Below, in pieces: positions 1 to 33,319 of a stretch of DNA of 33,319 nt. Each line of letters begins with the position of its first letter. Position 1 is the stretch's first letter. The notes beneath the pieces are model-generated. The model was not told where the DNA came from and did no database searches. It saw only the letters and a list, made by a program, of their open reading frames with translations. This DNA is from a virus (lineage: Duplodnaviria; Caudoviricetes), in the IMG/VR virus record IMGVR_UViG_3300017914_002862, positions 1-33,319 of that record. One strand, given 5' to 3'. A program made the position numbers and the translations under genes.

Positions 1-1
1 A

Positions 2-1156
2 AACAGTGTTAGCTTATTGAAGAAAGAAGTTCTAGATACATTAATCAATAGTAAATTAGGTGACGAACTTCTTAAACTAGGAACAAGTTTTAGTACTTTA
101 TTCACACAATTGTTTGGAGATAGTGAAACAGGCACATCTGGCGCAGCAGGAAAGTTATCAGGAGCATTTGACAGTTTTGGCGAATCACTAGTTGGAGAAA
201 ACGGAACACTTACTAATATGGTAAAAGCAATACAAGCGGAAGTTGATTCATTTACTGGATTTGTTAAAGCCGGCGGCGATCCAATGTTATTCATTAGAAA
301 TAGAATAGAAGAAATGTTATTAGGCACAATTGAAGGCAAAGACGGAATGCGTAAAGGTGGATTGTTAGAAAAAATATCAAACGGCTTTACAGCTATCCTT
401 GATGGTGCTCAAGCAATGATTTTTGAATACATGGGTTTTCAGCAAGGTACTGGACAAACCATAATGCAGCAGCTGATAGAAAAAGTGTTTGGACCTGCAA
501 CTGAAGGTCAAGAAAACATGAATATTTTCAGTAGGATTATTGACGAAACAACAACAGGTATTCAAAGTGCCTTTGCAAGTGAAGCATTTCAAACAAAATT
601 AGATTCTATTGTTGATACACTGAAACCTATAATGACAGATGCAATTAGAAAATTAATGAAAGCACTAAATGATACTTGGCTTGGTTATATTATTCCAAAT
701 AGTAGTTTTGAAAGTCCTGATGATGCACGTCAAGCAGAAATTGACAATCTTGGTAAACTTATATTAAAACAATTAGAACAGACTGCTGAATTAGATCCTG
801 GAATAAATGCAAAGGCTATAGAAGCAACAAAAAAAATGCTTGCAGATTATAAAGGAATGACAGGCGGAACTGAATTTGCTATTCCAGAACAGTATTCCAA
901 TTTGCCTTTGAGACGTGTCGGAACACTGAAAGCCACTGGTAAAATGACAGAACCAAAAGACACTAATGCAAGAATTCATGCAGGAGAACGTGTTTTAAAT
1001 GCAAGCGAAGCAGGTGCCGTGAATGACTTGCCAGGCGCAATCAAGCAGCTAAATACACTTACAGCCCAAGTTAGAGATTTAATGGCACAGAGTGTGCAGT
1101 ACCAAGAGAAGACTGCAAGAGGCATAAGAAAATTAGGAAGTGATATGATAGCATGA
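2..1156 (+). CDS. 5'-truncated tape-measure / baseplate-hub-like structural protein (C-terminal part)
   Basis: The frame is open from position 2, so the TTG at 17 is probably not the real start. The protein is helical and Gly/Ala/Met-rich. Its C-terminus (GTLKATGKMTEPKDTNARIHAGERVLN plus a coiled coil) resembles tape-measure C-termini. The stop overlaps the portal start (ATGA, 1153-1156). Confidence 0.5.
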   Translation, partial: NSVSLLKKEVLDTLINSKLGDELLKLGTSFSTLFTQLFGDSETGTSGAAGKLSGAFDSFGESLVGENGTLTNMVKAIQAEVDSFTGFVKAGGDPMLFIRNRIEEMLLGTIEGKDGMRKGGLLEKISNGFTAILDGAQAMIFEYMGFQQGTGQTIMQQLIEKVFGPATEGQENMNIFSRIIDETTTGIQSAFASEAFQTKLDSIVDTLKPIMTDAIRKLMKALNDTWLGYIIPNSSFESPDDARQAEIDNLGKLILKQLEQTAELDPGINAKAIEATKKMLADYKGMTGGTEFAIPEQYSNLPLRRVGTLKATGKMTEPKDTNARIHAGERVLNASEAGAVNDLPGAIKQLNTLTAQVRDLMAQSVQYQEKTARGIRKLGSDMIA

Positions 1157-2871
1157 GTTGGAAGAAATATTTTACACCAGTACCAACATCTGCAAACACA
1201 GGCGGCAGTTATTCGCCTTTCAGCTTTACAAAAGGCCAAGGTGTAGGCCCTGCGGCTGCAAACTACAGCAGTCATCTTCCTGATGTTTATGTTGGATCAC
1301 CTAATCGTGTTGAGCGTTATGGTCAGTACAACACAATGGACAATGACAGTGAAGTAAATGCTGCACTAGATATCCTTGCAGAGTTTTGCACACAGAAGAA
1401 CAAAGAAAACTCGACACCATTTAAAATTGAGTTTAACAAAGCAGCAACCAATTCAGAAGTCAATATTCTTGGACAATACCTCAAACAGTGGTGCAAGATC
1501 CAAGAGTTTGAAACACGAATGTTCAAAATCATTCGCAACACCTTCAAGTACGGTGATCAATTCTTTATTAGAGATCCTCAAAGCAAAAAGTGGTTTCATG
1601 TTGATCCGGCTAATGTAACAAAGATTATTGTAAATGAAAGTGAAGGCAAGCGTCCTGAGCAGTACATTGTAAAAGACATCAACGTCAGTTTTGAAGCATT
1701 AGCAGCAACAAAGATCAACACCAACACTGCTTATGGTCCTGGTGCTAATACCCAAGGCTATCAGACACTTGACAACAAGTACATGACAGGCAGAACACCT
1801 GATCAGAACAGCAGTAGATTCAGCACAGAAGCAAACGAGACTGCTATTGATGCAGAGCACATGATTCACATGAGCATGAGCGAAGGATTAGATCAAAACT
1901 ATCCATTCGGTAATAGTTTGCTTGAAAGTATTTTCAAAGTTTACAAGCAGAAAGAACTGCTTGAAGATGCGATTATTATCTATCGTGTCCAACGTGCGCC
2001 AGAGCGCAGAGTATTCTACGTTGATGTGGGCAACATGCCTTCACACCTTGCTATGCAGTTTGTGGAACGTGTTAAAACTGAAATACATCAAAGACGTATC
2101 CCAAGTAAGACAGGCGGTGGTCAGACAGTTATAGACAGTTCATATAATCCGCTGTCAATCAACGAAGACTACTTCTTTCCACAGACTGCTGAAGGACGTG
2201 GTTCAAAAGTTGAAACACTGCCAGGTGGTACCAACCTAGGTGAAATTGATGACTTGAAATATTTCACAAACAAACTGCTACGTGGTTTGCGTATTCCTTC
2301 AAGTTACTTGCCAACAGGTGCAGATGACAGTGCAAGCCAGTACAATGACGGGCGTGTAGGCACAGCATACATTCAAGAACTACGTTTCAACAACTACTGC
2401 GAACGACTACAAAGTATGATCACTGAAGTGTTCAACAATGAATTTAAATTGTACTTGACACAAAAAGGTGTTAATATCGATGTAGCAATGTTTGACTTGA
2501 GATTACAGCCTCCACAAAACTTTGCAAGTTATCGTCAAGCAGAACTAGACAACAACAGAATTAGTACATTTTCGCAGATGCAACAGATTCCGTTTATTTC
2601 AAATAGATTTGCATTGGAAAGATTTTTAGGACTGAGCAAAGAAGAGATTGCACAAAACGAAAGATTATGGCGTGAAGAAAACGATGAATTCTTTGATATG
2701 CCAGGATCAGATGCATCAGCACAACTGCGTGACGCAGGAATTACAGGCAGTGATATCACTGCTGATGCAGAGGCAGCTGACGGCGATGAAATCACAGGCG
2801 ATGAAGATATTGCAGCAGGTGCAGAAGCAGGAGGAGACACAGCGGACGCTAATGATCCGTTTAGTGCATAA
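1153..2871 (+). CDS. gp20: T4-like portal vertex protein
   Basis: 572 aa with hallmark gp20 motifs EDAIIIYRVQRAPERRVFYVDVGNMP, EDYFFP, GRGSKVETLPGGTNLGEIDDLKYF and ELRFNNYCERLQ. Lies upstream of the gp21-22-23 genes. Confidence 0.97.
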   Translation: MSWKKYFTPVPTSANTGGSYSPFSFTKGQGVGPAAANYSSHLPDVYVGSPNRVERYGQYNTMDNDSEVNAALDILAEFCTQKNKENSTPFKIEFNKAATNSEVNILGQYLKQWCKIQEFETRMFKIIRNTFKYGDQFFIRDPQSKKWFHVDPANVTKIIVNESEGKRPEQYIVKDINVSFEALAATKINTNTAYGPGANTQGYQTLDNKYMTGRTPDQNSSRFSTEANETAIDAEHMIHMSMSEGLDQNYPFGNSLLESIFKVYKQKELLEDAIIIYRVQRAPERRVFYVDVGNMPSHLAMQFVERVKTEIHQRRIPSKTGGGQTVIDSSYNPLSINEDYFFPQTAEGRGSKVETLPGGTNLGEIDDLKYFTNKLLRGLRIPSSYLPTGADDSASQYNDGRVGTAYIQELRFNNYCERLQSMITEVFNNEFKLYLTQKGVNIDVAMFDLRLQPPQNFASYRQAELDNNRISTFSQMQQIPFISNRFALERFLGLSKEEIAQNERLWREENDEFFDMPGSDASAQLRDAGITGSDITADAEAADGDEITGDEDIAAGAEAGGDTADANDPFSA

Positions 2872-2874
2872 ATA
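2869..2874 (+). promoter_or_regulatory. Candidate T4-type late promoter core (TAAATA)
   Basis: cATAAATA overlaps the portal stop codon, just upstream of the ATG at 2880. Matches the T4 late consensus TATAAATA at 7/8. Confidence 0.5.
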
Positions 2875-2879
2875 ATATT

Positions 2880-3128
2880 ATGATACTACGTGAACTATAT
2901 TACTTTGATAAAAACACAATGGAACCTGTTGAAGATCTTCGCTATGACGAAAAAGATGACGACAGCGTAGTAGGCATGAATGATACAAGGAAAACTCGTT
3001 TGACTTTGAGGGACATTAACAAAGCTAGACGAGCAGAAGAAGCGCACAGACAAGAAGCAACAAAAGATCTAGAGTACGTTAGGGCTATGTACGGGCTTCA
3101 GGCCCAAGGAACTGAAGAAGCAGTTTAA
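2880..3128 (+). CDS. Small hypothetical head-cluster protein
   Basis: 82-aa ORF filling the gap after the portal gene. Acidic N-half and basic/helical C-half (RKTRLTLRDINKARR). Confidence 0.8.
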   Translation: MILRELYYFDKNTMEPVEDLRYDEKDDDSVVGMNDTRKTRLTLRDINKARRAEEAHRQEATKDLEYVRAMYGLQAQGTEEAV

Positions 3129-3137
3129 GGAGACTGT

Positions 3138-4028
3138 ATGAAGCCCAGCAGAAAAATCTACAAATCAGGCGAATCTAAAGAGGATCGCAAAGCAAGACTA
3201 CACCAACAAAAAATAGCAGCAGGCGCCTATAGAGAAGGCGAAAACAAAGAACAGCGTAAAGCTAGACTTAAAAGAGAAAAGGGTGTTGTTGAACAAACAA
3301 AAAAATCGCAATCAAAAACTCAACCAACACCTAAACCAAAAAACAAACCTAGACCTGTAACAAACAACACTGCACAAAGAAGCATACCGCCTACAATTGA
3401 AAAGAAAATTGCAGAGCAACAATCTTATCCTACTGAAGATATTTCATTTGTGCTAGGTAACGGTACTAGTAGACGCAGTATTGATCCAAACGAACTGAAA
3501 CTACGTGGCACACTGTATGGTTGTAATGCACTTTACAGAACTTGTTCTCCGCATTATTTGATTGCAGTTGATACTAAAATGGTTAGAGAAATTTCAAATG
3601 CAGGTTATCAATTAAAGAACAGCACTTGGAGCAACCCTAACAAATACAGTAGAAGTATACAAGGATTAAACCTTTTTAATCCCAATTTAGGTTGGAGCAG
3701 TGGACCAACAGCACTGAATTTTGCAAGCATAAATGGCTCTAAAATCATCTATATTCTAGGATTCGATTATCAAGGATTAGGCAAAAAACATGAACTTGTC
3801 AACAACATGTATGCTGGTACTGAAAACTACAAACGTGAATCTGATAGAGCAACATATTTTGGTAATTGGCAAAGACAGACTTCTATGGTAATAAAACGAA
3901 ACCCATCAATTAGATATATAAGAGTGGTAGAAGATACAGAATATTTTACACCGGAGAATTTAGTAGGATTACCTAATCTTGAGCACATAACTATAGCAAA
4001 ATTTAAGAAAATTTTTAAATTATCCTAG
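3138..4028 (+). CDS. Lys/Arg-rich N-terminus fused to a CstII/GT42-, Maf/DUF115-like Rossmann-type sugar-transferase domain
   Basis: SD AAGGAG upstream. Motifs FVLGNGTSR...LYGCNALYR...LIAVD and WSSGPTAL...IYILGFDY match the GNGPS / CN / SG / IYL-G-D pattern of that fold. The N-terminus has a duplicated Y-x-x-GE-x-KE-x-RKARL motif. Confidence 0.6.
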   Translation: MKPSRKIYKSGESKEDRKARLHQQKIAAGAYREGENKEQRKARLKREKGVVEQTKKSQSKTQPTPKPKNKPRPVTNNTAQRSIPPTIEKKIAEQQSYPTEDISFVLGNGTSRRSIDPNELKLRGTLYGCNALYRTCSPHYLIAVDTKMVREISNAGYQLKNSTWSNPNKYSRSIQGLNLFNPNLGWSSGPTALNFASINGSKIIYILGFDYQGLGKKHELVNNMYAGTENYKRESDRATYFGNWQRQTSMVIKRNPSIRYIRVVEDTEYFTPENLVGLPNLEHITIAKFKKIFKLS

Positions 4029-4029
4029 G

Positions 4030-4076
4030 AGTACGTGAAAATCGGCTGTTTTGAGCCTATTTCTACGTACTTTTTT
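4030..4076 (+). terminator. Probable rho-independent terminator
   Basis: Imperfect inverted repeat agtacgtgaaaatcggct / agcctatttctacgtact followed by a T-tract, directly after the stop at 4028. Confidence 0.55.
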
Positions 4077-4086
4077 GTATAATGTG

Positions 4087-4092
4087 TAAATA
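4087..4092 (+). promoter_or_regulatory. Candidate late promoter core (TAAATA) for the core-protease-scaffold-capsid operon
   Basis: TAAATA between the terminator and the AAAGGAG SD of the ORF at 4134. Confidence 0.6.
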
Positions 4093-4133
4093 TAATAGAC
4101 AGCCTTGTAAAAAACATATTAAAGGAGATTAAC

Positions 4134-5153
4134 ATGACTGATCGAGCAAAGTTCGAGGAAATGCTTGAGCGTCTTATCGCAGAAGATAAAGCAGGCGCAG
4201 AAGAGCTTTTCCATGAAATCGTGGTAGAAAAATCACGTGAAATTTATTCAAGTATCCTAGAGTCAGAAGAAGAAGTAGATGAAGCTGACGAAGAAATGGA
4301 CGAGTCAGAAGACGATCTAGATGAAGCAACTGATGAAGAAGTTGACGAATCAGAGGACGACCTAGATGAAGCCGCAGAGGATGACTTAGACGAGTCAGAA
4401 GAAGAAGTTGACGAGTCAGATGATGACCTAGACGAAATGTTTGGTCTAGACGAATTAGAAGCAGAAGCAGATCCAATGGACATGGACATGAGTGATCCAT
4501 CAGACATGGACGATGCAGAAATGGACATGGACGGTGACGACGAAGGCGACGACGAAGAAGCTGAAGGTCCAGAAGAAGCAATGGCAGATCTAAAAGACGC
4601 ACTTGCAGCTCTAGAAGCAGAATTTGAAAAAATGATGGGCGACGAAGAGCCAGGCGACGAAGATCCAGAAGAAGAAGCAATGGAAATGCCATTCGAAGCA
4701 GCAGATGAAGAAGTTGACGAAGCATCAGAAGAAGAAGTTGACGAAGCAGCTGACGAAGAAGTAGAAGAAGCAACTGACGAGATTGAAGAAGCAGCAGACA
4801 AATCAGCAGCAGAAATCATGCGTGAGTATGTAAACAAAATGGCAGACGAGCCAAAAAAAGGTGACAACGGTGCAAATGCAAAATCAGTAGTTGCAAGCAA
4901 AAATGACATGGGCGGCACAGCATCAAACATCGTAGCTGGTGATACAGCAAGCGACGGCGAAGCAGGCAAAGGCTCAAAAGTCAAAGGCGCAGCACTAAGC
5001 GGTCAAAATGCTAAGGAAGATAACGCTGGAAACAGAAATGTCAAAGGCGGAACAAGTGCCAAATCAGGCATGAAAAACGAACCTGGTCATGGTTCTGAGA
5101 AATCAGGCAAGCCAGAGCAAGCAGCCAATAAAAAATCAATTATGGGCAGCTAA
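4134..5153 (+). CDS. Highly acidic prohead core / internal scaffolding protein (positional analogue of T4 gp67/gp68)
   Basis: 339 aa with strong SD AAAGGAG. Long Asp/Glu low-complexity tracts and a Gly/Lys-rich tail. Sits between portal and protease. Confidence 0.7.
   Translation: MTDRAKFEEMLERLIAEDKAGAEELFHEIVVEKSREIYSSILESEEEVDEADEEMDESEDDLDEATDEEVDESEDDLDEAAEDDLDESEEEVDESDDDLDEMFGLDELEAEADPMDMDMSDPSDMDDAEMDMDGDDEGDDEEAEGPEEAMADLKDALAALEAEFEKMMGDEEPGDEDPEEEAMEMPFEAADEEVDEASEEEVDEAADEEVEEATDEIEEAADKSAAEIMREYVNKMADEPKKGDNGANAKSVVASKNDMGGTASNIVAGDTASDGEAGKGSKVKGAALSGQNAKEDNAGNRNVKGGTSAKSGMKNEPGHGSEKSGKPEQAANKKSIMGS
4260..4795 (+). repeat. Imperfect ~21-nt (7-codon) tandem repeats encoding EEVDEA / DDLDE(S/A)
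   Basis: Recurring gaagaagttgacgaa and gacctagatgaa-type units in two blocks (~4260-4440 and ~4700-4795). Confidence 0.75.
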
Positions 5154-5167
5154 GTAAGGACTGACGG

Positions 5168-5785
5168 ATGAACCTACTAAGAGAAAATTTGAGTTTCGAT
5201 AAGGCGAAGATGGTCGTTGAGTCTGCTAACGAAGGCAAAGACCTTTTTATGAAAGGTATTTGTATCCAAGGCGGAGTACGAAACGCCAACCAGCGTGTTT
5301 ATCCCGTAAATGAGATTAGCAGGGCTGTCACCACGCTCAACGAGCAGATAGCCGAAGGTTACTCAGTTTTAGGGGAAGTAGATCATCCAGATGGACTTCA
5401 AATTAACCTGGACCGTGTGTGCATTATGGTAGAAAGCATGTGGATGGACGGTGCAAATGGTTACGGAAAGTTGAAAGTACTACCTACGCCGATGGGAGGC
5501 CTAGTAAGAACAATGCTGGAAAGCGGAGTTAAATTAGGTGTCTCATCGCGAGGCAGTGGCGAAGTTGATCCTACGGGAAATGTCAACGGCTTTGAAATAA
5601 TCACTGTGGACGTTGTGGCACAGCCCAGCGCCCCTGGTGCGTATCCTACACCAATTTACGAGCATTTGATGAACGAAAAAGGTGGATACAAGGCAATACT
5701 CACTTCAAAAGAAGTTCAAGGCGACAAACAGGCACAAAAATATATTGCAGAGAGTCTATTAAATATAATAGACAGGCTCCAATAA
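5168..5785 (+). CDS. gp21: Prohead protease
   Basis: Motifs NANQRVYP, LGEVDHP (catalytic His), LGVSSRGSG (catalytic Ser) and DVVAQPSAPGAY. Confidence 0.96.
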   Translation: MNLLRENLSFDKAKMVVESANEGKDLFMKGICIQGGVRNANQRVYPVNEISRAVTTLNEQIAEGYSVLGEVDHPDGLQINLDRVCIMVESMWMDGANGYGKLKVLPTPMGGLVRTMLESGVKLGVSSRGSGEVDPTGNVNGFEIITVDVVAQPSAPGAYPTPIYEHLMNEKGGYKAILTSKEVQGDKQAQKYIAESLLNIIDRLQ

Positions 5786-5797
5786 AAGGAGAAAATA

Positions 5798-6883
5798 ATG
5801 GAAGCACTACAAGCCCTTTTAGAGAGTGATGCAATCTCAGAAGCAATGAAAACAGAAATTCAAGAAGCGTGGGAAACAAAAGTTCGTGAAAACAAACTTT
5901 CAGTGACCGCCGAACTTCGTGAAGAATTTGCTACAAAGTACGAACACGATAAAGGTGTTATGGTTGAAGCAATTGACACACTTGTAAGTGAAAAACTAGC
6001 AGAAGAAATGGCAGAATTCCATGAGGATCGCAAACAACTTGCTGAACAAAAAGCAAAGTATGCGATGGCTATGCGTGAAAACGCAGACCTTATGGGTGCA
6101 TTTGTGAAGCAGACACTTGTAAAAGAAGTTTCTGAGCTACATGAAGATCAGAAAGCAATGGCAAGTAAATTTGCTATGCTAGAAGAATTTGTTGTAGAAC
6201 AACTTGCAACTGAACTTGCAGAGTTCCAAGAAGACAAAAAAGATCTTGCCGAAACAAAAGTACGCTTAGTACGTGAAGGCAAAGAACACTTGGCAAAAGT
6301 CAAAAAAGACTTTATCCAAAGAAGTGCTAGTGCAATTCAAGAAACAGTTGCTAATGCTCTAACTACAGAGATCAAGCAATTGAAAGAAGATATTGACACA
6401 GCACGTCAAAATGATTTTGGACGTAAGATTTTCGAAGCATTCGCTAATGAATACATGGGTTCACACCTAAACGAAACATCAGAAACTAAGAAATTACTTA
6501 CCGTTGTAGATGCTAAAGACAAGCAAATTGCTGAAGCAAAAGCATTGGCGTTGAAAGCTAAGAAATTGGCAGAAGACAAAAATGCTGAAGTAAAGCGTTT
6601 GGTTGAAGCACAGCAACGAGCAAAGAAAATGAACGAACTCGTTGGACCGTTGAGCACGGACCAAAGAGAAATTATGACAGACTTACTGGAATCAGTACAA
6701 ACTACCAGACTACAATCTGCGTTTGACAAGTATCTACCAGCGGTTATCAATGGTAACACTCCAGCAAAGCAGAAGGCAACTTTAACAGAGGCAAAAGAAG
6801 TAACAGGCAATAAACAAACACAAAGTTCTACAGAACCAAGCGACAATAATGTTTTCGACATTAAACGCTTGGCAGGAATATAA
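5798..6883 (+). CDS. gp22: Prohead core scaffolding protein
   Basis: 361-aa Glu/Lys/Ala-rich coiled coil with SD AAGGAG and an NDFGRKIFEAF motif. Lies between gp21 and gp23. Confidence 0.88.
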   Translation: MEALQALLESDAISEAMKTEIQEAWETKVRENKLSVTAELREEFATKYEHDKGVMVEAIDTLVSEKLAEEMAEFHEDRKQLAEQKAKYAMAMRENADLMGAFVKQTLVKEVSELHEDQKAMASKFAMLEEFVVEQLATELAEFQEDKKDLAETKVRLVREGKEHLAKVKKDFIQRSASAIQETVANALTTEIKQLKEDIDTARQNDFGRKIFEAFANEYMGSHLNETSETKKLLTVVDAKDKQIAEAKALALKAKKLAEDKNAEVKRLVEAQQRAKKMNELVGPLSTDQREIMTDLLESVQTTRLQSAFDKYLPAVINGNTPAKQKATLTEAKEVTGNKQTQSSTEPSDNNVFDIKRLAGI

Positions 6884-6893
6884 GGAGAAAGAT

Positions 6894-8066
6894 ATGTCAG
6901 AACTATTAGAAAGTCGCTGGCAGGAGACCAAAGGTGCCCTAGTTGAAGGCCTATCAGGCAACAAAAAAGCTGTGATGGAGTCAACACTTGAAAACACTCG
7001 TCGCCACTTGATGGAGACAGCAACAGCGGGCGCAACTTCTGCAGGTAACGTAGCAACACTAAACCGTGTGATCCTTCCAGTGATCAGACGTGTTATGCCA
7101 ACAGTAATTGCAAACGACCTAGTTGGTGTTCAACCAATGACAGGTCCAGTGGGTCAGATCCACACACTACGTGTACGCTATGCGGACACAGCAGGTTCAG
7201 GTGCAGCAGGCGCGGTAACAGGCGAAGAAGCACTATCACCATTCAAAATTGCTGAAGCATATTCAGGTAACACTTCAGATGGTAAAGCAGACGCAACTGC
7301 GGCACTTGAAGGTGCAGCTGGTAACAGACTAAGCATCCAGATCTTGAAACAAACTGTTGAAGCGAAATCACGTAAGCTATCAGCACGTTGGACATTCGAG
7401 GCAGCACAGGACGCTCAGTCACAGCATGGTATTGATGTAGAAGCAGAAATCATGGCTGCTCTTGCACAAGAAATTACTGCTGAGATCGATCAAGAGGTTA
7501 TTAACTCATTGACAACATTAGCAGGTACAGGTTCAGAAACATACGACCAGTCAGGTGTTTCAGGTACAGCTACATTCGTTGGTGACGAACACGCAGCTCT
7601 TGCAGTTCAAATCAACCGTGTATCAAACTTGATTGCACAGCGTACACGCCGTGGCGCAGGTAACTGGGCAGTTGTTTCACCAACAATGCTAACAGTGCTA
7701 CAGTCAGCAACAACATCAGCGTTTGCACGTACAACAGAAGGCGCATTCGAAGCACCAACTAACACAAAAATGGTTGGTACATTGAACAACGCAATGAAAG
7801 TATATGTAAACACATATGCAGCAGACGATGACGTACTAGTTGGTTACAAAGGTACATCAGAATCAGACGCAGCAGCGTTCTACTGCCCATACATCCCATT
7901 GATGTCAAGCGGTGTTGTACTAGACCCAGATACATTCGAGCCAGTAGTTAGCTTCATGACACGTTATGGTTATGTCGAACTAACAAACACTGCATCGTCT
8001 TTGGGTAACGCAGCAGACTACCTAGGTAAAGTTGAAGTAACAACTTCAGCACTAAGCTTCACATAA
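6894..8066 (+). CDS. gp23: Major capsid protein (390 aa; true start at 6894, not 6849)
   Basis: SD TAAGGAG at 6881-6887 precedes the ATG at 6894. gp23 motifs VGVQPMTGPVGQIH, EAKSRKLSARWTFEAAQD, EITAEIDQE, FYCPYIPL and FMTRYG. Strongly biased codon usage. Confidence 0.97.
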   Translation: MSELLESRWQETKGALVEGLSGNKKAVMESTLENTRRHLMETATAGATSAGNVATLNRVILPVIRRVMPTVIANDLVGVQPMTGPVGQIHTLRVRYADTAGSGAAGAVTGEEALSPFKIAEAYSGNTSDGKADATAALEGAAGNRLSIQILKQTVEAKSRKLSARWTFEAAQDAQSQHGIDVEAEIMAALAQEITAEIDQEVINSLTTLAGTGSETYDQSGVSGTATFVGDEHAALAVQINRVSNLIAQRTRRGAGNWAVVSPTMLTVLQSATTSAFARTTEGAFEAPTNTKMVGTLNNAMKVYVNTYAADDDVLVGYKGTSESDAAAFYCPYIPLMSSGVVLDPDTFEPVVSFMTRYGYVELTNTASSLGNAADYLGKVEVTTSALSFT

Positions 8067-8083
8067 GTTTAGCTTCAATAGTC

Positions 8084-8112
8084 AAAATAGGCCCTCCGGG
8101 GCCTATTTTTTT
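8084..8112 (+). terminator. Rho-independent terminator after the capsid gene
   Basis: Perfect stem aaaataggccc / gggcctatttt with a C(UCCG)G UNCG-type loop and a T-tract. Confidence 0.92.
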
Positions 8113-8115
8113 GAG

Positions 8116-8121
8116 TAAATA
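8116..8121 (+). promoter_or_regulatory. Candidate late promoter core (TAAATA)
   Basis: Immediately after the terminator and before SD AAGGAG and the ATG at 8138. Confidence 0.6.
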
Positions 8122-8137
8122 CTGTAAGGAGAATAAA

Positions 8138-8347
8138 ATGAAATTAGGTTCAGTATACAAATATAGTCCTAACAGGAAATATAATATTATTAGACCAAAA
8201 ACTTGGGGCAATACATTGGTAGACGTAATGTATCTTACTGCTGATTATCCTGATCTTAGACTTGGTGACACAGTAGAATATGTTTCAGAATTGAAAAATA
8301 AAAAAATTTATGCAACTTTTGTAAAAAAAGTTGAACAAACTGGTTGA
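8138..8347 (+). CDS. Divergent cold-shock-domain (OB-fold) protein, 69 aa
   Basis: SD AAGGAG supports a start at 8138 rather than 8111. Length and pattern (GSVYKY...KYNIIRP...VDVMY...LRLGDTVEY...YATFV) follow the CspA layout, with degenerate RNP1/RNP2 motifs. Confidence 0.55.
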   Translation: MKLGSVYKYSPNRKYNIIRPKTWGNTLVDVMYLTADYPDLRLGDTVEYVSELKNKKIYATFVKKVEQTG

Positions 8348-8372
8348 CCTTACTGTATTAATTTGCTATATT
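8344..8372 (+). promoter_or_regulatory. Sigma70-type promoter with extended -10
   Basis: TTGACC (8344-8349), 17-nt spacer ending TGC, then TATATT (8367-8372). Confidence 0.7.
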
Positions 8373-8378
8373 ATAAAC

Positions 8379-8600
8379 ATAACGAAGACGACGGTCCAAG
8401 TTAGATAGTGCAAGGAAACGATGCTTCACATAGGCATTAACTTGACTCATACGCTGTGGTGGCGCTGTAAGACTTTGGAGACAAAGAGTTGCAGACGAAA
8501 ATAGAATTAACCATTCTATTGTGAGGTTGTGCTAGTTATGTAGACAGGATATGTCACGGCACTTGTAGGTAATCCTTAGTCCTACCTATCACATTATTAG
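8379..8600 (+). ncRNA. Putative structured non-coding RNA of unknown family
   Basis: No ORF of 60 aa or more. Bounded by a promoter and a terminator. At least six helices are visible, including a long-range closing stem (8455-8462/8586-8593) and a GAGA tetraloop. Confidence 0.65.
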
Positions 8601-8602
8601 AG

Positions 8603-8634
8603 AAAGGTCTGTTATTTTTAACAGGCCTTTTTTT
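8603..8634 (+). terminator. Rho-independent terminator
   Basis: Stem aaaggtctgtta / taacaggccttt (one G-U pair), 4-nt loop, then a T-tract. Confidence 0.88.
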
Positions 8635-8665
8635 ATGACATTATAACCCATTTTTTCTTTTTTGA

Positions 8666-8671
8666 TAAATA
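8666..8671 (+). promoter_or_regulatory. Candidate late promoter core (TAAATA)
   Basis: gATAAATA about 65 nt upstream of the ATG at 8734. Confidence 0.65.
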
Positions 8672-8733
8672 CTTGTAGATAGATTTATGCGGTACCCGCC
8701 GCGTAGACCTAGAACGTCAAAGGAGATAAAACA

Positions 8734-9168
8734 ATGGGAAGACCAATTAACAAAGACAAAATTGGATACGGAACAGGACGTATCGCAGTAAGTCGTCACT
8801 TTTTTACAGGTGGTTCTGAAGCAGCAACAGCAGCACATATTGTAAGACAAGCAGGTAACAACAAATTTGTTGTACGTCTTGATTCAAACAATGATGGAAA
8901 TGGACCGTTCTCACCAAGATCACACGCAAGTGACGAGGTGTTGACACTAGTAAACAAAGCAGACGGTGCATTAGTAGCAGGTGAGTTTAAAATTGACGCT
9001 GTAGGTTCAGATTCAACAACTTATCAAGTTACAAAGTTGAAAAACAGAACCGTTCAAGTTGAAGGTAATGACAATGTTATCTATGGTATTGGTGCTGACA
9101 GAGATGGAGACGAGATTTCGGGTCATACGAACATGTCTTTATCAGTAAGCCTACCATCGCAATCATAA
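8734..9168 (+). CDS. Putative virion structural protein (144 aa)
   Basis: Late promoter, strong SD AAAGGAG and capsid-like codon bias. Beta-rich composition. Function not recognised. Confidence 0.7.
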   Translation: MGRPINKDKIGYGTGRIAVSRHFFTGGSEAATAAHIVRQAGNNKFVVRLDSNNDGNGPFSPRSHASDEVLTLVNKADGALVAGEFKIDAVGSDSTTYQVTKLKNRTVQVEGNDNVIYGIGADRDGDEISGHTNMSLSVSLPSQS

Positions 9169-9179
9169 GGATAGCATAA

Positions 9180-10283
9180 ATGGCTAGTAGTAAGGTTCTC
9201 AACTATGGTGTAGATGCCTACACACTCAAACTAAACGATAACGCAGCCTTTACCATTGATACTGGTGCAGGCCAAGGTAGTGTGACAATTACAGGTGACT
9301 TATCAGTTACTGGTGAAATTACACAAACTGAAGTAAACGAAGTTGTAGTTAGAGACAGAACAATTACAGTTAACGATGGAGAATCAGCTAACGGGATTAG
9401 TCCTGCAGGTGATACTTCACAACTTGCTGGTTTAATTGTTGATAGAGGGAACCTTACTGATGCCTCATTTATATACGATGAAAAATTAAGTTTTTATAAT
9501 TCAGAAACAGGAACAGAAGATGCCAATGCAGGTGCATTTGCATTGAAAGTCAAAGCCGGTGATACTGGTGGCGAAACTGGAGGTCTTGTAGGTTTGTACA
9601 CAAACTTTATTGGTACACACAATGATACTGACTTGGTCCTAATTGGATCAAACAGTAACACTGGTAAAGTGACAGTTACAAATACAACAAACTACGAAAG
9701 AAACATTTATCCTTATACAGGTGCTAATATTACACAGCAACCTAATTCAGAAGATAAACTAACACCAGAAGGCGATCCTGATTTTGACGATGATGCAATT
9801 CCTAACGTAAGATTAATGATTGATTACGTTAGAGGCTATCATGATTATAACTTCCAGGATGAAATTAGAAGTGAAACTGATACAAGTGTTAAAGTAAGTG
9901 ACTATGAAACTGACAGTAGTCAAGTTAGTCAAGCTAATGTGATTATCGACGGTGTTGAAGTTGCAACTTTTAAACAGGCGAAAATTACATTTACTGATAT
10001 TGAATTTGATACAAATCAAATTCAACCTGTATCAACTAACGGTAATTTGGTTCTTAGAGGTAACACTGAAGGTAAAGTACAATTTGATACACCTTTAACT
10101 ATTCCAAAGTATACCGATATTACACCAGGTGAAACAGATCCTGATGCACCAACTGATGGTGTAACAATTTATACTAAAGAAGAAGCTGACGGAGGAACAG
10201 GCTTATTTTTCATCAACGAAAACTCAACTCAAGACGAAGTCATTAGCAGGAACAAAGCCCTGCTGTACAGTATTATTTTTTAA
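9180..10283 (+). CDS. Putative virion / fibre-associated structural protein (367 aa)
   Basis: Fibre-type motifs VTITGDLSVTG and V-x-DRTITVNDGE...AGLIVDRG. Thr/Gly/Asp-rich. Confidence 0.65.
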   Translation: MASSKVLNYGVDAYTLKLNDNAAFTIDTGAGQGSVTITGDLSVTGEITQTEVNEVVVRDRTITVNDGESANGISPAGDTSQLAGLIVDRGNLTDASFIYDEKLSFYNSETGTEDANAGAFALKVKAGDTGGETGGLVGLYTNFIGTHNDTDLVLIGSNSNTGKVTVTNTTNYERNIYPYTGANITQQPNSEDKLTPEGDPDFDDDAIPNVRLMIDYVRGYHDYNFQDEIRSETDTSVKVSDYETDSSQVSQANVIIDGVEVATFKQAKITFTDIEFDTNQIQPVSTNGNLVLRGNTEGKVQFDTPLTIPKYTDITPGETDPDAPTDGVTIYTKEEADGGTGLFFINENSTQDEVISRNKALLYSIIF

Positions 10284-10294
10284 AGGAAGACAAA

Positions 10295-10627
10295 ATGGCA
10301 ATAAACAGCACTCTAATTGGAGCAACAGACACAACCATTCTTACTGTACCTGCTGACAAAAAGTATGCTGTTACAACTCTTTTGGTTTGCAATTATGCGT
10401 CAACCACCGATGCATCTAATAATAGTTCATTTAGTATGCATGTGATTTTAGGATCAGGCGGTACAAAAAGCAATACAAACCTAGTGTTGAACGAAGTCGA
10501 AATGACTGCACAGGATACCTTTAGTTTCAATACTGAAAGATTGATTTTAGAAGAAGGTGATAGAGTAGTTTTGATTAGTCCAGACTCTGATAAACTATCA
10601 GCAACAATTAGTTACTTGGAAGTGTAA
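10295..10627 (+). CDS. Small beta-rich virion structural protein (110 aa)
   Basis: Pattern TVPADK...LLVCN...RLILEEGD...ISYLEV is typical of small proteins next to fibre genes in T4-like phages. Its stop abuts the next ATG (TAAATG). Confidence 0.65.
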   Translation: MAINSTLIGATDTTILTVPADKKYAVTTLLVCNYASTTDASNNSSFSMHVILGSGGTKSNTNLVLNEVEMTAQDTFSFNTERLILEEGDRVVLISPDSDKLSATISYLEV

Positions 10628-13600
10628 ATGCAATATTTAAAGAAGCAGGTTTTATATGAAAGAAAGGTTGGAGACCGTCAGTTAGTTGTTGAAAATGACG
10701 GTACAATTGAATTCAACCCTGGCAGTGGCACTGTTAAAATCGCAGGTGACCTAGAGGTTACTGGACAAAGTTCAGGGTTTACAGACCCTAAAGTTTATTA
10801 TGTAAGTTTGCAAGGTAATGATGATAACGACGGCTTAGCAGGCGGCGCATCACGTGCAAAAAGAACAATTAAATCTGCTGTAGAAGCAGCACCAGAAGGC
10901 GCAACTATTAAAGTTAGTGCCGGCGACTTCTACGAAGAAAATCCTATCACACTTAAAGAACGCCAAACTGTGCGTGGTGATAGTTTACGTAACACACAAA
11001 TTTATCCAAAAAACAACACGCAAACTATTTTTTATGTAGACAATGCATGTTATCTTTTCCAACTTACATTCCGTGCATTGAGAGATCCAGGTTGGTGTGT
11101 TGAAATCAAACCAAATGCACTTGTAACTGTTTCACCTTATGTTCAAAACTGTACCAACATGAACGGTCCATGGTTAAACGATGGTACAGAATTTATTCCG
11201 TTTAAAACAGAACAAATTGCCGGCGTACCGGCAGGTGCAAGACCAATTGAAAACGATCCAAATGTGCCATTGGCAAAACGTGTTAATACAACAGGCGGCG
11301 GTAATGGTATGCTTGTTGATGGTAATCAGTATGATCAGAAATCACTTGTATTTTCAATGGTTGCTGACGCATTTACACAGATTGCACAAGGCGGTATTGG
11401 TTTCCATATTACAAACTTTGGTTATACACAGATTGTTAGTTGTTTCTCGGTCTTTACACGTATTGGTTTCCAAGCTACAAAAGGTGGTTATCTTTCAATC
11501 TCGAACTCGGTATCTGACTTTGGTACATTTGCTATTATTGCAGACGGTGTATTTGACGAAGTGTATACAACAGCTCGTCCTGCACAAGATTATCGAAGTA
11601 AGGTTGGTAGTATCACTGTAAACAGTGGCGGTGCAGGTTATCAACAAGCACCAACTGTATCAATTGCAGAACCAGAAGATTCAACAGGTACTAGAGCAAC
11701 TGCAACTGCAACAATTGATGCTACTACTGGAGAACTCACTGGTATCACAGTGCAAAACCAAGGTGATGGTTACAAGTCAGTACCAACAATTACATTAACA
11801 GGCGGCGGATTTAGTGTTCCAGCTGAAGCAACTGCTAACCTATTAAAGAACCAACAAGTTACAGTTAACAGTTTACGTGATGTGCCACAAACAGGTAGTT
11901 TGATCAGTTTTGAAGGTGACTCACAAAAATATTATGTTACATCAACTGATATCACAACACGTCCATTTATTTACGACGAAGCAGTTTGTCGTAGAGACGT
12001 AAGACGCATTGTAGATGCTGTAATGGGTGATATTGTTATGGGTACTAATTATCAGTCATTGGCTGCTGGTAGAAGTTATCTAAGAGCAAACAGTGCAAAA
12101 GTTCTTAACCAACAGCAAGCACCAACAATATACGGTATTGAAGCAGCTAGAGACGAAGTTTTAGAAAGACTTCCTGACTATGAATCAAACAACGTTGATA
12201 TACGTTATGATATCATCGAACGTTTTGCAGAAATTACACAATTTATTGAAAACGAAGACAGTACCGCGGCACCAGATATTTTCTATAACGACGATACCGC
12301 AGTAACCGACGGTCACCACCATGCAAAAGATACACTTTTGTTAAACAAAGACTTTATTATCGAAGAAGTAATTGAGTATGTTAGTGATCAGTTTACAAAT
12401 CTAAGTTACAACCAAGACAAATGTGAAAGAGATGTAAGATTAGTTGTTCAAGCTATTGCAGACGATGTAATGCTTGGAACAGATTATAGAACAATTTACG
12501 CTGGGTTAGCGTATTTGAGAAAAAACAGTATTCGTGTTATTAATGACCAACTTACTGTTACCAAAGAAGCATATAAGAATGTAAGAGAAAAAATGTTAGC
12601 TCTTCCACAAGTTGTTGCAAGTCCTGTTGCTACATCTCGTGTAGAAAACTTGTTTACTGAATTTTTCGATATTCTAAATGGTAGCGATTACAGCAAAACA
12701 AAATGTCGCAGAGATTTGGGATTAATTTTTGATGCCGTACAGTACGACAGTTTGTTAGGCACAAACTACAACAGTGTTACAGCAGGTCTAAGTTATGAAA
12801 GAGCTCCTGCATATTATGTTATTGGTAGTCAATTTCAACAAACAGTTAGAGCAATCGAACGTGCTAGAGATTTAGCAGTAGCAGAAGCTGATGCAGATGC
12901 AACAGCTGAACAAAGAGTTGAAGATAATTTCCAAGAAATTATTGATATCATTACAATTGCAGACAGTTCACAAGATGATTCTACAATCAACAGAATTACA
13001 TGGAGCGATCCTGGTGCATTGTATCAAAATAAAACAAATGCACGTGAACAATTGCAAACAAACAGAGCATTTATTATCAGTGAATTAACAGCATGGATTG
13101 GCACAAACTATCCAGCACTAAACTATGATAGTGACAAGTGTGAAAGAGACACTGGATTTATTATCGACGCTGTTAGTCATGATGTGCAATACGGTGGTAA
13201 CTTTGCTACAAGAGGTGCAGCAAATGCATACTTTGAAGGTACAGCAGCACAACTACCTGCAGATCAACGTGCAGCAACAGCAGCAGCATATGAGCAGCTA
13301 AGTGTAATTTGTCAAAGCATTATTCTTGAAACATACGCTGGTCAAGACGTTACAGGTAATGCAGCATCAGCAACTGAACAAACAGAAATTGATGACTTGA
13401 TTACTATAATTGAAGATGTGATCACTGCAAATAGTGTATCAGGAATGCCTGCACTTGTTGAGCCAACAACAAGCTGGGTTGACTCAGATTTAAGCGATGC
13501 TATTGACGATGTACTAGCAGAAGAAGCAAATATTATTGACGAAGTAATTGCAGAAATTTTAGTTACAATTACAAATGCTGACACAGTTACGTTTCCTAAT

Positions 13601-16600
13601 CCAACTACAGTAATTCAACAAAAAGTTGATTCAAAAGATCAGTTGTTAGCCAACAAAGATTTTATGGTTGAAGATACAATACGCTTTATCGAAAACACAT
13701 ATCCTAACTTGGATTACGATGTTGACAGATGTCGCAGAGACACAGGCTATATCATTGATGCATTGGTATATGATTTGCTTTATGATTCAAATGAAGCAAC
13801 AAGACAAGCAGCACTTTCGTATTTTGTAGGCACTACAGGACAACTAGGCAGTGACGACGAAGAAACTGCAACAGCAGCAGCATATCAACACTTGCAAGGT
13901 TTGACTACTGGTGTAATTTTAGAAAGTGCAATCACAAGACAAACTGGTAACACACTTACACAAGATATCAGCGGAACACCAGGTACTGCTACACAAACAA
14001 GTAGAGTTTCAGATCTTATTGACATTATCATCGATGTTATTGAAGAAGACGACACAGACAATCTTCCAGGTGTAGACCGTCCAACATTTTCTTGGGTACA
14101 GAGTGATATTCAAGCAGCGGGTGTCGCAATTAGAGCAAAAGACGATGCATATGCTACAGAATCAACTGCATTTATTTTAGATAGATTCCCAGATTTTACA
14201 TATGACAGAGAAAAATGTAAACGTGACGTAGGATTAATTCTTGATGCTGTTACAAGAGACAGTCGTCTAGACACAAACCATAATAGTCTTGTTGCCGGTT
14301 TAGCATATCAAAGAGCAAGTGCTGCAACTTACAAAGCACAACAAATGCCAGCAACACTTATGGCTATTAGGGAAGCGAAACGTCTTGCACTGACTTATGT
14401 GCAAAATAGCAGCACTGCAATTACTAGAGTTACAGAAAACTTTGATCATGTTTTAGAAGCAATCGAATATGGCACTTTACCAAGTGAAGGATATAGCTAT
14501 CCTGCTCCAGGACCTGCTACACAAGCAAGAATTGATTCTGTCAGACTTATTCAAGCAAACAAAGATTTCTTAATTGAAGACACAATTCAATATGTAAATA
14601 ACCAATATTATATATACGACAGTGCTAAGTGTCGTAGAGATACAGAATTAATTTTGAAAGCTGTAACTGATGACTTACAAATGGGCACAAACTATAACAG
14701 TGTTACAGCAGGTTTGAGTTATTACAATGCCAATGCACAAAAAGTAATTGATGATCAATTAACAGAAACTATTGGTGCAATTACACACGCAAAAACACAA
14801 TCTTTAACTTATATCACAGATGATTCAGCAAGCACAACAACAGTTGGAAACTTGTTTGATGAAGTTTTGGATATTATTCAAAACGGTACAGGTAATGCTG
14901 ATGCTTTAACATTTACAAACCCGTTGTCAAATGCACAAGCAACAAATGCTCGCACACTGATGCAATTGAACAGAACTTTTGTTATCAACGAACTTATTTC
15001 ATGGATCAACACAAACTATCCAAATTTAGAATATGATCGAGACAAGTGTGAAAGAGACACAGGATATATCATTGATGCATTGAGCTATGACATTCAATAC
15101 GAAACTAACCAAGCAACAATTCAAGCTGCAAAACTTTACTATGAAGGAACTGCATCTCAACTTCCTTACAGCCAAAGATTTGCTACAGCAGCAGCATACG
15201 AACAACTAGGTGATATCCTTGGCGGTATTGTAATGGAAGAATACCCAGGACAAACCAACAACGGTGGTAGTATTGCAGACAGTGATATTGTTGAAGAAAT
15301 TGCTGGTCTTGCTAGTGAAGTATCAGAATCTATCACAGCAAATACAATTGCATTACTTCCAGATTCAATTGATTTAGATTTGAGCGGCACAAGTGCAGCA
15401 GCAATTGACAGTGCTGAAGATATCTATGTCACTAACAAAACTGCAATTTTAGACAGTGTTATCAACTACATTAGAACAACATACAATGGCTTTAGCTATG
15501 ATGAAACCAAATGTCGTAGAGACACAGGATATTTGATTGAATCTACCAGTCATGATTTGTTGTACGGTGGAAACAGAAGTAGTAAAATTTCTGCGCTGAG
15601 TTATTTTGACGACGGCGACAATCAAGTTTACGGACAGGAATCACAAACCAGTGCAGCATTGGTTCACTTGAAAAGTATTATTGATGACATCATTGAAGGT
15701 GCAGCAATTGTAGCTCAAACTGGCAACGATGAAACACAGGTAATCAACGGAACATTTGGTACAAGTGCAGATAGTACTATTGCACAAGAATTGTTAGACA
15801 TTACCATAGATGCAATTGATGCTGGCGACACAGACGATTTACCAGACGACGATGATCCTGATTTTGCATGGATTGATGCAAACTTAGAATCTGCTTTAAG
15901 TACACTCGATGATGCAAAATCAACTATACAAACAGGTGTAATTACATTTATTACAGAAAATATTATTGCATTTGATTATAATGAAGACAAGTGTCGTAGA
16001 GATACATCTTACATCTTTGATGCAGCAATTTATGACATGATGTATGGCGGTAATAAACAAACACGTAGAGCAGGTGAAGCATATTACAACAACAGTGTAA
16101 TTGACGGACAAGAAGCTATTACTGAGTTTACATACAAACATCTTGCAACAATGATGAGTAAACTTGCGCAAAACCAAGCATTTACAAAAACAAGTACAAA
16201 CTCAATTATTCGTGTGTATGGTACAAATGCAGGTACAGCAGATGCTGGAGCAAGTCTTAGTACAAACCTAAATAAAATTGCAGAAGTAATTCAATTAGGT
16301 GGAACAACGTATTTGCCAGATGAAGTAGATCACTTCTATACAACAATAGGTGATCAAGACTTGAATTTGAAGCGTAACGATGTTTTAAACGATCTAGATG
16401 ATATTGAAGACGAAGCAATTAGATTATTGAACTTGCAATATGGTGGTGTAGCAACACTTGATCTATTCCCAGCATTGCTTGCAGTAGACGAAGGCACACT
16501 TGCTAACATGGAAAACGTGTCAACAGTAAGTACTTCAGGACATGCATTTGAATACGTTGGCGCAGGCATTACATACAACGCACTTCCGTTCTTTGGTGGT

Positions 16601-18439
16601 AGTGCAATTGCTGCAAACGAATTTGTTGAAACAAATAATGGTAAAGTATTTGCAGGTGGTACAGTTGACCAAATTGGTAACTTCAAAGTTGGTAACTTCT
16701 TCAACGTAAACGCACTTACTGGCGCAATTACATTGAATGCTGAAGAAATTAACCTCAACGGTATTGCAAGTATTGGTCCATTTAAACGCTTTGGTATTCC
16801 GGTTGGTGTTGAACTAAAAGAAGTTAGCAATTCTAGTGACTTGACTGCTTCAACAGGTAGTGCAGATTCAAACACAGTGCCAACACAGATTGCAGTCAGA
16901 GACTATGTTGAAAATAGATACTTGAACAAGTTGACAGGCGGTACAGTTGAAGGTGATACAATATTTGCAGAAGATGTAGAAGTCAACGGTAGTGAAATAT
17001 CAACAACAAGCACAACATTTGACCTTTTCAACGACAATGCTAATACACTGAACTTTGCAGGCGGAACAACACAACTTACAATTGGTGCAGACGATATTGG
17101 TACATCTACGTTTAGACACAATGTAGTTGTTGACTTAGACCTTACTGTTGACGGTGGCGATATTAAAACCAATGTAACTGATACATTCAATCTATTGAAT
17201 GAAAATGCTTCTACTATCAATGCGTTTGGTGATGCAACTATTATTAATATGGGTGCAATTAGTACAGATAGTATTTTAACATTTAATAGTGAAATTGTTA
17301 TTTTTAACAGTGTAGGTACGTTACAAATTCCAGTTGGTACAACTGAACAACGTGGTGCAGACAGTACAGCAGCAATTGGTCAAATTAGATTCAATACAAC
17401 TGATAGTACATTTGAAGGTTACGATGGCGCTAACTGGGGCACACTAGGCGGAGTAAAAGATGTTGATCAAGATACATTTATACGTCCAGAAACAGTTCCA
17501 GGTGCTGATGAAGATGTGTTGGAATTCTTTACAGATGGTGTAGAAAGACTTACACTTTCTAACACCACACTGACATTAGACGATACTGTAAATGCAATCA
17601 TTCAAAGTGTAACTGGTAGTGATAGTTATGATACAGGTGCATTGACTGTTTTAGGTGGCGTTGGTATATCTGAGAACTTGCATGTTCAAGGTTGGATCGG
17701 CGGCGACACCAGCAACGAATTACAACTTACACGTTATGCAACTGATAAAGTTATTATTCCTGCAAACACAATTGAATCAACAGATCCGTGGACATTTGTT
17801 GTTGATGCAGCTGATAGTGCTACGGATAGTCTAATTAGACCATTGACATTAGCTCATCATAACCAAGCAGGCACTGCTGTTGCTGGTAGTGGTGTTGGTA
17901 TGAACTTCGAAATCGAAACTACCAATAACAACTATGTAACCGGTGCAAGAATTGATGTAATTAGTTTAGATGTTACAACTGGACAAGAAGACTTTGATAT
18001 GGTTATCACAACACATATTGAAGGAGCAGATGTTGAAAAAGTTCGTATTAGTGAAGATACAACAACTATCACAACTGATTTAAGAGTTAACGGAGCATTA
18101 ATAACTGATGGTATACTTGATGCAGCTGGCTTTACAGGTAGCTTGTTTGCAGACGATAGTACAGAGATTATTGATGCTGTAAACAACAAGTTGACTGTTG
18201 TAGATGGGGCTATCGAAACACTAACACTCACCAATGATCTTGAAGTGCAATACGGTGGTACTGGTAGAGGCAGCTTTATTAGACATGGTATCCTGTATGG
18301 TAATGATACAGGTGAGATTCTAGTGACAGATGCCGCAGGTAGCAGTGATACAAGCAACAGTTTCCAAATACTTACTATCACAGATAGTGGCGATGACACA
18401 CCAGTTTGGACTGATACAATTGACGGCGGAGAGTTCTAA
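10628..18439 (+). CDS. Giant virion/fibre protein (2603 aa): beta-helix-like domain, 10 Cys-containing helical repeats, fibre-like C-terminus
   Basis: YYVSLQGNDDNDG...RTIKSAV entry motif of pectin-lyase-like beta-helices. Ten C-x-R-D repeats. IPVGTTEQR...GQIRFNTT...FEGY fibre motif. Ends in IDGGEF. Confidence 0.8.
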   Translation: MQYLKKQVLYERKVGDRQLVVENDGTIEFNPGSGTVKIAGDLEVTGQSSGFTDPKVYYVSLQGNDDNDGLAGGASRAKRTIKSAVEAAPEGATIKVSAGDFYEENPITLKERQTVRGDSLRNTQIYPKNNTQTIFYVDNACYLFQLTFRALRDPGWCVEIKPNALVTVSPYVQNCTNMNGPWLNDGTEFIPFKTEQIAGVPAGARPIENDPNVPLAKRVNTTGGGNGMLVDGNQYDQKSLVFSMVADAFTQIAQGGIGFHITNFGYTQIVSCFSVFTRIGFQATKGGYLSISNSVSDFGTFAIIADGVFDEVYTTARPAQDYRSKVGSITVNSGGAGYQQAPTVSIAEPEDSTGTRATATATIDATTGELTGITVQNQGDGYKSVPTITLTGGGFSVPAEATANLLKNQQVTVNSLRDVPQTGSLISFEGDSQKYYVTSTDITTRPFIYDEAVCRRDVRRIVDAVMGDIVMGTNYQSLAAGRSYLRANSAKVLNQQQAPTIYGIEAARDEVLERLPDYESNNVDIRYDIIERFAEITQFIENEDSTAAPDIFYNDDTAVTDGHHHAKDTLLLNKDFIIEEVIEYVSDQFTNLSYNQDKCERDVRLVVQAIADDVMLGTDYRTIYAGLAYLRKNSIRVINDQLTVTKEAYKNVREKMLALPQVVASPVATSRVENLFTEFFDILNGSDYSKTKCRRDLGLIFDAVQYDSLLGTNYNSVTAGLSYERAPAYYVIGSQFQQTVRAIERARDLAVAEADADATAEQRVEDNFQEIIDIITIADSSQDDSTINRITWSDPGALYQNKTNAREQLQTNRAFIISELTAWIGTNYPALNYDSDKCERDTGFIIDAVSHDVQYGGNFATRGAANAYFEGTAAQLPADQRAATAAAYEQLSVICQSIILETYAGQDVTGNAASATEQTEIDDLITIIEDVITANSVSGMPALVEPTTSWVDSDLSDAIDDVLAEEANIIDEVIAEILVTITNADTVTFPNPTTVIQQKVDSKDQLLANKDFMVEDTIRFIENTYPNLDYDVDRCRRDTGYIIDALVYDLLYDSNEATRQAALSYFVGTTGQLGSDDEETATAAAYQHLQGLTTGVILESAITRQTGNTLTQDISGTPGTATQTSRVSDLIDIIIDVIEEDDTDNLPGVDRPTFSWVQSDIQAAGVAIRAKDDAYATESTAFILDRFPDFTYDREKCKRDVGLILDAVTRDSRLDTNHNSLVAGLAYQRASAATYKAQQMPATLMAIREAKRLALTYVQNSSTAITRVTENFDHVLEAIEYGTLPSEGYSYPAPGPATQARIDSVRLIQANKDFLIEDTIQYVNNQYYIYDSAKCRRDTELILKAVTDDLQMGTNYNSVTAGLSYYNANAQKVIDDQLTETIGAITHAKTQSLTYITDDSASTTTVGNLFDEVLDIIQNGTGNADALTFTNPLSNAQATNARTLMQLNRTFVINELISWINTNYPNLEYDRDKCERDTGYIIDALSYDIQYETNQATIQAAKLYYEGTASQLPYSQRFATAAAYEQLGDILGGIVMEEYPGQTNNGGSIADSDIVEEIAGLASEVSESITANTIALLPDSIDLDLSGTSAAAIDSAEDIYVTNKTAILDSVINYIRTTYNGFSYDETKCRRDTGYLIESTSHDLLYGGNRSSKISALSYFDDGDNQVYGQESQTSAALVHLKSIIDDIIEGAAIVAQTGNDETQVINGTFGTSADSTIAQELLDITIDAIDAGDTDDLPDDDDPDFAWIDANLESALSTLDDAKSTIQTGVITFITENIIAFDYNEDKCRRDTSYIFDAAIYDMMYGGNKQTRRAGEAYYNNSVIDGQEAITEFTYKHLATMMSKLAQNQAFTKTSTNSIIRVYGTNAGTADAGASLSTNLNKIAEVIQLGGTTYLPDEVDHFYTTIGDQDLNLKRNDVLNDLDDIEDEAIRLLNLQYGGVATLDLFPALLAVDEGTLANMENVSTVSTSGHAFEYVGAGITYNALPFFGGSAIAANEFVETNNGKVFAGGTVDQIGNFKVGNFFNVNALTGAITLNAEEINLNGIASIGPFKRFGIPVGVELKEVSNSSDLTASTGSADSNTVPTQIAVRDYVENRYLNKLTGGTVEGDTIFAEDVEVNGSEISTTSTTFDLFNDNANTLNFAGGTTQLTIGADDIGTSTFRHNVVVDLDLTVDGGDIKTNVTDTFNLLNENASTINAFGDATIINMGAISTDSILTFNSEIVIFNSVGTLQIPVGTTEQRGADSTAAIGQIRFNTTDSTFEGYDGANWGTLGGVKDVDQDTFIRPETVPGADEDVLEFFTDGVERLTLSNTTLTLDDTVNAIIQSVTGSDSYDTGALTVLGGVGISENLHVQGWIGGDTSNELQLTRYATDKVIIPANTIESTDPWTFVVDAADSATDSLIRPLTLAHHNQAGTAVAGSGVGMNFEIETTNNNYVTGARIDVISLDVTTGQEDFDMVITTHIEGADVEKVRISEDTTTITTDLRVNGALITDGILDAAGFTGSLFADDSTEIIDAVNNKLTVVDGAIETLTLTNDLEVQYGGTGRGSFIRHGILYGNDTGEILVTDAAGSSDTSNSFQILTITDSGDDTPVWTDTIDGGEF
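11960..16440 (+). repeat. Ten tandem ~150-aa protein repeats, consensus Y-D-x-x-K-C-x-R-D-x-G-x-I-x-D-A-x-x-x-D-x-x-x-G-x-N
   Basis: Cys codons at 11987, 12422, 12704, 13139, 13730, 14216, 14630, 15047, 15512 and 15992, spaced 94-197 aa apart. Confidence 0.93.
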
Positions 18440-18462
18440 ACTCCGCCATCATCCTTCTATGA

Positions 18463-18468
18463 TAAATA
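18463..18468 (+). promoter_or_regulatory. Candidate late promoter core (TAAATA)
   Basis: gATAAATA in the 103-nt gap between the two giant genes. SD AGGAGG at 18529-18534. Confidence 0.65.
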
Positions 18469-18542
18469 AATGTACAGCGATTTCTATCGTGTAGTTTGGG
18501 CGTCTTATGACTTGACCCGTACCTAACTAGGAGGCAGCCTTA

Positions 18543-21500
18543 ATGGCAACAAATATTAGACACAAGCGTAGTGCGGTCGCAGGCAAAATACCTACCGCTT
18601 CTCAATTACAATCTGGTGAATTAGCAATCAACACAGCAGACGGAAAAGTATTCTTGTTGCGTGACGATAACACAGTTCAAGACATTACAAATAGAGTTTT
18701 TGACAACGATACACAAATTCTTGTAGAAGACAAAGGCGATAGTAGTCAAGCTCAAATCAAAGTTGATGTCAATGGTTTTGAAAAAATAACCATTACTGAA
18801 CAAGAATTCAACATGAAAATGCCTTTGGACATGGAAAATGCCGAAGCTATTACATTTAGAGAACTTACTGCTTCTGGTCTAGACGGTGTTGAAATGAAAG
18901 CACCAGATAACTTGCCCGGCTCATATACCTTAACATTGCCTCTACAAACAGGTACAGTTGGCCAAGTTTTGAAAACAGATGGTAACGGACAGCTTGAATT
19001 TACAGATCCTGATATCTTTGGCGGTAATGTCGTTTATGTGTCTCAAGAACAAGGTGATGACGATAATGATGGACAAAGTGCTCCTGTTAAAACTGTAAAA
19101 CGTGCATGTCAAATTGCTTCAGGTTTGGTGTATAATACTGATGGTACACGTAACAATAGACGCATCAACATCAAAGTTGCCGTTGGTGATTATACTGAAG
19201 ATAACCCAGTGATTATTCCTGACAATGTTGTTGTTAAAGGTGACGGGTTGCGTGGATGTATTGTGCGACCTGCTAATGCTAACTTGGATATGTTCCGTGT
19301 ACGTAACGCATGTTACTTTGGTGAATTTACCTTTAGAGACGGTGTCGATGACAACTTTGTTCCATTGATTACATTCGACTATGCAACAGTGTTTGATGAT
19401 CCAGATGATCCAAACTGTTCACGTGAAGGATATACAAACCTACCAAATACGCAACCAACAATTGATACATCTCCGTATATTCAGAACGCTTCGATTATTT
19501 CATTCTTGGGTGGTAACGGTGCAAAAATTGACGGTGCAAAGATACAATCACCCAACGTTCCCCAGTTTGCTATTGAAGCTGAAAATCCAACAATTGGTGC
19601 TGTTCCTGAACAAGGTAAATCAATGGTTAGTAACGCTTACACCATGTTGTCGTTTGGTGGTACAGGTTGGCGACTATTAAATGATGCATACGCACAGATC
19701 GTTAGCTGCTTCCAAATCTTCATGCTTAACGGTGTTTACACGCAATCAGGCGGATATTGTTCAATTACTAACTCTGCTACCAACTTTGGTTTGTATGCAC
19801 TGCGTAGTAGTGGTTATTCACCTAAAGCATTTGTGTTCGACCGAGCATTTGTCACTAATACAGGTCAAAGTGAAGGTAAACAAACTGTCACTATTGCGGG
19901 TATCAATCGCGATGCACCAGTTGAAGAATTTGTTCTACGCTTTAGAGAACCAGGTTATAAGTATGCTCATGATATTATTACTAACAATATCAACAGTATT
20001 GCAGATGACACAGTTGATTGGATTCAAAATGAAATTGCCACTGCTTCGCCTAGTATATGGTCAGGGTTCACCTATGACGAAGCTAAATGTGGTAGAGACA
20101 CAAGATTACTGTTAGATGCTATTAGATATGACATTATTTTCAACAGTAACTACAGGACTGTAAGCGCAGCTCTGAGATACTTCAACGGTACATTTCCTAA
20201 CTTTGCTGATCAGAAGGATCAACACATTGAAGCGTTTGGTGAAGCAAAAACCTACACTGGAAACTATCTGAGTGACTCAACAGCTACCACTAGATCTAAT
20301 GCTTTGTGGGACGAAATCATTGATATTTTGACAAATGGTGATACAGATACAGTGCCAGGCGATGGTGTTGCAGATGCTTACACTCGTCCGGATCCAACTG
20401 GCGGCACAAACAATGCAAGCGATAGTGGATTTGCAAATGCACGTGATCAGATCTTTAACAACAAACTTTTCATGCAAAAAGAAATCACTGCATGGATTGC
20501 TGTTCAAGTATCAGAAGAAAATTCACCGTTTGATGAAACTTTTTCTTACAGTGTGTCACAGTGTGAAAATGACATTGGCTTGATTGTTGATGCATTGGTT
20601 TATGACTTGACGTATGGCGGTAATTTGCAAACTTATGATGCTGCACTAGCATACTTTGTAGGTACACAAGGACAACTTGCTGACGGACAAAAAGAAGAAA
20701 CTGTTGCTGCTTATGGAAGATTAAAAACCATACTAGGACAAATTGCCCAAGAACAAACAGTAACAAAATCAACTGGTAACACACAAACACAAGATACAAC
20801 TGCTGGAGTAGGTAGTGCAACAGCCGCAGCTAGAGCACAAACACTTATTCAACAAATCATTGATTATATTGACAATGATGGCGATGCAGATGAATCGGGT
20901 TTAACTCAAGAAACACCAGACCTAACATGGGTCTCAAGTAACGCAGAATATTCAGCTTACAATGAATTGGATGCTGAAGGACGTAAAAACATTGCACAAA
21001 ATGTTACACGATATATCAACACACAAATTCAAGCAAATCTATGGTACAACTTTGATTACGATGTTGAAAAATGTCGTAGAGATACAAAACTAATTGTTGA
21101 AGCTGTTGCTGACGATACATGGGATACAGGTAACAGATACACAAGAAACGCAGGTTTAGCATACTTTAACAAGAACTTGGCTGACTCATCTGAGATTACT
21201 ATCAGTGGTCAAGAACTACAAACTGAAGCAGCAATTCAACAAGCTGCTGTATACACAATTGCAACTATCACAGGCAAACCAGGTATTACAACAGATATTG
21301 AAGATTTTGTAAATGAAAGATTTGATATTGTCTCAAATGCTATTGTTGATCCAGGAGATATTCCAAATCCAACAGAAGTTAGCTCCGAGGGCGATGTAAC
21401 CAATGACTTTAAAGCGGCACCTGATGAACAAACATTTGATGCTGACGGAGACGTTGCAACTTCAACAGGTATTTTTACAATTGCAGATCACGGATATGCA

Positions 21501-24500
21501 AATGGTACAAAAGTAATCTACGACAGTAATGGCAATAATGATATTGGCGGACTTGAAAACGAAACAACCTACTATATTAAGATTATTAACGATGACGAAT
21601 TTACATTGACATTTGACGACAGTCTTGAGTTTGATGTGCAACTGTTTACTAATGTAACCAACAGTGGAACACACAAATTCTTAAGTGGTATTATTGAATT
21701 CTTTGTAGAAGAAGTTATTTCAAGTCATACTACTTATCAAACACTTATTTTAGAATCAGGTGCAGAATCATATGAATTTATTCCAGGACGTACTATTTCG
21801 GGTACAACTGGTGTTAACAATAACAGTGCTATTGTTACACAGTGGGAACCTGATTTAAGAAGACTTACTGTGAGCATTGAAGAAGTTACAGTTGGATCAA
21901 GTACATTACGTATTCAATTTGATACCAGCAGTACAATTACAAGTGACCATGCTGATACACCAAACTTGGCGATTTCATTGCTAGAAGTAGCAGCAAAAAC
22001 TGGCTTAGGTACAGCAACCTTCAGTATCACTGCAACTGACGGTTCAAGTAGTTTAACCAACTTGAGTGCCTTGCCTGAGAAACAGTGTTGGTTCCACAGA
22101 CCTAGTATTGTTAACTCATCATCACATACTTGGGAATATGCAGGTTCGGGTACAGACTATAACGCTCTACCACAAAACGGTGGTAATACTAGAACAGAAT
22201 ATGAACAATTTGAAGAACTACCAGGACGTGTGTATTCGTCAGGTACAAACGAACTTGGTGACTTTAAAGTTGGTGACTTTATTACAGCCTTTAACAGAAC
22301 TGGTAACATTACCTTTAGAAACAAAGTGCAGGTGGACGAACTTGATGCACTGCGTCTAAGTGTTAGTGATGTTGAAATTGAAGAAATCTCAACTGATGTA
22401 AACTTAGGTGACAACGAACAAGGTGGTGCAAGCGATAATAGACTTTCTACACAGCTTGCAGTGCGTAGCTTTATTTCAAACAGACTAGGTGGGTTTGTTG
22501 ACAAGTCAGTTTCAACTGCTGCTGTTCCTGGTGCCATTGTACAACTTAACGTAAACGGACAGTTGAATGCTGACTTGATTCCAGCTACTAGACAGTTTAC
22601 AAACACAAATACCAATGGATATCAATCAAGACTTCTACAAGTAGAAGATGTTCCTCCTGTAGATTTGAAAGCTGGAGATATTGGTACAGAAAATTATGAA
22701 CAGGTTGAACTTACACTAAGTGGTAATATCTCTGCTAATGATGGCGATATTATTACACAACCTGGTGTAGCAGGTGCAAGAGCTTATGCAAAAGGTGATT
22801 TTCCTAACAGTAACACAGTCTTGGTTGTGACCACAGGTGCAGCATGGGACGACAACGAAGACAGTACAGGTGATCCTTGGGAAATCGGCGCCGGCAATAT
22901 TTTCGTCAATGGTGTTGACTCTGGTGAGAATGTTACGTCAAAAGGTGCAAGCACTGCAATCGTAGATAACTGGTTCTTAAAAAGTTCAAACAGTAGTCAG
23001 TATCTAGTTGTTGACAATGACGAAGACTACAATTTTACATTTGTGGCTATTGCAACAGCACGCCGTACAAATGATGTAATGACAGTCCAAACAGCAACTA
23101 ATCACAATTTAAAAGTAAACAACAATGTTGCTGTTCGTATTACTGGTCAAGATACATTTACTCAAAACGGATTGGTCCAAAGTGTAATTGACAGTAGAAC
23201 ATTCACAATTAACAACACCGGCGACGATTCATTATTGTTGACTGGTATTACAGGTACAGTTGAAACTATTGTAACCAGTGCTGACGGGGATGCTCAAGGT
23301 AAAGTCACAGATTTCCGAGAAGGCATGCTAGTAGGTGTTGACAATGCTAATATCACAGGTGGTAGTGGTTATACACCTACTACTGGTAGTAAAATATACG
23401 CAGATGTACCTATGATTGCAAACACTGGTAGTGGTACTGGTGCTAGAGCAAACATCACTGTTACAGCTGGTGCAATCACTGATGTTGACTTGATTAGAAG
23501 CGGCACTGGATATGCACAAGGCGATCTAGTATCAGTAGATCCTGTAGATCTAGCAGGAGACAGTGCAGGTAGTGGATTTGAAATTGAAGTAACTTCAACT
23601 GAAAAACGCATTTATGTAGATATTATCGGCGGTACGTTGTTTGTTGCAAGTACATCAAGCCAAGACTTTGTTGAAGACAATGATGCAATTGATGAAGCTC
23701 GTGTAATCAACTTAGATGATCAAATCAGTCACAACTTCTTAGCAGGTTCTAGTGATGCTAGTGGTAATGTAGACTATACAGATAGCAGAATTGAAATCAC
23801 TAATCATGGTTTATCAAACGGTGATCCAGTCAAATATGACACACTAGGCGGTGTTGCTATTGGAGGATTGGTCAACGGCGAAGTTTACTATGTAAAATAT
23901 TATGATGCAAACACACTTGAACTGTTTGACGATTATGATCTAGATACAAAAATAACATTTAGCAGCACACCGGCAAACACTAACCATAACATTACAAGAT
24001 TTACAGTTAATATTATTGACAACAGTATTGTTGTAACAAATCATGGGTTCTCTACAGGTGATGCGATTAGGCTTGAAACATTGAGCGATGGTTCTACAAC
24101 AAACGGATTACCGAGTATCACAAACAATGATGATCCTATCGCTACAGGTTCAAGATTCTTTATTGGTAGTGTAACAGACAACTCATTTACATTGCACAAT
24201 TTGCGTTCTGACGCATTGAGCAGTGTAAACGGATTAGCCACACTACCAGTAGATTTAGATACAACTGGTGTAGGTAGTGCCCAGGTTATCTTGAACAATA
24301 CAAAAGTCAGCACAGTTGTTAACACTTCGAGTAGATTGATTGCAAACTGGAACACATTGGCTGTTACTAACATTGACGCAGAAAACATAATCTCTGGTGT
24401 AATCTCTCCGAGTAGACTTGCACTAGCAGGTATTGCTAACAGTGATAGTGCATTGTTTGGTGATAGTAGTTATAAAACAGTTGTACAAAGTTTGAAAAAA

Positions 24501-27500
24501 GCAACCACAACTGACAACCCAATTACACTTACAGGTTCAAGCGTTGGCGGAGAATTTTATGGCGATCCAGTAAATATTGGTATTGCTAATACAGACTTTG
24601 TCATTGGTGGTACATTCTCAACTTTAGGTGTGTCAAAATTCTTGCAAACACAATTTGAAGTTGCTGACGATGCAAGCGGTGAAGTATTCATCAAAGATGG
24701 TGTTGTAGATGCAGGTACACTGGATAGTTTGGATAGTTCGTACTTCCTTAACCCTGCTAACCTTACAAGCCTAGTGCCTGTAAGTAGAGGTGGTACAGCA
24801 ATTGGTACATATGCTGTAGGTGATATTCTATATGCTCAATCAACCGGTAGTTTAAATACACTAAACATTGGTAGAGCAAATACTTTCTTAAAATCAAGTG
24901 GTACAGTTCCTGAATGGGGTACTGCACTTGATCTTGCTGAAGGACTAGATGTTGGTTCAGCTAAACTAACATCAACAAGCACATCAATAGGTCAAGTTTA
25001 CAATACATCAGTTACAACACTAGAACTAGGCGGCGAAGCTGACAATGTTAAAATTGGTAAAGCAGGTGACAACAGAGATATTTCAAGTTTTGTTGCAAAT
25101 TACGATGGTACAGCAACACAAGATGTTGCTGTAAATTTAGCACAAGTTTCAGCAGATACAAGTGAAGCTAGTGACAATGGCGAAAATGTTCTTCTGTTCT
25201 CAGCTGATGATATTAGTGATATTACATTTGGTATGACAGTAAGCGGTAGTGGTAGTATTCCTGCAAACACAACAGTTAGTGGTGTTACAGAAACAGAAGT
25301 TTTCTTGAGTAACGATCTTACTGGTAATGTTTTGACAACAACTACTATTACATTTACGTATTCACCACTGACACTAGGTGTTAGAGAAGGCGACGAAATT
25401 ACCATCGCAGGTAGTGGTGTGACAAACTTAGACGGTACATGGCCAGTAAGCGGTGCAACAGAAAATGCAACCAGTTTCACAGTGCGTACAGATGCAAACG
25501 TCACTGCTGATGAAGTTTCAAGAGCAGGCACAATTGTAAAAGAAAATAGTATCTTATTTAGAAATGAAGAGGTTGTGTTTGGTAGTGCGATCAACAGTGA
25601 CAATCCACAAGACGCTTTACTTAGAGGTGAAAGCGGTCTAGGCACTGACGTAGGTGGTGGTGCAATTGTATTGCAAGCTGGTACTGGTACAGGTAATGCT
25701 ACTGGTGGCGACATTGTGATGAAAACTGGTGAAGTTAGCACAACCAGTGACATTAGACAAACACAAACTGAAAGAGTGCGTATTGATACTGAAGGTATCA
25801 TGACTGTAAATGGATATACCACATTTACTGATACCACAGGTATAAAAATTCCAGTAGGAACAACTGCACAACGTCCAGGTGGTTCAGGAATATATGTATC
25901 AGCTGCACAAGGTCAAATACGTTATAATACAAGCGACAGTACATTTGAAGGATTCGATGGAACCAACTGGGGTTCACTAGGTGGTGTTAAAGATGTTGAT
26001 CAAGATACATTTATTAGACCTGAAACCACAGCAGGTGCAGACAACGATGAATTAGAATTCTTCACAGCTGGCACAGAACGTATGCAAATTGGTGCAACAG
26101 GTGATCTTGGCTTTGGTGATGGACTAACAAAATTTACAGTTGCGTATTCAACAGGTAACACTGACATTGCAGGTAACTTGACAGTTACAGGTAACCTTAC
26201 TGTTGAAGGCACTACAACGACAATTGATACAGCAACATTGATTGTTGAGGATAAAAATATTGAACTTGGTAATGTTGCTACACCAACTGATACAACAGCA
26301 GATGGCGGCGGTATTACACTGAAAGGTACAACAGATCATACATTCAATTGGGTAAATTCAACCGATGCTTGGACAAGTAGTGATCATATTAATCTAGCCA
26401 GTGGTAAAGAATATTATATCAACGGATTTAGTGTGCTAACAAGCACAACACTTGGTTCAGCAGTGATCAATAGTAGTCTGCAAGGCACAGGTGCATTGAA
26501 TGCAGGTAGTATCACAGACGGCTTTGGCGCTATTGATATTGGCAGTTCAAACCTAACTGCCACTGGAACTGTAACATTGGGTGCTACAAGTTTTGGCGAC
26601 AACAACATAACCAATGTTGGTAGCATTGCATTAGATACAATCAGTGGTGACAACGGGTCAAGTATGAACTTTGCAAGTTCTACACAAGTAAACGTTGATA
26701 ATACAACACAAGCAACCTCAACAACTACAGGTGCATTGATTGTAGATGGTGGCGTAGGTATTGTTAAAAACTTACATGTTGGCGGGACACTAACTGGTAA
26801 CGGTAGCGGATTAACAACACTAAATGCAAGCAACTTGTCAAGTGGCACAGTTAACGATGCAAGATTACCAACAAGCCAAGCAGGCAAAACATTTACCAGT
26901 GATATTACTGTAAATGGATTTAGAATTGGTCAAGGTGCTCTTGCTGAAACCAGTAACTTGGTTGTTGGTGGCGGCGGTAGCATAACAACTGGTGCACAAA
27001 ACAACACAGGTGTAGGGTCAGGATCATTTGCTGGTGCTATTTCAGGAGACAATAACACTGCATTAGGTTATGTTGCACTAAGTGCTTTGACAACTACATC
27101 AAACAACACAGCAATTGGTGCAAACAGCCAAGAACAACGTGTAGGAAGTGGTAGCAAAAACACCAGTGTTGGTTCGTCTACTATGAGCAACAGTACACAG
27201 GGTGATGACAACGTTGCTATTGGTTATCAAGCACTTGAAATTGTTACAGGTAACCAAAACACCGTAGTTGGTTCACAAAGTGGTAGTGCACTATCAAGCG
27301 GTAGTAATAACATTATTATTGGTTATAATATTGAATTGCCAACCAACACAACCAGCAACTATATTCAACTTGGTAACACCAGTTCAGCAAACTTGAACAT
27401 TCCTGGTATTAATCTTAGTGCAAATGCAACAACATTGACATACAGTGGTACTGGAGGCTTTGCTGGTGTAGGTACTTCTTTAACAGCATTGAACGCAACA

Positions 27501-29174
27501 CAGCTTACCAGCGGCACTGTGCCTGATGCACGTATTTCACAGACAAGTGTTACACAACACGAGACTGCAATTGATGCTGTTGGAACACTAAACGGTGGTG
27601 CGATCAGTTCAGGATTTGGAAACATTGACATTGGAACAAGCAACCTTACAGCAACTGGTACAGTTAGCTTGGGTACAACCAGCTTCAATGATAATAATAT
27701 AACAAATGTAGGACAAATCAATCTAGATACTATTGCAGCAGACGTGAATGCTACAGGAATTAATTTTGATAGTGGTGCAATTGTAACATTTGACAATGTG
27801 ACTCAAGCAACAACAACAAGCAACGGTTCTGTTAGAATGCTGGGCGGTTTGAGTGTTGCTAAAAACATTCAGTTAGGTGGAACCATTACAGGTAATGGTA
27901 GTGGACTTACAACACTGAATGCAAGTAACTTGTCTAGTGGTACTGTACCAAGTGCAAGAGTCAGTGGTAGTTACACAGGTATTCTTGGAACAGGCGCACT
28001 AAACGCAGGACAAATTACCAGCGGCTTTGGTGATATCAACATTGGTACAAACACATTCACTGGTAACGGTAGTGGTTTAACAAATGTTGATGCTACAACT
28101 CTAGATGGAATTGATAGTTCAGCGTTCTTGCGTAGTAATGCAAATGATACATTTACTGGATTGCTAACTGGTAATAGAAACTCAAACGAACAAATTAGAC
28201 TTGCTACACAAAGTTCAACTGGTTCACCATATTTGAGTTTCTATCAAGCAGGAACACGCAGAGGCTATATTCAATATGTCAACGGCGGCGCAATGCGTAT
28301 CTTCAATGACAGAACTGATGAATATCTAGATATCAACAGTGGTGCTAATGGGTTAACTTATACAGTTAGCGGAGCAGCAACTTACACAGTATGGCATGCA
28401 GGTAACGATGGAACTGGAAGTGGCCTAGATGCTGATACACTAGACGGTGTTCAGGGTAGTGCATTCCTTCGCAGCAATGCAAACGACAGCTTCAGTGGAA
28501 CACTCAGTGGTGCTGGTAGTATCAATATTACAGGCAATGTTACAGCAGCCGCATTCACAGGAGACGGTAGTGCTCTAACTGGTATCAGTGCTGATGATGC
28601 TGATTCACTTGGAGGTGTTGCAGCTAGTGGATATTTACGTAGTAACGCAGCAGATCAAAAAACATCTGGAACTTTAAGATTCAATGACAATGTTCAATTG
28701 AACTTTGGTACAGGAAATGATGCTGAAATTTATCACAACGGTTCGCATTTGTATTTTGATATGAACGCTGATGACGATATTATCTTTAGAGACGGTAATA
28801 ACAGTAATGCAACTAGATTTACATTTGATACAAGTGCAGGTAGCTTTACAGCTACAGGAGAAATTACAGCTTACTCAGATGCAACACTGAAAGATAATGT
28901 TGAGCTGATTGTTGATCCGTTGAAAAAGATTTTGAGTGTTAGAGGTGTAACCTTTACACGTACAGATCTTCCAGACACTGAAACAAGACACATGGGTGTG
29001 ATTGCGCAAGAGATTGAAGAACACTTCCCAGAAGTTGTAAACACAAATGAAGAGTCTGGTATTAAAACTGTTAACTATGGAGCAATGGCAGGTGTGTTTA
29101 TTGAAGCATTCAAAGATCAGCAACGTCAAATCGACGAGTTGAAAGACATGGTTCAAAAATTGTTGAATAAATAA
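18543..29174 (+). CDS. Giant tail fibre protein (3543 aa) with C-terminal peptidase S74 intramolecular chaperone
   Basis: N-terminal RHKRSAVAGKIP...GELAINTADGKVF fibre anchor. Beta-helix-like domain paralogous to the upstream gene. Three Cys repeats, NHG-x-x-x-GD beta modules, YadA-like NTA(I/L)G repeats and LDG...FLRSNAND repeats. C-terminal AYSDATLKDNV...GVIAQEIE...VNYG plus coiled coil (S74, from ~28875). Confidence 0.9.
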   Translation: MATNIRHKRSAVAGKIPTASQLQSGELAINTADGKVFLLRDDNTVQDITNRVFDNDTQILVEDKGDSSQAQIKVDVNGFEKITITEQEFNMKMPLDMENAEAITFRELTASGLDGVEMKAPDNLPGSYTLTLPLQTGTVGQVLKTDGNGQLEFTDPDIFGGNVVYVSQEQGDDDNDGQSAPVKTVKRACQIASGLVYNTDGTRNNRRINIKVAVGDYTEDNPVIIPDNVVVKGDGLRGCIVRPANANLDMFRVRNACYFGEFTFRDGVDDNFVPLITFDYATVFDDPDDPNCSREGYTNLPNTQPTIDTSPYIQNASIISFLGGNGAKIDGAKIQSPNVPQFAIEAENPTIGAVPEQGKSMVSNAYTMLSFGGTGWRLLNDAYAQIVSCFQIFMLNGVYTQSGGYCSITNSATNFGLYALRSSGYSPKAFVFDRAFVTNTGQSEGKQTVTIAGINRDAPVEEFVLRFREPGYKYAHDIITNNINSIADDTVDWIQNEIATASPSIWSGFTYDEAKCGRDTRLLLDAIRYDIIFNSNYRTVSAALRYFNGTFPNFADQKDQHIEAFGEAKTYTGNYLSDSTATTRSNALWDEIIDILTNGDTDTVPGDGVADAYTRPDPTGGTNNASDSGFANARDQIFNNKLFMQKEITAWIAVQVSEENSPFDETFSYSVSQCENDIGLIVDALVYDLTYGGNLQTYDAALAYFVGTQGQLADGQKEETVAAYGRLKTILGQIAQEQTVTKSTGNTQTQDTTAGVGSATAAARAQTLIQQIIDYIDNDGDADESGLTQETPDLTWVSSNAEYSAYNELDAEGRKNIAQNVTRYINTQIQANLWYNFDYDVEKCRRDTKLIVEAVADDTWDTGNRYTRNAGLAYFNKNLADSSEITISGQELQTEAAIQQAAVYTIATITGKPGITTDIEDFVNERFDIVSNAIVDPGDIPNPTEVSSEGDVTNDFKAAPDEQTFDADGDVATSTGIFTIADHGYANGTKVIYDSNGNNDIGGLENETTYYIKIINDDEFTLTFDDSLEFDVQLFTNVTNSGTHKFLSGIIEFFVEEVISSHTTYQTLILESGAESYEFIPGRTISGTTGVNNNSAIVTQWEPDLRRLTVSIEEVTVGSSTLRIQFDTSSTITSDHADTPNLAISLLEVAAKTGLGTATFSITATDGSSSLTNLSALPEKQCWFHRPSIVNSSSHTWEYAGSGTDYNALPQNGGNTRTEYEQFEELPGRVYSSGTNELGDFKVGDFITAFNRTGNITFRNKVQVDELDALRLSVSDVEIEEISTDVNLGDNEQGGASDNRLSTQLAVRSFISNRLGGFVDKSVSTAAVPGAIVQLNVNGQLNADLIPATRQFTNTNTNGYQSRLLQVEDVPPVDLKAGDIGTENYEQVELTLSGNISANDGDIITQPGVAGARAYAKGDFPNSNTVLVVTTGAAWDDNEDSTGDPWEIGAGNIFVNGVDSGENVTSKGASTAIVDNWFLKSSNSSQYLVVDNDEDYNFTFVAIATARRTNDVMTVQTATNHNLKVNNNVAVRITGQDTFTQNGLVQSVIDSRTFTINNTGDDSLLLTGITGTVETIVTSADGDAQGKVTDFREGMLVGVDNANITGGSGYTPTTGSKIYADVPMIANTGSGTGARANITVTAGAITDVDLIRSGTGYAQGDLVSVDPVDLAGDSAGSGFEIEVTSTEKRIYVDIIGGTLFVASTSSQDFVEDNDAIDEARVINLDDQISHNFLAGSSDASGNVDYTDSRIEITNHGLSNGDPVKYDTLGGVAIGGLVNGEVYYVKYYDANTLELFDDYDLDTKITFSSTPANTNHNITRFTVNIIDNSIVVTNHGFSTGDAIRLETLSDGSTTNGLPSITNNDDPIATGSRFFIGSVTDNSFTLHNLRSDALSSVNGLATLPVDLDTTGVGSAQVILNNTKVSTVVNTSSRLIANWNTLAVTNIDAENIISGVISPSRLALAGIANSDSALFGDSSYKTVVQSLKKATTTDNPITLTGSSVGGEFYGDPVNIGIANTDFVIGGTFSTLGVSKFLQTQFEVADDASGEVFIKDGVVDAGTLDSLDSSYFLNPANLTSLVPVSRGGTAIGTYAVGDILYAQSTGSLNTLNIGRANTFLKSSGTVPEWGTALDLAEGLDVGSAKLTSTSTSIGQVYNTSVTTLELGGEADNVKIGKAGDNRDISSFVANYDGTATQDVAVNLAQVSADTSEASDNGENVLLFSADDISDITFGMTVSGSGSIPANTTVSGVTETEVFLSNDLTGNVLTTTTITFTYSPLTLGVREGDEITIAGSGVTNLDGTWPVSGATENATSFTVRTDANVTADEVSRAGTIVKENSILFRNEEVVFGSAINSDNPQDALLRGESGLGTDVGGGAIVLQAGTGTGNATGGDIVMKTGEVSTTSDIRQTQTERVRIDTEGIMTVNGYTTFTDTTGIKIPVGTTAQRPGGSGIYVSAAQGQIRYNTSDSTFEGFDGTNWGSLGGVKDVDQDTFIRPETTAGADNDELEFFTAGTERMQIGATGDLGFGDGLTKFTVAYSTGNTDIAGNLTVTGNLTVEGTTTTIDTATLIVEDKNIELGNVATPTDTTADGGGITLKGTTDHTFNWVNSTDAWTSSDHINLASGKEYYINGFSVLTSTTLGSAVINSSLQGTGALNAGSITDGFGAIDIGSSNLTATGTVTLGATSFGDNNITNVGSIALDTISGDNGSSMNFASSTQVNVDNTTQATSTTTGALIVDGGVGIVKNLHVGGTLTGNGSGLTTLNASNLSSGTVNDARLPTSQAGKTFTSDITVNGFRIGQGALAETSNLVVGGGGSITTGAQNNTGVGSGSFAGAISGDNNTALGYVALSALTTTSNNTAIGANSQEQRVGSGSKNTSVGSSTMSNSTQGDDNVAIGYQALEIVTGNQNTVVGSQSGSALSSGSNNIIIGYNIELPTNTTSNYIQLGNTSSANLNIPGINLSANATTLTYSGTGGFAGVGTSLTALNATQLTSGTVPDARISQTSVTQHETAIDAVGTLNGGAISSGFGNIDIGTSNLTATGTVSLGTTSFNDNNITNVGQINLDTIAADVNATGINFDSGAIVTFDNVTQATTTSNGSVRMLGGLSVAKNIQLGGTITGNGSGLTTLNASNLSSGTVPSARVSGSYTGILGTGALNAGQITSGFGDINIGTNTFTGNGSGLTNVDATTLDGIDSSAFLRSNANDTFTGLLTGNRNSNEQIRLATQSSTGSPYLSFYQAGTRRGYIQYVNGGAMRIFNDRTDEYLDINSGANGLTYTVSGAATYTVWHAGNDGTGSGLDADTLDGVQGSAFLRSNANDSFSGTLSGAGSINITGNVTAAAFTGDGSALTGISADDADSLGGVAASGYLRSNAADQKTSGTLRFNDNVQLNFGTGNDAEIYHNGSHLYFDMNADDDIIFRDGNNSNATRFTFDTSAGSFTATGEITAYSDATLKDNVELIVDPLKKILSVRGVTFTRTDLPDTETRHMGVIAQEIEEHFPEVVNTNEESGIKTVNYGAMAGVFIEAFKDQQRQIDELKDMVQKLLNK
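19960..21360 (+). repeat. Three further copies of the Cys-containing helical repeat
   Basis: KCGRDTRLLLDA (Cys codon at 20088), QCENDIGLIVDA (20562) and KCRRDTKLIVEA (21072). Confidence 0.9.
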
Positions 29175-29203
29175 TTGACAACTAATATATCATATGCTAA
29201 ACT
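29175..29203 (+). promoter_or_regulatory. Sigma70-type promoter with extended -10 (a TAAATA core also lies at 29168-29173)
   Basis: TTGACA (29175-29180), 17-nt spacer ending TGC, then TAAACT (29198-29203). Confidence 0.65.
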
Positions 29204-29222
29204 AATGAAAATAGGAATGTAG

Positions 29223-29378
29223 ATGGCTTTACCCGCAACAGGCAACACAATTACAATGACGCAAATTTTTAACCACTTCAGTGCAAGTGGTGCGTACAGT
29301 ATCGGTAATCTCGGTACGTATATTGGTGTCAGTGTGGGTAACCAACTTAGCATGAGCGCCGGTTTTGGCGGCAGATAA
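29223..29378 (+). CDS. 51-aa fibre-associated protein (absent from the ORF track)
   Basis: MALPATGNTITMTQIFNHFSASGAYSIGNLGTYIGVSVGNQLSMSAGFGGR, with AGGA upstream. The MALPxxG...I-x-M start is typical of small proteins following S74-capped fibres. It fills the gap exactly. Confidence 0.8.
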   Translation: MALPATGNTITMTQIFNHFSASGAYSIGNLGTYIGVSVGNQLSMSAGFGGR

Positions 29379-29391
29379 TTAGGAGCATAAT

Positions 29392-29775
29392 ATGAAATCT
29401 TTGTTTGAAGTTATTAATATCGACTTGGCACAAGAATATACAAAAGAACGTAAACTTGCAAAACTAGATAGTATTGCAACAGAAGTTGGTCCAACACTAG
29501 AAGCAGAAGCAAAAGAAGCTATTGCTGCAATGGATATTCCTGAAAGTGACGAACGCTTTCATTGGATTCAAAAACTTGGTCGTGCAATGGGAGCAGATTT
29601 GCTTACCATTGGTAAAGTACAACCAGAAAATATGATTGCAGCATCAGCACTTTCAGTTGAAGATTTTCAAGAAGCTGTAAAGGTAGCAGTCAAGGGTGCA
29701 AATGATTTGAATCAATGGACTGTTGCAGCAGAAAGAGCAATTGCACAAGACACAATTTCTGAAAAAATTGTATGA
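29392..29775 (+). CDS. Hypothetical helical protein (127 aa)
   Basis: SD AGGAG. ATGA overlap with the next gene. Confidence 0.8.
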   Translation: MKSLFEVINIDLAQEYTKERKLAKLDSIATEVGPTLEAEAKEAIAAMDIPESDERFHWIQKLGRAMGADLLTIGKVQPENMIAASALSVEDFQEAVKVAVKGANDLNQWTVAAERAIAQDTISEKIV

Positions 29776-30368
29776 CAAAAATAGCAATATGTGTTCCTGC
29801 TAGAGACACAGTTCATGCAGGATTTGCACTAGGGTTATCCAAGGTAGTTGAACAACTTGTAAAGACCAACATTGAACACGAGGTATTGTTTAATCTTGGT
29901 ACTGTTTTACCTGACCAAAGAAATACCCTTGTAAAAGATGCAATACGTATTGGTGCTACACACATATTGTGGTTAGACAGTGACATTCATGTGCCTGCAA
30001 GTGTTGTACACACATTGTTGTCACACGATAGAGAAATTGTAGCTGCTGCATACAGCACTAGGATGCCTCCGTACAACAGTGTTGCATTTACAGATAAAGA
30101 CGATTTAAACAAACGTCTTGATGCTTCAAGAGGCTTGCACAGTGTATGGGCAGTAGGAATGGGATGTATGCTTGTAGATACTGAAGTTTACAAATATTTA
30201 GGCCAACCTTGGCATAATTACGAATACAACCAACCTACTGAAAGTTTAACTGGCGAAGATATATACTTTTGTAACAACGCAAACAGTGCAGGTATTCCAG
30301 TTCATGTTGATGCAACACTGAGCCAAGAAATAGCACACTACGGAACAAAATCATTTAAACTAGGTTAA
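29772..30368 (+). CDS. GT2-like (GT-A fold) glycosyltransferase
   Basis: KIAICVPARD, QRNTLV, THILWLDSD (DxD motif), VGMGCMLV, GEDIYFC and a late HYG. Confidence 0.85.
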   Translation: MTKIAICVPARDTVHAGFALGLSKVVEQLVKTNIEHEVLFNLGTVLPDQRNTLVKDAIRIGATHILWLDSDIHVPASVVHTLLSHDREIVAAAYSTRMPPYNSVAFTDKDDLNKRLDASRGLHSVWAVGMGCMLVDTEVYKYLGQPWHNYEYNQPTESLTGEDIYFCNNANSAGIPVHVDATLSQEIAHYGTKSFKLG

Positions 30369-30372
30369 TAAA

Positions 30373-33319
30373 TTGACAACTGCTTTTGATCGTTTTAATT
30401 TATATAAAAAACAAAATTACACTGGATTAGATACTCTCAAGAAACATTTCTTGACTACTTATCCGGTGCATTATACAGATAATCCAATTGACGAAAGTGT
30501 TGCAAAACAGTACAACACGGATTATGTTTGGATAGTTGATAAAAATATAGAAGTACTTGAAAACTTTCCTTGGCACTTCTCACCTGATCAAACCAAAGAA
30601 CCTGCTAGACATGTATTTCCATATGTATTCAAAGGCAGCAAGCGTATCAAAAGTTGGAGTAAGGTAAAACTTGTTCCGACCCAAGTAGAACCTGCTGAAA
30701 CAATACAACACAAGCATATTGCTGCAAAATATGATGCCAAAAAAGGCAAACCACATTTTGATGTATTCTACATTGGGCAACACGATACTATACTTGATAA
30801 AATACCAGATGCTGTTCAAGTTAACAGTTTTGAAGAAGCAAAAGAAAAAGCATACACAGATATGTTTTGGCTTGTGCCTGAAGATGTTGAATTAAACAAA
30901 TATTTTAAATTCAATTTTAATCCAGATGATTGGAGTACAAAAGTTGTGCATGTGTTTGGCAACGGTAGTCCAGATTCTTTTGACGGTGTAGCATTGTTTC
31001 CTACTGGATACGATCCGGCAGCCAAAGAATTACAACATCGTTTTTACGTAAACAAAAAAGAAATTAAAATACAAGCAAGCGTACCCAAACAGTATCCTGT
31101 TTACAATTTTAAAAATTATGACGAATATACTGACACATTAGAAAACTCAACTAGTGAATTGTTTTGGTATACACCTAACGATGTTGAATTAAAAAATGAT
31201 TTAGATTTGTACTTTACGCATCATAATCAATACGATAGACGTACAAACCATGTCTTTTTGAATGGCAATGAATATGACGGTGTGATGTTGTTGAGCAAAC
31301 ATGCTCCTATTACACGCAAAGAATTTGAACATCGTTTTCTTGCAAATAAAAAAGAACACAAAGAGGTATATAGTACGCCAAAAAAGTATGAACAGTTTTG
31401 CATAAACAATTACAATGACTACAAAAAAGCATGTGTTTATAGCAAAACTGATATGTTTTGGGGTATTCCTAGTGACGTTGAAGTAGCTGAAGACTTTGAT
31501 TTTGATTTATATTTTAGTCATCATAATCGTTACGATAGAACAATTACACATGTTTTTGCAAACGGGACATCATATGACGGTGTGGTATTGTTTAGTAAAC
31601 ATGCACCTGTGTCCAAAAAAGAAGTTGACTATAGATTTTATGCAGATAAAAAAGAATGGAACATTGTAGCAAGTCATCCTAAAATTTATCCTGTGCATGA
31701 TATTGAGACATATGATCAATATCTACAAGTTATAGAGCAAGAAGACAGCGAATTATTTTGGATGAGCAGTCCAAATATTTCAATGATGACAAGTGTATAT
31801 GATGTGTACATTAGTCATCATGATAGAAACCTGCGTATGCAAAATCATGTGTTTTTACATCAAAATAATGATGGTGTATCTTATAATGGAATGATATTGT
31901 GTAGTAAACACAAGTTACTTACAAAGAATGAAGTCGAATATAGACATCCAGTAGATCGTATTGAACATCCAAACGTAATTAGTAAAAATAAAAAATACGA
32001 TATGTTTTGGATTGAAACATATGATCAATATTTGTCTGCATTGGAAAACAGTGAAACTGAAATGTTTTGGATGAATAGTCCAAACATTGGCACTGAATAC
32101 TTTGATTTTAATTTTACATTTGACTTTGATAACACATACGATAGGCATACAAATCATGCATTTCAACACATTGTAGATAACCAAATTAGTTATAATGGCT
32201 TGTTTTTATGCAGTAAACATAAACCTTTAACACAAAAAGAAGTTGAGCATAGACATATAGTCGATGTAAAAGAATGGGATAAAGAAGGTAGTCATGATAT
32301 TACATATGATAGATTTTGTATTGAATCATATGATGATTATTTAATGGCACTTGAAAATAGTGAAACAGAACTGTTTTGGGGATATACTGAAAACGTAGAT
32401 ACAAGAGACTTTGATTATGACTTGTATTTTACTCACGACAATACACATGATAGAAAAACAAATCACAATTTTATACACTTGGTAAATGGCAAAGTATTAC
32501 GCAATGGTGTTTTCTTATACAGTAAACATGCTCCGGTTACTGAAAAAGAAATTGATTTTAGACATGTTGTAAATGCAAAAGAATGGGATATTATTGCAAG
32601 TCGTCCAGCAGCATATGAACGTTTTGTTATCAACTCTTATGCAGACTATTTGTATGCACTTGACACTACACGTACTGAAATGTTTTGGGGTATTCCTAGT
32701 GATGTAGAAGTATGTATTGATTTTGAATTTAAAGAATACTTCACTCATGATAACGAATATGATAGAAAAACCAATCACGTGTTCTTAAACAATGACACTT
32801 ACGACGGTGTTGTATTGTTCAGTGCACATACACCTGTAACACAAAAAGAAATTGAAACAAGATTTTTTGTTAATAAGAAAGAACACTCGGTTATTGCAAG
32901 TTATCCCAAGCAATATGACAAATTTGTTGTCGAAACATATAATGATTATCTAAACGCACTTGAGTACAGTAAGACCGATATGTTCTGGGCTACAACACAT
33001 AATATTGAAATTAAAAACGAATTTGATTTTAATTTATACTTTAGCCATCATAATCAATACGATAGAACTATCAACCATACCTTTGCACACAAAGTTAATA
33101 ACGAAGTTCATCATAATGGGCTATTCTTACTGACAAAGCATGCCGTTCTCACACAGAAAGAAATTGAACACAGATTAATTGCACAACGTAAAGAATGGAA
33201 TATAGTTGCTAGTGGTCCTGTACAGTATGATAAATTCAAGATTAATACTTATGAAGATTATCTATATGAAAAAAAAAAAAAAAAAACAGAAATGTTCTGG
33301 ATTATACCAAAAGATGTTG
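30373..33319 (+). CDS. 3'-truncated protein (>980 aa) of tandem ~100-aa degenerate GT-A-like repeats (absent from the ORF track)
   Basis: The frame appears open from a probable TTG at 30373 to the window end, which explains its absence from the track. Starts (M)TTAFDRFNLYKKQNYTGLD. The (T/S)(D/E)(M/L)FW Trp codon recurs at 30868, 31165, 31459, 31759, 32068, 32377, 32686, 32986 and 33298. Confidence 0.85.
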   Translation, partial: MTTAFDRFNLYKKQNYTGLDTLKKHFLTTYPVHYTDNPIDESVAKQYNTDYVWIVDKNIEVLENFPWHFSPDQTKEPARHVFPYVFKGSKRIKSWSKVKLVPTQVEPAETIQHKHIAAKYDAKKGKPHFDVFYIGQHDTILDKIPDAVQVNSFEEAKEKAYTDMFWLVPEDVELNKYFKFNFNPDDWSTKVVHVFGNGSPDSFDGVALFPTGYDPAAKELQHRFYVNKKEIKIQASVPKQYPVYNFKNYDEYTDTLENSTSELFWYTPNDVELKNDLDLYFTHHNQYDRRTNHVFLNGNEYDGVMLLSKHAPITRKEFEHRFLANKKEHKEVYSTPKKYEQFCINNYNDYKKACVYSKTDMFWGIPSDVEVAEDFDFDLYFSHHNRYDRTITHVFANGTSYDGVVLFSKHAPVSKKEVDYRFYADKKEWNIVASHPKIYPVHDIETYDQYLQVIEQEDSELFWMSSPNISMMTSVYDVYISHHDRNLRMQNHVFLHQNNDGVSYNGMILCSKHKLLTKNEVEYRHPVDRIEHPNVISKNKKYDMFWIETYDQYLSALENSETEMFWMNSPNIGTEYFDFNFTFDFDNTYDRHTNHAFQHIVDNQISYNGLFLCSKHKPLTQKEVEHRHIVDVKEWDKEGSHDITYDRFCIESYDDYLMALENSETELFWGYTENVDTRDFDYDLYFTHDNTHDRKTNHNFIHLVNGKVLRNGVFLYSKHAPVTEKEIDFRHVVNAKEWDIIASRPAAYERFVINSYADYLYALDTTRTEMFWGIPSDVEVCIDFEFKEYFTHDNEYDRKTNHVFLNNDTYDGVVLFSAHTPVTQKEIETRFFVNKKEHSVIASYPKQYDKFVVETYNDYLNALEYSKTDMFWATTHNIEIKNEFDFNLYFSHHNQYDRTINHTFAHKVNNEVHHNGLFLLTKHAVLTQKEIEHRLIAQRKEWNIVASGPVQYDKFKINTYEDYLYEKKKKKTEMFWIIPKDV

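Follow-up and report, generated by a model that had tools for sequence, protein, structure and literature searches.

A Divergent manA RNA Framed by a Predicted Promoter and Terminator behind the Capsid Gene of a T4-Like Jumbo Phage

Introduction

What is made from a stretch of phage DNA that lies behind a capsid gene, begins with a host-type promoter, ends in a terminator and holds no substantial open reading frame (ORF)? This question is raised by 33,319 nt of viral DNA (IMG/VR record IMGVR_UViG_3300017914_002862), hereafter the window, which is a fragment of a T4-like jumbo phage genome with an estimated completeness of 9%. The structural genes in this 33.3-kb window code for a portal, a prohead protease, a major capsid protein and two giant tail proteins (phrog, Pfam). 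By capsid protein the closest isolates are the jumbo phages Sinorhizobium phage Phosso, Vibrio phage 2.275.O and Cronobacter phage GAP32 (64–71% identity). A preliminary description, made from the letters of the DNA, had proposed that the segment behind the capsid gene specifies an independently transcribed, multi-branched RNA of a family that its reader did not recognize. Here we report that this segment is a real RNA gene and that it is a divergent member of a known orphan family, manA (RF01745), and not a new family.

The manA motif was described in 2010 by Weinberg et al., who placed it in 5′ UTRs as a likely cis-regulatory element (PMC2864571). This reading is repeated in PMC9964418, and in the parts considered of PMC7779021 and 10.1101/2020.02.04.933952, the manA content concerns an alignment only. 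Our literature search, with most subscription journals outside its range, returned no manA paper that describes a stand-alone gene or a function.

Results

Homologues were collected from viral sequences by capsid similarity and by pattern. The capsid search brought in 80 viral loci, of which 22 have a homologue downstream of gp23; a model built from 54 copies (R1) finds the same 22. The pattern scan covered 120 of ~610 stretches; since its pattern fixes GTGCWAGGAA, AACTWG and KGTRGT, invariance at these letters follows from the search. The collection holds at least 104 distinct full-length copies, or 56 after collapsing near-duplicates of ≥90% identity. One copy with a deleted 3′ half (L088) was left out of the covariation tests, and one with a long P6 insert (L156) was left out of the 54-row alignment A2.

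Table 1. Features at and around the RNA gene (positions in the window; helices and loops numbered as in the text)
Feature	Position	Strand	Remarks
Major capsid protein gene, gp23-like	6894..8066	+	PF07068 E 7e-102; phrog_138
Terminator-like hairpin + U-run, 3′ of capsid gene	8084..8112	+	sequence reading
69-aa ORF, predicted cold-shock (OB) fold	8138..8347	+	
Sigma70-type promoter, TTGACC-17-TATATT, extended −10 TG	8344..8372	+	predicted start ~8379
Predicted primary transcript, ~255 nt	8379..8634	+	ends placed from promoter and terminator positions
manA-type structured RNA, divergent subfamily	8381..8595	+	RF01745 1–192 of 192, 53.9 bits, E 6.1e-13
P1 hairpin, GACG loop	8381..8402	+	80% paired; GACG in 31/55
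P2 closing helix, GAUAG 8404–8408 / CUAUC 8586–8590	8404..8590	+	93% paired, two-sided changes in 4/5 pairs
P3, CAAG 8411–8414 / CUUG 8441–8444, A-rich internal loop (GAAA-CG / UAA), distal stem, L3	8411..8444	+	
P4, ACUCAUA 8445–8451 / UGUGAGGU 8520–8527, closes P5/P6/P7 junction	8445..8527	+	99.5% paired
P5 + loop L5; UGGU 8457–8460 complementary to L7	8452..8464	+	
P6, GAGA (GNRA) tetraloop L6 at 8478–8481	8465..8494	+	GAGA or GAAA in 49/55
P7 + loop L7; ACCA 8510–8513 complementary to L5	8501..8519	+	88% paired
P8 + loop L8; AGGAU 8546–8550 complementary to L9	8529..8562	+	
P9 + loop L9; AUCCU 8572–8576 complementary to L8	8565..8585	+	100% paired
Intrinsic-terminator-like hairpin + U-run	8603..8634	+	11 nt behind RNA body
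GATAAATA late-promoter-like motif for next gene	8664..8671	+	only 4 on window + strand
Freshwater-2-like leader RNA (RF02980), separate	8669..8736	+	38 bits, below 49.9 cut-off, E 3.6e-4

The elements that frame the RNA are present as first described (Table 1). The promoter comprises TTGACC (8344–8349), a 17-nt spacer, the extended −10 dinucleotide TG (8364–8365) and TATATT (8367–8372), and matches at 10/12 positions. The terminator consists of a hairpin (8603–8627; −14.9 kcal/mol) and a U-run to 8634; it is absent from the output of a simple terminator scanner. The longest reading frame between them has 27 codons (8421–8504), in line with the claim that no substantial ORF lies here. Among the matches listed, a promoter of at least 9/12 stands at the same place in 82/104 homologues, compared with 27/400 random window positions, and a terminator directly behind the RNA in 60/104, compared with 5/400. 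Both elements occur together in 58/104 listed copies, and in 24/56 at <90% identity, versus 3/400 random positions. The terminator was undetected in 44 of these 104 matches, 11 run directly into a ribosome-binding site and an ATG start codon without a terminator, and eight lie within 60 nt of a tRNA.

A search of the whole window with Rfam at the gathering cut-off returned nothing, and manA emerged in E-value mode. The cmscan run suggested in the preliminary description was thus empty at its default setting and still named the family. Since the exact window sequence, at 53.9 bits, lies 1.3 below the RF01745 gathering cut-off of 55.2, we file it as a divergent variant and not as a canonical manA member. 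None of 14 control genomes gave a match to RF01745. Among the 22 gp23-linked copies 17 match this model, seven of them above the cut-off (55.7–79.9 bits), and three of the five without a match are cut by contig ends. From the listed matches of the pattern scan, 36 further copies were picked; 28 match and 19 exceed the cut-off. A copy with three differences from the window sequence (L100) scores 55.5 bits, above the cut-off. In the reverse test, model R1 detected the annotated manA of cyanophage S-CREM1 (57.1 bits, E 1.9e-17), which is 55% identical to the window RNA (125/229 columns). At E up to 10, Rfam gave 11 matches, none to models of known self-cleaving ribozymes, group I or II introns, RNase P, tmRNA or tRNA, and ARAGORN found 0 genes. 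With a match over the whole model and reciprocal detection, the family that had gone unrecognized is a known one, and we are nearly certain that this RNA belongs to the manA lineage.

The window RNA shares with RF01745 a GACG-capped P1, the closing helix P2, a GUG junction, a GUGGUG loop, a GNRA arm, a UAACCA loop and a terminal UUG..GGU hairpin; T4-like phage carriers and copies beside tRNAs are likewise common to both. The two differ most clearly in the P3 internal loop, which reads CAAGGAA...AACUUG here and ACUGAAUAAAC...UAAGGU in the consensus. P3 thus departs from the Rfam consensus, and its invariance in A2 is partly a product of the search pattern. Conserved unpaired purines occur in P3 and in the junctions. 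Published manA RNAs sit in the 5′ UTRs of mannose, nucleotide, ibpA or photosynthesis genes and are carried by cyanophages, whereas the present RNA has its own promoter and terminator, and its carriers are jumbo phages, relatives of Mimasvirus-like isolates.

The covariation check supports a multi-branched fold in the registers of manA. Across the 54 homologues of A2, 87.7% of the cells in this fold are paired versus 66.0% in shuffles (0/500 as high), 45 of the 56 pairs show two-sided changes, and 660 cells carry such changes versus 222 in shuffles. The covariation score of the consensus helices P1–P9 is 0.559, compared with 0.180 for shuffles and at most 0.132 for slid controls; an unbiased ranking by mutual information also places the manA helices at the top. 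In P4, two-sided changes affect 6/7 pairs. The same 54 homologues bear out four arms of the preliminary description, ctgtaa/ttgcag with its GAGA cap (P6), aatagaat/attctatt (P7), gtgct/ggcac (P8) and gtagg/cctac (P9). Its long-range pairings did not hold: the 5′ helix caagttag (8397–8404)/ttaacttg (8437–8444) is paired in 58% of cells, the closing helix tgtggtgg (8455–8462)/ctatcaca (8586–8593) in 63% and the pseudoknot tcctt/aagga in 41%, and covariation favours in their place the pairs of P2, P3 and P4 (Table 1) and, as partner of the last loop, AGGAU (8546–8550). Taken jointly, these three pairings reach 56.5% versus 57.8% in shuffles, of which 489/500 are as high.

The wrong registers can be understood because the minimum free energy (MFE) fold (−56.5 kcal/mol) predicts one of the three rejected pairings, the closing helix 8455–8462/8586–8593, and the nested manA fold (−44.6 kcal/mol) is ~12 kcal/mol less stable on paper. 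Given this lower stability of the nested fold, tertiary contacts must matter. The region 8379–8640 folds at z −3.87 (0/200 shuffles as low) and the opposite strand at z only +0.33, consistent with the plus-strand sense claimed. Without the terminator z is only −1.61 (9/200 shuffles), so the case for structure rests on covariation.

Loops L5 and L7 as well as L8 and L9 are complementary. At least four Watson–Crick pairs can form between L8 and L9 in 30/55 copies versus 20% after permutation (0/2000), and Watson–Crick pairing of L5 with L7 was found in 36/55 copies versus 47% after permutation (0/2000; not significant with G–U pairs allowed, 329/2000). These permutations take no account of kinship, and more weight falls on how many independent L8–L9 versions there are. 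At least nine compensated ones occur: AGGAU/AUCCU, CUGAU/AUCAG, GAGAG/UUCUC, CAGA/UCUG, AUGAU/AUCAU, GUGG/UCAC, UGGU/ACCA, UGCU/AGCG and UGGAAU/AUUCCA. The manA of S-CREM1 keeps a 6-bp L8–L9 complementarity in other letters. L5–L7 becomes UAGU/ACUA in one branch, and the pair 8458–8512 changes from G–C to A–U in 12/54 copies. Such covariation is equally compatible with contacts within one molecule and between molecules. L3 and L5 (8427–8431, 8455–8458) are complementary as well: positions 8428 and 8455 co-vary (95% canonical), and at least four pairs can form in 44/55 copies. In the GGUGGUA subtype, L3 (UACCA) matches L8 (UGGUA), as in the L3–L8′ contact of the decamer-forming manA type. The L3–L5 and L3–L8 complementarity may reflect subtype structure.

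We then come to the question of whether this RNA is a gene of its own or the leader of the next one. In folds of the whole transcript, the terminator hairpin forms in 56/58 listed copies with both promoter and terminator. An antiterminator was sought in these 58 copies; the 5′ arm of the terminator pairs with the RNA as in shuffles (mean z +0.21), and among the matches listed z falls below −2 in 1/58 and this pairing is stronger than the hairpin in 1/58. The terminator sequences vary freely among copies. Within 80 nt past the terminator 49/58 listed copies carry ATAAATA; this motif and GATAAATA are what we take to be T4-type late promoters. Instead of a 5′ UTR placement before a metabolic gene, we find here a terminator 11 nt behind the RNA and a next gene with its own late-promoter motif and leader. 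The manA of S-CREM1 is wedged between tRNA-Leu and tRNA-Asn, and copies beside tRNAs would also release a free RNA. Layout and covariation agree with the proposed separate transcription unit, a multi-branched plus-strand noncoding RNA between a host-type promoter and a terminator, and the RNA is very probably a stand-alone transcript.

We examined eight RNA libraries from six studies, of 23 runs. All eight have contigs on the RNA, with exact pieces of 118, 137 and 85 nt in three; these data are contigs and report presence only, carrying no strand, ends or level. Some contigs of relatives cross the promoter or run 17 nt past the terminator. The contigs leave the 69-aa ORF uncovered, and for the most part the 144-aa ORF too; relatives may simply differ at these places, so this does not argue for a discrete transcript. 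One contig, from run X4, skips 8427–8642 and other contigs replace 8448–8523; both kinds are likely to come from other phages.

On a gp23 tree of 64 rows, the presence of the RNA demands at least eight gains or losses on well-supported branches, and 12 on the best tree. The slot runs from the capsid terminator to the following late promoter; it lacks the RNA in 41/64 close relatives and accommodates other inserts as well, including the 69-aa ORF. The two sequence subtypes of the RNA are interleaved on the tree. This patchy distribution is the pattern of a dispensable, exchangeable accessory cassette. Of the 88 listed copies that came from the pattern scan alone, 42 have gp23 within the retrieved flank. 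In L088 the 3′ half of manA is deleted (~1200–1400) and the remainder is fused to a freshwater-2-like leader, likely a route of loss.

The RNA has no blastn match among 50,697 records of isolate phages. RF01745 and R1 applied to Phosso, 2.275.O, GAP32, PA5oct and XbC2 found no credible copy, with S-CREM1 detected as a positive control; one match of 15 bits (E 0.003) occurred among these five related isolated jumbo phages. A pattern scan of 185,579 prokaryote genomes yielded six stretches, four of them real copies by R1 and all on contigs of metagenome-assembled genomes (MAGs). Two of these adjoin gp23, so that the MAG copies appear to be phage DNA swept into the bins and do not point to a host. 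An identical gp23-plus-manA locus stands on 153- and 335-kb contigs of one bacterial MAG bin (L237, L239); it is likely jumbo phage DNA in the bin and not a chromosomal copy.

The 69-aa ORF has a TAAATA late-promoter-like motif at 8116, and it ends with a stop codon that shares positions with the −35 box of the RNA promoter. By itself it gave no Pfam match and no PDB sequence match; 6/9 members of its family match PF00313 weakly, and its AlphaFold model (pLDDT 88.5) resembles CspA, CspB and YB-1 at TM 0.67–0.78 (CspA ~0.75), with no E < 0.001. In many close relatives the ORF stands immediately 5′ of the RNA promoter, and each is also found without the other. We rejected the cold-shock-fold ORF as an obligate partner of the RNA: it occurs in 11/45 records of the gp23 search, eight with the RNA and three without, and loci such as L006, L026, L031, L035, L036 and L061 have the RNA and lack the ORF.

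Downstream, the freshwater-2-like leader, a second conserved RNA, precedes a 144-aa gene (8734–9168), behind the GATAAATA motif. Its core TAGAAC follows 38/58 terminators among the matches listed, and the leader is common in relatives without manA; a literature search for "freshwater-2" found nothing. The spacer 8635–8663 (30 nt, beginning ACATTATAACCC) is conserved between terminator and late-promoter motif in L008, L010, L015, L017 and others, and contains a minus-strand TATAAT box (8668–8640, 10/12), a possible antisense promoter facing the RNA. Elsewhere in the window, weak glycosyltransferase-like matches lie amid structural genes at 3138–4028 and 29772–30368 on the plus strand (sialyltransferase phrog_4603; Anp1), and 18543–29174 (+) codes for a 3543-aa tail-fibre-like protein with a C-terminal Peptidase_S74 intramolecular chaperone domain, adjoining a tail-fibre-like protein of 2603 aa.

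Discussion

Cryo-EM of manA variants has revealed octamers, decamers and a 60-mer T=1 cage built from pentamers, which are held by L5–L7′ with L8–L9′ contacts, or by L5–L7′ and L3–L8′ with an L6 GNRA contact (bioRxiv 10.64898/2026.07.01.735769). These assemblies were made in vitro at ~3 mg/mL. In the parts of the preprint considered here, manA is still a putative cis-regulatory element, and neither an in vivo function nor an analysis of genomic context is given. The 60-mer former manA_A0F1 has complementary L5–L7 and L8–L9 loops, as does the window RNA if our mapping of the loop numbering is correct, and manA_pho34_A767 uses the GNRA loop L6, which is GNRA here too. The imaged RNAs have structures, whereas the present subfamily is known from sequence (215 nt plus terminator); the constructs of the preprint may include it already. 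By this analogy, L5–L7 and L8–L9 are likely to be the contact surfaces through which manA pentamers and cages are built. GOLLD, ROOL, OLE and ARRPOF, summarized in the same preprint, are ornate orphan RNAs of phages and bacteria that form RNA-only multimers; they are several hundred nucleotides longer, and their Rfam models give no match here.

We lean slightly towards the view that the locus is a self-contained manA cassette, whose ~255-nt free RNA, made by the host sigma70 polymerase, is predicted to build pentamer-based scaffold or decoy particles through its loops. The host polymerase would produce this RNA soon after entry, and the RNA would fold around P2 and P4, presenting L5, L7, L8, L9 and the GNRA loop. 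These two steps, the free RNA and its fold, are well supported. Copies could then join by L5–L7 and L8–L9 kisses into pentamers and closed particles, the contacts in trans being taken from cryo-EM of other manA RNAs; oligomerization through these loops seems reasonably probable to us. Inside the cell such a particle might serve as a stable multivalent scaffold or decoy that binds a host factor, a guess we offer tentatively, with the odds rather against it.

The same loop and helix covariation fits a stand-alone monomer with L5–L7 and L8–L9 as intramolecular pseudoknots, a compact RNA that works in trans, either as a ribozyme or by binding a metabolite or protein. The conserved unpaired purines would suit a pocket, and monomer maps have been deposited for two manA variants (bioRxiv 10.64898/2026.07.01.735769), but both contacts are intermolecular in the cryo-EM structures of that preprint, L8 and L9 sit on neighbouring hairpins, the Rfam matches at E up to 10 include no known ribozyme, and nothing points to catalysis. 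We therefore regard the monomer as doubtful. Control of the terminator, and hence of the 144-aa gene, by a cis-regulatory leader or riboswitch appears improbable. Riboswitches often have a terminator directly behind the aptamer, and the 11/104 listed copies that lead into a ribosome-binding site and ATG without a terminator are in keeping with such control. The published 5′ UTR placement (PMC2864571) agrees with it as well, yet the 58 copies show no antiterminator signal and let their terminator sequences vary, the gene that follows carries a late-promoter motif (49/58 among the matches listed) and a leader RNA of its own, and both S-CREM1 manA and 8/104 listed copies adjoin tRNAs (the latter within 60 nt).

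Still less probable is a role like that of prohead RNA, in which an RNA pentamer on the five-fold capsid or portal vertex would aid assembly or packaging. The phi29 prohead RNA, a phage RNA of ~170–220 nt, multimerizes into rings by loop–loop pairing, and the present RNA stands directly behind the portal, protease, scaffold and capsid genes (gp23 in the flank of 42/88 copies among the matches listed). Pentamers formed through loop–loop contacts are also known for manA (bioRxiv 10.64898/2026.07.01.735769). In contrast, the phi29 RNA is essential and ours is patchy: the slot lacks the RNA in 41/64 close relatives, and none was found in five related isolated jumbo phages. Moreover, copies are also found in tRNA clusters, well away from head genes, the promoter is of host and not of late type, and the two RNAs share no sequence or model match. 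As for conservation due to the 27-codon ORF, whose ATG at 8421 is preceded by AGGA, or a structure that arose by chance, the probability is close to nil. Both are refuted, by covariation (660 cells with two-sided changes versus 222 in shuffles, and z +0.33 on the opposite strand) and by a start codon that occurs in its column in 15/104 listed copies only, with frames of 6–37 codons.

Returning to the cassette that makes scaffold or decoy particles, a bolder version, which we think unlikely to be right in full, would have marine jumbo phages swap a one-gene, RNA-only nanocage cassette. Transcribed by the host polymerase as infection begins, the RNA would carry lineage-specific loop codes and assemble into pentamer-based shells that act on a host factor as a trap or a scaffold, possibly with the neighbouring cold-shock-fold protein as chaperone. 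With nine or more L8–L9 versions, RNAs of different phages would then not co-assemble, and manA RNAs would be particle RNAs mislabelled as riboswitch candidates.

The manA family is already known, and the five nearest isolates checked include no cultured carrier of this subfamily. The motif has counted as an orphan riboswitch candidate from 2010 onwards, and the 2026 preprint showed RNA-only cages and, in the parts considered, gave no role. The bracketing promoter and terminator speak for the RNA itself as the product, which turns the hunt for a ligand into a search for a partner. The natural compensatory loop pairs can serve both to distinguish contacts in cis from contacts in trans and to design RNA particles.
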